Part shown: piece by piece, positions 1-64,000 of the stretch
Numbering within the stretch: the stretch's first letter is position 1
Layout: each line of letters starts with the position of its first letter
Virus record (IMG/VR): IMGVR_UViG_3300011008_000002
Length of the DNA: 64,000 nt
Origin: a virus
Taxonomy: Duplodnaviria > Caudoviricetes
Reading direction: 5' to 3' (one strand)
Notes under the pieces: generated by a model
Databases searched by the model: none
What the model was told of the DNA's origin: nothing
What the model saw: only the letters and a program-made list of their open reading frames with translations
Translations under genes and position numbers: made by a program

Positions 1-781
1 ATGAAGAACTCAGTACAGTAGAGCCGTACAAGTTGATTTCGCTCATCAGGCAGAGCATTACGTCTTTCCAACTAGCATTGGAAGCTGCACCCGTCCATCC
101 ATCGTATGCGTTACTCTTCAGATTGGTATCAACCGCTGTAGTGAGCCAATTCCTGTAGGTCAGGATCTTGTTACTCAATGCAGTCTGAAGTGCCGCTGCA
201 TAGATAGGAAGAGTGGTCGTATGCATAACGGAACTGGAATAACCACCTTCAGTGGTATTCGTATTGTTCATCTTTGCAGTCGTCTTGAAGCAATCCTTCG
301 GAACGATAACTGCATGGTGCCTTGTCAAAGCAGTATCTCCGTTCTGTAAGAACGTATCGAAATCTGCCAATACGCAATCAACAACCTCAGTTCCGCCGAG
401 GGTCGTGTTGATTGTAACAGTGAAATAGTCACCGATGTAAAGATCATCGAATGAACCGTCCGCAATCCTGGAAGCGATAGTCTCAACAGAGTAGATGCTC
501 GTCAGATCCCTTCCACGATAAACTGCATTATGGGCGGCTGCTCCTGCTCCAGTAGAATTACCGGTCAACTGTGAAAGTTCGGCAACCTGCTGTTTAAGCT
601 CCGTCACACCCTGTACCAGTTCATCCGGGGCAAAAGCTGCAAGGAAATCTGCTTCTGTACCGCTGAAACCGTTACGAACGGCTATGTCATAACTGGACTC
701 ACCACACATAGCGGCAACTCCAGCAAAAGTTCCAGACGAACTTCTGACTTTCAAGATGTTGTTGCTAATCTTCTTAGCCAT
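1..781 (-). CDS. Putative tail/receptor-binding protein with DUF6273-like domain, truncated by the window edge
   Basis: Not in the ORF track because it runs off the left edge. ATG at 781 with AAGGAGGT RBS. Translation MAKKISNNILKVR...AAAHNAVYRGRDLT...SFDDLYIGDYF...MNNTNTTEGGYSSSVMH...LMSEINLYG is typical of Firmicute phage tail-associated proteins. Confidence 0.7.
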   Translation of the reverse strand, partial: MAKKISNNILKVRSSSGTFAGVAAMCGESSYDIAVRNGFSGTEADFLAAFAPDELVQGVTELKQQVAELSQLTGNSTGAGAAAHNAVYRGRDLTSIYSVETIASRIADGSFDDLYIGDYFTVTINTTLGGTEVVDCVLADFDTFLQNGDTALTRHHAVIVPKDCFKTTAKMNNTNTTEGGYSSSVMHTTTLPIYAAALQTALSNKILTYRNWLTTAVDTNLKSNAYDGWTGAASNASWKDVMLCLMSEINLYGSTVLSSS

Positions 782-847
782 GATAAGTGTACCTCCTTAT
801 TATAATCATTTTTATTACAGAAGCTATCTTTAGCTTGAGTAGTTACA

Positions 848-1543
848 TTAAGAAATCAAGGATAGCCCAAGTTCCCTTCTGAGGCTATTAATCTCAGACT
901 TAATCTTGGTACTACTCCATGTGTCAGTTGAGCTTGATGAATTATCGTCAATCTCCGGAACCCAGAAATCATCTGACGGAGCTGTATCAATCCACAGCTT
1001 CACATCTGATGCCGTCGGTTGCGTAGAACCGACGTAAACATCCTTATTGAGATTACCGAGCATGGTGTTGATCTTAGAGCTACTCCAAGTGTCTGTACTG
1101 TTTACAGTATCATCCTTAATTTCAGGAACAAAAAATGACTCAACCTGCGATGCAGGAGTTGTATCAACCCACGCTTGTACATATGTCTGCGAAGGTTCTG
1201 ATGTGCCGACATAAACATCACGCCTATTCAGAATCTGTTGTCTCACTGCTTCTCCGGCTGATGTATAAGTCGTACCATCAACTCCGATACGAATATCCAG
1301 CAACTCACCGTCAGCAGAAACCGATCCACTGGAACTCAACATATCAACACGATTTCGTTCGACCGTTAAATCAGAATTTAACTGACTTATGAGGTATGCC
1401 AAAGTACCAGAGATGTTACTGTTCTTCTCAGTGGCATCCAATGCATAACGACCGACAGTCGTAATATTAGACTGGTTACGAATCGTAGCACCAAGGCGTA
1501 TCTGATCCGTGAGTCTCTGTATTAACTGGTCCTGTAATTGCAT
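848..1543 (-). CDS. Virion/tail-associated protein with duplicated DTWSS.KI repeat
   Basis: RBS and late promoter upstream. Internal repeat VYVG..P...WVDT.P...VPEI.D.....DTWSS.KI occurs twice. Confidence 0.7.
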   Translation of the reverse strand: MQLQDQLIQRLTDQIRLGATIRNQSNITTVGRYALDATEKNSNISGTLAYLISQLNSDLTVERNRVDMLSSSGSVSADGELLDIRIGVDGTTYTSAGEAVRQQILNRRDVYVGTSEPSQTYVQAWVDTTPASQVESFFVPEIKDDTVNSTDTWSSSKINTMLGNLNKDVYVGSTQPTASDVKLWIDTAPSDDFWVPEIDDNSSSSTDTWSSTKIKSEINSLRRELGLSLIS

Positions 1544-1570
1544 TACACCTCTTCTCCTTTCTATAGTATT

Positions 1571-1583
1571 TTATAGATGTGTT
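1571..1583 (-). promoter_or_regulatory. Late promoter motif AACA-N6-TAA
   Basis: Minus strand AACAcatctaTAA upstream of the 1543 start. Confidence 0.65.
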
Positions 1584-1693
1584 AAAAGATAAAAAGCCAG
1601 TGCGTCCTTGGACTGTGCATATCTGTGCGTAGTTTCATTACGCACTGACTCCAATCTCTTTTATGTCTTTGTTTCGATATAAGCTTGTATTTC

Positions 1694-2500
1694 TTAAATC
1701 ATCGAAATAAGAGTAACAGGTCCGACAATACCGTCAACCGTGAGTTCATGAGACATTTGCCATCCACGAACTGCTGTCCTTGTTCCGGGACCAAACAGAC
1801 CATCTTCTGTAATACCAAGTCTTGTCTGAACGAACCTTACCGTTTCTCCCCTAGAACCAATTTCAAATCGACCCGCTCTAGGATTGAACTTTGCCTGCAA
1901 ACAGATTTTCTGTATAGCAGCTTTCGTTTTCGGTCCGCATTTTCCATCTTCAGTCAGACTTGCAATTTTGTCTACATTGATTGCTTTCTGTAAGAGTAAG
2001 CAATTCGTAGAAGGAGTAACATTACACTCCGTTTTGAATTCGGTCTTAGTCTCGTTCTCCTTATCAGTAGGAGTATTGAACAATGCCTGTTCTGCCGCTC
2101 TCCTATTTACCAGACCCTGTAAAACTTTTCCTGCTGCTTTGTTATACATTACTATTGCAGCGGAAATCTGCTCAAGATTTCTATTCTTACAAAGGTTCTT
2201 GAGATTTCCTCCTCCGCAATTATATGTGAATGATACCAAAGCATCAAACTGGTTTTGGTTTAGTTGATCAGTTACAGGGCAGTAAAGAACATTGTTCACA
2301 GTGTTCTCAAACTTCGTCAGATCACTCTTTAAAAGTTCTTCTGCCCTCGCCTGTGTAATCGTTAATCCTTCCGTAACATCAGCACCAGTATGACCATAAC
2401 CGATTGTAAGAACTCCTGCTGCACATCTATATGCAGTAAGTCTACAACCTTCGAACTTCATAATCATATTGACGCCATTCTGACTTGTCTTCTGTCCCAT
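1694..2500 (-). CDS. Endolysin: GH24 phage lysozyme plus C-terminal peptidoglycan-binding repeats
   Basis: FEGCRLTAY..AGVLTIGYGH, LNQNQFDALVSFTYNCG and GLVNRRAAE motifs; three DG..GP.T repeats. Confidence 0.93.
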   Translation of the reverse strand: MGQKTSQNGVNMIMKFEGCRLTAYRCAAGVLTIGYGHTGADVTEGLTITQARAEELLKSDLTKFENTVNNVLYCPVTDQLNQNQFDALVSFTYNCGGGNLKNLCKNRNLEQISAAIVMYNKAAGKVLQGLVNRRAAEQALFNTPTDKENETKTEFKTECNVTPSTNCLLLQKAINVDKIASLTEDGKCGPKTKAAIQKICLQAKFNPRAGRFEIGSRGETVRFVQTRLGITEDGLFGPGTRTAVRGWQMSHELTVDGIVGPVTLISMI

Positions 2501-2529
2501 TGTAAGGTTACCTCCCCTTTTGAGTTATT

Positions 2530-3198
2530 TTATTGAGTTTGAGTTGTCACTGTGAAACTCCCATCTGCTGCAATCGTTGTTGTATAAGTCTTAGTAGCAG
2601 TATCGTTGGAATCTCTTTCAGTAACTGTAACTGTGTTACCATCACTGGATACAACCATTCGTTCGCTCGTTCCATCCAAATAATTAAGGATAATAGCACC
2701 TGTCTCATCAACTTCACCAGAAACAACTGGTAACAGATGCGAAGCATATCCCCATGTACCGCGGCTTGTCAGAACCTTCTCGACATCAGTACTTGATGGC
2801 GCAGGAACTAATCCTTCTTCCCCAGCACTTTGACCAGTAGTTCCAACAAAGGACGAAAGGGATACCCATTCTCCGACTGTTGTTGAACCTCCACTGGTTG
2901 ACACAATTGCGTGCCAAGTTTTTGCCTTTCCGGAAGTATCTACTCCAGTTATGGATAGCAATGCAGAGCCTGTTGATCCATTGAAAAATACTTCACGAAC
3001 TCCCCAGGACAAGTCTGAGGGTATGTTTGTCGATGTTGTATTGACTACATGCGGTTGATTAGTTGAATGAAAGGGGTTAGTGATATTTATCGCAGTTGCA
3101 CTGGACAAAATACCATTCTGATAAGCGGATTGAAGGGTTTGTGCATTGACCTTTGAGGTGGAGCGGTATCCATCTCTAGCCATTAGTGCCTGTCCCAT
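2530..3198 (-). CDS. Tail-fibre-related hypothetical protein
   Basis: Thr/Ser/Gly-rich; GLVPAP....KVL...GTW segment common in tail-fibre proteins; RBS present. Confidence 0.6.
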   Translation of the reverse strand: MGQALMARDGYRSTSKVNAQTLQSAYQNGILSSATAINITNPFHSTNQPHVVNTTSTNIPSDLSWGVREVFFNGSTGSALLSITGVDTSGKAKTWHAIVSTSGGSTTVGEWVSLSSFVGTTGQSAGEEGLVPAPSSTDVEKVLTSRGTWGYASHLLPVVSGEVDETGAIILNYLDGTSERMVVSSDGNTVTVTERDSNDTATKTYTTTIAADGSFTVTTQTQ

Positions 3199-3306
3199 AA
3201 AACTTATCTCCTTTCTTTTTATTTTTACAAAAGTAAAGGTGGGGAAGTGTATACAAACCTTCCCCTTCCTTAACTTTAGTAATCATACTAAAGCCTATCT
3301 TAAGCA

Positions 3307-4371
3307 TTACAAACAGAATGCCGGAAGAAGACGGTACTCACTCGAAGCATCACCAGTATTCCGGTCACCGTCACTCTCAACAAACACGAACTGCTTGTTG
3401 TTGTCTATTGCAGCAGACCTAGTCCAGTAGTTATCATACCCAGACACAACATCACTCTGCTTCTTCTTGAGATTTGCAGAGTTCTTGTAGTAATCATACT
3501 GGTCTCCCTGATTAGTGGTGCTGAGTTCAGACATACCTGTCAGCTCAATTTCAGAGAGTAAGAATACCTTATCGGAAACAATAACCAGATTGTTGGAACG
3601 GTTTCCGATATCGCAAGTTTTATCAACAGACTTAATCATAGCAACAAGAGCCGGGTCAAGTGCATTCAAGAATGCATTGTTGCACCACGCCCTACGCTTG
3701 GAGTCTCTCCAACCACCAGAGTTAGTAGCAGAAGAATTCATGAACCCTGCATTACCAATACCATTGGACATCTGCAAGGTGATTGCAGCCTTTCCGCTAC
3801 CAGTGATATAATCATGATTGAAACCAATGATCGTAATATTCTGAGACATCGCAGGATGGTTCTCAGTAACACCATTCTGTGCAGGAATTGCATTGTAGGT
3901 AATCTTTTTGGTATCACCAACATTCCAATACTCAGACAAATCAATCATACCTGCATAATGCCTCTTGAGCATTACAGCAATCTGTTCAAACGATGCTTCT
4001 GCAAACGGTACCATACCATTTACAGACCCATCAGTCTTCACCTTTGTCTGAATTTGATGAGTAACATCATCAAAGAAGGTATCCACCTGCTCCATCAAAG
4101 TCCCATCGGCGGCATAACCCTTAACCGTGTAGGTATTATCGCCAGTAGTCGTCAGAATTTCAATTGTTCCATCACTGTATCGTGCAGTGACCTGATTGTT
4201 TGATATTTCGTATACTGCATTCTTGTCGTTGTATCTACCCATCACCTTCTGGTTCAGAAGGGCAGTAAGATAAGAAGGGGCAAAGTTCTTCATGCTTTTA
4301 TCGAATAAGTCGATAGCAATATCAGGGATATCGCCATTCATAGGCTCTCCCATATACATTGAAACTGCCAT
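3307..4371 (-). CDS. DUF6273-like domain protein
   Basis: WNVGDTK, IIGFNHD, TNSGGWRDS.RR.W, DKVFLLSE.E and YWTRS motifs; C-terminal PAFCL. Confidence 0.75.
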   Translation of the reverse strand: MAVSMYMGEPMNGDIPDIAIDLFDKSMKNFAPSYLTALLNQKVMGRYNDKNAVYEISNNQVTARYSDGTIEILTTTGDNTYTVKGYAADGTLMEQVDTFFDDVTHQIQTKVKTDGSVNGMVPFAEASFEQIAVMLKRHYAGMIDLSEYWNVGDTKKITYNAIPAQNGVTENHPAMSQNITIIGFNHDYITGSGKAAITLQMSNGIGNAGFMNSSATNSGGWRDSKRRAWCNNAFLNALDPALVAMIKSVDKTCDIGNRSNNLVIVSDKVFLLSEIELTGMSELSTTNQGDQYDYYKNSANLKKKQSDVVSGYDNYWTRSAAIDNNKQFVFVESDGDRNTGDASSEYRLLPAFCL

Positions 4372-4396
4372 GTGTTGTCATCTCCTTTCTTTTATT

Positions 4397-4861
4397 TTAA
4401 GAATTCAACCTGTTGCTGATTTCTGTGAGTGCATAACTGATATCTGCGACAGCTCTCTCAAGGACATCGAGTCTACCACTAAAGGAATTAATCAGTTTTG
4501 TAGCTTCAGCTGTATCCATCTCCGCTGCGATGTTATACAACCTTGATCCGTTGTCTTCATTTGCAAAGTATCCCATTTGCTGAAGATCCTTTATAGTCTT
4601 ATCCGTAATCAGCCATTCAGTCTGAGGGTCATTCCTGTCATCATCGGACAAACTTTGATATGTATCCCAAGTGCAGCACTTCTTCCTAACAATAGCGGTG
4701 TTAGTATTAGTTGGCATAGGATTTTTCATATCGTTGATGATGTAAACAACACCCGGATTATTCTTTTCGGCTGTGGATAACTTTTCATAATCGGCTGAGG
4801 AGATGGCTCTATTCCGAATACCACCGCCACCACCAGATCCGTTTAAATAAGCGTATCCCAT
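4397..4861 (-). CDS. Hypothetical late protein with two Y..LS..E/D.N.P repeats
   Basis: RBS AAGGAG; late promoter at 4916-4928; internal repeat. Confidence 0.7.
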   Translation of the reverse strand: MGYAYLNGSGGGGGIRNRAISSADYEKLSTAEKNNPGVVYIINDMKNPMPTNTNTAIVRKKCCTWDTYQSLSDDDRNDPQTEWLITDKTIKDLQQMGYFANEDNGSRLYNIAAEMDTAEATKLINSFSGRLDVLERAVADISYALTEISNRLNS

Positions 4862-4915
4862 ACTTTCAGTCTCCTTTCTTAATATTTTTTAATATACAAA
4901 TTAGATACACTGAAT

Positions 4916-4928
4916 TTATATTTATGTT
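4916..4928 (-). promoter_or_regulatory. Late promoter motif
   Basis: Minus strand AACAtaaataTAA. Confidence 0.65.
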
Positions 4929-5005
4929 CAAAAACACCATAGTATTGCCCTTGGGAGCATAGAAAAATACACACAATAATTTTTATTTATAAAAATTTTC
5001 ACCAT

Positions 5006-5018
5006 AACAAAAAAATAA
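5006..5018 (+). promoter_or_regulatory. Late promoter motif, or U-tract of a minus-strand terminator
   Basis: AACAaaaaaaTAA directly before a structured ORF-free region. Confidence 0.4.
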
Positions 5019-5280
5019 TCTGAAGGTAAGCTTTATGTTTGCCTCAGATAAATAAGGAGTCAATTAGCGAACACAAGAGAGAAATCGAACATTAGGAGAG
5101 CAGTGATTCCGCCGAGGGTTATAAAATAAGATGGGTATGCCGTGTGGAGACCAATACCCGGGGTTGGTTAGCGGTAATAGGATACCTTGGTGGGCTGTGG
5201 TTTTGTTGCGATGGGAGTGTTCAAAGTTGACGTAGAAAGAGGAGAGGGACATCGGAAAAGAGCCGGTGTCCCTCCCTTTG
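5018..5280 (+). ncRNA. Candidate rod-shaped (6S-like) structured RNA
   Basis: Nested stems 5059-65/5225-31, 5069-74/5217-22, 5084-87/5209-12, 5088-91/5204-07, 5100-04/5194-98, 5109-17/5185-93 and 5133-38/5154-59. Terminal hairpin 5244-5274. GC-richer than flanks and no credible ORF. Confidence 0.6.
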
Positions 5281-5294
5281 TACTTACAAAAAAT

Positions 5295-5330
5295 AAACCC
5301 CTGTCAATAAAATAACTTTGACAGGGGTTT
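5295..5330 (-). terminator. Intrinsic terminator hairpin
   Basis: Perfect 13 bp inverted repeat followed by ATTTTTTGT on the minus strand. Confidence 0.75.
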
Positions 5331-5512
5331 GCTTATTTAGAACAATACCAACGGTTTGTCTGAGCTAAATATATCATCAAGCTCATCTGTATTGTGGATG
5401 ATACCACTATCGTCCACACCAAGTCAACATAGTTAGTTACTGTTTTAATGTGGTCAGTCTCCACAGTGAATGGGAACATAGTAATTCCCGTTGTTTGTCT
5501 TATGTATACAGA

Positions 5513-5523
5513 TTTAGTATAGT
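5513..5523 (-). promoter_or_regulatory. Early promoter motif variant
   Basis: Minus strand ACTATACTAAA, one mismatch to ACTATATTAAA. Confidence 0.4.
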
Positions 5524-5569
5524 ACTAAAATAGCTGCGAAACGGAATTTTGGTTATAATATAAAAAATG

Positions 5570-5594
5570 AAAGAGGGATGATAAATCCCTCTTT
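5570..5594 (-). terminator. Intrinsic terminator
   Basis: AAAGAGGGAT/ATCCCTCTTT hairpin plus T-tract after the 5602 stop. Confidence 0.8.
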
Positions 5595-5601
5595 CTTGTC
5601 T

Positions 5602-6795
5602 TTATCGAATCATCTCTGCAACAAACAATGAGAACGCCATACAACCTTGCTCCATGATTAGTGAATATGCTGGTTCAGCACCATTCTTCTGAACTAAGAA
5701 ATACACCACCAACGAAACTTCCCGTTCTGTCAGATTTAAACCTATCAGAGCGAAATCTTCTTTGGTTCTTTTGATTACTGACTTTGCAGTGACTCTACCA
5801 ATATTGGGAATTATCATATCGTTATCAGCGTTCACTTCATCTATTGATTCGATACATCTATGAATTTGATCACGAATATTTGAAATCCCACCGCTCTTTT
5901 CGAGATAGTCATTGAATTTACTTTCGTTCTTATATTCATACCGCTGCATATATGAGTTAGTGGTTGAAATGAATGATGCACTGTATAACCGATCCATAAA
6001 TTCGTTATTCTTAACCTGATAACACTTATGAAATTCTCCCTTCGGGATCATGACAATTTTTCCTTCTGACATAGCATCCAAATCATACCACGCATCCACT
6101 GCAAACAGAGCGTTATAATGCATTCGATTATCTCCTGCATATAGTATTTCATTGGTTCTCGTATCAAGTACAACCATAGGAACGTTCATGGGATCATTCC
6201 AGAATTCATCACAATCAAGGAGTTTACTCAGTACAATTCTTCCAACTTCATAATAATTACCACTACCTTTCATATATGGTTTATTGTATATATCCTGTTG
6301 TTCTTGTGCATCTCCCTCTGTCTTGAAGATGTCAACCAAGAAGATTTCGCCGTTTTGCCTATAGAATAACATATAAGCAGAGAACAATCTGTTACTCAAT
6401 GGTATTTCTTTAATTCCTCTACCTTTGCATTCTTTACAAGGATGAATTCCATCTGCATCAATAACTGTACCGGAACCTGAACATCTTTCGCATAATACAT
6501 GGTCAAGTGCCATATCCATGATGTCATATCTGGAACCACTGTATACCTTTTGGAATTTTCCCATCATATCCCTGAATACGTTATCAGGATAAGTCGAATC
6601 ATCACCCAAAGTTCTCAAAGTATTGGCATAGAATATCCTGTCTTTGACAACTTCCATAGATGCAATTTCATGGTTACAATTCGGGGGATTTACTTTACAC
6701 CCCTGAGCATGAGCACATAGTTCACACATAGGCATTTCACCATCAAGTTTTGTTGCATCATCGAATACATCAAGATCTTGCACTAATTTCATCAT
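5602..6795 (-). CDS. Hypothetical protein with DnaJ-type CxxCxGxG zinc finger
   Basis: CERCSGSG and CKECKGRG; extra N-terminal Cys cluster; RBS AAGGAGG. Confidence 0.75.
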   Translation of the reverse strand: MMKLVQDLDVFDDATKLDGEMPMCELCAHAQGCKVNPPNCNHEIASMEVVKDRIFYANTLRTLGDDSTYPDNVFRDMMGKFQKVYSGSRYDIMDMALDHVLCERCSGSGTVIDADGIHPCKECKGRGIKEIPLSNRLFSAYMLFYRQNGEIFLVDIFKTEGDAQEQQDIYNKPYMKGSGNYYEVGRIVLSKLLDCDEFWNDPMNVPMVVLDTRTNEILYAGDNRMHYNALFAVDAWYDLDAMSEGKIVMIPKGEFHKCYQVKNNEFMDRLYSASFISTTNSYMQRYEYKNESKFNDYLEKSGGISNIRDQIHRCIESIDEVNADNDMIIPNIGRVTAKSVIKRTKEDFALIGLNLTEREVSLVVYFLVQKNGAEPAYSLIMEQGCMAFSLFVAEMIR

Positions 6796-6876
6796 TCGTC
6801 CCTCCTTAGGAATAATATAGAAGAGCGTTGATAACGTTTGTCGTCAACAGCTCTTCTTTAGTTTGTATTTCTACCT

Positions 6877-6887
6877 TTTAATATAGT
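6877..6887 (-). promoter_or_regulatory. Early promoter motif ACTATATTAAA
   Basis: Exact consensus in intergenic position. Confidence 0.65.
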
Positions 6888-6897
6888 TGCTAAACTA

Positions 6898-7941
6898 TCA
6901 TGACGTTGCTTGGAAATTAGGATTACGTAATGTAACCTCATGACGAACTGAGCCATCGCTTTGTCTTACCTCTGTGAGATTACCAAAAGCTCTAGTAGCA
7001 ACATTTATGAATGCATCATAGTTGTTATTCTTCCCACGAGGTATAGGAAATGATATTGTCTTAAATCTTCCAACGTACTTTGTTAAAATTGTACTATAGA
7101 ATATACTCGCAACGTCGTAAGGATCGTTCTTAAATACTCCACAACCAAATGCACCCAAAACAAGATGCATTGTACGAGACAAATTCGCTACTATCATGAC
7201 GGTTTCAATTCTTTCCTCTAATGCGTTATGAATCGCTTTCATATGACTTGGAAGCGTGTCGTTCGATGAAAATCTACGACCATAAGCATTCAAGTTAGGT
7301 GCAGCGCAATTAATCACGTTTGCTTTCCAACTCTCAGCATTAACAATGTCATTTTCTTCATTACCGAACCGGCTTCTTGCGAAAAACTTTATAAATGGCG
7401 TATAGAGAACGTCATTCATATATAAACCGTTATTCAAATACTTTTTATGGTCAGAATAATATAATGAAGAAAAGCATCTTAATACTTCATATAATGTGCT
7501 ATGATGACATAGACTTTCCTCCTGAGCAGGTGACCCATTTAAGAACATTCCACCAGGATTTTTGAATGATGCAAAGTTGAGTACTGTTACATCATTATTC
7601 TCTGTCTGTCCATCTTTATAGTAGTCATACAGACATTGTTCTGATGTTTGGTTAGTGAATTTAATTGTAGTGGTTCCTACATTCGGAATACCGTCAACGA
7701 ACATTGTTTCGTCGATAAATCTCATACCATCATCAGAACAAATAATACTACCCAAAAACTTCGTCATTTTAATATTGGGTGAGTCAAGTTTTATCAATGT
7801 ATCCATAAGTTCATGGTCACATATGAATGCATACTGAGAAGATTCCATAATCGAATCCAACGCTTTTTCTTTCGTTGTCTTCCACCATCTGTTAGCGTAT
7901 ATAGCTCGTTCTTCTTTACTAGCTTCTTTAAGATTGAGCAT
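6898..7941 (-). CDS. Bacterial-type poly(ADP-ribose) glycohydrolase / TIGR02452 (DUF2263) macrodomain protein
   Basis: LNFAS.KNPGG.F.NG..AQEESL catalytic loop, CAAPN and LVLGAFGCGVF.NDP motifs. Confidence 0.9.
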   Translation of the reverse strand: MLNLKEASKEERAIYANRWWKTTKEKALDSIMESSQYAFICDHELMDTLIKLDSPNIKMTKFLGSIICSDDGMRFIDETMFVDGIPNVGTTTIKFTNQTSEQCLYDYYKDGQTENNDVTVLNFASFKNPGGMFLNGSPAQEESLCHHSTLYEVLRCFSSLYYSDHKKYLNNGLYMNDVLYTPFIKFFARSRFGNEENDIVNAESWKANVINCAAPNLNAYGRRFSSNDTLPSHMKAIHNALEERIETVMIVANLSRTMHLVLGAFGCGVFKNDPYDVASIFYSTILTKYVGRFKTISFPIPRGKNNNYDAFINVATRAFGNLTEVRQSDGSVRHEVTLRNPNFQATS

Positions 7942-8446
7942 AGACGATTTCTCCCTTCTGATTGATTATATTCGTAATGGGCTTTTGCATCCGTTCTGCG
8001 TATTTAATGCAATGATAAGTCCCACCTTCTTTTTTCCCATTCCAGACAGCTAATATCTCATCTGAATTATCAACCATAAAATGGTTCCTTCTCTCTAATA
8101 CATAAGGTTGATATTCATCTTCAGTAACATAAACTACACGGTTTGCCTTTTTAAGAAGGTTCTCAAAATTCTCGATGTCGGTTTTGTTAAACCATTTCTC
8201 TTGATAATGGAAACAAGGAACGGCACATAGTAAACCGATATCGTAATTCTTATTGTCTCTTAAATCAAGTACAGCCTGACCAAATACTGTGTCTACCCCA
8301 AGAGCCATACCAGTGATAGCCATAGTACATTTCTTTTCTATAAGAATAGATTGAAACGTATCAAACAACTTTCTCCACTTAGGATGAGTGAGGTCATACC
8401 CATATAGAGTTTTTGGTCTATGTCCAGTCACGCAAATTGTTTTCAT
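7928..8446 (-). CDS. YspA-like SLOG family protein (DUF1273)
   Basis: CVTGHRP, TGMALGVD, RNHFMVDNSD and GGTYHC motifs. Confidence 0.9.
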   Translation of the reverse strand: MKTICVTGHRPKTLYGYDLTHPKWRKLFDTFQSILIEKKCTMAITGMALGVDTVFGQAVLDLRDNKNYDIGLLCAVPCFHYQEKWFNKTDIENFENLLKKANRVVYVTEDEYQPYVLERRNHFMVDNSDEILAVWNGKKEGGTYHCIKYAERMQKPITNIINQKGEIVYAQS

Positions 8447-8478
8447 AGATTGAACTTCTCCTTTTTACCAGTGATATT

Positions 8479-9099
8479 TTAATCTAAGTTATTAAGTGCT
8501 ACGCATTTTCTCATACCTTCTGGATTGATGAATTTGGTATAAGGTTCTTTTACTGGTGGTTTTGATAGACTGTATTCTTCATTCCTACGCATCTCCTCAT
8601 CTTTTAATGCTTTATTATAATCTATCAACACTGAGATTTGGAATGTTAAATCTTCTTCATCTTCCCCAGTATCCAAAAGTAATGCGTATATACTAAATGT
8701 TGGTCCAGATATTAGTTCACGTCCAATACGATTTATTATTTCAAAGCCTTTAGGTTCACGTTGAATAAAATCTCTTACACCATATGAACGACAATCCCCT
8801 GTTGTTTCTATTAGTCTCTTAGGTATCCGATCTACTGGTGGGAATAACGGATAATATGGGTTATCCAGAAAATATGGATTTAGAAAACGTACTGTACTAT
8901 TCGGTACTGGTACTACTTGTAAATATAGGTCAAATTCCACATCGAATATAACCCTACGTCTAAATGTTGGAAATATTGCGATTGTTGTATCGGCAGTAAA
9001 TACCACTGATCTATAATTGTTGGTATCACTCTTAGAAAGTGCAATTCCGTTATTTTTCCTAGTGTTTATTTTAAATTGACTTATTATTTCTCTTGGCAT
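8479..9099 (-). CDS. Hypothetical protein
   Basis: AAGGAGG RBS; promoter-like TATATATTAA upstream. Confidence 0.75.
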   Translation of the reverse strand: MPREIISQFKINTRKNNGIALSKSDTNNYRSVVFTADTTIAIFPTFRRRVIFDVEFDLYLQVVPVPNSTVRFLNPYFLDNPYYPLFPPVDRIPKRLIETTGDCRSYGVRDFIQREPKGFEIINRIGRELISGPTFSIYALLLDTGEDEEDLTFQISVLIDYNKALKDEEMRRNEEYSLSKPPVKEPYTKFINPEGMRKCVALNNLD

Positions 9100-9126
9100 A
9101 TATGTCCTCCTTCTAATTATTTTAAG

Positions 9127-9137
9127 GTTAATATATA
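9127..9137 (-). promoter_or_regulatory. Early promoter motif variant
   Basis: Minus strand TATATATTAAC preceded by a T-tract. Confidence 0.5.
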
Positions 9138-9185
9138 TCTAAAAAATAAAATGTAAATGCAAAAATAAACTGTGAAACAAATTTT

Positions 9186-9220
9186 AATAGAGTGGGATTA
9201 TTGTCTAATCCCACTCTATT
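9186..9220 (-). terminator. Intrinsic terminator hairpin
   Basis: Perfect 15 bp inverted repeat just after the 9226 stop. Confidence 0.8.
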
Positions 9221-9225
9221 ATCAA

Positions 9226-11160
9226 TTAGTATTTTAATCCAAGGCGAATCTTTTCACTGGTTCTCTGTAACTTGTTCCGTATCCTCATAAGTTCATATTT
9301 GTTTTGTTTATTGTCGTCTCCTCGGCTATCTTCAATCTTCTCATTGACAACCTGGAGTTCATCTTCCAACTCTCTGAGGATTTTAGCTCTTTCTTTACCA
9401 TCCAGGTATTTATCAGTACAGATAAACCCGATGAATGTAATACCAGTTATAAGAGCAACTGGAGATATTACAGTACCAACAGCAGAACCAATCATAAGAC
9501 CAATTCCACGCTTAACCCATCTCCAAACCTTGGGCCATGCTCCCCCTTTAAGGATAATGTTCCTACGTTCATTCGCATCGGCTTCTCTGATTTTCTCATA
9601 TTGTTGCTGAATAAACTTCTCCATAGGGTCAATGGTCTTCTTTATAGCAGTTTTAATATTATCTGTCCTGTCTTTTGTTGCTGTCTTACTAAATGCTTGG
9701 TTAGCCTTTGTTTCTGCTTTACGAGCAATTTTACCGGCAGTACCTTCAATGATAACAGTACCTACATCATATTCATCAACCGAATAATTCTCCTGGATGA
9801 TAGGGGTCATTCTAGCAAGTTGTAACATTGCTTCTGTAATACTATCGTCGTCTTCTGCATTGAATATATCAAATACTGTACTACCCACTTTCCTTGATGC
9901 TACAGAAAAAGGAGTAAGAGAACCAATTCCATATGGATCAGGTCTAAATCCAACCCCTGAAGCAGATGGAGTAACTATAGGCGCACCACCCCGGGTAGCT
10001 TCTTCTTTTACTTCCTCATATGCACTATCAAGAAGTTCAGCAAAGCTTTTATCGAGAATTGATAAAGCCGACTCTAATTCCGGATTTCCTTTGCAACGGT
10101 TTCCAAGAAACTCAAGTACAGTGCCTGTTATTCTGAGAAGTGGAATGTCATTATAGTTCTCATGGGTGAATTCATATTTTGCTGTATTACTATAGCACTT
10201 AAAGAATTTTGCTATAGATGCTTTATCACAAGCATCTGTTACAATACAAATGGAACCGTGAAGTAAACCTTCCCCTGTCAACATAGGTTGACTTATAATA
10301 TTTTCCAAGATCATAAATTCCTTGGTTCCATCGTCATTTGCATCGTTGAACGCTTCAAACAATGATTTGCTATCCATATGATAAGAATAATCTTCAGGAG
10401 AAAGATTTCCGAAGATATTTAATGCAGATTCTATCATAGGATCATCATTATAAGATGCAATCCGAGACTCTATGGTACCAATGATATGTACTCCATTAGA
10501 AACAGAGTCATCATCTCCATCAGCTCCATTTGCTGATTCCATAGCAGGTATTGCCTCGGTTACATCCTTATATATACAGAATGCTTCATAAAGTTCTGCT
10601 TCTTTAGAAAGTTGATGAATATCAGAACGTTTCCCATCATAGTTATTATCTATGATATCTCCAGTGATGTTACCGTATCCCCTATAATATTTATCAGTAT
10701 CTCTGTTGTATATAACATCACCCAATCGGTTCCTCTGATCCATCAGAAGTTTTCTTAGTAAAGTTGCAGGCACAATCGTAACTGCATATAAAATCAGTGC
10801 AATGATGAGAACAAAGGCTGTGGTTAAAGTCACTCCACCGACAATAAGAATCCCATCAATAGCTAATAATACATCATTAAACCCATTAGCACCTACAGCG
10901 AGGAATTTCAAAACAGCATCCCCGAATTTCTCCAGGTGTTCGTCTCCACTATTAGAAAATACCTCTGCTTCTGCTTTAATTTGGTTCTTGGACTTTATAT
11001 ATTTCGATGTCGATGATACCGACTCTAAAATAGTTTGAAAATCAGAGTTTTCCATCAATGAAAACGTAAGTTTCTTTCTATACTCTGACTCCAAGGCTAT
11101 ATATTCGTCCATCGGATAATTTGAGAAGCGGATTTTACGCTCTAAATTACTAATAGCCAT
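9226..11160 (-). CDS. Putative internal head/ejected virion protein with hydrophobic segments
   Basis: Late promoter. Many hydrophobic-Glu-small motifs (ALES, LMEN, ILES, AMES, MIES, LFEA, ILEN, ELES, ITEA, IIEG) resembling prohead protease sites. Two hydrophobic regions and a C-terminal coiled coil. Confidence 0.6.
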   Translation of the reverse strand: MAISNLERKIRFSNYPMDEYIALESEYRKKLTFSLMENSDFQTILESVSSTSKYIKSKNQIKAEAEVFSNSGDEHLEKFGDAVLKFLAVGANGFNDVLLAIDGILIVGGVTLTTAFVLIIALILYAVTIVPATLLRKLLMDQRNRLGDVIYNRDTDKYYRGYGNITGDIIDNNYDGKRSDIHQLSKEAELYEAFCIYKDVTEAIPAMESANGADGDDDSVSNGVHIIGTIESRIASYNDDPMIESALNIFGNLSPEDYSYHMDSKSLFEAFNDANDDGTKEFMILENIISQPMLTGEGLLHGSICIVTDACDKASIAKFFKCYSNTAKYEFTHENYNDIPLLRITGTVLEFLGNRCKGNPELESALSILDKSFAELLDSAYEEVKEEATRGGAPIVTPSASGVGFRPDPYGIGSLTPFSVASRKVGSTVFDIFNAEDDDSITEAMLQLARMTPIIQENYSVDEYDVGTVIIEGTAGKIARKAETKANQAFSKTATKDRTDNIKTAIKKTIDPMEKFIQQQYEKIREADANERRNIILKGGAWPKVWRWVKRGIGLMIGSAVGTVISPVALITGITFIGFICTDKYLDGKERAKILRELEDELQVVNEKIEDSRGDDNKQNKYELMRIRNKLQRTSEKIRLGLKY

Positions 11161-11210
11161 ATTGCTATTTCCCTCCTTATCTTTTATTATTGAAATACTT
11201 CCTAAAGCAC

Positions 11211-11223
11211 TTATTACTTTGTT
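11211..11223 (-). promoter_or_regulatory. Late promoter motif
   Basis: Minus strand AACAaagtaaTAA. Confidence 0.65.
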
Positions 11224-11279
11224 TTCTAATGCGTCATTTATGACATTAAAAGGCTTCCAAACACTTGAGTTTTACTATA

Positions 11280-11292
11280 AACAAGAATATAA
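11280..11292 (+). promoter_or_regulatory. Late promoter motif
   Basis: AACAagaataTAA, divergent from 11211-11223. Confidence 0.65.
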
Positions 11293-11356
11293 TTGCGAGG
11301 GTATATGAGATATTATGCTCTTCCGATTATAAAACTCGGAGAAAGGAGGTACTCGG

Positions 11357-11893
11357 ATGGCATATGCGGAAGAGAAGGATTTAATTCAGAATATCAAAGA
11401 TCTCAGAGATTCTGTTGAACAGATGACTGCCGAGTTTTCTACTGTGCAGCCGTCCATTGATCAGATTTTATCCTTAAAATCACAGTTCGAGGATCTGGCA
11501 AACAGCACCACGGCAGTGATACGGATTTATGAGAACACTTTGGCTGCAAAAAACTCCGAATATACAGACTTACTGAACAATTGTAAGTCTCAATTCAACC
11601 AAGTTACCAGAGAGGTCGAGTCTTTGGTTGCTCTTGGATTGAATTTCAATGAGATTAAAGACAAGATCGAGCAATGTCTTGAACTCAGTGATCAGGTGAA
11701 CTATCTTGTGCAGGACCAGTTCGTCATTATGAAAGAAGGTCACTACATAGATATTCCTAATCGTATTCCTTACAAGCACTATCTGAAGGTTATTGACTCG
11801 TTCGATATATCAGCGGGTGGTGGTTCTGGTGGTGGAGACACCACACATTACATTGTTAGTCCTACCTTAGCGATAAGCTATACCGCAAGGTAA
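11357..11893 (+). CDS. Coiled-coil late/virion protein
   Basis: AAGGAGGT RBS; heptad-like N-terminus. Confidence 0.8.
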   Translation: MAYAEEKDLIQNIKDLRDSVEQMTAEFSTVQPSIDQILSLKSQFEDLANSTTAVIRIYENTLAAKNSEYTDLLNNCKSQFNQVTREVESLVALGLNFNEIKDKIEQCLELSDQVNYLVQDQFVIMKEGHYIDIPNRIPYKHYLKVIDSFDISAGGGSGGGDTTHYIVSPTLAISYTAR

Positions 11894-11926
11894 ACTATAA
11901 AAATAAAAGAAAAGGAGAATAAACAA

Positions 11927-13102
11927 ATGAGCGATTTGAATCAGGTGAGGATACAGGTCCTCAACGCAGAAACTGGCGAAGTTATTGACAGCGTAGATGT
12001 GAAGACTTCTGATGCTGCTGTATATTTGCCGGACGGTTCTACTCTCAGGAGCTGGATTTCCCAGAATGAAGAGACCGTATCTGATATTCAGACGAAGCTT
12101 GCAACGCATCTTGCGAAGGCTCATGTAGATCCTGCGAAGCTTGATGGACTGCTTGCGGGCGTAAACTACAACCGTGAGACGGGTACTTTCACGTTCACGA
12201 AGCATGACGGTACTACCCAGGATGTTGACACCCTTCTTGAGAAGGTTATCGTAAACTTCAAGCTGCATGAGGGTGTGAGTGGTGAGTATACCGAAGTGAG
12301 CGTTCCTACTGGTAACCCCAGTGAGAATGGTTACTATGAGAAGAGCGGCAATGATTACACCGCTTCCGAGGACACCACTGTTGATGGTGAGAAGACCTAC
12401 TATACCAGCGATCTTGGCAAGACCTTCCTTGTTCTTGTGTCTGACGACCAGACTGAGCAGAAGGTTGACATGACCAAGTTCTTCGACGTTTACACTGGCT
12501 CCAATGCCAACGGTATTACCGTTTCGGTAAACAACCAGAAGCAGATCAGCGCGTCCATCAATGACGGCTCCATCGCTTACGATAAGCTCGATACTGCTCT
12601 TAAGGCGAAGGTTGACGCTGAGTACAGCCTTCCTGCGGCTACTACCAGTGCGCTTGGTGGCGTTATTGTTGGTAATGGTATCGCGGTTGCGAACGACGGA
12701 ACGATTTCTGCTGACAACATCAAGAAGGGTGGTGTTGCCGTTTCCCTGAACCTTGATGAGGATGAGAATACCGTTGTTATCAATGTTACGGACAACAATG
12801 CGGCTGTTCAGAACCTTACGGTTGGCGGAACGGCTACGGCTCTGGTTGTGAACCAGACCTTCACTGGTACTCAGGCCGCGAATGCTACAGCTACCTATCA
12901 GTGGTATAAGAAGACTGTCGGCACGGATGCTGCGTTCACGAAGATTACTGGTGCTACCAGTGCGACTCTTCCTGCTGCAAGCATTGATACGTCGGCGGCT
13001 GGTCAGACCATCTACTACTGCGTAGTTGGTGCTACTGGCACGGATGTTGTTGCTGATCCTGCTACTTCCAAGAGGATTACTGTCAACGTTGCGGCTGTGT
13101 AA
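11927..13102 (+). CDS. Virion surface protein with C-terminal Ig-like domain
   Basis: TYQWYK...ITGAT....YYCVV Ig-like motif; YSLPAATTSALGGVIVG.G.....DGTIS fibre motif; strong codon bias suggesting high expression. Confidence 0.8.
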   Translation: MSDLNQVRIQVLNAETGEVIDSVDVKTSDAAVYLPDGSTLRSWISQNEETVSDIQTKLATHLAKAHVDPAKLDGLLAGVNYNRETGTFTFTKHDGTTQDVDTLLEKVIVNFKLHEGVSGEYTEVSVPTGNPSENGYYEKSGNDYTASEDTTVDGEKTYYTSDLGKTFLVLVSDDQTEQKVDMTKFFDVYTGSNANGITVSVNNQKQISASINDGSIAYDKLDTALKAKVDAEYSLPAATTSALGGVIVGNGIAVANDGTISADNIKKGGVAVSLNLDEDENTVVINVTDNNAAVQNLTVGGTATALVVNQTFTGTQAANATATYQWYKKTVGTDAAFTKITGATSATLPAASIDTSAAGQTIYYCVVGATGTDVVADPATSKRITVNVAAV

Positions 13103-13159
13103 TTTATACGTTACATAGCTAAATAGACAGTAATTATGGTTGCAGAGGAGGTGGTATAA

Positions 13160-13600
13160 ATGCCTAGCGTTTACAAAGTTCAGCATGAAGAAGCAAACGG
13201 CGATATTATCTTATACGCTTCATCTGCGGAAATTGTAGGGTATAATTCGTCAAACTCGACGAATTTGGATGCCCAAAATACGCAGGATGCAATCCACGCC
13301 GTTAATGAAAAGGCTGAAGGAAGGGCAAGGGTGTTGACCTTTAATGCAATCATCACAGCTTCAGCCTTTGATGGAACTACGGTTCCATATACACAGAGAA
13401 TAAGTGTTCCAGGTATATTACCTACTGATGCACCTGATGTGTCTCCTGTAATTTCAACCATCGTATCAGAGGGTTTGAAGCAGAGAGAAGCATTCGGATG
13501 TGTGACCTCAATCGAAACAGGGAACGGTGAAATTATCGTACGTTGTTACGAGGAAAAACCCGTTGTTGATGTCGGTATTCAAATGAGAGTATTCAGGTAA
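13160..13600 (+). CDS. Tail-associated hypothetical protein
   Basis: GAGGAGGT RBS; A.NTQDAI and PYTQ.I.V.GI...D.P motifs seen in phage tail proteins. Confidence 0.75.
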   Translation: MPSVYKVQHEEANGDIILYASSAEIVGYNSSNSTNLDAQNTQDAIHAVNEKAEGRARVLTFNAIITASAFDGTTVPYTQRISVPGILPTDAPDVSPVISTIVSEGLKQREAFGCVTSIETGNGEIIVRCYEEKPVVDVGIQMRVFR

Positions 13601-13618
13601 CAACAGGAACAAATATAG

Positions 13619-13653
13619 ATCTCCATAGGGATAATTACTATCCCTATGGAGAT
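13619..13653. terminator. Bidirectional terminator between convergent genes
   Basis: Perfect 15 bp inverted repeat. Confidence 0.8.
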
Positions 13654-13683
13654 TTTCATGTAGTTTCATGTATAGTGAATTGA

Positions 13684-14283
13684 TTACTTCTTCCTAAACC
13701 AAGTAAAGGCGTATCCGAGACGACCATCCTCGTCCTGCTTCTTATTAAGGATATCCGGAACGACAGTAACAGTCTTCGTCATAGGATTGACAGTAACAAG
13801 ACCAACCGTCGCCGGTTCAGGATCCCTTACAACCTTGCTAATCTCAGCCGCAAACGTATATTCGGTACCCTCAGTAACCTGAGTAGCCAAAAACGCGAAA
13901 GGCTTAATGCTCACGCCAACATGACCTTCCATTGTCTTATCATACGCAGCCTGCGCCTCTTCAGGAATATCCGTGGTAACATCAACCTTGATACCGCCAA
14001 GTTCGTCGCCGCTCTCGATAACACGCTCGATGTTCGTAATGGTAACGCCTTCCTTGGTCTCACGGAGAATGATAAGAGCCACATTCTTTACATCCTTACC
14101 GGTTATAACAGTCTGCTCAGCAAGGACGGCATGATTGGTACCGTTTACCAACTGGGAACCCAGATACGCAACGAACTGATATTCTGCGCCAACCAGATCA
14201 CCCAACCTACCAAACGCCTCGGCGATCTTTTGAGGCATTCCGCTCGTAGAAACCTTTACTTCCCAACTTCCAACTGAAGCCAT
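13684..14283 (-). CDS. Hypothetical protein with two tandem homologous domains
   Basis: P....AF..L..LVG..Y..VAYLGSQLVNGTN versus P....AY.K....VG......AFLATQVTEGTE; RBS; late promoter. Confidence 0.8.
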   Translation of the reverse strand: MASVGSWEVKVSTSGMPQKIAEAFGRLGDLVGAEYQFVAYLGSQLVNGTNHAVLAEQTVITGKDVKNVALIILRETKEGVTITNIERVIESGDELGGIKVDVTTDIPEEAQAAYDKTMEGHVGVSIKPFAFLATQVTEGTEYTFAAEISKVVRDPEPATVGLVTVNPMTKTVTVVPDILNKKQDEDGRLGYAFTWFRKK

Positions 14284-14338
14284 AGTTTTGTTCCTCCTTT
14301 ATTGTGAGTTATTTTTTATTTTGGGATTTTCATTCCCA

Positions 14339-14351
14339 TTAATCTTTTGTT
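14339..14351 (-). promoter_or_regulatory. Late promoter motif
   Basis: Minus strand AACAaaagatTAA. Confidence 0.6.
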
Positions 14352-14368
14352 AGACAAAAAATGAATAT

Positions 14369-14400
14369 CTATCAGGTAAGGATAAGCCCTTACCTGATAG
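14369..14400 (-). terminator. Intrinsic terminator
   Basis: 13 bp perfect stem with T-tract on the minus strand. Confidence 0.8.
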
Positions 14401-14408
14401 TCATCATA

Positions 14409-14864
14409 TTATTTATACTCTTTGAATTCAAGTCTTCCGTCAGCGTCTTCCAAAACTGAACCATGAGTAGATTTCAAAAGTTCTCTTACTTGATCAAAGT
14501 TCAGAACGATGTTAGTCGTTCCAGCCACAGTGATTACCAGTTCATTTTGGGAAACGTGTTTCTCAAGTTCTACATCTACATCAACTGAGTGTGTGATGAT
14601 GTTCTTCATCTCACCTTTCAGATATGTAAGATGTTGACCACAGTTTGGACAATAGAACGGTTTCTTTACCAATCTCTTGCTGCATCTTGGACAAACATAA
14701 TCATCTGATTTCAGAGAAGTCACTGAGTTGATTTTGATGTGTCTCTCAATAGCTTTCTTGGATGTATCCAGTGCAGCCCTTTCCGTTTCTGTAAGTTTCT
14801 TCCCTTTCAGAAATCGTTCACTAATCCATTCCAGTGCATCTTCGCAAAGTCTGTCAAATTTCAT
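14409..14864 (-). CDS. Zinc-ribbon protein
   Basis: CPRC...YCPNCGQ; RBS. Confidence 0.8.
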   Translation of the reverse strand: MKFDRLCEDALEWISERFLKGKKLTETERAALDTSKKAIERHIKINSVTSLKSDDYVCPRCSKRLVKKPFYCPNCGQHLTYLKGEMKNIITHSVDVDVELEKHVSQNELVITVAGTTNIVLNFDQVRELLKSTHGSVLEDADGRLEFKEYK

Positions 14865-14902
14865 TTACATATAACCCTCCTTCTATACCCGTTGTCACGG
14901 AT

Positions 14903-17626
14903 TTATTGATTTATAATCTTGTACTGGTCTGGGGTTACATTTTGTTCATATACACGAACTGTGTATTTATTATCTGACGTAGTTGTAACGCTCTTGGTTG
15001 TCTGTAGTACATTAACATCATACATATCAAACATTGAATTATGTGATATTAAGAATATCTGAGTAGCGGATATTGTTTTCATATATTGCTCTATAATGTC
15101 GATGTATTTAGACCTACCATACTTATCCAAAGCAGTATCTATTTCATCGAGTAACATGATATTATAAACTTTAGACACCAAACGAATCAATACCAATGAA
15201 AATGCTAATGACAACATAGCTCGTTCACCATCAGATGCTTCAGATATATCACCAACGATAACACCATTCTTTTTATATGGAATGGTAAATTCCTTATCAT
15301 CAATGATAAGTTTATCTGGGTCTTTAACCAAAGTAATATCAGGATAGGCAACGTGCATTAATTCATTGATAGAGTCTATCATTTGGTTTCTAATTACATC
15401 ATCAATGAATTCTACAGGAATACCCTTTGATGGAGAAACTGCATCTCTAACAAGTATAGCTTCTCCATATTTATCAGTAAGCATTTCTTTTTCTCTTTCT
15501 AATGATTGTATCATTTCAAGAGTATTTTGAAGTTGATTTAGTCTTCCACGGTCACTGTTGAGTTCATTATTTATTTCACTTGCTTTATTTTGTATTTCTC
15601 TAAGCTGTAGTGATAGGGCATCATATTTTTTCTTACAATCTTCCATCGTTGAAAGTTGTTTCTGAATATCCTTCATTTGAGTTCTATCTTGTTCCAATTC
15701 TTTCGCAAGCTCAATCTCATCTGCTAATTGTTTTGCCGACTTATTGAACTCATCTAATTGAGTTCTATTGAACTCTAAATCTTTTTGATGATGTTCTATC
15801 ACCTCATCAGTTTCCGCTATTGCTTGTATAGTCCTCTCTAAATCTACTTTCATAGAATCGTATAGAGAGATTGTTGTTTCAAGACCCGATAGTTGGTCTT
15901 TTGTAGTCTTTTCTAATGTCAACAATTGAGATTTATGAACTGCTGATTCCAGATATGAAATCATAGTTGACATGAGGTCGGTATTGTATATCTGTCTATC
16001 AACTCCATCAATAAACATTTCCACGAACGTTTCAGGATTAAAAATTTCTTTTGGGACAATGCGGATATACTCGCTATGCTTATCAATGTATCCATAGAGT
16101 TTCTTCAGGGTATAGTATATATTGCGTTTGTCTTCAGCTATATTAAGCTTCTTTCTTTCAACACTAAATATCCTGTCAGCCCTTTGTTGGTCAGCAGTAA
16201 CAATCTCCTTGCTATTTTGATAGAACTTATAATACGGACAATCATCAGGCGATTTACATCCAAGAGATTTACTATCATCTATCTTACGAAATCTTATTTT
16301 ACCGGATATCTGATTTGCTGTCTCTAAGTCAGTTATTCTTTCTAAGACTGCCTGATATGTCGTATTAAGTTCTTCTTCAAAGAACTTTTTACTAAGAAAC
16401 CCTTTTAACACATCTGGGATTAGAGATTGGTCATTTACTTCTGTTACCAAATCAGAGCAAAGACCTCTAAGTTCATCTAAATAGATACTCGCAGTAATGA
16501 GGTCATCTTTCTTCTTAGTGTAATCAATATCTGGTTCAATTTCTATATTCTCTAATCCAGTTAATTCTGTACTGATATTTGCTAGTAGTTTCTCAAGTTC
16601 TTTCTTGTTAGTGCTGTTTTCCATCCGAGTAATTGAGTCTTCAAGGCTGTTCTTTGTATTAAGTTTCACCTCTTTGAAATCTAGTTCTGACTTAATTGTT
16701 GATTCCAATGACTCAATTCGAAGCTGTGTTGATATGATATTTTTTGTAATACCGTTTTGTTCGTTTTCAAGGACAGTAACATCAGAAGAAGTCTTTCTCT
16801 TAGCCTTTAGTTTTTCTATCTTCTCAAGGAGTTCAGTTACCATCCCCTCGTAAGATTCGTATTCTTGATACGATTCTCTATTGATGTCCAAATTTGTTTT
16901 AACTGAGCCCTCGTTCTTTAGTACATCACTAAGGTCATTCTCTAGTTCTAATATTACTGCTTTAACAGTCTTAATCTGCCTTCGCAAATCCTCTTTATCA
17001 TAAGAACCATATCGTCCAAGTTTATCTACGACATTATTAAGAACGGTCTTTAAATCTCTCACCACGGCAGTTGCGTTCTTGTAATAAGTCATATAAATAT
17101 TGAGTTCAGAGAATATACGAACTGCCAATTTCTTTCTTTCACCGGCTGTATATTCTACCATACTCTTAACACTATTCCCAAGTGCAAGTAAAGCTAGAAA
17201 TGATTCATCAATGTAGAAATATTGCTGAACCAATTCTTTGAATGTAGTAACCAATCCACTTGGATTTAATTCCTCTCCATTCACCTCGAAATAACTTTTT
17301 GTCTGAAGAGAATCATCGGATTTCCTAATGTAGAGATGAGTGCATTTGATTTCTTTATTGTCTAGTATATAACGAATAATCTTTCTCCCATCTCGTTTGT
17401 TCATAATAAGATTACTGTTACCAGATTCATCTCCAGTACTAGAATTAAAAGCAAACGGGTGTATACTTTTAAGTATTGATGTCTTTCCAGAACCACTGTC
17501 CCCAACGAATAAATATGTCTGGTTTGGCATTTCTGAAAAGTTCAGGTAAATTCTATCTATATGCATCCCTGTATGGATTTTTGCAAATCCTTCAAGATAC
17601 AAATCTATCACTTCAAATCGTTTCAT
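14903..17626 (-). CDS. sbcC: SbcC/Rad50-like SMC ATPase
   Basis: Walker A GDSGSGKT, long coiled coil, hook CKSPDDCP, signature ASDGE, Walker B LLDEID, ISH. Confidence 0.92.
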   Translation of the reverse strand: MKRFEVIDLYLEGFAKIHTGMHIDRIYLNFSEMPNQTYLFVGDSGSGKTSILKSIHPFAFNSSTGDESGNSNLIMNKRDGRKIIRYILDNKEIKCTHLYIRKSDDSLQTKSYFEVNGEELNPSGLVTTFKELVQQYFYIDESFLALLALGNSVKSMVEYTAGERKKLAVRIFSELNIYMTYYKNATAVVRDLKTVLNNVVDKLGRYGSYDKEDLRRQIKTVKAVILELENDLSDVLKNEGSVKTNLDINRESYQEYESYEGMVTELLEKIEKLKAKRKTSSDVTVLENEQNGITKNIISTQLRIESLESTIKSELDFKEVKLNTKNSLEDSITRMENSTNKKELEKLLANISTELTGLENIEIEPDIDYTKKKDDLITASIYLDELRGLCSDLVTEVNDQSLIPDVLKGFLSKKFFEEELNTTYQAVLERITDLETANQISGKIRFRKIDDSKSLGCKSPDDCPYYKFYQNSKEIVTADQQRADRIFSVERKKLNIAEDKRNIYYTLKKLYGYIDKHSEYIRIVPKEIFNPETFVEMFIDGVDRQIYNTDLMSTMISYLESAVHKSQLLTLEKTTKDQLSGLETTISLYDSMKVDLERTIQAIAETDEVIEHHQKDLEFNRTQLDEFNKSAKQLADEIELAKELEQDRTQMKDIQKQLSTMEDCKKKYDALSLQLREIQNKASEINNELNSDRGRLNQLQNTLEMIQSLEREKEMLTDKYGEAILVRDAVSPSKGIPVEFIDDVIRNQMIDSINELMHVAYPDITLVKDPDKLIIDDKEFTIPYKKNGVIVGDISEASDGERAMLSLAFSLVLIRLVSKVYNIMLLDEIDTALDKYGRSKYIDIIEQYMKTISATQIFLISHNSMFDMYDVNVLQTTKSVTTTSDNKYTVRVYEQNVTPDQYKIINQ

Positions 17627-17634
17627 ATCTCCTC

Positions 17635-17817
17635 CTAATCAATTAAGTTTAGAATGCCCAGTTTTTCCTCAAGATAGTATAACTGATTTGATAGATAGGT
17701 ATCATAGTTATCGTCACGTAACCCTTGTATCATAGCATCAGCCATATTGAATATAGTTCTTAATAAACGAAGTTCTTCATCTGTAAAATCTTCTGGTTTA
17801 AATTCTCTATCACTCAT
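17635..17817 (-). CDS. Small hypothetical protein
   Basis: AGGAGG RBS; the only confidently called gene ending in TAG. Confidence 0.75.
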   Translation of the reverse strand: MSDREFKPEDFTDEELRLLRTIFNMADAMIQGLRDDNYDTYLSNQLYYLEEKLGILNLID

Positions 17818-17835
17818 AGTAATCCTCCTAATATA

Positions 17836-17880
17836 AAAAAGTAAGGTGAGCTATATTGATTAATGCTCACCTTACTTTTT
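17836..17880. terminator. Intrinsic terminator, bidirectional form
   Basis: AAAAAGTAAGGTGAGC/GCTCACCTTACTTTTT inverted repeat. Confidence 0.8.
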
Positions 17881-17901
17881 GGTTTATAAGTTCTTACTAA
17901 A

Positions 17902-18549
17902 TCAAATGTGTGTCTGTTTCATGAATGACGGACGATCACCAAATGTTCTAACATCAACCGAAGCAGCACTCTCTTTTTCTGGTGATGGTTTGGGAGCTTT
18001 CGGTCCGTATGAATAATCATCATCATCTCTAAACCTTTGAGACTTAGCATTGTACTGTCTCTTATTCATACCAAAGATAAAGTTACGGCTTCGTTTGATA
18101 TTCTCACATAAGATTTCCATCATGACTATTGTATCTTTGACATCTCGTCTACGGTTTAATAAATCTTCTTGAAGATCAAATAATTTAATTTTCTCTTCAG
18201 GACTGAATGACTTTCCTGTAATCGAAGATGTCATTCTATGCGATACATCTGTCAATTGATCGTCTAGTTCTTTATATAGGGTATTCGTCTCTTCGATTTT
18301 TTCTGTTAAGATTAGACAAATGACATCTAATACATTCATACTAAAATCTAATTTGTACTTGGCGAATTTTGATACACTTTCTAAATCAGATGTATCAATG
18401 TATTTGTCAAATATTTTTTGAAGAGCCGTTACCTCAGTATCATTTGGCTTAAAATCGAAAACATTGTGACCTTCTGGATATTTCCTGTCATCTGTAAGAC
18501 TAATATTATATCCATATTCTTCATCGGTCTTAAATTCTGTATCGCCCAA
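17902..18549 (-). CDS. Hypothetical helical protein
   Basis: TTG start with AAGGAG RBS; operonic. Confidence 0.8.
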   Translation of the reverse strand: MGDTEFKTDEEYGYNISLTDDRKYPEGHNVFDFKPNDTEVTALQKIFDKYIDTSDLESVSKFAKYKLDFSMNVLDVICLILTEKIEETNTLYKELDDQLTDVSHRMTSSITGKSFSPEEKIKLFDLQEDLLNRRRDVKDTIVMMEILCENIKRSRNFIFGMNKRQYNAKSQRFRDDDDYSYGPKAPKPSPEKESAASVDVRTFGDRPSFMKQTHI

Positions 18550-18567
18550 TGTATACTCCTTTCTACA

Positions 18568-19602
18568 TCATTCCATTTCCTTATCGTTGGTTGTGACATC
18601 AAATCCAGATATCTTATACCATACCCCATCATCTGTATTTAATACCTTAAATGAATATTTAAGGTCTATGATTTCACACCAATTGAGGAAATAAGGAAGA
18701 GTCATTTTCTGCTTGCTCTTTAGTGCGCTTTTCATATTATTGATGAGATGTTGTGTCGGACTTTTCTTCCGATAATCTTTAAGATCAATCAGTTTTTGCC
18801 CGAGGGCTAATTTTATTCCTCGTTTTAGAGGATCCTCACCAACGGATAGCGGTACTGTAAAACATTCCTTTGTTTCTTCAGGAATTTCTTCCCATGGAAA
18901 TTCTTCATGGTTATTCATAACTATCATGTACTGCATAGGATTAGGTACACCAGAACTACTATTGTCAATAGTGATTTCCCAATCCAGATTGAAACTTTCG
19001 CACCACGATAAGAATTTCAATATGGACATATTTTTTGTAGCACCATTTAACGCACTCTTTATATTATCCAACCCGTGTTTCTTATCAAACGAACCCCTAT
19101 ACTCATTGAGTACAGGTTTCATATGTCTTAATGTTAATTTGATAATTCTTTCAAGTGGGTCATCTGTACTCTCTAGTTCAGGCATATAAACTTCACCGAC
19201 CGGAGTAATCTTAATGTTACCAGACTTTATAATATTTTGGTTAAGTCCGTAGTTGCTTGCATACGATTCCATCATATCATCAATGGAAGCCATCTGAATC
19301 CTTTTGTCATACTCTGCTTTACTTACAATGAAACGTTTGTTATACAAATCTTCCTGTTCATCCACATAGGGTTCCACAAAATACTTATCCCCAATTTGAA
19401 TGATTGTACCTGGGCGAACGTCAGACATTGACCTGTGTTGTACTAACTTATAAAGAGTATCTCCAATAAGATAAAAATGGTCACGGTCTAACTTCAATGG
19501 TCTATCTGCCGTATCATTCAAATCTATAACGGGTAGACATAAATCCTCATATGGATCACAGAAAAATGGATCATTTATTACTATCATTCTGCATTTCCTC
19601 AA
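18568..19602 (-). CDS. Hypothetical protein with tandem duplicated HTH-like domain
   Basis: DPLERIIKLTL...NIKSAL...MSILKFLSWCE versus DPLKRGIKLAL...NMKSAL...MTLPYFLNWCE. Start uncertain, possibly at MIVIND. Confidence 0.75.
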   Translation of the reverse strand: MRKCRMIVINDPFFCDPYEDLCLPVIDLNDTADRPLKLDRDHFYLIGDTLYKLVQHRSMSDVRPGTIIQIGDKYFVEPYVDEQEDLYNKRFIVSKAEYDKRIQMASIDDMMESYASNYGLNQNIIKSGNIKITPVGEVYMPELESTDDPLERIIKLTLRHMKPVLNEYRGSFDKKHGLDNIKSALNGATKNMSILKFLSWCESFNLDWEITIDNSSSGVPNPMQYMIVMNNHEEFPWEEIPEETKECFTVPLSVGEDPLKRGIKLALGQKLIDLKDYRKKSPTQHLINNMKSALKSKQKMTLPYFLNWCEIIDLKYSFKVLNTDDGVWYKISGFDVTTNDKEME

Positions 19603-19897
19603 CCTTCTTAATCATACCTTCCACGTAATCAGGATTACTCTTGGCAAAATCTCCTACCTTAAGTAAATCCTGATACATAGACAACACGGCGTTCATATGG
19701 TTACTAATCAAAACATTGTCTTTCGCTTTTCCGTCTTGGTATTCACTCCATACCGCCGAGATTGCAGCCATTTCTTTATTCAAAAGAGTAATATAGTCTT
19801 CAGCGATGTTTCCAGTCATCGGTGGTAACTGCATTACCTCTTTAAGTAGTTTTTCATCGTCCTCTTTAGGTGCCATGTTCTTTGCATCGTTATTCAT
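19571..19897 (-). CDS. Hypothetical protein
   Basis: AAGGAGGT RBS. Confidence 0.8.
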   Translation of the reverse strand: MNNDAKNMAPKEDDEKLLKEVMQLPPMTGNIAEDYITLLNKEMAAISAVWSEYQDGKAKDNVLISNHMNAVLSMYQDLLKVGDFAKSNPDYVEGMIKKVEEMQNDSNK

Positions 19898-19911
19898 CGT
19901 TTATACCTCCT

Positions 19912-20664
19912 TTAATATAAATCGTCTAGTGTATCAATTGTTTTTTGTGGAAGTGGTGCTTTTACAAATTCGTTTTTATCAATATCCTTTTCTTCAGCAT
20001 CACCGAAAATACTTCGTCCATAAATCTTATTCGTTGTGGTTGGAGCTTTCTTACGTTCTTCCTCCGCAATTTTATTATCAACAGAAGCCTTAGATAATCC
20101 TATGAATGTTTGTAACAATGTAACACCTGATTGATAGATATCAATATGCTCAAACAAATCATAAAACCCTTCAAATTCTTCTACTGATAGATTACTCTGA
20201 TTTTCTTCTCTGTTAATTGTTATAATGACACTAGGATACACTACATTATGCCTATCCATTGTAGTGGATGGAGTAAATCTTATAAACTGACTCATCCCCA
20301 ATGAAATTAAAACTTCATCCCTGCTGTCATATACAACTTCTACGATTTTACCTCGTTCATCATAACGATATAAATCGTCCCTCTGAAAGTTTTTATAAAA
20401 TGACCGTAATCCTATTCTCAACTGATAGATATTCTGCTGAGTTATCACTACTTGATGATGTTTTTCCCAAGGTGTTTCTTTCGGTGTATATCTTATCACA
20501 ATATGAGATTTCGGATTAATTCTATAGAAATCACCCCTCTCATTTGAAAACTTTGAGAACGCATAGTTGCCGTTAGCGTCAACTATGGTTATCGAAAGTA
20601 AGACCAACAAAGTTTTTTCATTTGCTGGTATAGGTCCATATAGTTGACTACTAATCATTTGCAA
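19912..20664 (-). CDS. Hypothetical protein
   Basis: TTG start with RBS; acidic C-terminal tip DTLDDLY. Confidence 0.8.
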   Translation of the reverse strand: MQMISSQLYGPIPANEKTLLVLLSITIVDANGNYAFSKFSNERGDFYRINPKSHIVIRYTPKETPWEKHHQVVITQQNIYQLRIGLRSFYKNFQRDDLYRYDERGKIVEVVYDSRDEVLISLGMSQFIRFTPSTTMDRHNVVYPSVIITINREENQSNLSVEEFEGFYDLFEHIDIYQSGVTLLQTFIGLSKASVDNKIAEEERKKAPTTTNKIYGRSIFGDAEEKDIDKNEFVKAPLPQKTIDTLDDLY

Positions 20665-20686
20665 CCTGACTATCTCCTTTCTTCAG

Positions 20687-20971
20687 TCATAATTCCTCAA
20701 CCATTTTGTCCATCATATTCTTCATAACACGGTAATACCCATGCTTTTCAGCTTCTTTATATACCGCTTTATATTCCTTGGTATTGTCAGGTGGTCGTCT
20801 TGTACCATCATCACCAACAATCCAAAAGCATCCTGATGTCATATTGTATTCACTATCAGACATCTCTATCTCTATCCCTTCACGTTTCTTAGATAATTTA
20901 TCTACAAGTAATTTGAAAAGATTTGGTTTGAACAGCTCCTGCTCCTCTGAGTACACAAATGGATTTTTCAT
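20687..20971 (-). CDS. Hypothetical protein
   Basis: AAGGAG RBS; operonic. Confidence 0.75.
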   Translation of the reverse strand: MKNPFVYSEEQELFKPNLFKLLVDKLSKKREGIEIEMSDSEYNMTSGCFWIVGDDGTRRPPDNTKEYKAVYKEAEKHGYYRVMKNMMDKMVEEL

Positions 20972-21052
20972 ATGAACATCTCCTTTCTTGGTATTCAGAT
21001 ATAGGTCAGGGACGAAATCCCATAACCTATATCTGTAATTTTAATATCGTAG

Positions 21053-22711
21053 TTATTCCTTCTCCGATTTCATCAAATGGATGGATATATTATCTACAAA
21101 TTCCAGAGTATTGTTAAATTTCACCGGGTTTATTGTGATTGCTTCTTCATCCGGATTGTTCGTAATAACTCCGGTATCAATTAATAAGTTAAAGAAACCA
21201 TCCTCTGGTTCTGGTGGGGCACCTTTAAAGAACAGACCATCTGTCTCACATAACGGATTAATATAATTCGTAATACCGGGGTCAGATGCACTACAGGTAT
21301 CCAGTCCAAGTATTCCAATATGAGACGGATGTAACGCTCTTTGTCTTGCTGCAATATTCCTTGAATTCTTATTTCCAAGAGAGTTAGGTCCTTTCATTGT
21401 GACCTTAAACTTCTGGAAGATATTCAGGTCATTTACCAAATCATCATACTTCATCAGACCTGATGTATGGATTTTTGAAATCACTTCATTCCCCTTAAAT
21501 GAGAAGAAGTTCTTATACTTTGTAATCAATGCTTCTTTTGTGATAACCGACGTATTCACGAATTTCTTGATATGCTCGGATATAACCAAGTTAATCGTAA
21601 GCCCAATGTATTGATTACAACGAAGTCTCTTACAAAGAATATCAAGGTTATCTTTACTCCGTAATGCATCATAGTTCTGGCATATCCAGCGGATAAGATT
21701 ATAAATCGTATCCTTATTGTGCTCTGTTGTCCTTAATGTCTTCTTGGAAGACTTATCTTGCATACGAGTAAATAATGTCTGATATCTATGCCCAAGTTCA
21801 TTGTGAGCTTCTTTCTTCGCCGTCTTTTTAGTGGCTCCAATCTTAGTTACCCAAGCTTCTTTATCCTCAAGCTCTTCAAATGAAGTCCTCGGCTGAATTG
21901 TTTCCACAATAGTTCCGACAATGTTCCGAATATATTCAGAAGCAAAGAATGCAGATTTGTCTACTTCAATATAAATAGACTTATTACACTCAATATACAT
22001 CATTGTTGGATGTGTTCCATTTTCATCTATTTCTGATACTGGGAGTACTGCCATAAACTCGCCTACATTAAAATATTCCAAGGTATCGTTCAAACCGAAC
22101 TTCGCAAAATAATAAAGGAATATATTCACGAACTCATCCATCATATAAGCATGGAATGCATGAACATTATAAATTTCCCCATCTTTCGTATGAACTTCAA
22201 CGATGACCTTTTTTACTTTAATAGGCATCAAAGACTTCATTACCAGATTGCTACTGGTAACATAGGTTGATGTTTCAGTAAGCTGATATTGAGGGGTATA
22301 GTTTACTCCCTTTAGTAGTAACTTCCCGTGTTCATCAGGAATTGGTATCAATTCCTTCACTGTGAAATCTAACGATATAGGGCTATCCTCAAACTTATCA
22401 TCTACGTGAAATTTCATAATAAGTTCACCAACCCTGCTCTGTTGTACATAAGCGAACTTTTGTCTCTTGTCCGCCTGTTTCTTGGAACGGATTCTTTCAT
22501 AAGAACTCATTTCCATCTTATCGACATCAATGATGAATTGCGAACCCACAAACGTGATTGTATCGAGTACATCATGAATGGATGCGAAACATTCTGTTAC
22601 GTACGTTTCTATTGGTTCCTCGAATTCACGGTTCATGAGAGGCTTATTAATTCTTTCTTCATCGGGATTTTTGTAGTGCTCGAAAATACGATGAATCATA
22701 TAGTCCTCCAT
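21053..22711 (-). CDS. rpoB: Phage multisubunit RNA polymerase beta subunit, N-terminal part (probably non-virion RNAP)
   Basis: IP..G.LLLKG....QYQL segment, KGPNSL, and RALHPSHIG.......SDPG matching beta RDVH.THYGR...PEG.NIG. Confidence 0.85.
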   Translation of the reverse strand: MEDYMIHRIFEHYKNPDEERINKPLMNREFEEPIETYVTECFASIHDVLDTITFVGSQFIIDVDKMEMSSYERIRSKKQADKRQKFAYVQQSRVGELIMKFHVDDKFEDSPISLDFTVKELIPIPDEHGKLLLKGVNYTPQYQLTETSTYVTSSNLVMKSLMPIKVKKVIVEVHTKDGEIYNVHAFHAYMMDEFVNIFLYYFAKFGLNDTLEYFNVGEFMAVLPVSEIDENGTHPTMMYIECNKSIYIEVDKSAFFASEYIRNIVGTIVETIQPRTSFEELEDKEAWVTKIGATKKTAKKEAHNELGHRYQTLFTRMQDKSSKKTLRTTEHNKDTIYNLIRWICQNYDALRSKDNLDILCKRLRCNQYIGLTINLVISEHIKKFVNTSVITKEALITKYKNFFSFKGNEVISKIHTSGLMKYDDLVNDLNIFQKFKVTMKGPNSLGNKNSRNIAARQRALHPSHIGILGLDTCSASDPGITNYINPLCETDGLFFKGAPPEPEDGFFNLLIDTGVITNNPDEEAITINPVKFNNTLEFVDNISIHLMKSEKE

Positions 22712-22777
22712 TTCCTCATTCTTTTAAGTTTGACCAAAAAAGATACCGGGAACAAAATTCCCGATATCTCTTTCAAA

Positions 22778-23050
22778 TCATCCAACTGTAACCGTATGAT
22801 AACCTTTCTTCTTGAATGTCAAGTCTTCAACAGACTTGATTAACTTAATAGGTATTTCACACGTTGCCCCATCTGCATTTACACACCTAATACGTTGGTT
22901 ATCAGTGGAATCTCCAATCACCCGGAGATTTTTATATACTGCCCCGTTAGTGCAATTCAGGGTTACTTCCGCATCGTTCTCGATTGTGTATTTCGTCTTT
23001 TTCGTATCTTCTTTTATATAGAAGACGATTGCGATTCCTCTACTTGCCAT
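22778..23050 (-). CDS. Small hypothetical protein
   Basis: AAGGAGG RBS; late promoter motif at 23072-23084. Confidence 0.75.
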   Translation of the reverse strand: MASRGIAIVFYIKEDTKKTKYTIENDAEVTLNCTNGAVYKNLRVIGDSTDNQRIRCVNADGATCEIPIKLIKSVEDLTFKKKGYHTVTVG

Positions 23051-23071
23051 ACCGGAACCTCCTTTCTTGAT

Positions 23072-23084
23072 TTATCTTACTGTG
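23072..23084 (-). promoter_or_regulatory. Late promoter motif (CACA variant)
   Basis: Minus strand CACAgtaagaTAA. Confidence 0.55.
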
Positions 23085-23093
23085 CGTAACCAC

Positions 23094-23879
23094 TTAATCC
23101 TCTGTCAGATCATCGCCCTTGGCATTGTCCTTCTTGAATATCTGGTTAGGAGTGATTGATAACACATAATCAACAGGGTCGTCCTCGTCCAAACCACCTT
23201 CCTTGGTAATGGCAATCTTAATCAAATCAGCGAAGTTAATTTCAACGCCAATCTCGCCATCATCTTTGTGATCAACGAGCCATTTCCTTGTTTCCCTGAA
23301 GAAGTGAACAAATACCAACGGCAGTAACCACCAACTCTCTGGAGTCGTGAGGATACCATAATTCGAAAGTTCATTCCATGCAATCGTAGAGATATCTTTA
23401 ATTTCATCGCGGTTATCATAGAACTGAATTGGAAGCCCTTCACACTTCTCACTCTCTAATATATTTGCAATGTCAAGCGGAACCTCATCCCTATACGGAA
23501 GATTAATATTCTCATACTTGAATTCACTCCTGCACCGAATTACTGGAGTGAGATTTCCGAGCTTATCGCCGTCATTCGTCGCCATATACTGAACACCGAG
23601 TTCCATCACGTCACCAAGAATAACATTGGACTCACCCTGCTTCATCGCATCGGTTTTGCTTAGCTTGGTGAACGAAGCCTTGATGAACTCAATGACCATT
23701 CTGGGAATTGCTTCCCATACTTTAAGTTTCTTGAGGTTCGGGATATTCTCATTGAGGTAGTTCTGGGTCTCTTGAGAAATCTCCCTAATCTCTTTCCTGT
23801 TATCAGAGATATCGAGAAGAGGATACTTCCTTGCTCTCTCAACCCCTGCCTGATGAATCTTTTCTTCTAGCGTTGTCAT
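23094..23879 (-). CDS. Hypothetical protein with internal duplication, possibly HU/IHF-like
   Basis: DNRKEIREIS...W..IP....F versus DNRDEIKDIS...WLLP....F; RBS; early promoter. Confidence 0.7.
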   Translation of the reverse strand: MTTLEEKIHQAGVERARKYPLLDISDNRKEIREISQETQNYLNENIPNLKKLKVWEAIPRMVIEFIKASFTKLSKTDAMKQGESNVILGDVMELGVQYMATNDGDKLGNLTPVIRCRSEFKYENINLPYRDEVPLDIANILESEKCEGLPIQFYDNRDEIKDISTIAWNELSNYGILTTPESWWLLPLVFVHFFRETRKWLVDHKDDGEIGVEINFADLIKIAITKEGGLDEDDPVDYVLSITPNQIFKKDNAKGDDLTED

Positions 23880-23927
23880 TTTCCTAATTCCTCCTGTATG
23901 TTATTTTACTTCTTACGAAGCTACGTA

Positions 23928-23938
23928 CTTAATATAGC
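23928..23938 (-). promoter_or_regulatory. Early promoter motif variant
   Basis: Minus strand GCTATATTAAG. Confidence 0.55.
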
Positions 23939-23986
23939 AACGATTATTTATCTGTCAAATATCTAATAAAATCTTAGATACCCGAT

Positions 23987-24841
23987 TTACTCGTAGTATG
24001 TTGTGAATGTATCGACAACAACTTCAGGTTCTTTTGAAAGCGAGATATACCTTAGTCTATTTATTGTCTCTTTATTTTCGTTCGGTAGATAGACTTTATG
24101 GATTAAATTTACGAAATCATCTGTTTCTTTATCCTCATGATATTTGACCAGTGCTCGCCCCGTATACAATCGTTGAATATCCATATCGTATGGTAACTTG
24201 ATTGCCCCTAATAGTTGAACTAACACATGATTGAAGAACACATCCATACACCATATATCCTCTATATTGACAATACCATCGTTCAATAAGGATGTTATAT
24301 CTTGATACTTTGAACGAGATATCATCATGCCCTTAGTAAAGTAAGCTAGGCGGCATAATAACTCATGAAAATTCGACCCCGCACACAAATCGTACGGGGT
24401 GATTGTTAATGCTGGAATAGCGCGGGCTCTATTTATTTTTCTCCAGCCTTTAGTAATTTCTGTCCGAACGTCTTTTGTAACGTTATATAATTTCTCCGCA
24501 TCGCCTTCATAGGTATATTTAGCTATAACGTTTGCAGTAATACCATAAACTGCAAGCATTGACGGATCATTTGATGGAGTTTCTGTTATGGTTAGTACTT
24601 CCACTCTAGGGACATGAATAGAGTAAAACGATTCCGTATCAGCATCATACATAAAGAATATCATTGGGGCTGCACCAATTGCAAACTTATTAAACTCCGA
24701 AGTAAACAGTTGCAGGTTATTGATATCAATCCCATCTGTATTGTAATTTTTGAATAATCCATAGCATTCTGCTGTAAATACGGATATCATACGTTGATAA
24801 GTTTCCGTTGAAAGTTGTCTTAATCTTTCATTCTCGTTCAT
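23987..24841 (-). CDS. Hypothetical protein
   Basis: Overlaps the ligase stop, suggesting translational coupling. Confidence 0.75.
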   Translation of the reverse strand: MNENERLRQLSTETYQRMISVFTAECYGLFKNYNTDGIDINNLQLFTSEFNKFAIGAAPMIFFMYDADTESFYSIHVPRVEVLTITETPSNDPSMLAVYGITANVIAKYTYEGDAEKLYNVTKDVRTEITKGWRKINRARAIPALTITPYDLCAGSNFHELLCRLAYFTKGMMISRSKYQDITSLLNDGIVNIEDIWCMDVFFNHVLVQLLGAIKLPYDMDIQRLYTGRALVKYHEDKETDDFVNLIHKVYLPNENKETINRLRYISLSKEPEVVVDTFTTYYE

Positions 24842-27095
24842 AACCCCATTTCTCCTCTGCCTCTGATAATTTTATCATAGGTTTTTCCCATTTCTCAGCA
24901 TTTTTCATTTTAGTGGAAGGTTTCTCAAGAGGCTCATCCGGTATTATAAGATAATCAATTGTCTTATTAAACGTATCGGAAACCTTGATTGAGATACTCT
25001 CCAAATACTTTTCAAATTCGTCTGTGTTCTTTGTTGATGTGAAACAAACCGACGCTTTATATTCCTTAGGTTTCCCATATGGTTTGATGGAGATATTACT
25101 ACAAACATCTTCTATCAAATCCATTTTACGTTCAATTCCATCGACCACCATACGAGATATTTTCGAACCAATACCAGGAATATTATTCATTGGGATGATA
25201 AGTTCTTCCAAATTTCCCAAGTTCCCAAGAACATTGAGCTTCTGACATATTTTCTCCATAGTCTTTAATCCAACACCAGGAATTCCAATAGCTCCTAATA
25301 CTTGGTGAGGATATAATTCTCTCACGTTTGAAATTCCTGATATCAAATTATCTACTGAAAGCTCTCCGAACCTTGGAATGTTATACAATTCCTCTTTATG
25401 TCGGTTTAGACGATATAAATCACCAATGCTATTAAGGAAACCTTTTTCTACTAACAACTCTACTGTCTCGATACCAAATCCACCACGGATATCAAGTTTC
25501 TTAACATAATTAAGAATATGACCGACTACTTTGGCGGGGCAATCTGGGTTTGTACAAACCTCATCCTTAACTTCTGCCCCACATATTGGACACTCTGTTG
25601 GAAACTTGATTGTATCACCAACTCCAGGTTTGCAGGATGAATTCTTAAATATAGAAGGAATGATATCATATCTGATTATGACTTCATCCCCTCTACGAAG
25701 ATGTAATCTCTCAAGTTTTTCCTTATTGGATACCGTCACATTGCTGATTGTATTACCATTAATAACGATTGGCTTTAATCTTGCAACGGGTGTAATTCTT
25801 CCTGCAACCGGACCAACTTGAAAATCAACATCTTCTATGATAGTTTTCTCTTCTCCTGCTGGAAACTTGAACGCTATTTGGAACATATTCTTGTCGTCCT
25901 TACGACCAAGAATATCAATCATCTTCAAATCACAGAATGTAACAACCGCTCCGTCAAATGGGATTTGACTCTTTGCAGTCTCTTCCTTAAGCTTTGTTAT
26001 CGCTTGTCCTATTCTGATGATTACATTATCTGCATCATTCAAATTTAACATCATCGGGGTTGCTTGTGTGAATAGATACTGGTATCTGTTGTTAATCCGT
26101 CCTGCATAAAACCACTGACCCTTATACGTTGCTCCTTTGAACTCCATAGGATTAACTGATGCAATCTGAAAGTTTTGCATTGTCAGATACTTGTTAAGTC
26201 CACTTGCAACATCTTCGGATACTTCAATATCTTCAGCAAGTTGGTTACAAATGGATACTACAGCAGAACGTCTATTACATCTATTGATATCAAAGTCTTT
26301 CTTATATGCATTATAATTATCAGATAACATATAAGTCTCTACTTTTATACCATATTCGTTTCCCTCTTCATAAACCAAATCATTGAGGGAAGTAATTGAC
26401 ATATCTTTTATCATTTTATGGAAATCAACATCATCTCCATCCTTCGGATAAAACTTTCCAAATAATTTGATGAGGTCTTTACCTAAGTTCATCTCAACCT
26501 TTCCTCTTGTGAGGATATGTTGGACTTCATCGTCTTTCATTTCAATGATATGAGATACGCCATCATATTTTATATCTACAATGACAGGAATTTCACTTAT
26601 ATCAAGTCTAGCTGCCCTTGCCTGCTTTATAATATTTCTTATATATCGTTCCAAACTTTTCCTACTGTCCCGTTTTGGAACTTCATTGTCCCATAAGAAA
26701 TGAGCTTTTGGTAAAGAGCCTCTTAACTCTGGAAACTTGTGAGGATGTTCATCAATACCAATTACGTTAGAAGACGGAGTTCCTATAATATGATCTCCGA
26801 ATAAATTGATTATCTTCTCTACAAGTTTATCATAAAGCTCATCTGAAATTATTGCAGGAATATCCATTTCATTCTCAATATATGAACACAACTCAACGAA
26901 CCATCTCAATATATCTTGATAAGACGTTTCCTTTTCAACTTCATCAGGAAGATAGTTGTATTCTAATAGATATTCTGCTATCCCTTCTGCATCATCCTTA
27001 ATACGATAGACTAATTCTTCGACCACTTCAGTCATTTCATTCGAGATACAATTATGAATAGAAGTGATTATGTCCACCATTCTTTTTGTAAGCAT
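24828..27095 (-). CDS. ligA: NAD-dependent DNA ligase
   Basis: ISDELYD, KYDG, TRG, FDG, AFKF, QVG..GRITPVA, Zn finger CPICG..C.N..C, HhH GIPGVG and BRCT-like end. Start moved to the ATG after AAGGAGGT. Confidence 0.95.
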   Translation of the reverse strand: MLTKRMVDIITSIHNCISNEMTEVVEELVYRIKDDAEGIAEYLLEYNYLPDEVEKETSYQDILRWFVELCSYIENEMDIPAIISDELYDKLVEKIINLFGDHIIGTPSSNVIGIDEHPHKFPELRGSLPKAHFLWDNEVPKRDSRKSLERYIRNIIKQARAARLDISEIPVIVDIKYDGVSHIIEMKDDEVQHILTRGKVEMNLGKDLIKLFGKFYPKDGDDVDFHKMIKDMSITSLNDLVYEEGNEYGIKVETYMLSDNYNAYKKDFDINRCNRRSAVVSICNQLAEDIEVSEDVASGLNKYLTMQNFQIASVNPMEFKGATYKGQWFYAGRINNRYQYLFTQATPMMLNLNDADNVIIRIGQAITKLKEETAKSQIPFDGAVVTFCDLKMIDILGRKDDKNMFQIAFKFPAGEEKTIIEDVDFQVGPVAGRITPVARLKPIVINGNTISNVTVSNKEKLERLHLRRGDEVIIRYDIIPSIFKNSSCKPGVGDTIKFPTECPICGAEVKDEVCTNPDCPAKVVGHILNYVKKLDIRGGFGIETVELLVEKGFLNSIGDLYRLNRHKEELYNIPRFGELSVDNLISGISNVRELYPHQVLGAIGIPGVGLKTMEKICQKLNVLGNLGNLEELIIPMNNIPGIGSKISRMVVDGIERKMDLIEDVCSNISIKPYGKPKEYKASVCFTSTKNTDEFEKYLESISIKVSDTFNKTIDYLIIPDEPLEKPSTKMKNAEKWEKPMIKLSEAEEKWGYERE

Positions 27096-27161
27096 AAAAT
27101 ACACCTCCTTAGTTTAGTGTCAACGAAGTAATATATATTTAAAAAGTCCATACGAATACAA

Positions 27162-27200
27162 AAAATAACAGGTGGGAACCCATCACCCGCCTGTTATTTT
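27162..27200. terminator. Intrinsic terminator
   Basis: AAAATAACAGGTGGG/CCCGCCTGTTATTTT inverted repeat. Confidence 0.75.
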
Positions 27201-27207
27201 CTTATCC

Positions 27208-28560
27208 TCAAGCCGCTGCCAGTTTCTTAAGGCCATCCTCCAACACGCCCTCACTGTTGTTCCGCATGAAGAGCTCAGTAAGGTTCGTTTCAGCTTTCTC
27301 TCCCTTCGGAAACACTCTGTTTCCTTCCTCGATTAAAGATTTCGTCGTATCCACGACGCTCCTCTTATCGTAGCAAAGCTTGCTGACAAACTGAATAAAA
27401 CCCTTAGTAACTTCAATATCGCTTTCTCCAGGTCTATTCCCAAACGGATTCTCAGCCAGTGTCTTAGCAAACCTAAAGGCGTAATCAGGTGTACCGTACA
27501 ATGCCAATACCACCTGATATACTGCGTTCATCGCAATCACAGCGTCCCCGCTGTTCATGTCATCGTTACTTGCTACAATTGATGCCGCAGCGAGAACCAC
27601 ATCATTAACCAGTTTAGGTTTTACCACGTTGGGCATAATACCCAACAAAACCTGCTGGACGTCATATATATCATTTGACATCTCAACCTTCTCCGTGATT
27701 CCCGTTACCACCTCCCCAATAGTTTCTTTGATTACAGGACGGATGATTTCGCCACCTTCCATCCTCTTGTCATCCATGTCGAATGCCTTGACGAATCGAA
27801 TCAACTTATCGAAGTCGATCGTGCCATTGCGGAGAATCTCACTTACCGTAATCTCCGTAGACTTAGGAGTGGTATCCGCGTTAGATTCTTCAGTAGTTGA
27901 GGCATTAGCCGTAGCTTTCGTTGCTTCGCCGTCTTCGGAGTGATGTGCCGCAGCTTCAGGCGGAATCACGTCAACATCGACAGGGTTGCCACTTTCATCA
28001 ACGGCTTTCCCTGCATTGCTTTCCTTATTATCAGAAAGATACGCACCAACGAATGTCTTGAACGACATAGCCACAGATGTGTCGAACAAGACCTTTTTGA
28101 TCTCATCATCATTAAGTTCGGCTAATCCGAGAGCCTTGGTATCCTCGATATCTGACGTATCAGTAGTATCCAACTGATCCATCACTTTGGTATTGAGGGT
28201 GAACAATCTCTTGAATTCGTTCAGCACAACCTCAACACGCTGAGCGGTACCTTTACGGGTTCCCGCTTCTGTCGATGCCTTGTCATCCTTGGCGTAGGCG
28301 TCAATCGCCTTTGCCAGAATGTCAACAAGTTCAATGGTGATTTCGTTTCCGAAGTCTGGCTTATCGACAATGTCAGCTCCGATCATATCAGCCACGAACT
28401 TAGCAACCGTACCTTTGCCAGTGGTCTTGGTATCGTTCAGCACCCACTTCGTTGCGTTCTTGGTGAACTCCTTCGTGGTAAAGTGCTTCATGAACGTCTT
28501 CAAGTTCTTGTTGTCGCTGTTAGCGATTACATCATCCAACACCTTAAATTCCTTACTCAT
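27208..28560 (-). CDS. Hypothetical early protein with strong codon bias
   Basis: Start moved to MSKEFK after AAGGAGG; own promoter (28640) and terminator (27162). Confidence 0.8.
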   Translation of the reverse strand: MSKEFKVLDDVIANSDNKNLKTFMKHFTTKEFTKNATKWVLNDTKTTGKGTVAKFVADMIGADIVDKPDFGNEITIELVDILAKAIDAYAKDDKASTEAGTRKGTAQRVEVVLNEFKRLFTLNTKVMDQLDTTDTSDIEDTKALGLAELNDDEIKKVLFDTSVAMSFKTFVGAYLSDNKESNAGKAVDESGNPVDVDVIPPEAAAHHSEDGEATKATANASTTEESNADTTPKSTEITVSEILRNGTIDFDKLIRFVKAFDMDDKRMEGGEIIRPVIKETIGEVVTGITEKVEMSNDIYDVQQVLLGIMPNVVKPKLVNDVVLAAASIVASNDDMNSGDAVIAMNAVYQVVLALYGTPDYAFRFAKTLAENPFGNRPGESDIEVTKGFIQFVSKLCYDKRSVVDTTKSLIEEGNRVFPKGEKAETNLTELFMRNNSEGVLEDGLKKLAAA

Positions 28561-28639
28561 AATTCTTATCCTCCTTTTCATGAGTGAATTTGTTTTACCT
28601 AGGAACATAGAATTTTACATTCTCAGTTGTATCTAATGT

Positions 28640-28650
28640 TTTAATATAGT
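28640..28650 (-). promoter_or_regulatory. Early promoter motif ACTATATTAAA
   Basis: Exact consensus. Confidence 0.65.
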
Positions 28651-28722
28651 AGTAAAAATCTTACCAAACAGAATTTGGAGAATGAGTGGTTTTTCATCAA
28701 CTCATTCTCCAAAAATATCTTA

Positions 28723-31011
28723 TTATGACGCTTCCATATAAAACTCAACCTGACTCTGAAGTTCATCTGCTAACTGCTCAACAAACCCTTCAAAGTTTTC
28801 TTCTAAGCCGACATATAGCTCACCAGACTCCAGATTATCAAGTCTTTCTCTCGCCAAATCTCTTGCGATAACATATCGCATTTCATCGGTAGTGCAGATA
28901 TACTTTCGTCCATTATAAATATGGGTTTTGATACCGGGTTCATCAGACAAATCAATGATGTCATATTCTGCACTAAGCTCATACCCCATCTGGAGTAAGT
29001 GAACTTCCAACATTTCGACATTCTTATTTGTCATTAACCCTGTTACTGGTAAATCATATACCCCTTCATAATTAGACTGTAATGCATCGCCAAGTGCAAG
29101 TCTTGCAACAGGAGAGTTCCTTTGGAACAAGAATTCCTTAACGATGTATTCAGGGTTCATGAACATCAAGTTATTCTCTGTCTCTTGTCTACCGAAACGA
29201 ACCGGGGTATTAGAATGCCTGATAATAAACTTCTTTGCATCATCACTCTTATCAGGCAATCCATAATTATTAATCGGTCCTGTACTTCTGATAGACAAGC
29301 CCTTCTTCGAGCTTTGTTTCATTTTCATTACATGCATGTAACCAACGTACTCTTTCCGTATCTGCTTTACCCACCTCTGAGTATCTTTCTGCCAGAAATA
29401 GATATCATAAGGCTTTAGGAAATCAAACGTATCATAAGCCTCATTGACGCAATCCCATAACAGTTTCTTATGCCAGAACGACTCGATGTGTACAAAGATA
29501 CCATACTCTTCAACATAGTCGGTGAAATATGTCATCTTCTCTTTCTTGGTTTTGCACGATTCTCGATAATCTTCTTCGACCTTTCTCGCCTGATCTTCAT
29601 TATAGATATTGAGGAATTTGAAGAATATTCTCTCCTTCTCTTTAAGGTCACTAATTGTCTTCAAATGTTCCCTTATCTGACGAGCTTGGGCTGTGATAGA
29701 TTGTTCATAAAGCTGAAAGATATTTAATCTGTTTGGAACCCCGAGTGAGTCAAAGATAACATCCACAACCTCACCATTACCGAAATGAGGCATTTCTTTC
29801 GTTGGACGTATCTCAGATATAACACCTTTGTTCCCATATCTTCCAACCAGCTTCTGACCTTTAGTGAGACCAACCTTTCTCTTTACAAGGAAGTAGATTA
29901 CGATATTTGAGAAAGGAGAACCATTGTCATCCTTAATCTTATATCCATCTTCCTCACTCTTGTTCAATAGCTCTTTTGTGCGTTTGTTCCATGTTTTGAT
30001 AGCTGTCGATACATTATACCCTGCATCAATTAATTCTTGGGTTGCTTCCAAAACAGCCTGATGGAACTCAATGTCCATGTCAATATAGTTTAGTATCTGT
30101 TGATTATACTCCGTTTCAACTAATTCGCTCCTTTGCTTATTGCAGAATATATCAATATCCACAATCGTGCCAGAGTTATAGAAATTAGTATCAGACTGCA
30201 TTGTCTTCTTCATATTTGAAGTCTTCATATCATACAGTATCTGAGAAGTATTAAGCATCTTCCAAATAGCAAGTTTGTTATTCTTAATATCCTCTCCAAT
30301 ATCAGGGAAACACTTATACTTCGTATCATCACCATATGCATTTCCCAAGAAATTGTTTTCATTGATGGTTACTTTTACAAGTTCCACCTCTGTCGATATG
30401 AATGACTTTGCAAACCGATCAGATACTACAATCGCATCCTCAATCGAAAACATATCCAACCGATACATAAAGTTCACATTTTGACCAAACCCGTAATTAT
30501 CAAACTTATCATACGATGTCGGTCTAGTGAGTGTTGTTCCCTTCTTAATCACATCTCCCTCAGATAATTCATCAAGTACATGATGGTCATACTGAAAACC
30601 ATATTTCTCAGGAAGATTTTGAACATCCTGCTTATATATCAAATCATATTCATCACGGTCTCTGTTATAGAAGATGATGATTGCAGGTTGTACTTTACTG
30701 GATATATTCAATTTAGGAAATTTCGGAATAATTCTCCAAACATCCAAATCTCCTTTTGCTGTAATGTTATAAGTAGACCGATGACCGAACATATTCTCCG
30801 AATTTGTAAACACAAACGGAAATTCAGTATGGTCTACTACCACCCTCTGAAGTTGGTGGTTTGTATCCATAATCGTTCTCGGAGAGTCCATATAAGCAGG
30901 ATAAGTAAGTGATGCTAATCCGAGTATTGAATTATCACCCTGATATTGCTTATCCTTCTCCATCAGTTCGTTCAAAACTGAACGACTCTTGCTCCGTGTT
31001 ACTGCTGCCAT
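28723..31011 (-). CDS. rpoB: Phage RNA polymerase beta subunit, C-terminal part (probably non-virion RNAP)
   Basis: IEDAIVVS, GQKLVGRYGNKGVIS, DVIFDSLGVPNRLNIFQ, GYMHVMKMKQ and VRFGRQE motifs. Confidence 0.93.
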   Translation of the reverse strand: MAAVTRSKSRSVLNELMEKDKQYQGDNSILGLASLTYPAYMDSPRTIMDTNHQLQRVVVDHTEFPFVFTNSENMFGHRSTYNITAKGDLDVWRIIPKFPKLNISSKVQPAIIIFYNRDRDEYDLIYKQDVQNLPEKYGFQYDHHVLDELSEGDVIKKGTTLTRPTSYDKFDNYGFGQNVNFMYRLDMFSIEDAIVVSDRFAKSFISTEVELVKVTINENNFLGNAYGDDTKYKCFPDIGEDIKNNKLAIWKMLNTSQILYDMKTSNMKKTMQSDTNFYNSGTIVDIDIFCNKQRSELVETEYNQQILNYIDMDIEFHQAVLEATQELIDAGYNVSTAIKTWNKRTKELLNKSEEDGYKIKDDNGSPFSNIVIYFLVKRKVGLTKGQKLVGRYGNKGVISEIRPTKEMPHFGNGEVVDVIFDSLGVPNRLNIFQLYEQSITAQARQIREHLKTISDLKEKERIFFKFLNIYNEDQARKVEEDYRESCKTKKEKMTYFTDYVEEYGIFVHIESFWHKKLLWDCVNEAYDTFDFLKPYDIYFWQKDTQRWVKQIRKEYVGYMHVMKMKQSSKKGLSIRSTGPINNYGLPDKSDDAKKFIIRHSNTPVRFGRQETENNLMFMNPEYIVKEFLFQRNSPVARLALGDALQSNYEGVYDLPVTGLMTNKNVEMLEVHLLQMGYELSAEYDIIDLSDEPGIKTHIYNGRKYICTTDEMRYVIARDLARERLDNLESGELYVGLEENFEGFVEQLADELQSQVEFYMEAS

Positions 31012-31348
31012 TTGTTTCTTCCTCCATTCTTTCCTTTTTGTACCTCTTTACTTTAATTACGAATTGCTTGTGCTTATATCCGTAGATATAGATACCACAA
31101 TGATTACAACCTTCAATGTCTCTAATCACACATTCCTTGCATAATTCTTGAAAGTCGTCATCATCTGATATATTTGACACATCAAATTCGTCTTCGTCAC
31201 CTCCTTTAGTATCATAATCTGTTGATGTTTCCTCTGTTGATGTTAGTGAACCGTAAGAAGCTAATACCGGTCCACTAACTATAGAGGGTTCTCGTTTATT
31301 GAGTTTCAAAGGAGTTATTGCAACACCAGTAGGTGTCTTATTATCCAT
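30950..31348 (-). CDS. Small acidic protein with CxxC-CxxC motif
   Basis: CKEC...CNHC; AGGAGG RBS; early promoter at 31373. Confidence 0.65.
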   Translation of the reverse strand: MDNKTPTGVAITPLKLNKREPSIVSGPVLASYGSLTSTEETSTDYDTKGGDEDEFDVSNISDDDDFQELCKECVIRDIEGCNHCGIYIYGYKHKQFVIKVKRYKKERMEEETNGSSNTEQESFSFERTDGEG

Positions 31349-31372
31349 TTGATATCCCTCCTCTATTCTATC

Positions 31373-31383
31373 GTTAATATAGT
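31373..31383 (-). promoter_or_regulatory. Early promoter motif
   Basis: Minus strand ACTATATTAAC. Confidence 0.6.
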
Positions 31384-31396
31384 TATAACCAAATTT

Positions 31397-32656
31397 TTAG
31401 TCAACTCCATTTAAGATACTACGTATGAGCTCTTTTTCCTGAAGTTTTCCTGTAGCGTTGTTTTCAGCAAGTTCAGATTCCTTTGTTGTGTCAATTACAG
31501 GTATAAGGTTCATTAATGGTTCCTTACATTCCCTAAATAACGCAGCAACAATTTCCGGACGCTCTCTGAACTCCTTAGCCATAATACGAGTATCAAACTT
31601 GACATCAGGCATAGACCCAAAGTAACAACTAGGATTTCTTCCAAGAATTAGACCGGAATCTTTTGCAAAATCAAACAGAGTCAATTTTGAATCAAATCCT
31701 TCTTCTTGGATGAATTCCATCATACAAGAAAAACCACCCTTTGATGTACGGGATTTGATTACATATGCTTCTGTTGGTACCCCATTCCATCCATTAACTT
31801 CTTCTGTTTTGATATCGTCCTTGGTTGTATGAGGACGGAAATATATGATAGAAGAAGTAAGAAGCTTTGACTTTGCCCCACCTGCCATATACTTACCATT
31901 TGGCATAAATGTCATCTGTTTTGGTTTCGGCATACCACGCATATCGGGCATAGCATCGTCAAGGTGACTGATTACGAATACATTGATGTTATATTTGTAC
32001 ATATACTCCAACGCATTTCTGAAGAACATACCGTTGTATATCGCTGTACGACCACCACTTGTCAGTCCATTGATAACATCTTGAGCCTCTTTTTCAGAAG
32101 TAAACTTCATCAACGAGTCAATGATGACCACTGTCGGTACATAGTATTTGTATTCATTTCCCCATATATCATATTGACCCGTATTATAAAGGAACCTATC
32201 TCCGCCAGCTTTCTTTTGTTCGCTAACCTCTATAATCTCTGCAAGAACATTTTCCCAAGTGGAGTTTTCCCTCTCGATGTTGTAACAATCTGCAATTTTC
32301 TGCTCGCTCCAACCAGTAAGTACCTTAACACGGTCATATGATGTACTCTTTTCACCATCTCTATGGATAACATAAGCTAAATCTCCAAATGGCTCTACTA
32401 TATTTGCAGCTGCTTGTATAGCCGCTGATGTTTTACCACTGGATGTCTGTCCACAAAATATTGTGAAAGTACCTGCTGGTACTCCTTTATGAACGTCTCT
32501 ATAAATTGTACCATCAGGTAATTTACGAATATAAACCGCTCCTAGTTTTTCATCTAGGAGTGGAAATCCTAATGGATACGATATAGAGACTATATTACTT
32601 GTAAACAAGCCTTTCTTTTCATTAGCAACTTTTATATCGTGCAATGCACTTGCCAT
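31397..32656 (-). CDS. recA: RecA/UvsX-like recombinase
   Basis: Walker A GQTSSGKT, DGEKS, Walker B VIIDSL, AGG and KSR motifs. Confidence 0.9.
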   Translation of the reverse strand: MASALHDIKVANEKKGLFTSNIVSISYPLGFPLLDEKLGAVYIRKLPDGTIYRDVHKGVPAGTFTIFCGQTSSGKTSAAIQAAANIVEPFGDLAYVIHRDGEKSTSYDRVKVLTGWSEQKIADCYNIERENSTWENVLAEIIEVSEQKKAGGDRFLYNTGQYDIWGNEYKYYVPTVVIIDSLMKFTSEKEAQDVINGLTSGGRTAIYNGMFFRNALEYMYKYNINVFVISHLDDAMPDMRGMPKPKQMTFMPNGKYMAGGAKSKLLTSSIIYFRPHTTKDDIKTEEVNGWNGVPTEAYVIKSRTSKGGFSCMMEFIQEEGFDSKLTLFDFAKDSGLILGRNPSCYFGSMPDVKFDTRIMAKEFRERPEIVAALFRECKEPLMNLIPVIDTTKESELAENNATGKLQEKELIRSILNGVD

Positions 32657-32678
32657 GATTTTGCACCTCCTTATTTAA

Positions 32679-32691
32679 TTAAGAGTTTGTA
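32679..32691 (-). promoter_or_regulatory. Late promoter motif (TACA variant)
   Basis: Minus strand TACAaactctTAA immediately upstream of the recA RBS. Confidence 0.45.
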
Positions 32692-32735
32692 TCTGGCATT
32701 TTCGTTCTTTAGAAATCGCAAAAAATAAAAGCTCA

Positions 32736-32764
32736 GGGAGAGGTATAAAGTTCATACCTCTCCC
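32736..32764 (-). terminator. Intrinsic terminator
   Basis: GGGAGAGGTAT/ATACCTCTCCC plus TTTTATTTTTTG on the minus strand. Confidence 0.75.
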
Positions 32765-32790
32765 GTTCGCCTCACACGCCGATATTAATG

Positions 32791-33681
32791 TTATCTATTT
32801 CCATTCTTGCGAAAGTTCTTATTGTTATTACTTCCGTTGTTCTGGAAGTTCTTGAACTTAGGGTTGCTCCCCTTGTTAAATTGCTTTTTGTTATTGCCAT
32901 CGTAATTCTTTCCGGGCTTACCCATCATACGATCTGCGATATCTTTCGTATTGATCGGCGGATTATTATTTGCCCGTTTCCTTTCTTCAGCCTTCTTAGC
33001 CCTGATTTCTTCGGACTGCTTCAGATAATCATAGGCTTCCTGAATTTCAACGTCTTCTAACGTATTCTTGAAAATCTTTCCCTCTGTCCGTGTAGACAGT
33101 TTGGAAGCGGATATCACCGTACCATCCTGCTCAACGCACATGTAAACAGGGAACTTCAAGTTTGACCATATAGGCCATTTCACCAAAGAGCAGATGATTG
33201 TGTAATCACCCACCTTTCCGATTATAGGTCTTGTCGTCAAATTCCTCTCATCAATGAGCAACCTGGTATTATCCGACGTATCAGTAATGAAGATAATCAT
33301 ATCTCTCGGATACCTCTTCTGTCCCTTATCTTCTGGGTTAATTTCAGGCTGCGGGACTATATTGATGGGAAGAAGTTTGCCTTCATCCTCGTTCTGTTCT
33401 AATGCTACCTTCTGATCCTTTATAAAGTATGCAATCTCTGTAACCTTATCAGTGAACACATTGGCAGAAACCCTCGACTCGTCCTTTTCAGTAGAGTTCG
33501 TTACCTTACCAAGGTTCTCGATTGACTTCCTCAATGACAAGTTGAGGTTCGGTAAAACTGAGGAAAGAATATCAACCTCGGTTTCAGGAAACTCTAACAT
33601 CACCGCAGTATTGTCTCCATTCCTCTCTGTAACAATTTTGATTGTGTCTTCCTTTTTAGAAAGATTCTTGATGAATAACAT
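32791..33681 (-). CDS. Hypothetical protein with Asn/Lys-rich disordered C-terminal tail
   Basis: AGGAGG RBS; tail KNYDGNNKKQFNKGSNPKFKNFQNNGSNNNKNFRKNGNR. Confidence 0.8.
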   Translation of the reverse strand: MLFIKNLSKKEDTIKIVTERNGDNTAVMLEFPETEVDILSSVLPNLNLSLRKSIENLGKVTNSTEKDESRVSANVFTDKVTEIAYFIKDQKVALEQNEDEGKLLPINIVPQPEINPEDKGQKRYPRDMIIFITDTSDNTRLLIDERNLTTRPIIGKVGDYTIICSLVKWPIWSNLKFPVYMCVEQDGTVISASKLSTRTEGKIFKNTLEDVEIQEAYDYLKQSEEIRAKKAEERKRANNNPPINTKDIADRMMGKPGKNYDGNNKKQFNKGSNPKFKNFQNNGSNNNKNFRKNGNR

Positions 33682-33726
33682 TTGTATTCCTCCTGTTGTT
33701 TGTATGTGTTATTTGCTGTCTGCAAA

Positions 33727-33739
33727 TTATCTTTTTGTT
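33727..33739 (-). promoter_or_regulatory. Late promoter motif
   Basis: Minus strand AACAaaaagaTAA. Confidence 0.55.
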
Positions 33740-33800
33740 ACAGCCTTTATATAAAATAAATAGGGAGCCAATGTAGTATCAACTCCCTATTTACTAAGCT

Positions 33801-34025
33801 TTATAAGAAGTTCATGTCAACTGCTTCCCACAACGAAAACCCTGCTCTGAACTTACCCAACTGTTCAACTAGGTCTTCGTACGAATGGGAAAGTCTCACA
33901 GCCTCAGTCACGATTGATTTATCTTCATTACCATTGAACAGAAGTAACCTATATGGTTCATCACTGTTGGTATTGGAATGAATTATTGTGTAATGCTGTT
34001 CGTCATTGTACTCAACTACCTGCAT
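33801..34025 (-). CDS. Small hypothetical protein (74 aa)
   Basis: Start moved to MQVVEY, preceded by GGAGGG. Confidence 0.65.
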   Translation of the reverse strand: MQVVEYNDEQHYTIIHSNTNSDEPYRLLLFNGNEDKSIVTEAVRLSHSYEDLVEQLGKFRAGFSLWEAVDMNFL

Positions 34026-34179
34026 TTTCACCCTCCACAACAACGGCTCCGAATATTCTCTGAATCTCAAGGAACTCATCAAGGTTGATCAAGCAACCAA
34101 TTTTATGGTCAACAATAGATCTCAGTTCCTCATAAAAAGACTCATCAATATCTGCGTTGAATTTTACGGTTACTGTCAT
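34012..34179 (-). CDS. Small hypothetical protein (55 aa), missing from the ORF track
   Basis: MTVTVKFNADIDESFYEELRSIVDHKIGCLINLDEFLEIQRIFGAVVVEGENAGS*; AAGGGGGA RBS; fills an operon gap. Confidence 0.7.
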   Translation of the reverse strand: MTVTVKFNADIDESFYEELRSIVDHKIGCLINLDEFLEIQRIFGAVVVEGENAGS

Positions 34180-34191
34180 AATCAGTCCCCC

Positions 34192-35370
34192 TTATGCAAG
34201 ATAGCTCATGACTTCCTTATCATCCATCGCTGCCAGAAGTCCTTTGCGAACATTCTCATACTTACGTGCGTCTTCGCTATTGAACATCGTATTCGTCGTT
34301 CCCTTATCCTTACGATATCCTGCAACAAACTTAAACACATAAGCAATCCTGTCGATATCCAGAGCATCAAGCTTCATATAAAGCATCTTCTTGAATTCTT
34401 CATATACCGCTCTCTGAACATCACCCTCAAGTTCACTATCTTTCTTCGGTTCACTTGCGAGATACTTCCCGATGATTTTCACTCCAGTATTATTCTTACC
34501 GAAGAATTCATCATACAACATTCCTTGTACTTCCCAATTCAGAACGTCGATGTTATCCTCTGCATGAAGCAACATCTTGTCGAGGAACCTCGGGAAGAAC
34601 GCATCAATGTTTGCCGAATTCCACTCACTACCAATCATCGGAATTGCAATCGTAAGGTCAAGAATCAAATCCCTTGTTACACCAGTTGCAATTGCGATTT
34701 GAGTAATCTCCGAACTCCACATCCTCGGAAGAATTTCAGTCGCATACAACCTAATAACATCATTGTGCATTCTGTCATAGTTGGTTTCAAGTGCAACTGA
34801 CAACAGGAAACCAATAGACCTCCAAATCTTATCATACGTTCCATCATCGTCAGCCCAAATCTGACTCTCCAAGACCTTCTTCAGTATCTTAGCAAAATGA
34901 TTGGTCGTTGCTATCTTTACGAGCTTATTCGCAGCATCAACATAAGCCGGTGTTACCTTTTGGCTATAATAGCTACGAATGTGACGAACCGCCTCAGGAA
35001 ACTCATCAATCATAATATCTTGAAGCTTCCTGTAGTCATCAATGTTATCCTCAAAGAGTTGGCAGAACTTCAAGATATCTTCAGCACGATTATCCTTCCT
35101 AGTATCCTGGAATTCATCATTACCATCGCTCTCTACCGCATCCATCCCATCCCTCAGATAGCTTGAAGCCGAATAGCTGTAGTTCAATGCTCCATAAGAA
35201 TGGGAGTCATTCCTGTTGTTACGGTTGTCCCTGTTATCACGGTTCCTATTATTAAAACCGCCGTTGTTGTTGCGATTGTTGTTCCTATCTCTACGGTTGT
35301 TATTATTACCACCGTTGTTCGTAGTCAACCTTTCATTCGCAAGAGTTGCGTGTCCGTTCATGATACTCAT
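34192..35370 (-). CDS. Helical protein with N-terminal Asn/Arg/Asp low-complexity region
   Basis: NNGGNNNNRRDRNNNRNNNGGFNNRNRDNRDNRNNRND; strong RBS and codon bias. Confidence 0.85.
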   Translation of the reverse strand: MSIMNGHATLANERLTTNNGGNNNNRRDRNNNRNNNGGFNNRNRDNRDNRNNRNDSHSYGALNYSYSASSYLRDGMDAVESDGNDEFQDTRKDNRAEDILKFCQLFEDNIDDYRKLQDIMIDEFPEAVRHIRSYYSQKVTPAYVDAANKLVKIATTNHFAKILKKVLESQIWADDDGTYDKIWRSIGFLLSVALETNYDRMHNDVIRLYATEILPRMWSSEITQIAIATGVTRDLILDLTIAIPMIGSEWNSANIDAFFPRFLDKMLLHAEDNIDVLNWEVQGMLYDEFFGKNNTGVKIIGKYLASEPKKDSELEGDVQRAVYEEFKKMLYMKLDALDIDRIAYVFKFVAGYRKDKGTTNTMFNSEDARKYENVRKGLLAAMDDKEVMSYLA

Positions 35371-35459
35371 AATAGTACCCTCCTTTTGAGTTGTATGATG
35401 TTTACGATTATATAGATAGACGAGGTAAGTTTTTTACCTCGTCTAAGTATATACGAATG

Positions 35460-35470
35460 TTAAATATAGT
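35460..35470 (-). promoter_or_regulatory. Early promoter motif variant
   Basis: Minus strand ACTATATTTAA. Confidence 0.5.
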
Positions 35471-35483
35471 TCTGAGAAGTGGA

Positions 35484-36743
35484 TTACTTTCCTTTCTTCT
35501 CCATGAACTCCTTAAGGAGTTCTTCCTTGCTCTTTGCCCCACCCTGTCCGGTGACTTTCACAATCTTAGACTCCTCAGCAAACGACTGCTTCGCTGTCAC
35601 GTTCTGAAGCCTCGATGTGGTATCAAGCCTACTGAGTTTCGATTTCGCTGCCTTCCTTCCAAGAATGGAATCTTCCAGTTTCTGAGCCTGAGCGATAATC
35701 CTATCTATAACCATAGCAGGTTCAGTCAAACCAGAAAGCACGATTGCGATGGTTCCATCATCTTCATCAGACAGATTGGAAACATCCTTGATATGAGCAC
35801 CAAACGTATTCTGGATATCCGTTTTCACATCACCCTTGATATCATTGAATTCATCACCCAATGCATACATCAAAGCAGATGCAACGATTTCCCTGTCAGA
35901 TACCAGTTCTGCGTGTGCTGATTCCTCATCAATATTTGCTTTTACAGTCTTGATGATAGAATTGTCTGCAATATCGGAAATCTCCAACCCAGACATACTG
36001 TGTACGAAAATCCTTCCCGGAACAGACAAAACAGTCAACATATCACGCTGGTCAATACCACCTGTCCTTGTAGGAGCAATGTAATCACCCTGAAGTACCC
36101 TGAGATCCTCAACAAATGCATTGTCAAGAAGTTCAGCAGCCTTATTCGGAGTGATCTTACCACCATTTACTGTTGTCTTCCCAACGTAACGATTGTTATC
36201 ATAAATCATATACGTAGGGTTCAGTTCGCCGACTTCACGCAGCCAGTTCTTGGTACCTTCAAATGCAGCAGTTCCTTCATCACTAAACGGAAGAACACCT
36301 GCAATGATAAGTACCTTGGTCGGATATATTTTCTGAAGCAACTCCAACAACTCAGTCGACGACCCAGACCCATATCCGCCACCAGTACTGGTAGCAATCA
36401 CAATCACATCGTTCCCTTCAATTACCTTCTGGAATTTGCTATCCAAAGCCAGTCCAGAATCAGAAAGGAAAAACTGTTTAGCCTTCTCTCTGTCCTTACC
36501 AGTGCCCTTTCCATCGCCGACAGAGAATTTGATAATCTTAGGGCAGGATATCAAGTCAAGATCCTTCTGGGAACCATTAATGGCAATCCCATCTAAACCC
36601 AACGCGTTACAAGCCATGTCAGCCATAACGCAACCGCAGTTACCTGTACCAATTACTGCAATTTTCAGTAGCTTTTCCTCCTCGATAGGAGCCTGTACAT
36701 TTGTCTCTACAGGTGTGGTTTCAACTCTCTTCTCTTCAGACAT
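35484..36743 (-). CDS. FtsZ/tubulin-family GTPase (PhuZ/TubZ-like)
   Basis: KIAVIGTGNCG, AIN, GKGTGKD, STGGGYGSG, LPFSDEG, YDNN and T7-loop-like GIDQRDM. Confidence 0.92.
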   Translation of the reverse strand: MSEEKRVETTPVETNVQAPIEEEKLLKIAVIGTGNCGCVMADMACNALGLDGIAINGSQKDLDLISCPKIIKFSVGDGKGTGKDREKAKQFFLSDSGLALDSKFQKVIEGNDVIVIATSTGGGYGSGSSTELLELLQKIYPTKVLIIAGVLPFSDEGTAAFEGTKNWLREVGELNPTYMIYDNNRYVGKTTVNGGKITPNKAAELLDNAFVEDLRVLQGDYIAPTRTGGIDQRDMLTVLSVPGRIFVHSMSGLEISDIADNSIIKTVKANIDEESAHAELVSDREIVASALMYALGDEFNDIKGDVKTDIQNTFGAHIKDVSNLSDEDDGTIAIVLSGLTEPAMVIDRIIAQAQKLEDSILGRKAAKSKLSRLDTTSRLQNVTAKQSFAEESKIVKVTGQGGAKSKEELLKEFMEKKGK

Positions 36744-36899
36744 ACTCTTTTACCTCCTTATGATTTTTCTGTAAGTATGTTTGTTTTTGGTTTATTCAAC
36801 CAATGACTCATAACTGGGGTTGCACCAGTTGTTCACACAACTTATATCGGTGTGAACAGTTTCTACCTCTTATGAGCATATTAGATATCTCTGTATATC

Positions 36900-37050
36900 A
36901 AAAGTATTACCAGAGGAGAAGAACTCTCCTCTGGTTTTGTACGGGTGAAATACTCCCTATACGTGATGACTAACTGTCGCCGTACATTAATTACCGTAAA
37001 CATACATACATACATACAGAAGAAGGTAATTTGTCATCACAGGTTTCTAT
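36900..37050 (-). ncRNA. Candidate sRNA with a (TGTA)n anti-RBS loop
   Basis: Early promoter at 37057; stems 36963-70/37033-40 and 36989-95/37025-31 enclose the repeat; terminator-like hairpin 36909-36935. Confidence 0.45.
37001..37018 (+). repeat. (CATA)4CA tetranucleotide repeat
   Basis: catacatacatacataca read directly. Confidence 0.9.
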
Positions 37051-37056
37051 CACGAC

Positions 37057-37067
37057 TTTAATATAGT
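37057..37067 (-). promoter_or_regulatory. Early promoter motif ACTATATTAAA
   Basis: Exact consensus. Confidence 0.65.
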
Positions 37068-37124
37068 TATAAAAAATGAAATAAGGATGCGGTTGTAGTT
37101 CTTGCCGCATCCCATTTTGTTTCA

Positions 37125-37310
37125 TCAACCGTTCGGCTTATCATCCTGCTCTTCTCTGGTGTATCCTACCATAGTCGGTCCGACATTGGCAGCCGGTATG
37201 GACTCAATTCCCGCAACTTCCATCGTTGCCGCAAGCCCCGGTAATACTCCACTGGTTGGAGCCTGATTATCCTCTGAGATTGGTGAAACGTTAATTCCTA
37301 CAACTGACAC
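37125..37310 (-). CDS. Small late protein (61 aa)
   Basis: GTG start with AAGGAGG; TACA-N6-TAA at 37334-37346; terminator at 37085-37112. Confidence 0.65.
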   Translation of the reverse strand: MSVVGINVSPISEDNQAPTSGVLPGLAATMEVAGIESIPAANVGPTMVGYTREEQDDKPNG

Positions 37311-37349
37311 AGTATTGTCCTCCTTATATGATTTTACTTGAATGTATTA

Positions 37350-37883
37350 TCACGCTTCATTTTTCATAATGTTTTCCAATCCTTTATCCTTGAGTTCTTT
37401 CTCAATCTCTTCTGTGATTTTCTTTAGAGCCATCTGTTTTCCGACCCCATCATCGACGAATGGAATTTCACCACGCTTGAACACTCTCGGATTTTTCTTT
37501 TCTTCCCGAAGGCGATCAATTTCGGATTTAGCACTTCTATCATATACGATAAAGCAATCAATCTTGGTAGCTTTCGTACTGGGGTCAATTGACACACAGA
37601 TATTGTCAATAACCCCTTGATAATGAATAGCCAGTTTCATTAGGCTAATGATGCCAATATCTCCAACAATATCGCCGTTCTTTTCTTTCTTAATATTGGT
37701 TATATACCCGATTATATTCGTATCATCCACGATTGTAGGAGTTCCGGGTTTGTGAAGATACTGGTATATAACAGGTATTCTACCTTTCTTCATTCCCGCC
37801 GCATCTTCCAATGCTTTGACAATTGCAAGGTTCATTGATTTTAATTGTCGATTTGTTCGGATAACTACTTCATCCATATTCAA
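37350..37883 (-). CDS. Hypothetical protein
   Basis: Overlaps the stop of the upstream RNAP fragment; GGAGG RBS. Confidence 0.75.
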   Translation of the reverse strand: MNMDEVVIRTNRQLKSMNLAIVKALEDAAGMKKGRIPVIYQYLHKPGTPTIVDDTNIIGYITNIKKEKNGDIVGDIGIISLMKLAIHYQGVIDNICVSIDPSTKATKIDCFIVYDRSAKSEIDRLREEKKNPRVFKRGEIPFVDDGVGKQMALKKITEEIEKELKDKGLENIMKNEA

Positions 37884-38626
37884 CTCTTGCCTCCCTTCTT
37901 GACAGTAGAAATCAAAAGGTCATTTGGAGTAATCAAATCAGTACTTAATCCTGCTGTCATATAATATGTATCAACTGTCTCAAGAGCTAATCTATCTTCA
38001 ATTCCTGCTTGTTCTTCAATTTCTTCCAGAGAACAACTACCAGTTCTTGCTATTTGAGCATATGCAAAGTTCTTTCTCTGTAATCCATCAGCACGGAAAC
38101 CGTTCATTTCTCTTAGAGTATTTGTAGCACCAATAACTCTCAGAGCGATATTCTCTTGGTCAGATGAACGACCATTCTTATCGTGACCAACAACCTGTCC
38201 TGTTGTTGCTGAACGTTCGCTAATATGGGTTGAGGTTGTATTCTTCTTAGAGTTGGTTTGCTCCATTCTCTTCTCGATATGATATCCCACGATACATTTT
38301 TCTTTTGTTACCATAGGCTCTTCCTGACTTTTTGTTACATGAGGGAGAATGACGTATTCCTCTAATGGGATATTTAGAACCTTAGCAGCATCTTCAATCT
38401 GCTCAATCGTAAGCTCACGTTCAAATTCTTTAATCTCTAGTGTAAAGTCAATGTTATCGTCATCGAACATACATCTCATAAAGTTCTCAAACTTTGTATC
38501 TGACATAGTAGAAAACAGTTTCTTGTAACGGTTGGTATTAGTTCCAGACGGATCCAGTTTATCCATTACCTTATATACTAAGTCTTCTGCCTTCTTTCGG
38601 TTCTTTATATTTATCTTGTAATTCAT
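37880..38626 (-). CDS. rpoB: Second RNA polymerase beta C-terminal fragment (probably virion RNAP)
   Basis: VGYHIEKRMEQ...ERSATTGQV....KNGRSSDQE...LREMNGFRAD aligns by eye with beta GYMY.LKL.H...ARS..TQQP..G..QRFGEME...LQE.LT.KSD. Confidence 0.75.
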   Translation of the reverse strand: MNYKINIKNRKKAEDLVYKVMDKLDPSGTNTNRYKKLFSTMSDTKFENFMRCMFDDDNIDFTLEIKEFERELTIEQIEDAAKVLNIPLEEYVILPHVTKSQEEPMVTKEKCIVGYHIEKRMEQTNSKKNTTSTHISERSATTGQVVGHDKNGRSSDQENIALRVIGATNTLREMNGFRADGLQRKNFAYAQIARTGSCSLEEIEEQAGIEDRLALETVDTYYMTAGLSTDLITPNDLLISTVKKGGKS

Positions 38627-38642
38627 ATATAAAACCTCCTCA

Positions 38643-38936
38643 TCAAGTCTTTATACCCTTGTGCCGAGGGTGATAAAATAGATACTTATGCTTGATAAGA
38701 GATTTCTCATGACTACCTATTGTAAAACTACGAGATGTTATAGTTTCATTATGTAGCTCGGATAAATAGATAATAGTAGTCCTATCATCAATATCCTCAT
38801 AGTAAATGTCTATTGTATTATCATCACTATAATACCATCTTATCATTTCATCCCAATCTAATAAAAAATTATTTCGACTTAAGTCTAAGTCGAAGTGGGA
38901 TGGTCGATTGACCACCCCGACTTCTTTAATCATCAT
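38643..38936 (-). CDS. Hypothetical protein
   Basis: Operonic; AAGGA RBS. Confidence 0.6.
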   Translation of the reverse strand: MMIKEVGVVNRPSHFDLDLSRNNFLLDWDEMIRWYYSDDNTIDIYYEDIDDRTTIIYLSELHNETITSRSFTIGSHEKSLIKHKYLFYHPRHKGIKT

Positions 38937-38950
38937 AAGAATATCCTTTC

Positions 38951-39571
38951 TTACCTGCGATGCTTCCTCTTTTTCTTCCGCTTAAATACTACATCGTTAA
39001 ATTCAGTATCAGCCGTTAAATTCTTTGCAATCTCCCTGGTTTTAGGGGATAATTGACTAAGTGCTTCATTTGCGGAAATTTCTTTCGGCTCTTCTTCCTC
39101 AGGGGTATTAGCATCATCAGGTACTCCAACTTCGTATTCTATACCATCAGATGTATCAAGTTCAACCGTAAGTAAAGGCTTTGAATTTGCAACAATAATC
39201 AGGTTGTCTGATTCATCGTTACTTGCATAGAAATTAGAACCATCGTTGGAACTCCCCTTCTTCTCATATCTACCATTATAAGTAACTATGGCTTTGAAAC
39301 GATACGAGATGTTCCTTATTTGACCACGCATAGACTTAGATAATCCACCGACACCGTTTGTGTCAAAAATGAAAACAGATGTCATCTGCCAAGGATAGTA
39401 GATATCGCACATGTTATCTGTTTTCAAGGTATTGCTTCCAAACTTGGAAAACTCTGCTTTTAATGATTCATGGTCGCTTTGTGACGTTTGACGAAGAATT
39501 ACGATAAGACCAAATTCATCGGTCTTAATCTTCACCCCTTCGCTTTTTGTTTGACTAATGCTAAGTTGCAT
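38951..39571 (-). CDS. Hypothetical protein with basic C-terminal tail
   Basis: RBS; early promoter at 39613; KRKKKRKHRR tail. Confidence 0.8.
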   Translation of the reverse strand: MQLSISQTKSEGVKIKTDEFGLIVILRQTSQSDHESLKAEFSKFGSNTLKTDNMCDIYYPWQMTSVFIFDTNGVGGLSKSMRGQIRNISYRFKAIVTYNGRYEKKGSSNDGSNFYASNDESDNLIIVANSKPLLTVELDTSDGIEYEVGVPDDANTPEEEEPKEISANEALSQLSPKTREIAKNLTADTEFNDVVFKRKKKRKHRR

Positions 39572-39612
39572 ATGAAACTCCTTTCTCTGTAAGTTTGTAT
39601 GTTGTACGTCTA

Positions 39613-39623
39613 TTTAATATAGT
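39613..39623 (-). promoter_or_regulatory. Early promoter motif ACTATATTAAA
   Basis: Exact consensus. Confidence 0.65.
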
Positions 39624-39635
39624 CTCAAATATAAA

Positions 39636-39675
39636 ATTGACATAGGTGGATTAACGGACCTCCACCTATGTCAAT
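39636..39675 (-). terminator. Intrinsic terminator
   Basis: Perfect 15 bp stem after the 39681 stop. Confidence 0.8.
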
Positions 39676-39680
39676 GGTCT

Positions 39681-40898
39681 TTAGTTTGCTAATTTCTCTA
39701 TTGTAAATACAAAGAAAACAAACATCGCTTTACGATAATTCCCAAGAGAACCAACAGTACTAACTTTAGACCTCATATCCAGCTCTTCCATCCACTTATC
39801 GAGGATTGCTTTAATCTCGATAATATTTTTATTTGTTGTATTGGATTGTCTATAAATCTGGATACAATGAACGTAGAACTTATTGGTTCCAGCATCACGC
39901 AACGATGCATGGGAATCCGGATTATCGTTTAAGTACAAATAGAGCAGACGTTCGATAATCTGTCTTATGTCTTCTCTGTTGTTTTCCGATACCAAAGCAA
40001 GAATACAAGTCTGCAATACATTGACAGATACTGCACTATTCTTTGCTGCAAGCTCTATGAGCTTTCTATCGGGACCATTTACAACAAGGTTGGTTAATAC
40101 CTTATTTGTAATACGATCAACTGCAAAACTATCGCTATCTGCTTCGTAATAGTGCTCATCTGAGAAATCTTCTTTTTCACTTTGAAGATAATTCTGCTCT
40201 TTGTAGTTCTTTTCAAACTCTCCCCTAAGTTTTCTCATAAAGCTATTGATACGAGAAGTAGCATCATTAATAAACTTCACAAAATCAAGGTCGCCACCCT
40301 TAGCAATTCTACTCTTATGAGTATTATAACAGGTGGTTGTAATCTCTGTAATAGCAGCAAGAATAGTTCCTGATTTCTTTAACTTAAACCTATTGGAGAG
40401 ATTAGCTATTGTATAAGCCATAATAGCTTCATTTGGTGGATACTTATAATACTTCGTAAAGTGATATTGATAAATATTGGTTGTAAGGTAAAGAATACTG
40501 TAATTCAGATAATCATTGTTATTTGCCTTAGCAAAGTACCGCATAGACAATACAATACCAATATTATACGGAGTATTGAAATTTGACCACTTTGGGTCAT
40601 TACCCACTATTCTTGAAAGTGATGCGTGTATTTGTTCTTCTGTAAGACCACAACTTGCCAAGAACTGAGTAACCTCAGAAGGAGAACGGTTAGGTCTTGT
40701 TGAAGGACCAATGCTAGAATAACAAGCAATATTATTTGCCATATATTTATCGAGGATATCTTTGTACTGTTTTAAGTTAAATTTATCCTCTAGTGATTTT
40801 TCCACAATCGGATATAACTCTTTACGAAGAACTGCTGAGTCAGCACTAACTGATTCTAGTAAAGCAGTGTCTTCGTCTATAGGAAATGGATAATCCAT
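39681..40898 (-). CDS. Putative virion (head) protein
   Basis: Start moved to MDYPF after AAGGAGG; late promoter at 40921; N-terminal ALLES protease-site-like motif. Confidence 0.7.
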   Translation of the reverse strand: MDYPFPIDEDTALLESVSADSAVLRKELYPIVEKSLEDKFNLKQYKDILDKYMANNIACYSSIGPSTRPNRSPSEVTQFLASCGLTEEQIHASLSRIVGNDPKWSNFNTPYNIGIVLSMRYFAKANNNDYLNYSILYLTTNIYQYHFTKYYKYPPNEAIMAYTIANLSNRFKLKKSGTILAAITEITTTCYNTHKSRIAKGGDLDFVKFINDATSRINSFMRKLRGEFEKNYKEQNYLQSEKEDFSDEHYYEADSDSFAVDRITNKVLTNLVVNGPDRKLIELAAKNSAVSVNVLQTCILALVSENNREDIRQIIERLLYLYLNDNPDSHASLRDAGTNKFYVHCIQIYRQSNTTNKNIIEIKAILDKWMEELDMRSKVSTVGSLGNYRKAMFVFFVFTIEKLAN

Positions 40899-40920
40899 TG
40901 TATATTCCTCCTTTCTAGTA

Positions 40921-40933
40921 TTATACCCTTGTT
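40921..40933 (-). promoter_or_regulatory. Late promoter motif
   Basis: Minus strand AACAagggtaTAA. Confidence 0.65.
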
Positions 40934-41039
40934 CAAAACACAAAAAATGATGGATTTTATAAATTAAATATTCCTATACAAAAAAAGTAATGGGAGGTTC
41001 AACTGATGGCACAGTATTCCCTCCCGAGTTGTCAACTAA

Positions 41040-41219
41040 TTAGCTGATATCGACAGCAGTAGGCGTATATTTGATTTGATCATAATAAGGTACGCCTACT
41101 GCCCATGTTGTCTGCCTAGAATCAGCTTTAACAAACAGCTGTTTCCCAATGGCTTCCAACTTGGGTGATAGGTGATGAACTGGTTTCCCGTATGTACTTA
41201 TACGGGAAGCCAAGTTCAT
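41040..41219 (-). CDS. 59 aa TWAVGVPY-motif peptide, below the ORF-track cutoff, overlapped by a 38 aa ORF MELDMRT... (41128-41244)
   Basis: MNLASRISTYGKPVHHLSPKLEAIGKQLFVKADSRQTTWAVGVPYYDQIKYTPTAVDIS*; 21/34 aa identical to copy 2, with 8 synonymous third-position changes. Confidence 0.6.
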   Translation of the reverse strand: MNLASRISTYGKPVHHLSPKLEAIGKQLFVKADSRQTTWAVGVPYYDQIKYTPTAVDIS

Positions 41220-41307
41220 CTCTAGTCCTCATATCGAGTTCCATATCTAATTACCTCCTTTCATAAAGTATAAATAGAAAGTATTATACTTTCTATTTAT
41301 CTAAGTA

Positions 41308-41318
41308 TTTAATATAGT
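41308..41318 (-). promoter_or_regulatory. Early promoter motif ACTATATTAAA
   Basis: Exact consensus. Confidence 0.65.
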
Positions 41319-41411
41319 TACAAAAAGTCTATGAACCTGAATTTTTGTAATAGTAAAAAATAAATGGGCAAGTGGTATATTTCAACCCTTGTCCATTTAC
41401 TTATGTGAGAA

Positions 41412-43856
41412 TTACTTCTCGTTAATTCTGATACGAATAATAGAGTCACCACGTCTTACCGGTGCAACTTTCGCACATTTTGCGTGTCTCGATAGTACCT
41501 TAATCGCAGATATATCAACTTCTGTCTTGTCACCTGATTGCATCTGGAATACCATAGTGGAATTATATAACTTATCGTTCATTGGTATTATCTTAAAGAC
41601 TTCATCTCCATCGTTTAATCTCGTAAGCTCTAGCATTGTCTGACGTTTCTTTGTTGCCATAAATGCTTCATCGAGTTCAACGATTTTAGCAAAGCCTTTC
41701 TTTGTAACAATACAAACTTCTTTTACACCGCGATTGATACAAGCATTCTGTACTTCATCATCCGCATCTATCTTCATCACCTTTTGACCTTTAGTCTTTC
41801 TACCAGTGGAAGGAGATAAAGACAATCTTAGAATAATACCAAATCCTTTCTTGGTATAGATAAGACGTTCATTGTCACTATCACTAAGTAGACCCATAAA
41901 GCAAACTTCATCACCTTCATTGAGAAGCATAGCTCCGAGTCTTGTTCTCGTGACACTGAACTCTGTTAAAGGAGTCGCCTTAATCAACCCTTTCTTCGTA
42001 AAGCAATATAACCGATACTTATCTGGGTTGTCTTTGATAGAAGGAAGACAAGTCTTTATCGCCGTAATAGCTTCACCTGTTATACCAAGTAATTGGTCAA
42101 GACCCATACCTTTTGCAGATGGGTCAGCCGCAGGTATCTTGTCAATCGGAAGATAACACCATTCCCCAAGATTGGTTCCAATGTGGATATAATCCGCAGA
42201 GGTGATATCTTGGAAATATGCGATTACATCATCGTCCGGTTCCAAGAACCCTGTGCCCAAACCTGTAGGAGATAGTCTCTTTACATATTTCTTAGTGACA
42301 ACTACTCGATAATGAAATACTGGAGTACCTGCATCTTCAGGCTTGATAATGTGACACTGTCTTGGTTTCCCAAACAACTTCTTCCCTTCTTCAAGTTCTT
42401 CCCATATTATTTGCTTTATCCTCTTACTAGAGGAAAGAATATCTTCTTTCTCTTTAATCTTACTATCAATCTCAGAGAACTCTTTTTGATATTCTGCAAT
42501 ACTTCCTTTCTTCTGAGCTTTTACTTTCATATTAGATATCAAATTTGCCTGATATGATGTAAACCCAAACCTTGACGTAAGTTCACTGATGATTTCCTCA
42601 TCTGTCTCAGCTTTCTTTATGATATCGAATACATCATCAATCAGTTTCTGATTTCCAAGCCGCACCAAAGCTTCCAACCGATGCTTTTCTTCTCTGAGTT
42701 TTAATAACTCCTTTGCAATCGTTCTGTGTTTAATGTCAATCCTCCAGTCAATCCACTTCAATATACTATCCTTTAATGGAACTGAACCAGTATCCGACAT
42801 CATTTTGGTACGATCGGCATAATTCAGTAATATCTGAGCAGTAGCCCTTAATCCTATGCTATTATCGTTATAGAGTTCATTAATAACATAGTCGGGGTCA
42901 ACGCCCTTCTTTAAGAGAATCCAGAATTCTGTCGTTTCCAAATTACTCTTATCAGAGATATCTTTAATTCCTAATGGACTGCGTTTTTCTCTTTGTCCAA
43001 TAGCTCGAATAATAGCATCCATCGTGGTCTTTTCAGGAAATCCGTTACAGAGGATATAGTTACCTTCCTCGTGATATACAAGTTTTGCTCTAATCCTAAC
43101 AGTTCCTGAGCCAACTGCACAAATGTCTTTTATAACACCATCATCAATGATGTCATAACCTCTTGGGCTATCCGGGAAGAGATAAACACCTTCCATCTCT
43201 GGATGTTCAAGTAATGCCTGAGTCAGGCTAAATGCCTCAATCAAATTACACGGAACCATTGAGAATGAATTACCCCATGCAATTCCTATTGTAAGGTTCA
43301 ATAGGAAATTTGGATATCTTGCAGGAAGTACAACAGGTTCCACATCGCTTCTCAGGTAGTTCTGTTGCATTTCAATAACAGATGGGTCAAACTCCTCGAA
43401 GAAACATTTCCATGCATACTGGCTAAGCCTTGCATCCAAATAACGAGGAGCAGCTGCATCATCGCCTGCCACCGACCCTTCATTTCCATCCATATCTATA
43501 TATAACGCATTATTCTCCCACGTTTTAGTCACATTCTCAAACGCAGTAGCGATACTTTGATCGCCATGCGGATGATATTTCGTTGTAGAAGGGAGAAATT
43601 CTAGTGCTTTTTGGTACCTTCTATCCGGGTAGAGTTTCTTATCATGATACATGAACCATAAAGTTCTTCTTACTACGTTGATAAGCCCATCATATAATAA
43701 TGGACAACCTCTTGCCACAGAGACATTGGCACCATAACGAACAATTCGCTCTTTTGTGTACTCACCGGCATCTATCAATTCAATGTTCTGGTCATACATC
43801 TCTTGAGTCTCTATAATGTCTGAGGCTCTTTTCTTAGGACTTTTCTTGCTTGCCAA
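41412..43856 (-). CDS. gyrA: Type IIA topoisomerase subunit A (GyrA/ParC)
   Basis: DGL..V.RR, KYHPHGD, AAAPRY (catalytic Tyr), P.VLPA..PN.LLN...GIA.G and a beta-pinwheel CTD. Start moved to the TTG after GGAGGTG. Confidence 0.93.
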   Translation of the reverse strand: MASKKSPKKRASDIIETQEMYDQNIELIDAGEYTKERIVRYGANVSVARGCPLLYDGLINVVRRTLWFMYHDKKLYPDRRYQKALEFLPSTTKYHPHGDQSIATAFENVTKTWENNALYIDMDGNEGSVAGDDAAAPRYLDARLSQYAWKCFFEEFDPSVIEMQQNYLRSDVEPVVLPARYPNFLLNLTIGIAWGNSFSMVPCNLIEAFSLTQALLEHPEMEGVYLFPDSPRGYDIIDDGVIKDICAVGSGTVRIRAKLVYHEEGNYILCNGFPEKTTMDAIIRAIGQREKRSPLGIKDISDKSNLETTEFWILLKKGVDPDYVINELYNDNSIGLRATAQILLNYADRTKMMSDTGSVPLKDSILKWIDWRIDIKHRTIAKELLKLREEKHRLEALVRLGNQKLIDDVFDIIKKAETDEEIISELTSRFGFTSYQANLISNMKVKAQKKGSIAEYQKEFSEIDSKIKEKEDILSSSKRIKQIIWEELEEGKKLFGKPRQCHIIKPEDAGTPVFHYRVVVTKKYVKRLSPTGLGTGFLEPDDDVIAYFQDITSADYIHIGTNLGEWCYLPIDKIPAADPSAKGMGLDQLLGITGEAITAIKTCLPSIKDNPDKYRLYCFTKKGLIKATPLTEFSVTRTRLGAMLLNEGDEVCFMGLLSDSDNERLIYTKKGFGIILRLSLSPSTGRKTKGQKVMKIDADDEVQNACINRGVKEVCIVTKKGFAKIVELDEAFMATKKRQTMLELTRLNDGDEVFKIIPMNDKLYNSTMVFQMQSGDKTEVDISAIKVLSRHAKCAKVAPVRRGDSIIRIRINEK

Positions 43857-44149
43857 TATCTTCACCTCCAATCTTCTTTACTTTTTGGTTTTCTTTATCC
43901 TTTCTTTTCAGATAATACCTATAGTCGTCGATCAGGTAAATCGCCATGGAATATATTGTTATGACACTAATACCGACAGTGATAATACAGCATATAGCTT
44001 TTATGAGATCAGAATTAGTTGGAACACCAAGCTGTATTATCACTATTAGTCGGTAAGTTGCATATATAATATATACACAAAGTATGGCAGTATACCATAT
44101 ATCTTATAAGTTCTTCCTTCAAAGAAGTCTTTAATTCTTCTAAAGTCAA
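43834..44149 (-). pseudogene. Small membrane-protein gene, apparently frameshifted
   Basis: The RBS-backed TTG at 44149 (MTLEELKTSLKEELIRY...) stops after 44 aa. The hydrophobic 43834-44043 frame has no RBS. A TA-rich run lies between them. Confidence 0.4.
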
Positions 44150-44361
44150 CGGTTTGAATCACCTCCATACTTGAAATCATATATCACTATTAGTACACCC
44201 ACTATCATACAAATTATAATACAAGCAGATGTACCAATAAGATGGAGACTTAATTCATATTCGTGGACTTCAAGATTTACTATAAACGCATAAATCATCC
44301 ACGCTTCTAATAAACCTGAGAATACAAAGGCTCCTAAGTGTTCTAAAAAGTAGTCTAGCAT
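44146..44361 (-). CDS. Small two-TM membrane protein
   Basis: AAGGAG RBS; two hydrophobic helices. Confidence 0.7.
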   Translation of the reverse strand: MLDYFLEHLGAFVFSGLLEAWMIYAFIVNLEVHEYELSLHLIGTSACIIICMIVGVLIVIYDFKYGGDSNR

Positions 44362-44373
44362 ACAACGGTCTCC

Positions 44374-46890
44374 TTAGTTATCAATATCATCCAATGAGAA
44401 ATTACTCTGCTGAACGAGTTGCTTCCTAGCAAATCTTCCTTTGGCATTCTTGATAAACAAGGTATCCATCGTAGCATTAAACCTCTCAACATCTGCAACT
44501 GTGTATTTTGCAAGTCTCCTGTAAGAAGGATTCATAGCAAATTTCCACATCTCGTATTTGGACATCTCGCCCCATCCTTTATATCTCCCTACAATATACG
44601 GAGTATACTTCTGGCATAGTTCCATAATCTGTCCAATCGTAAGTCTACCGACATGATTGAATTCAGCATTTTCACCTCTCCTATCGTAGAATTCATACTG
44701 ATAAATCCCGTCGTTGCTTATACGAATGATGTCAGATAGATACTTAATATCTTCCATCAAGGATTTACTAAGTCTTAATCCTACGAAGGTTCCTCTATAA
44801 CAACCAGAAATATCACCATCATTGAAATGGAGTTCAGGGTCAAGTTCTCCAATCTTCTCTTCAAAGTCAGGAGTTGCTGCAATGAATTCGAATATTTCTT
44901 TTGGTGATGACTCATAAGAAGATATTCTATCAAGCACCTCATAATATTCTCGATTTGCCCTTAAAAACCGTTTCATATTGTCTACAGATATGAAGTCTTC
45001 ATCCTCGTTAAACTTGATGGATGCATACCTGGTACAATTACTCTCAAACCTATCATACAACTCTGCCTTTGACCAAAGATAATTCCTCTCGTCAATATCG
45101 GTTTTACTCATCTTATTTGCAGCCGCCTGAGATTCTGCAACTTTGTATAACGGAGTGATAACTCTGTAACAATGTCCATTGAGAATCAATTTAGGTGCTC
45201 CTGCATAAATTGATGATAAAGTCAACCCTGCCATATGGTCTCCATCAACATCAGCATCAAACCCGAATATGATTTTATCATATATGAGGTTATCCTCATT
45301 AAAATGAGAACCATACCCGCATTCAAGTACTTGGTCTAATAAAACCGCATAGACGTTATTAGCCGGAAGCGTTGCCGTTCTACTGTTTCTGAACTGATTA
45401 TAAAAATTATCAGGTTTCCCTGTAAAGTTCAATATTCCTTGATAATCAGGATTGAACCTTGCTTTTCTTGCTTGACCACCGGCAGAATCTCCCTCAACCA
45501 TATATAATTCAAGCTTGATGGGACGATTCTCCTTTGGTGTACCTATCAGATTTGCTGCGACATAATTCCCTATAAGTTTTGAATCCATTAAGGATGGGAG
45601 AGATGTCTTTACAGACTTCCTTTTATTCGCAGCATCTGTCCTTATCTTCGCATTAAGTTTCACGAAGTCAATTATCTTCTTTACTTCCTTCTTACCTTCT
45701 GTAGTTTGGAAATACCCTGTAAGAGCTTCCGTATAAAGCTTCTTCAATGGGTCAATGAACTTTCTATTCCCAAGCTTATGTTTTGTCTGAGACTCAAATC
45801 CAGTACTCATAGTAGTATTTAAGTTTACAACTGCAACTAACCCAGTCAAAACATCTTCAGGGATAATAAGGTCTTCGTTCTTTTTATATGCAGCTATCGC
45901 TTCAGCATATACTACATTTGATATCGCAGTCTTTAATGCATTTACATGAACGCCACCATCAATCTGCTCAATCATATTGGTAAACCCATATACCAACGAC
46001 TCTGTGATTTTCGGAGCATAGTTAAATGCAAACTCAACTGCAATTTCCCTCTCTCTTTCAATCATATCAATATGAACATTACCATTTTCGTCCTCTGTCT
46101 TCACAGGAATATTTGTTTCAGTAATATCCATTCTGTTCTGAAGAACAATAGGGGTTTTCATAAGATATCCGACATCCGTTCCAATTATTTCAGGAATGAA
46201 ACCCCCAATATTCCCTGCCGTATTCTGATAAACCTTATTAAAGATTTCTTTACCATCTGTATCCGTTGCTTTGAACGTTATTTTTATCGAAGGTTCAAGT
46301 GTAAACACTGTCCTTCTTAACCATTCTGCAAAACTATCAAGCGGAACATAAGCATCCTCACCAAGAAATGCTTTGGAAGGTTTGAAACCAACTGTTAATC
46401 CGTGTAATTTCGGATCGGCTGATACAATCCTATCCTCTACTTTCTTACCATTAGAAAATCTGAGAAACCTCGATTGACCCTCTCTCGTTGATGTAATTTC
46501 AAACCTTTCCGATAATGCATTTGTTGCAGTAAGCCCTACTCCATACTCACCACCAGATGCTCCACCTGTAGCTCTGTCCATCTTCGTACCGCTTTGTAGG
46601 ACAGTACAAGAATTTTCCAAATCATTGAAATTGATACCACGACCAGTATCTTTAAAGTAGCATACTCCAGTTTCACCGTCCAAGAATATATCCATATTAC
46701 CGTCGGATACGGTGTTCTTGTTCCGGTGTTCGTCAACCATGTTGTTTACCATCTCATGAGCCAACTGTTCCGAACCTGCTGGACCACGATATGATATATA
46801 AAGTGTAGGAGACTTTTGAAGTTTGTCAATGTCATTCTTCAGAGTAGTAAACACATCGTCTACTATCTTCGATTTGTTGTTTGTTTCCAA
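44374..46890 (-). CDS. gyrB: Type IIA topoisomerase subunit B (GyrB/ParE)
   Basis: GHKL motifs E.VNN..DE, DTGRGI and SGG.YGVG...TNALS; TOPRIM VEGDSAGG and DADVDGDH; RYKG.GEM; TTG start with RBS. Confidence 0.95.
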   Translation of the reverse strand: METNNKSKIVDDVFTTLKNDIDKLQKSPTLYISYRGPAGSEQLAHEMVNNMVDEHRNKNTVSDGNMDIFLDGETGVCYFKDTGRGINFNDLENSCTVLQSGTKMDRATGGASGGEYGVGLTATNALSERFEITSTREGQSRFLRFSNGKKVEDRIVSADPKLHGLTVGFKPSKAFLGEDAYVPLDSFAEWLRRTVFTLEPSIKITFKATDTDGKEIFNKVYQNTAGNIGGFIPEIIGTDVGYLMKTPIVLQNRMDITETNIPVKTEDENGNVHIDMIEREREIAVEFAFNYAPKITESLVYGFTNMIEQIDGGVHVNALKTAISNVVYAEAIAAYKKNEDLIIPEDVLTGLVAVVNLNTTMSTGFESQTKHKLGNRKFIDPLKKLYTEALTGYFQTTEGKKEVKKIIDFVKLNAKIRTDAANKRKSVKTSLPSLMDSKLIGNYVAANLIGTPKENRPIKLELYMVEGDSAGGQARKARFNPDYQGILNFTGKPDNFYNQFRNSRTATLPANNVYAVLLDQVLECGYGSHFNEDNLIYDKIIFGFDADVDGDHMAGLTLSSIYAGAPKLILNGHCYRVITPLYKVAESQAAANKMSKTDIDERNYLWSKAELYDRFESNCTRYASIKFNEDEDFISVDNMKRFLRANREYYEVLDRISSYESSPKEIFEFIAATPDFEEKIGELDPELHFNDGDISGCYRGTFVGLRLSKSLMEDIKYLSDIIRISNDGIYQYEFYDRRGENAEFNHVGRLTIGQIMELCQKYTPYIVGRYKGWGEMSKYEMWKFAMNPSYRRLAKYTVADVERFNATMDTLFIKNAKGRFARKQLVQQSNFSLDDIDN

Positions 46891-46943
46891 CTCTTTATAC
46901 CTCCTTTATCATTATAGGTTATAAAAAATAAAACTTTTTAAGA

Positions 46944-46970
46944 TGGACAGGGATACAAAATCCCTGTCCA
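46944..46970 (-). terminator. Intrinsic terminator hairpin
   Basis: TGGACAGGGAT/ATCCCTGTCCA inverted repeat. Confidence 0.7.
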
Positions 46971-47098
46971 CTTAATGCAATGCAATACGATTTCACATAC
47001 AATGAAGACGATACAATAAATATGTCAAACCGTATCGGGTCTTTTGTGAAAAATGTGCAGAACCTCGCTGGAGACTGATTTAATTAGTACATATGGAT

Positions 47099-47593
47099 TT
47101 AATACCTAGCACCGAACATACCAACATCCAACCCGATCGAGCCCTTACTCTCACGACGCTTTCCGCTGTTGCCCTTTCCATTGGTCAACTTCTTAACCAT
47201 ATCATTGTAGTAAACCACAATCTTTGAAAGTATATCTAATGCATCATATCCCTGGAAAATCGTCTGATAATCTTCATCAGATAAATTCGCTGCGAGCTTG
47301 GTCTGCTCCAACATGGAAGCAAACATATACATCGCAGACTCCAGCTCCTGCTTAGAATACGTCTCAGATTCGAAAATCGCCCTACAATTATCGCAGTATG
47401 CCGTTGTATCAGAATACTGATCTTTATTCCTTATCGGCACATTTTCATCCTTGATAGAACGAACGCGACCTGAACCGCCGTGAGGTTTGTGGTCACAACC
47501 CCTCTGAATTCTCTGCTGATTGTTGTACAGTTCCTGCTGGATCTCATTCTGTTTCCTCTTCAGATCCTGCTGCTGCTGATTCAAGTTTGCCAT
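47099..47593 (-). CDS. Hypothetical protein with putative Zn site (CDH...CxxC)
   Basis: AAGGAGGT RBS; early promoter at 47763. Confidence 0.8.
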   Translation of the reverse strand: MANLNQQQQDLKRKQNEIQQELYNNQQRIQRGCDHKPHGGSGRVRSIKDENVPIRNKDQYSDTTAYCDNCRAIFESETYSKQELESAMYMFASMLEQTKLAANLSDEDYQTIFQGYDALDILSKIVVYYNDMVKKLTNGKGNSGKRRESKGSIGLDVGMFGARY

Positions 47594-47762
47594 AATTTAA
47601 TACCTCCTTTTGAAAGATTAATTTTAGGCGTTTCCGGAAATGCCTAAACCGAGACACGACAGGCTTATGGCTTGGACCAATCGAATCTGATTTACTTCTC
47701 TGTATAGCAGATATTATAAATCTATGATTTTTGGTCTCACCTATCAGTCCTCAGTTCACCCT

Positions 47763-47773
47763 TTTAATATAGT
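47763..47773 (-). promoter_or_regulatory. Early promoter motif ACTATATTAAA
   Basis: Exact consensus. Confidence 0.65.
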
Positions 47774-47819
47774 CATAAAAAAGTCATTGAACTTTTGTGG
47801 GTTCAATAAATTCTAAAAC

Positions 47820-56723: not shown

Positions 56724-57917
56724 TTATTCCTCCCTATTACCTATTTTCGTATCTTTAGGTTTAATAATTGATAAAATGTTCTCTAAAGAGATGTTAGCAC
56801 CTGCTTTCTTTTTGATAAAAGACGCTATACGCGCTTCGTCACGCATACTCTTATCATATAAATACGGACGTTCTTCTAAAGAGTTTTCTTCCGTGGTTTC
56901 AACATCTGAAATATCATCAGTTTCACTAGAACTAACTATTTTCAATAGGAGTTTTACATCTGGAATTTTTCCAAACGATGCTAATACGAAATCTCTCATA
57001 ACAACGAATTGTTCAAGAGTAGAGTCTATTACAACGATTAGTCTTGTTTTGTCAGCTGTATCTTTTACTTTATCAAGCCTATCATGTAATAGCCTATTTA
57101 AGTCATCAAGCTCATAATTCTTTTTGATGGAAAATGTTACAGTTGGCATTATAGGGGCATATTTGTTTAATAAATATTCCTCAAATGCTATACCAGTGTC
57201 TTTATCGTATTCTGTATAATACATTCCACAGTTTCCATCTTTATCAAACTCCCATCTTGTTACAGGCCCTATAGACTTAAATCTTCTATCAATACCCGCA
57301 GCAATATTATAGTGGAAATGACCAAAATAAGAATAGTTGGCAACTTTGCATAATTCATCTGCCTTAAAGACAGTAGCCGATGAATGTAATTTAGCCATTT
57401 CATTCTCCTTCTTCATATACCACATCAAATCAGTAGGTCCGTGACCAAATATGAAATCATAATGGTCTGATAAATATGATTTATAGTAAGTATCACTGTC
57501 TACCACGTATTCTTCTGGTAGATATAAGATATTAATTCCCTTAAATTCTTCTCGTGATACCTCATGGATAAATTTAATCCTTTCGTGGTCCACAAACTGA
57601 TTACATATAATCTCTAGTGTTTCTAGTTGCATTGCATCATGAGTTCTAGTTCCTTCAATAAATCTGAACTCTGTATTGAACTTCTTAGTGATACCTAATA
57701 GGTCAACCAGGATACGAAAGAATGATTTTACTGTATCTGAAGATAAGTATTCTTTCATATCAAATGTATCACCTGCAACTATGAATAAATCTAAAGACTT
57801 TAGTGACTTTAGCTTTTCTTGTACTATTGATATTAATTCATTTCTAAATCGTTCTGAATCTATCGCTCCCAAATGCCAATCAGCAGAGATTAGCATTGAT
57901 ATAATCTCATGTCTCAT
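56724..57917 (-). CDS. sbcD: SbcD/Mre11-like metallophosphoesterase nuclease
   Basis: ADWHLG, AGDTFD, GTRTHD, GHG and GHFH motifs. Confidence 0.9.
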   Translation of the reverse strand: MRHEIISMLISADWHLGAIDSERFRNELISIVQEKLKSLKSLDLFIVAGDTFDMKEYLSSDTVKSFFRILVDLLGITKKFNTEFRFIEGTRTHDAMQLETLEIICNQFVDHERIKFIHEVSREEFKGINILYLPEEYVVDSDTYYKSYLSDHYDFIFGHGPTDLMWYMKKENEMAKLHSSATVFKADELCKVANYSYFGHFHYNIAAGIDRRFKSIGPVTRWEFDKDGNCGMYYTEYDKDTGIAFEEYLLNKYAPIMPTVTFSIKKNYELDDLNRLLHDRLDKVKDTADKTRLIVVIDSTLEQFVVMRDFVLASFGKIPDVKLLLKIVSSSETDDISDVETTEENSLEERPYLYDKSMRDEARIASFIKKKAGANISLENILSIIKPKDTKIGNREE

Positions 57918-57937
57918 CTAGTAATATCTCCCTTCCG

Positions 57938-58603
57938 TCAATTCTCGGTACTATTTATTTCCTCCTTTGTATTCATTAAGTAATATATGTCTTTCAAATG
58001 GTTAAAAATTTCAAGTTCCGCCTGACAATCTTTGGTCTTTCTAATAGTAACCATATCAGGGGATAATAACGGTTTTGATAACAGTATAACTCCGATATTC
58101 GTTACAGGTAAATTATAGACTTCTTCCAATAATTGAACGTATCCCATTAGTTGTAACCAATGGCTCAGATAAATGGATTTAGAAGTCTTCAAATCAAATA
58201 TCATTAAGCTATCACTAGCTCTATTATAAGCAAGCATATCAAGAGTTCCACCGTATGTAGACCCTTCCATTGCAAGTTCGTTATTGATAACTTCTATACC
58301 CTCTTTTTCGAAGAATAATTCAATGAAACGAAATTTGAAAATAATCGCTTTATATTCTTCTTTTGAGAGTATGTTATCGGATGTATCAGCGTACATCATT
58401 CCATTTGAAAAATAGGTCTCAAATAACTTGTGGCAATGGGTTCCATACGCCGCTTTTTCATCTAAGTACTTGGTTGCGTTTATACGTTTAAAACCCATAT
58501 GATTAGCCCAACTAACAAGTTCGGGTTTATCAAGTAATTTAACTATTTCAGTACAAGATGGTATCTCTTTTCCATCATGATAGTATTTTCGATGTTCATT
58601 CAT
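57938..58603 (-). CDS. PD-(D/E)XK (RecB/Cas4-like) exonuclease
   Basis: PSCTEI, GTHCHKLFE, YGGTLD, IFDLKTS and QLMGY; start moved to MNEHRK after AGGAGG. Confidence 0.88.
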   Translation of the reverse strand: MNEHRKYYHDGKEIPSCTEIVKLLDKPELVSWANHMGFKRINATKYLDEKAAYGTHCHKLFETYFSNGMMYADTSDNILSKEEYKAIIFKFRFIELFFEKEGIEVINNELAMEGSTYGGTLDMLAYNRASDSLMIFDLKTSKSIYLSHWLQLMGYVQLLEEVYNLPVTNIGVILLSKPLLSPDMVTIRKTKDCQAELEIFNHLKDIYYLMNTKEEINSTEN

Positions 58604-58629
58604 TTTATTTGTCCTCCTAAAAATGACAT

Positions 58630-58642
58630 TTAGGGGTTTGTG
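58630..58642 (-). promoter_or_regulatory. Late promoter motif (CACA variant)
   Basis: Minus strand CACAaaccccTAA. Confidence 0.55.
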
Positions 58643-58757
58643 GAAAATGCTTTGATAATACAAAAAAATAAGGGAACTGACCCATCTCAGTTCTCTTAAT
58701 ATAAACTAATCTATAACTTCAAACATTAAACGTACTCCACCAAGATTATGTAATTTC

Positions 58758-58770
58758 CACAAAAGAGTAA
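58758..58770 (+). promoter_or_regulatory. Late promoter motif (CACA variant)
   Basis: CACAaaagagTAA upstream of the RBS. Confidence 0.6.
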
Positions 58771-58791
58771 TCTAAATAAGGAGGTGTGAAT

Positions 58792-60036
58792 ATGTCACTT
58801 ACAATGTCGAACCCTTCCATTGTACATACATTCGGTAACGTAGCTTGTGTTGCTGTTGATTATATGGAAAGTTTTTTCGGTCCTGATTTCTTTAATAAGA
58901 TTCATGTAAGTACCAAATTATCACATAGGCAGTTAGATGTATTTCGAGCTAAAACTGGTTTCTGGAAGAATAAAAAGCCTATGTTGGTATTAAGACCTAG
59001 AGTTGATTGGGAAGGTAACGGAAATTGGTTTTATGGTTCTACTATGATGACAAGGTTAGCAAATGGTAGAACCCATATGGAATTTGCTGATAGAGTAAAA
59101 CTAATACACGACCCTGAACATAGACTGGATGTTGATTTCATCTGGAATAGATATAAGATTATCTATGACGTGGTTATTGTATTAGAGACTTATAACCAAC
59201 AAGCAAATATCATGCATGACTTAAGAAATCAACTTGGTATTGAAAACTACTACCCGCTTCAAACCATACTAGAGGCTTATATACCAAAGAGTGTGGTTTA
59301 TTCAATAGCCGATTACCTTCATATAGATAGGAATGATACTGCATCAATACTAGAGTATATGAACACAGTATCAGAAGTTCCAATCACTTATAAGCTTCAT
59401 AAGAGTTCCGGCAATACAGAATTCTTTATGATGTATCCTACAAGAATAGAGGTATTCCCATCAGATTTACAACCAGATGATGGTACCACTAAAGGAATGG
59501 TCACTGACACTTATACTATTGGATTATCTTTATCTATGGAATTCAATAGTGTAGGAGTTTGGTACACGTTCCTGTTTGACAGTGATGATACGTTTAGAAA
59601 AGCCCCTATGGATGAAAATCTGATGAATAGCGAAGATAGGGTAATTCTTATGTCATCAATTCCTCTTGGTTATGATTTAGGTCTTGAGAAAGGATGGAAG
59701 ATAATTGAAAGTCCATTCTATTTTGCTACTCCTGACCCAAAGACAGGGATAGATGAAACCGATATCAGTGAAATACTAAATAAGATTTCTATTAGAAACC
59801 TTATAAATCATCATAAGCAAATGAATATTCCACTGGAATATTTCTTACAGTTTAGAGTATTTCGTGGGAATAAAGAATTACCAAGAGGTATTAAGGGTTT
59901 TGATATAGACCTTGAACAAAAGAAACTGTATACATACAATGCATTCAATCAAGATTCTCATAGGTTATTTGTAATCATCAACACTATGGCGATTAACAAC
60001 ATGGCTACTGAGATTTCAAATTTTGATAAAAAATAA
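58792..60036 (+). CDS. Putative virion structural protein
   Basis: AAGGAGGTG RBS (ATG at 58792); late promoter; beta-rich sequence. Confidence 0.7.
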   Translation: MSLTMSNPSIVHTFGNVACVAVDYMESFFGPDFFNKIHVSTKLSHRQLDVFRAKTGFWKNKKPMLVLRPRVDWEGNGNWFYGSTMMTRLANGRTHMEFADRVKLIHDPEHRLDVDFIWNRYKIIYDVVIVLETYNQQANIMHDLRNQLGIENYYPLQTILEAYIPKSVVYSIADYLHIDRNDTASILEYMNTVSEVPITYKLHKSSGNTEFFMMYPTRIEVFPSDLQPDDGTTKGMVTDTYTIGLSLSMEFNSVGVWYTFLFDSDDTFRKAPMDENLMNSEDRVILMSSIPLGYDLGLEKGWKIIESPFYFATPDPKTGIDETDISEILNKISIRNLINHHKQMNIPLEYFLQFRVFRGNKELPRGIKGFDIDLEQKKLYTYNAFNQDSHRLFVIINTMAINNMATEISNFDKK

Positions 60037-60054
60037 TTTTCGTTTGTATGTAGT

Positions 60055-60067
60055 AACATTGATATAA
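60055..60067 (+). promoter_or_regulatory. Late promoter motif
   Basis: AACAttgataTAA before an ORF-free structured region. Confidence 0.6.
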
Positions 60068-60270
60068 TCGTCTGCGAACTAGGGCATCTTCCAATGTATA
60101 AACGGATAAGAAGATGTCTTTAAATCGACGTTTCGCTAGAGATTACGGATGTCAGAAAAGAAGAGATTGCGTTATAATTGAGGATTCGAAATATGACCTC
60201 TATTCGGGTATGCACTCGGGAGAATAGCAAAAAATGAATTGAATTCGTAATCAACAAACCCTAGCGGAAT
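60066..60270 (+). ncRNA. Candidate ~200 nt multibranched late ncRNA
   Basis: Closing stem tctg/cgga plus ctaggg/ccctag; internal stems 60083-91/60110-18, 60127-32/60148-53, 60165-71/60246-52, 60180-83/60197-200 and 60200-05/60222-27; own promoter and terminator. Confidence 0.65.
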
Positions 60271-60282
60271 AAATATATAGAA

Positions 60283-60316
60283 GACTGAGGAGTAGTCATA
60301 ATACTACTCCTCAGTC
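60283..60316. terminator. Bidirectional terminator hairpin
   Basis: Perfect 14 bp stem between convergent units. Confidence 0.8.
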
Positions 60317-60323
60317 GTTACTG

Positions 60324-60749
60324 TCATAGTTTAGTGCAATCAAAAGAACCGTTTGCGGCTATTTGTTCTTCAAGATAACGCTCAGTATGGTTATCATACT
60401 CTTCATCGAATGTAATGAAGAGTTCATCAACTTCTTTTTGTTTCTTTTCTGTATACTCTCGTTCTTTCTTAAGAGCATACAACATTTCCTCTCTAGCTAC
60501 AACTTCCTTCTTTACGTAACCAAGAATTTTTCGAACTTTTGAAAATCTTGTAGCAGCATAATTCGTGCTCATGGTTTCGATATCGGATATATAACGATTA
60601 TAAATTCCGTTATCGTTCATCTTACTACGAAGTAATCTGAGTTCATCGTCATAATGTTCGAGATATTCCTCTTTCTCATACTTCAGTAGCTGATTGATTT
60701 CCTTGACCAACATCCTTCCCTTGATGGTCATCGAGTTGACCCTCATCAT
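60324..60749 (-). CDS. Hypothetical helical protein
   Basis: Start moved to MMRVNS after AGGAGG. Confidence 0.7.
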   Translation of the reverse strand: MMRVNSMTIKGRMLVKEINQLLKYEKEEYLEHYDDELRLLRSKMNDNGIYNRYISDIETMSTNYAATRFSKVRKILGYVKKEVVAREEMLYALKKEREYTEKKQKEVDELFITFDEEYDNHTERYLEEQIAANGSFDCTKL

Positions 60750-61838
60750 TGCCTCCTGATATCTCAGAAATCTCCACGTTTTCTTCAACAATTTCTCTTA
60801 TTCTATCGGAATTAGACCTGCGAAATTCCCTTAACGGTCCTTTCCAATAAGGCTGAATGAATATCTTCTTTCCCGTTTTATACGTTCTCCAATGACCGAC
60901 GACATACCAAGATCCGCATTTTCTAGTATAACTGCGATTCTCATTGTTGCCATATATCACTTCATCGAGTTTTGTTTCAATATCAGCCATAATTATCTTA
61001 TGTCTGACATATTTAACCCTCCTTGGTACTTCAGATTTGTATTTCTGATCTTGTGCAGTTAAGATTTCTCCTTTCTTTAAGTTTGACCGTTTCTCAATTA
61101 TTTCTTTCGTCACTGGATGCAACAACGCAAGTTGTATACTATACCATGTAGATAGTATCGCAATCGTTATAAGTTCGTGGCAAGATCTATCGTATAAGAA
61201 CACTTCGTTATCTATATCAAATCCTTTATTAGCGATTTTTTAAGCTCCATTAACATACTACTCGACATAGCTTTTGGTTGTCTTTCTGGTAAAATAACTG
61301 TATGCGATGGAGATATCCCAAACGCCTCGCTAAAGGCCAACGGAACCGCTATCATCACAGAGGACGACCTATCAACAAACTTCATATTCATTATCAATAG
61401 ACCAATCACCATTCCGATAAAATCGTTAGTGCTTTTTTCTTCCTTAGCATTTGATACAATCTCATGATAATCATCAAACAGCTTGACCCTGTATGACATA
61501 CCACCAACAGTACCATCACTGGCGGTATTTGTGAACTCGCAATCAGGAAGAGGTACACAACCACCGACCACCATATCTGATGGTATGCATTCTTTATCTT
61601 TGGTCTGTTCTATCCAGAACTTCTCAAGATAATCCACAGTTTCATTTGATGCTTCAACATACTCTGGAGCTTTTTCAGAAAAACATTGATTTGCGATATT
61701 TTTTACGTTGTTCGGGAGTTCATCCGAAAACACAATATCGCAATCACTAAAAGTTCTCATTTGGCTTCTAGTAATAAATTCTGGTCTCCAAACTCTATTG
61801 TTTGGATATTTCGAGAACTTCCTCATTTTGTTACTCAT
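60676..61838 (-). pseudogene. One hypothetical gene split into two ORFs by a frameshift at an A6 run (about 61236-61241)
   Basis: Adding one A at CTT AAA AAA TCG joins ...MELKK to IANKGFDIDNEVFLYDR...WYVVGHWRTYKTGKKIFIQPYWKG. The downstream ORF has no RBS. Confidence 0.6.
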
Positions 61839-61877
61839 AACAAACCTCCTTAGTGTATGGTTGTATAGTTACCAAAT

Positions 61878-61888
61878 TTTAATATATC
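61878..61888 (-). promoter_or_regulatory. Early promoter motif variant
   Basis: Minus strand GATATATTAAA. Confidence 0.5.
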
Positions 61889-61934
61889 AATAAAATCTTC
61901 ATAAACATTATTTTCTCCTAGATGACCGTTTTAG

Positions 61935-61947
61935 CACAATCTTTTAA
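61935..61947 (+). promoter_or_regulatory. Late promoter motif (CACA variant)
   Basis: CACAatctttTAA upstream of the RBS. Confidence 0.6.
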
Positions 61948-61973
61948 ATACTAAGCAAAGGAGGTTTTACGAT

Positions 61974-64000
61974 ATGGATTTGACAATAAAAACTCCGAAA
62001 GAAGAATTGATTGATAAAATTAACGATTTAGAAATACCGGAAGATGTCCTCTATGCAAATAATACATTTAGCCTTACGGCGTTAAATGAGACATTGGAGC
62101 GTCTATCCCTTATCAACTTCTGGAGTTTATACCAAACTCAAAGAGCCAGATTACATATGGAACGATTTGATATCCCATTTAGAGATTTCAAACCAACCTA
62201 TCGTTTATCTGGAGAAAAAACGAGAGAATATTTTCCAAAACGCAATATTGCGTATATAGATTATCAATTCATTCGTGCTGAACTACGTAAGAAATATCGT
62301 AATTCGGATGTTTACAACAAAGCGGTCAATCAGGTTGAGATATCTGAGAACCCAAGTATTTTCCGATATAATCACCTTGTATTCATTAATGGTGATTATA
62401 TCTCTACTACTGAAGTTTATCCTCAGGAAGCAAAGACTGGTATTATTATTGACCTTGAGTCAAATCAAAGTAGACATGGAATTACATATGCTGATTATAC
62501 CAGATGGATGGAAGAAAATCCTACGGTTACAATCATCATAGTTCCAAATTTCAAGGTATCAATGCTTAATACCAATCAGTATATCATTAACCGTGCAAAT
62601 GGTAGTCTTCCGTTTGATAATATTACTGGGTCAGAATACTTTACAGATGAAACTGTTTGCTTCTTAAATTCAGGGGAAGGTCTCAGTAGAAGATTTCTAT
62701 CTGACAAGATTACCATAGATACGGAGTCTCGGGTAATAAACTTTGATAATGATTTGGGAGCTGGTGGAAAGACTTATCACCTTTGCTTCATTACATTTGA
62801 CCATTTGTTTGCTAAGAGATATTTCTCGAATGAGCACCCTTATACGCAGTTATCTGAAGCAAAAATGCCTTGTCCTAAAGAGCATTTTGTATTCCTTTCA
62901 AGGAAGACTGGAATTGGTTCATTCCAATTTGATGGAGATATTTCTGCGGATATGTATTATCCGAATATCTATAAGTTCAACGGATTGGAAGATAATGAAG
63001 AGGGGTTAGCACTTGTATTCCAAGATGAGGATACTGTTACAAAGTCAGAAGAATACATCAATGACCTCAAGAAGTATGAAGAATATATCGCACTCCTTCC
63101 GAGGTTTGAAGACGGTTCGATTGATGATATTATAAAGAATTACCGTCCTTCTACGTTTACATATTCCATTGAGGATTATGAAGGTTCAGTATACGTGCCT
63201 GATACGATGAACTATAAGGTACAAAAACTTCATAAAGCAATCTATAATAATCCTTGGGCTCTTGCCGTATATATGGATATGCTAAATCTTCCGAGTGACA
63301 AATTCTTTCTTGATATGGAGAAAATTGATTTGACTAATCGTATCAGGAGAGATAGTTCGAGGGAAGAAATAGATGCAGGAACTCCTGTAGTCACATTCAA
63401 CGAAGATAGGTACGTATTTGCTATGAACCGTCACTATGTAGAAACAAGAAAGTACGGGTTCAGGATTTTCATTGATGGGTACTTTCAGTTAGATAATACC
63501 TATACAATCTTATCTGGTCCGAATTTCTATTTCATCTATATACCGGTTGATAAGATTAAACCTACTACTATGATTGAAATCGAGAGATATAAACTCTATA
63601 CGATTGAAAAACGTGGTACAGTAGAGTCAATAGATACACCAGTCGTTGAGTTTGATTTCTCAGAAGATAGGCAGATGTTTGGATATTCCAGGGAAATCTA
63701 TGCTGTTGATTTGAATACCCTTTTGTTTATCCCAAAGAATAAGTTGAGGATTGAAGTCCTTTACAAGTTCAATGAGAAATATGATAGGTGGGTAGAAATA
63801 CCTGAGCAAAGGAATATTCCCCTTGAGAATAAGGTTCGAGTATATGTAAAGGACGAAGCTTATGTCGGAAAACAGATAAGAGCAGGTATTCAAAGAACTA
63901 CAGTAATGGCTTCTGGTGATGTCTATCATGAAAATCCAGATGACGATGATAGGTCGTTCTGGTATACAAAAGGTGAAATTAGTAATTTCGGTGGGTATGA
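61974..64000 (+). CDS. Large putative virion structural protein, truncated by the window edge
   Basis: Not in the ORF track because it has no stop in the window. AAGGAGGT RBS; MDLTIKTPKEELIDKIND...LVFING...FRIFIDG... stays open to 64000. Confidence 0.8.
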   Translation, partial: MDLTIKTPKEELIDKINDLEIPEDVLYANNTFSLTALNETLERLSLINFWSLYQTQRARLHMERFDIPFRDFKPTYRLSGEKTREYFPKRNIAYIDYQFIRAELRKKYRNSDVYNKAVNQVEISENPSIFRYNHLVFINGDYISTTEVYPQEAKTGIIIDLESNQSRHGITYADYTRWMEENPTVTIIIVPNFKVSMLNTNQYIINRANGSLPFDNITGSEYFTDETVCFLNSGEGLSRRFLSDKITIDTESRVINFDNDLGAGGKTYHLCFITFDHLFAKRYFSNEHPYTQLSEAKMPCPKEHFVFLSRKTGIGSFQFDGDISADMYYPNIYKFNGLEDNEEGLALVFQDEDTVTKSEEYINDLKKYEEYIALLPRFEDGSIDDIIKNYRPSTFTYSIEDYEGSVYVPDTMNYKVQKLHKAIYNNPWALAVYMDMLNLPSDKFFLDMEKIDLTNRIRRDSSREEIDAGTPVVTFNEDRYVFAMNRHYVETRKYGFRIFIDGYFQLDNTYTILSGPNFYFIYIPVDKIKPTTMIEIERYKLYTIEKRGTVESIDTPVVEFDFSEDRQMFGYSREIYAVDLNTLLFIPKNKLRIEVLYKFNEKYDRWVEIPEQRNIPLENKVRVYVKDEAYVGKQIRAGIQRTTVMASGDVYHENPDDDDRSFWYTKGEISNFGGY

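Follow-up and report, generated by a model that had tools for sequence, protein, structure and literature searches.

The results of the analysis suggest, with a probability of about one half, that positions 5006-5280 of the window (the whole 64-kb stretch of viral DNA that was analysed) contain a strain-specific late transcription unit that is devoid of an ORF and would produce a stabilised non-coding RNA. A discrete phage RNA from the plus strand, as had been proposed in the initial annotation, is plausible from the predicted promoter, the 5′ hairpin, and the terminators. The RNA would belong to no described family, 6S RNA included; the 6S label under which it had been annotated does not hold, and the analogy is unsupported.

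The virus record comprises 229,126 bp and is 97% complete, and the window corresponds to C1:164958-228957 on its minus strand. By its sequence, the phage appears to be an uncultured gut relative of Bacillus phage AR9 with two multisubunit RNA polymerases (RNAPs). Comparisons were made with four related records, three of which (G001, G002, and G003) are near-complete and have an RNAP beta′ identity of 74-82% to this phage. Searches for further relatives with the flanking proteins, an RNAP alignment, and a DUF6273 alignment returned the four known records again and no others.

Two genes on the minus strand flank the 740-bp gap (4862-5601) that houses the unit. There is no plus-strand gene upstream of it, and it is therefore free-standing. 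One of the flanking genes encodes a 154-aa protein with no family match, for which no closer kin was found among 5.8 billion proteins. The other (5602-6795) encodes a 397-aa protein with a CXXC zinc motif. In this protein, the CXXC..CXXC motif spans the residues 88-130. The protein gives weak matches to DnaJ-type zinc fingers and one to a PHROG with the annotation antitermination protein Q-like (E 2e-5), and the identity to its homologues in G001 and G002 is just 23-34%. Genes for a DUF6273 protein, a lysozyme, and a PARG/YpsA pair are close by, which marks the locus as part of an accessory region.

In AR9, the late promoters have the sequence AACA-N6-T[A/G], the last base of which is the start site, they are used by the non-virion RNAP, and they include non-coding and antisense ones (PMC5312081). 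An exact copy of this motif is found at the head of the unit, and its recognition by the non-virion RNAP is predicted. Many intergenic copies of the motif are located 4-66 nt upstream of a Shine-Dalgarno (SD) sequence and a long ORF in the genome, and a weight matrix was trained on 18 such promoter+SD+ORF sites of the same genome, the promoter of the 154-aa gene being one of them. When about 458,000 genome positions were scored with the matrix, the 5006 site ranked 13th, and the top 17 matches were all intergenic (17/17). Sites with the score of the 5006 site numbered 15, as compared with 0.2 in shuffled intergenic DNA, and the chance of finding such a site inside a 740-nt gap is about 0.008 (p). 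With a late-promoter motif as sharp as this, ORF-less late units can be predicted in this phage. The features of the unit and its surroundings are collected in the table.

Table. Predicted features of the late unit at 5006-5280 and of the surrounding gap (window positions)
Feature	Positions	Strand	Remarks
Late promoter of the 154-aa gene, conserved (AACATAAATATA)	4917-4928	minus	left edge of the ancestral DNA
AR9-type late promoter (AACAAAAAAATA)	5006-5017	plus	predicted start A5017
5′-terminal stem-loop, 6+7 bp	5018-5049	plus	starts 1 base past the predicted start
SD-like AAGGAG, STAB-SD-like	5054-5059	plus	+38 to +43; not followed by a start codon
Irregular rod of seven nested helices, G-rich	5059-5231	plus	minimum-energy fold; closes the apical domain
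Purine-rich apical domain, 67 nt (earlier ‘bubble’)	5118-5184	plus	weak, ambiguous folding
Terminator T1, 12+5 bp hairpin and weak U tract	5238-5279	plus	listed by the consensus scan
Terminator T2, bidirectional	5298-5330	both	would stop late RNAs that pass T1; main stop of the convergent early unit
Conserved early-leader hairpin (GGGAA..UUACUAUG..UUCCC)	5472-5489	minus	its ATG opens a chance 48-aa ORF (5479-5333)
Copy of the clade’s early-promoter block	5500-5550	minus	predicted to drive an ORF-less early unit of ~230 nt (about 5525 to 5290)
Terminator T3 of the 397-aa gene	5569-5595	minus	-17.6 kcal/mol, z -5.6

Both ends of the unit carry strong hairpins. The stem-loop at the 5′ end has a folding energy of -16.1 kcal/mol (z -5.6), which was equalled by 0/200 shuffles, and its pair probabilities are 0.90-1.00. 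It is followed by the SD-like AAGGAG, and the next 15 nt contain neither ATG nor GTG nor TTG. At the 3′ end, the hairpin of T1 has an energy of -29.1 kcal/mol (z -5.7) and a single G-U pair, to which a C-A mismatch corresponds on the minus strand. T2 folds on the plus strand with -21.5 kcal/mol (z -7.0) and on the minus strand with -19.8 kcal/mol (z -5.7), the better U run being on the minus strand.

On neither strand of the unit was there an ORF that is preceded by a ribosome-binding site or has the codon usage of a coding sequence. The plus-strand frames are soon closed by stops (3/3), and the plus-strand ORFs have codon scores of -0.05 and 0.14, as compared with 0.20-0.44 for real genes; the score of a 62-aa minus-strand ORF over the rod is -0.39. 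A decayed gene or pseudogene was considered and rejected, as tblastx of the gap found promoter blocks only and the codon scores are non-coding. In these respects, the initial annotation was borne out: its AACA-N6-TA motif and its terminator-like hairpin were recovered at 5006-5017 and 5238-5279, respectively, and the lack of an ORF backed by a ribosome-binding site was confirmed by the frames and the codon usage.

The body of the unit has a GC content of 50-52% and a GC skew of +0.4 to +0.5, in a gap with otherwise 23-27% GC. The G fraction of the rod region (0.37) is the highest of all non-coding 150-nt windows genome-wide; the phage genome has 37% GC and its coding strand 22% G.

As had been annotated, the minimum-energy fold of the plus strand has exactly seven nested helices at 5059-5231, namely 5059-5065/5225-5231, 5069-5074/5217-5222, 5084-5087/5209-5212, 5090-5091/5207-5208, 5093-5097/5201-5205, 5100-5104/5194-5198, and 5109-5117/5185-5193. 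The mean pair probability is 0.92-1.00 in five of the seven helices, and the fold of the rod region (5053-5236) contains 52 pairs (21 G-C, 20 A-U, and 11 G-U). For the whole of 5006-5280, the energy is -93.4 kcal/mol on the plus strand (z -5.8) and -60.2 kcal/mol on the minus strand (z -2.8); the z of -5.8 is owed mostly to the 5′ hairpin and the terminator. When the rod (5053-5236) was folded alone, the z on the plus strand was -1.75, and 8/200 shuffles were equally good. With 600 shuffles, the energy p was 0.04, and 1.2% of the shuffles reached an equal span and pair count. The z of the rod on the minus strand was nearly the same (-1.65), which means that the lower energy of the plus strand with its 11 G-U pairs reflects G-richness and is not a strand-specific signal. 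Thus, the G-U pairs that the initial annotation had emphasized do exist and do lower the plus-strand energy, whereas the strand specificity read from them did not stand. The arms, which were picked post hoc, gave z values of -4.0 (plus) and -3.3 (minus) against shuffled arms. Watson-Crick pairing holds for the outer helices on either strand, and with DNA folding parameters neither strand beats shuffles (z +0.5 and +0.2); a DNA cruciform was rejected on this ground. The predicted rod is well defined thermodynamically and statistically marginal, given its choice from 64 kb.

The domain at the tip of the rod (5118-5184) folds with -12.5 kcal/mol, no better than shuffles (z +0.38). Its pair probabilities are 0.2-0.7, the hairpins GGGUAU/AUACCC and GACCAAU/GUUGGUU are mutually exclusive, and no stable terminal stem is predicted. 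The residues 5119-5132, annotated before as one side of a central bubble, are indeed unpaired in the predicted fold; the bubble itself turned out to be not central but a terminal, weakly structured domain. Measured against shuffled controls, the folding therefore stands firmly for the end hairpins, marginally for the rod, and not at all for the apical domain. The segment 5166-5180 includes a 9-nt match (GCGGUAAUA) to the universally conserved 530 loop of 16S rRNA; chance alone would yield about one match of this kind, and we regard it as a coincidence.

We searched for homologues of the unit at several levels. With Rfam, there was no match at the gathering score in the whole window, including the models of 6S RNA, pRNA, Y RNA, riboswitches, and ribozymes, and at E<=10 there was no match in 4800-5700 nor in the 281 nt of 5010-5290, so that the claimed resemblance to 6S RNA found no counterpart in any model. 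No tRNA or tmRNA was found. There was no homologue by blastn among 50,697 phage records, nor in the phage’s own genome and the four relatives, and six exact 20-22-mers had no match elsewhere in viral, metagenome, and genome collections. A single-sequence covariance model of the unit (47 pairs) recovered the query alone in its own genome and nothing in the four relatives, and it did not match the relatives’ G-rich non-coding islands with the filters off. Since no homologue was found, there is no alignment for covariation and no evidence of selection. Neither a long complementary stretch nor an antisense target was found in the phage genome, and a search for direct repeats, CRISPR-like units, and terminal repeats with target duplications gave weak two-copy matches at most. 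Some further candidates were tried and rejected. The cumulative skew gives no signal of a replication origin here, and the UA-N6-UGUU motif expected of an RNA mimic of a dU template-strand promoter is absent. As for partner RNAs, the genome has no TROVE/Ro60 match for a Y RNA-type RNA, and the TnpB zinc-ribbon match for an omega RNA-type RNA is only 15-bit, sub-threshold, and far off.

The comparison with the relatives showed that both flanking genes are retained in unchanged order in G001 and G002, and the 154-aa gene in G003. In all three, the gap consists of the late promoter of the 154-aa gene, which is conserved, and a short spacer with one bidirectional terminator, and the late unit is absent (3/3). 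A 21-28-nt block at that promoter is identical in G001 and G002, and the single gap terminator of the relatives has the position of T3. As the gaps of G001-G003 hold the promoter and the terminator only, about 575 bp (about 4990-5565) are an insertion that is private to this phage relative to these three. In its ancestral state, the gap had one bidirectional terminator; the insertion contains an early and a late unit, which are ORF-less, converge, and have terminators in common. Because all known relatives are without the unit, the RNA is probably an accessory, recently acquired element and not a core function.

The early promoter of the inserted DNA is one of at least eight copies of the block in the genome. 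The block also occurs in G001-G003 and always stands before an SD sequence and an ATG on the same strand; the copy in the gap is one base off the family core. The family is ~45 nt long and consists of an upstream box (AAAATCCGTTTCGCAG) and a downstream part (TTTTAnTACTATATTAAATCTGTA), often with a conserved leader hairpin (GGAA..TTACTATGTTCC) 25-35 nt further on, in which the ATG leads into short, unconserved ORFs. Copies in C1 of this genome (G000) are located at 157219-157176, 136991-137014, 29660, 86877, 11431, 68703, and 200301, and more were found in G001, G002, and G003. Repeated promoter blocks of this kind could serve as recombination handles for cassette swapping. The early unit is predicted to end at T2. 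The codon score of its 48-aa ORF is 0.04, which is within the range of spurious ORFs, and behind other promoter copies the ATG of the same leader opens ORFs of 8-19 aa only. There was no evidence for complementarity between the early and late RNAs, as the duplex energy was no better than that of shuffles (p 0.69).

G-rich ORF-less late units were also found at other loci of the relatives, at 157197-156956 of G001 (minus) and at 64365-64590 of G002 (plus). Both open with the 15-mer AACATATTTTTAGAG and have strong terminators at their ends, and they have little else in common.

If the preferred reading is correct, the non-virion RNAP would start at A5017 from AACAAAAAAATA, and transcription would end at T1 near 5280, giving an RNA of ~265 nt; transcripts leaking through T1 would end at T2 near 5340. 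A 5′ stem-loop followed by an SD sequence without a start codon is a classic 5′ stabiliser against RNase J-type decay. The ends seem designed to keep the RNA stable in a Gram-positive host, with the stem-loop one base past the start and an exposed AAGGAG behind it, and the 3′ end would be protected by the -29 kcal/mol hairpin. According to the predicted fold, the seven-helix stem would close and display the loosely folded, purine-rich domain of 67 nt. The RNA may act in trans late in infection, with the apical domain as a sponge or decoy platform for a protein or an RNA; this step is pure inference, and the one observation that speaks for the apical domain as the working surface is the lack of an antisense target in the phage. 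Counterpoints to this scheme are the weak U tract of T1, the marginal z of the rod on both strands, the apical domain with no significant fold, the absence of the unit from G001-G003 between conserved flanking genes, and the failure of all searches to find a homologue. A bolder version is that late G-rich decoy RNAs form a fast-evolving repertoire of AR9-like jumbo phages and that this one uses its apical domain to trap a polymerase (host sigma-A RNAP or the phage’s own virion RNAP) or a sensor of host defence, so that it would do the work of a 6S RNA without being related to one, which we consider very unlikely.

The main rival of this reading, possible and on balance rather unlikely, is that the unit is a neutral remnant of a cassette that recombined in at the repeated promoter and terminator blocks. 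Its RNA would be transcribed from the late promoter that was kept and would have no function, the rod being chance or a decaying inverted repeat in G-rich filler. The absence of the unit from all relatives, the lack of homologues, and the z of the rod of about -1.7 on both strands are what one would expect of such a remnant, and so are the several other ORF-less late units in the same genome and the mismatched early promoter. The AAGGAG, furthermore, is at the place where late genes usually have their ribosome-binding site (+38), with no ORF behind it. It is difficult, however, to derive a G-rich body of 50% GC from decayed coding DNA of this phage, given its composition; the frames are all closed with codon scores at or below the spurious range, and the hairpins at both ends are intact and very stable. 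Coding in a stricter sense, i.e. a tiny plus-strand protein translated via the AAGGAG from an unusual start codon or through a recoded stop, is hardly credible. The SD sequence is perfect and its distance from the late promoter is the usual one, and reading through a TAG would yield a peptide of ~55 aa with a hydrophobic tail, but this needs an ATT start 3 nt past the SD sequence plus stop-codon read-through in a genome that is ~88% coding under the standard code, and the plus-strand ORFs score below real genes.

The convergence of the early and late units on a common bidirectional terminator raises the question of whether the late RNA is an antisense or insulator of the early unit, similar to a type I toxin-antitoxin system. 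By running past T1 and T2, it would silence the early transcript or the 48-aa peptide, or block early read-through into the 154-aa gene. The 48-aa ORF includes a single stretch of moderate hydrophobicity, and AR9 late promoters can drive antisense transcription (PMC5312081), yet an overlap of the units would require leakage through T1, the RNA-RNA duplex energy is no better than that of shuffles, the ATG of the ORF is within the conserved leader hairpin and the codon score is spurious, and for interference of a simple kind 220 nt of G-rich sequence would be superfluous; we find this improbable. A type I toxin-antitoxin pair proper was rejected, there being no overlap, no duplex signal, and a spurious ORF. 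A decoy in the manner of 6S RNA, whose rod and open bubble mimic a melted promoter and sequester host sigma-A RNAP or phage virion RNAP, is very improbable. The phage has its own RNAPs, the rod of ~173 nt is of the right size with paired ends, and a large A/U-rich open region lies between G/C-rich helices; this region is terminal, however, with no stable terminal stem predicted for it (z +0.38), and it agrees with the early-promoter core at ~6/21 positions when aligned to the consensus. The 6S models match nothing in the unit even at E<=10, late expression is ill-timed for a host shut-off, relatives with the same RNAPs have no such RNA, and the rod is barely above chance with no homologues for covariation. 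Finally, an element acting at the DNA level or during transcription, such as an R-loop (e.g. an accessory replication origin) or a palindromic site for protein binding or recombination, can be given very little credence: the GC skew right behind the promoter, the AT-rich flanks, and the outer helices that are Watson-Crick on both strands would suit it, but the folds with DNA parameters are no better than shuffles, the cumulative skew has no origin signal here, and the relatives are without the element.

The useful results of the analysis are that the 6S label fails, that the phage has a 575-bp phage-specific insertion, and that the late-promoter motif is predictive. A single unconserved locus with a marginal predicted fold gives no basis yet for a functional claim. 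If the RNA is real, it would add to the signs that AR9-like gut jumbo phages have several gene-less late RNAs with fast turnover, and, if this is true, small RNAs would be a part of the accessory ‘moron’-like gene pool of giant phages.

Among known systems, 6S RNAs are rods of ~180-200 nt with a central bubble that mimics an open promoter, and they bind housekeeping sigma-RNAP. The unit resembles bacterial 6S RNA (SsrS; RF00013 and related) in its length of ~170-190 nt, in the pairing of its ends into a long irregular stem, and in a large open A/U-rich region with G/C-rich helices around it. It differs in that it has no model match, that its open region lies at the apex, where no stable terminal stem is predicted, and that the unit is unconserved, phage-encoded, and late. 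The pRNA of phi29 is an early RNA of the small phi29-like phages. Like this pRNA (RF00044), the unit would give a phage RNA of ~170 nt with paired ends that is encoded near a genome end; unlike it, the unit has no model match and neither a three-way junction nor a loop-loop pairing signal.

The cry3A 5′ stabiliser of Gram-positive mRNAs illustrates the STAB-SD principle (PMC4113751). The likeness consists of a 5′-terminal stem-loop and a strong SD-like sequence that starts no translation; here, an AAGGAG is present near the 5′ end with no start codon, and the frames are closed. The cry3A-type elements stabilise mRNAs, whereas the body of this RNA would be non-coding and a stabilising effect is predicted from the sequence. 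The other ORF-less late units (60055-60316 of the window and those of G001 and G002) have no sequence or model similarity to the 5006-5280 unit; they share with it a late promoter, often a 5′ hairpin, ~200 nt free of ORFs, a terminator, and fast turnover. By analogy, they would raise the prior for transcription of such units, and they say nothing on the function of this RNA. In comparison with the late units of AR9 (PMC5312081), there is no gene downstream here and the phage is uncultured and only AR9-like. AR9 is likewise a jumbo phage with two multisubunit RNAPs, and the unit resembles the AR9 late units in its promoter motif, a predicted start on the last A, an intergenic location, and a hairpin terminator behind the unit.

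Follow-up and report, generated by a model that had tools for sequence, protein, structure and literature searches.

A putative folded late RNA in an ORF-less gene cassette of an uncultured gut jumbo phage of the AR9 group

Between a late virion-type gene and a convergent operon, the window (the whole 64,000-nt stretch of phage DNA analysed here) contains a late promoter followed by what appears to be a gene-less derivative of a small late cassette, probably still making a folded RNA. This reading, which was built from sequence comparison, was given a probability of about 0.5. In the proposed model, the phage late RNA polymerase would start near position 60066 and produce an RNA of approximately 205-250 nt, the predicted end of which lies at or near the hairpin at 60283-60316. 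Read-through from the upstream virion gene would also cover the unit. Features of the locus are listed in Table 1.

Table 1. Features of the unit and its neighbours, in window coordinates.
Feature	Position	Strand	Description
Upstream late virion-type gene	58786..60036	+	416 aa from GTG; likely start ATG 58793, giving 410 aa
AR9-type late promoter AACA-N6-TAA, AACATTGATATAA	60055..60067	+	exact consensus match; predicted start A 60066
5' segment	60066..60129	+	now a hairpin of ~10 bp, 60082-60091/60110-60119 (MFE fold)
Closing stem, 5' strands	60130..60155	+	P1 60130-60139 (GTTTCGCTAG); P2 60141-60150 (GATTACGGAT); 4-bp extension 60152-60155
A/G-rich run, then window-specific insert	60156..60195	+	run 60156-60166, unpaired probability 0.83; insert holds second GAGATTGCG copy
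ACCTC box and hairpin P3	60196..60220	+	box 60196-60200; P3 60203-60209/60214-60220
A-run and closing stem, 3' strands	60228..60270	+	A-run 60228-60238; extension 60239-60242; P2 60243-60252 (ATTCGTAATC); linker 60253-60260; P1 60261-60270 (CTAGCGGAAT)
Perfect 14-bp hairpin	60283..60316		common to the unit (+) and the convergent operon (-)
Convergent three-gene operon	60324..61838	-	208/175/155 aa; context, outside the RNA

The window was taken from the minus strand of a 229-kb genome recovered from a gut metagenome and estimated to be 97% complete. Judged by its gene content, the uncultured gut phage belongs, as a distant member, to the AR9 group, whose jumbo phages encode polymerases of their own. 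Strong AGGAGG ribosome sites and a G+C content of 37% point to a Firmicute as the host. This placement is based upon the presence of a homologue of AR9 g251 and of beta- and beta'-like RNA polymerase domains in the genome; Pfam matches above cut-offs comprised two Rpb2-domain-6 (beta-like) and one Rpb1-domain-2 (beta'-like). The protein of 416 aa encoded upstream of the unit has homologues with 22-25% identity in Bacillus phages AR9 and PBS1, Staphylococcus S6-like phages, and Yersinia phiR1-37, its AR9 counterpart being g251. In all, 51 homologues of the protein were identified. AR9 g251 is expressed late, with values of 0.82, 90, and 1246 across three time points (supplement, PMC5312081). 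Even the nearest relatives of the phage are distant, with protein identities of the flanking gene of 72% or less. Elsewhere, the 2-kb segment with the highest G+C content in the window (0.47 vs. about 0.37), at 11867-13186, was found to carry long open frames on both strands, of 439 aa (-) and 391 aa (+).

The promoter at the head of the unit was examined against the mapped starts of AR9, in which 94 late starts follow the consensus AACA-N6-TA/G with the last base as the start (PMC5312081). Promoter consensus and predicted start of the window unit are as in the late units of AR9, and both phages possess their own multisubunit RNA polymerase; the AR9 starts were mapped experimentally, whereas the start in the window is predicted from sequence (PMC5312081). 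Across the phage genome, 29 of the 38 copies of AACA-N6-TAA are intergenic, which corresponds to 0.44 per kb vs. 0.02 per kb in coding sequence, or approximately 20-fold, and the same words at N5 and N7 spacings showed no enrichment between genes. Many copies of the wider motif [A/T]ACA-N6-TAA are located 29-68 nt upstream of starts with a strong ribosome site. CACA variants of the late motif are present at both late genes flanking the unit, including CACAAAAGAGTAA upstream of the ribosome-binding site of the 416-aa gene. Furthermore, the late motif occurs at the same spot, no more than about 50 nt past the upstream stop, in the seven relatives that have a long gap at the locus (L003, L133, L135, L136, L154, L157, and L161); a TACA variant occupies the promoter position in L004, and the motif in L132 is ambiguous. 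The first-pass annotation had called a perfect late promoter at 60055-67, and the consensus match, the specificity for spacing, the intergenic enrichment, and the shared position in seven relatives bear this out: 60055-60067 is, on this evidence, a genuine AR9-type late promoter of the phage, and is predicted to be active.

No credible gene follows the promoter. The gap from the stop of the 416-aa gene (+) to the stop of the convergent gene (-), 60037-60323, spans 287 nt, and its open reading frames are limited to a 37-aa ATG frame (60114-60227, +) and a 45-aa TTG frame (-). A PHROG scan of both frames returned no family match and neither is preceded by a ribosome site, in agreement with the earlier description of the region as ORF-free. 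A small protein encoded by the 37-aa frame or by a micro-ORF is a highly improbable product of the unit. Such a product would be in keeping with the open ATG frame itself and with a GAGGA located 8 nt ahead of a 14-codon frame at 60193. However, the 37-aa frame is without a Shine-Dalgarno sequence and its ATG is inside a stem, it has neither a family match nor similarity to the 77-aa protein of relatives described below, and no micro-ORF is common to the relatives' units.

Searches for known RNA families were likewise negative. Rfam at gathering score yielded no match over the 64 kb; at E up to 10, the best matches in the region were noise and the loci of the seven relatives returned none. ARAGORN detected no tRNA or tmRNA. 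The first-pass annotation had seen by eye no hallmarks of tRNA, tmRNA, SRP RNA, or RNase P and had proposed an Rfam search; that search and ARAGORN agree with it. The region had no blastn match among 50,697 phage records, and two metagenome scans found no relative. The pattern AAAAATGAAT-N(4-12)-TAATCAAC matched viral contigs more than 118 times, all by chance except for two relatives that were already known. Among known structured RNAs, 6S RNA is a rod with a central bubble and phi29 pRNA has an interlocking-loop layout. Both resemble the window unit in being structured, encoded by phage or host, and approximately 170-200 nt long, but neither gave an Rfam match at E up to 10; unlike 6S RNA the unit folds as a closed multi-branch domain, and unlike pRNA it has no interlocking-loop layout.

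Evidence for structure in the unit, considered here without its terminal hairpin, was moderate. The + strand folds at -49.8 kcal/mol, with a z-score of -2.4 (tool; 1 of 200 shuffles) or -2.0 (script), while the minus strand gives -0.4 to -0.5. The earlier claim of a folded RNA is in accord with this difference between strands (-2.0 to -2.4 vs. -0.4). The coding background, determined from 24 random coding windows of the same length in this genome, had a mean z of -1.06 (sd 0.97); 3 of the 24 windows reached -2.29 or below and the tail extended to -3.59. Since the z-score of the unit is within about 1-1.4 sd of this background, the global fold score is unremarkable. What distinguishes the unit is the arrangement of its two outer helices. 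P1 and P2, each with a pairing probability above 0.97, form an interrupted, stacked, and nested closing stem of 20 bp, a total attained in 1 of 500 shuffles. In contrast, 24% of shuffles contained a single long-range helix of 10 bp, and the duplex energy between the halves of the RNA was equalled in 336 of 1000 and is not distinctive; the stacked-helix count alone is. The exposed parts of the unit are A-rich (60156-66, 60228-38, and AACAAACC at 60253-60) and have counterparts in relatives.

Two further structural proposals had been made from the sequence. The first, a pairing of the ends of the unit (tctg..ctaggg with ccctag-cgga), is possible but absent from the MFE fold; this CTAGGG/CCCTAG plus TCTG/CGGA stem competes with P1 for the same 3' segment, and P1 is the one with counterparts in relatives. 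The second was an alternative fold in which CGTAATC (60246-52) would pair with either of two segments. The complementarity is real, to GAGATTACG (60139-47) and, with one G-U, to GAGATTGCG (60163-71), but a conformational switch has no support. A switch between the two GAGATT copies was rejected, as the second copy lies in the window-specific insert, which relatives lack, and such a repeat does not exceed chance expectation: by a rough estimate that was not computed, approximately three chance occurrences of a 9-of-10 direct repeat are expected in a region of this size.

Comparison with relatives places the unit in a wider context. The slot after the g251-like gene is variable: L139, L142, L010, and L011 have a bare terminator, and other relatives have a gene-free stretch of 140-230 nt between a promoter and a terminator. 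In the units of seven relatives, the + strand had z-scores of -2.4 to -4.35, better than the - strand in each, and as a group they were more negative than the coding background. In L003/L006, L154-156, and L157 the slot contains a cassette of late promoter, small ORF, folded non-coding element of approximately 160-200 nt, and hairpin, and L133 is similar. The cassette ORF encodes an acidic protein of 77 aa (70 aa in L157) behind a good ribosome site, and its conservation at 74% and 49% identity marks it as a real gene. The protein, which begins MALLNVEEATK and has no family match, is encoded at 4290-4523 in L003, 1501-1734 in L154, and 369-581 in L157. In AR9, g252, a virion protein gene, follows g251 after 22 nt and no RNA gene is annotated, whereas the window has a gene-free unit in this position. 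AR9 g252 was considered as the counterpart of the relatives' 77-aa ORF and rejected, as tblastn of g252 against the relatives' loci yielded nothing matching the small ORF.

Both forms of the cassette were found in one community: the gut sample holding the phage also holds an L003-like relative, and a second contig diverges into L003 promoter sequence right past the stop codon (window 59959-60031, run X1). The DNA contigs compared with the region came from the phage itself and from this relative, and no RNA run was among the public runs recorded as containing the phage. In L161, the same slot (2010-2150) contains an unrelated, GC-richer folded unit behind AACAATAAATTAA, with an exposed-looking ACUCCUCCCC before the first hairpin.

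Both ends of the window unit resemble this cassette. The 5' part (60066-60129 region) aligned with the promoter, UTR, and ORF start of L003 at a score of 20, which was reached by 4 of 300 shuffles (p about 0.013); within this alignment the GAGG ribosome site is deleted in the window unit and the ATG reads AGG. The 3' part, 60230-60316, aligned with L154 (1 of 200 shuffles, p about 0.005) and with L003 (3 of 200, p about 0.015) over the A-run, the 3' strands of P2 and P1, the linker, and the hairpin, and the middle of the unit could not be aligned by sequence. BLAST of the unit against the relatives' units and five related genomes gave nothing significant. The first-pass annotation had held that an absence of conservation in relatives would count against its RNA; conservation escapes BLAST in the five genomes, but a connection to the relatives' element does emerge from careful local alignment and from comparison of the helices. 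A description of the unit as a pseudogene of the 77-aa protein was rejected at the protein level, since tblastn gave no match and the similarity is confined to DNA over the first ~60 nt.

The folded element is comparable across the relatives as well. P1 has counterparts in relatives (e.g. ATTTCGTTGA/TCAACGGAAT in L154) and pairs in 55 of 60 cells from six sequences, vs. 16-32 with the partner slid, in a register that was set by hand and favours pairing. In the same hand-set register, changes on both sides were seen at 5 of the 10 P1 positions, three of them in the window, and P3 pairs in 38 of 42 cells with compensatory changes at 3 positions. The ACCUC box and P3 recur in L003, L154, L157, and L136, and in a variant form in L133. 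Covariance models built without the window recovered the exact boundaries 60130-60270 at 11.5 bits (E 0.14, 2.5 kb) and 7.8 bits (E 1.1, 4.3 kb), scores that are below those of some chance matches. L133, the left-out control, was the top match in its locus yet reached 13.9 bits (E 0.087), indicating that the models are weak. Neither model (R1, R2) detected the units of L004, L132, L135, L137, or L161, and these are consequently not callable as members.

Taken with the relatives' cassette, the window unit agrees in the slot after the g251-like gene and the promoter motif, in the 5' UTR and ORF start, A-run, 3' stem strands, and hairpin, and in the P1/P2 closing stem and ACCUC plus P3. It differs in having no ORF, in its own insert of approximately 40 nt (60156-60195), and in being without the further inner hairpins of the relatives. 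The unit had been described as a self-contained RNA; the similarity of its ends to L003 and L154 replaces that description with one of an ORF-less derivative of a small late cassette. By this comparison, the window copy would be the most diverged, ORF-less form of an unlisted family. The unit would thus descend from a cassette in which a late promoter precedes the acidic ORF of 77 aa, a folded 3' element, and a hairpin. In the window lineage the folded element would have been retained, and the ribosome site and start codon would have disappeared together with most of the ORF.

The main rival to the preferred reading, considered somewhat unlikely, is that the unit is a non-functional remnant in which the ORF was lost by deletion and the promoter, former 3' UTR, and hairpin persist, with an RNA perhaps made but without function. 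Several observations fit decay: relative to L003, L154, and L157, the window unit has kept neither the ribosome site nor the ATG, and little of the ORF; the slot is hypervariable, with unrelated sequences or the bare terminator in relatives; and the window element is the most diverged copy, not picked out by covariance models and with a fold z-score near background. The pair L157 and L136 shows no extra constraint on the element. L136 is a near twin of L157 (97% identity in the flanking gene) in which the ORF has been deleted so that the element stands directly behind the promoter, and the element is 90.7% identical between the two vs. 93% at neighbouring third codon positions. As this loss is recent and the element is no better conserved than its surroundings, its retention in L136 says little about selection. 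On the other hand, the promoter in the window still has a perfect consensus, and P1 and P2 are intact, with three P1 positions changed on both strands and the pair kept, where neutral decay should have broken the stem. L003 and L154 share 68% identity in the element vs. 54% at the third codon positions of the ORF, a contrast that may be read as a mild sign of constraint on the element. The loss of the ORF in the window appears to be old, because the remnant is barely recognisable; a perfect promoter and an intact, compensated 20-bp stem after such an old loss are the main argument for maintenance of the RNA.

The first-pass annotation had placed a terminator after the folded region, and the 14-bp hairpin is indeed present, but the + strand lacks a U-tract and continues as GTTACTGTCATAG. 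The terminator scan reported the hairpin on the - strand only, with the T-rich tail TTCTATATAT; since the T-rich tail is restricted to that strand, the hairpin looks like the terminator of the convergent operon. Its stem base, GACTG...CAGTC, is common to the hairpins of L003 and L154 as read by eye. Terminators of this phage usually consist of a hairpin and, after it, the near-fixed tail TTCATTTTTTGTAT (e.g. window 5563-5592, 14357, and 37072). They often have a matching A-run opposite, which makes them bidirectional, and 11 copies of the word CAAAAAATGAA were counted genome-wide. The CAAAAAATGAA at 60228-60238 was considered as a promoter and rejected: the word is the complement of the usual terminator tail, and here no strong hairpin stands ahead of it.

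The absence of a + strand U-tract past the hairpin is compatible with a late antisense driver, in which the transcript from 60066 would pass the U-less hairpin and run antisense through 60324-61838, silencing the operon or reaching the late gene at 61974. In AR9, seven late promoters drive antisense RNAs, mostly seen late (PMC5312081), and the convergent operon in the window has an early-type promoter, TTGATATATTAAAA, at about 61877-61896 on the - strand. Promoters of this TATATTAAAA type recur before many genes of the phage and resemble AR9 early promoters. The antisense role is nevertheless quite improbable, since in most relatives a good T-run follows the terminal hairpin of the unit on the + strand (L132, L133, L136, and L004), the late gene at 61974, next on the + strand, comes with a promoter-like CACAATCTTTTAA of its own, and a leader of approximately 220 nt with a conserved shape would be superfluous. 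A second promoter class, ATTTTATTACTATATTAAAA, which heads the convergent operon (61877-61896, -), was observed at 23 sites genome-wide, approximately 30 nt before ribosome sites; these are probably the early promoters, served by the virion polymerase. A homologue search with the 155-aa protein of the operon returned only the protein itself and none outside this phage.

A role in cis was also considered. No terminator was detected between the 416-aa gene and the unit (60055-60316), and the unit thus doubles as the 3' UTR of that gene. It could accordingly be a 3' module that stabilises the upstream virion mRNA and provides insulation against the convergent early operon, with the internal promoter adding no more than extra transcripts; in relatives, too, the element forms a 3' UTR, that of the small ORF, and the hairpin serves both converging units. 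This explanation was considered rather unlikely, as the close relatives L139 and L142 do with a bare terminator right after the gene, and as it leaves the dedicated consensus promoter unexplained in the ORF-less window and in L136.

For the preferred reading, a late cassette derivative with a folded RNA, the element would consist of the P1 and P2 stem, within which lie single-stranded A-rich segments and a small hairpin with ACCUC on its 5' side. The RNA element would be the maintained part and could act as a stable non-coding RNA late in infection, most likely through a protein or RNA partner binding to the exposed A-rich strands. The occurrence of such strands in relatives favours a partner-binding late RNA. 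The ACCUC box resembles an anti-Shine-Dalgarno sequence and is single-stranded in relatives by reading, with an unpaired probability of 0.13 in the window. An anti-Shine-Dalgarno role was rejected after all translation start regions had been scanned, the best mRNA duplex (-15.9 kcal/mol) being equal to that of shuffled sequence (-15.5). A structural or packaging role, which had been suggested earlier, finds nothing in its favour, and the unit is not adjacent to packaging genes. In a more speculative and improbable extension, the folded RNA rather than the small ORF would be the selected payload, and the units would constitute a family of self-acting late RNAs in gut AR9-like jumbo phages. Such an RNA might use its exposed A-rich strands to titrate a host protein, either RNA-binding or involved in defence, as a decoy or sponge; alternatively, it might act in cis, on the phage polymerase, so that late transcription passes the terminator of the inserted early operon.

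To our knowledge, almost none of the small RNAs of jumbo phages with their own polymerases has a known function, and we know of no transcript maps for AR9-like gut phages. Small RNAs have been found in the Pseudomonas jumbo phages 201phi2-1 and phiKZ by ONT-cappable-seq and dRNA-seq (PMC11512511, PMC8244752), including 11 in 201phi2-1, one of which is conserved in position beside a tail gene (PMC11512511). As in the window unit, these RNAs are short units with a terminator close behind the start; some of them are intergenic, and one keeps its position beside a homologous structural gene. Unlike the window unit, they belong to another clade with other promoters, were detected experimentally, and are mostly derived from 5' UTRs. 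The kind, small RNAs of jumbo phages, is therefore already known, and the window unit is a plausible new small late RNA. The locus represents a natural experiment, as the same late cassette is present with and without the small gene. The RNA part has been kept both in the old ORF loss of the window and in the recent one of L136, suggesting that the RNA, and not the protein, is worth testing. If gene-free folded late units converging on bidirectional terminators are functional, they would represent a sizeable unannotated layer of late regulation; if not, they would show a fast turnover of small gene cassettes between conserved structural genes.

Other orphan late promoters were noted in the window. 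Those at 5006, 54329, 54727, and 60055 (all +) oppose the prevailing gene direction and are directed at the terminator of a gene on the minus strand. Convergence of this kind is recurrent and could be by design, e.g. for insulation or antisense control. Four orphan units are near-identical, at window 54727 (+) and at 33927 (+), 86553 (+), and 102984 (-) of the genome (C1). In each, the hairpin TGGGAGGT.CAACTGA..TCAGTAT.CC.TCCCA comes immediately after the late promoter, which is TACAAAAAAGTAA in three of the copies and AACAAAAAAGTAA in the fourth. With no ORF for 400-7000 nt downstream, the four units may represent a small late RNA family.
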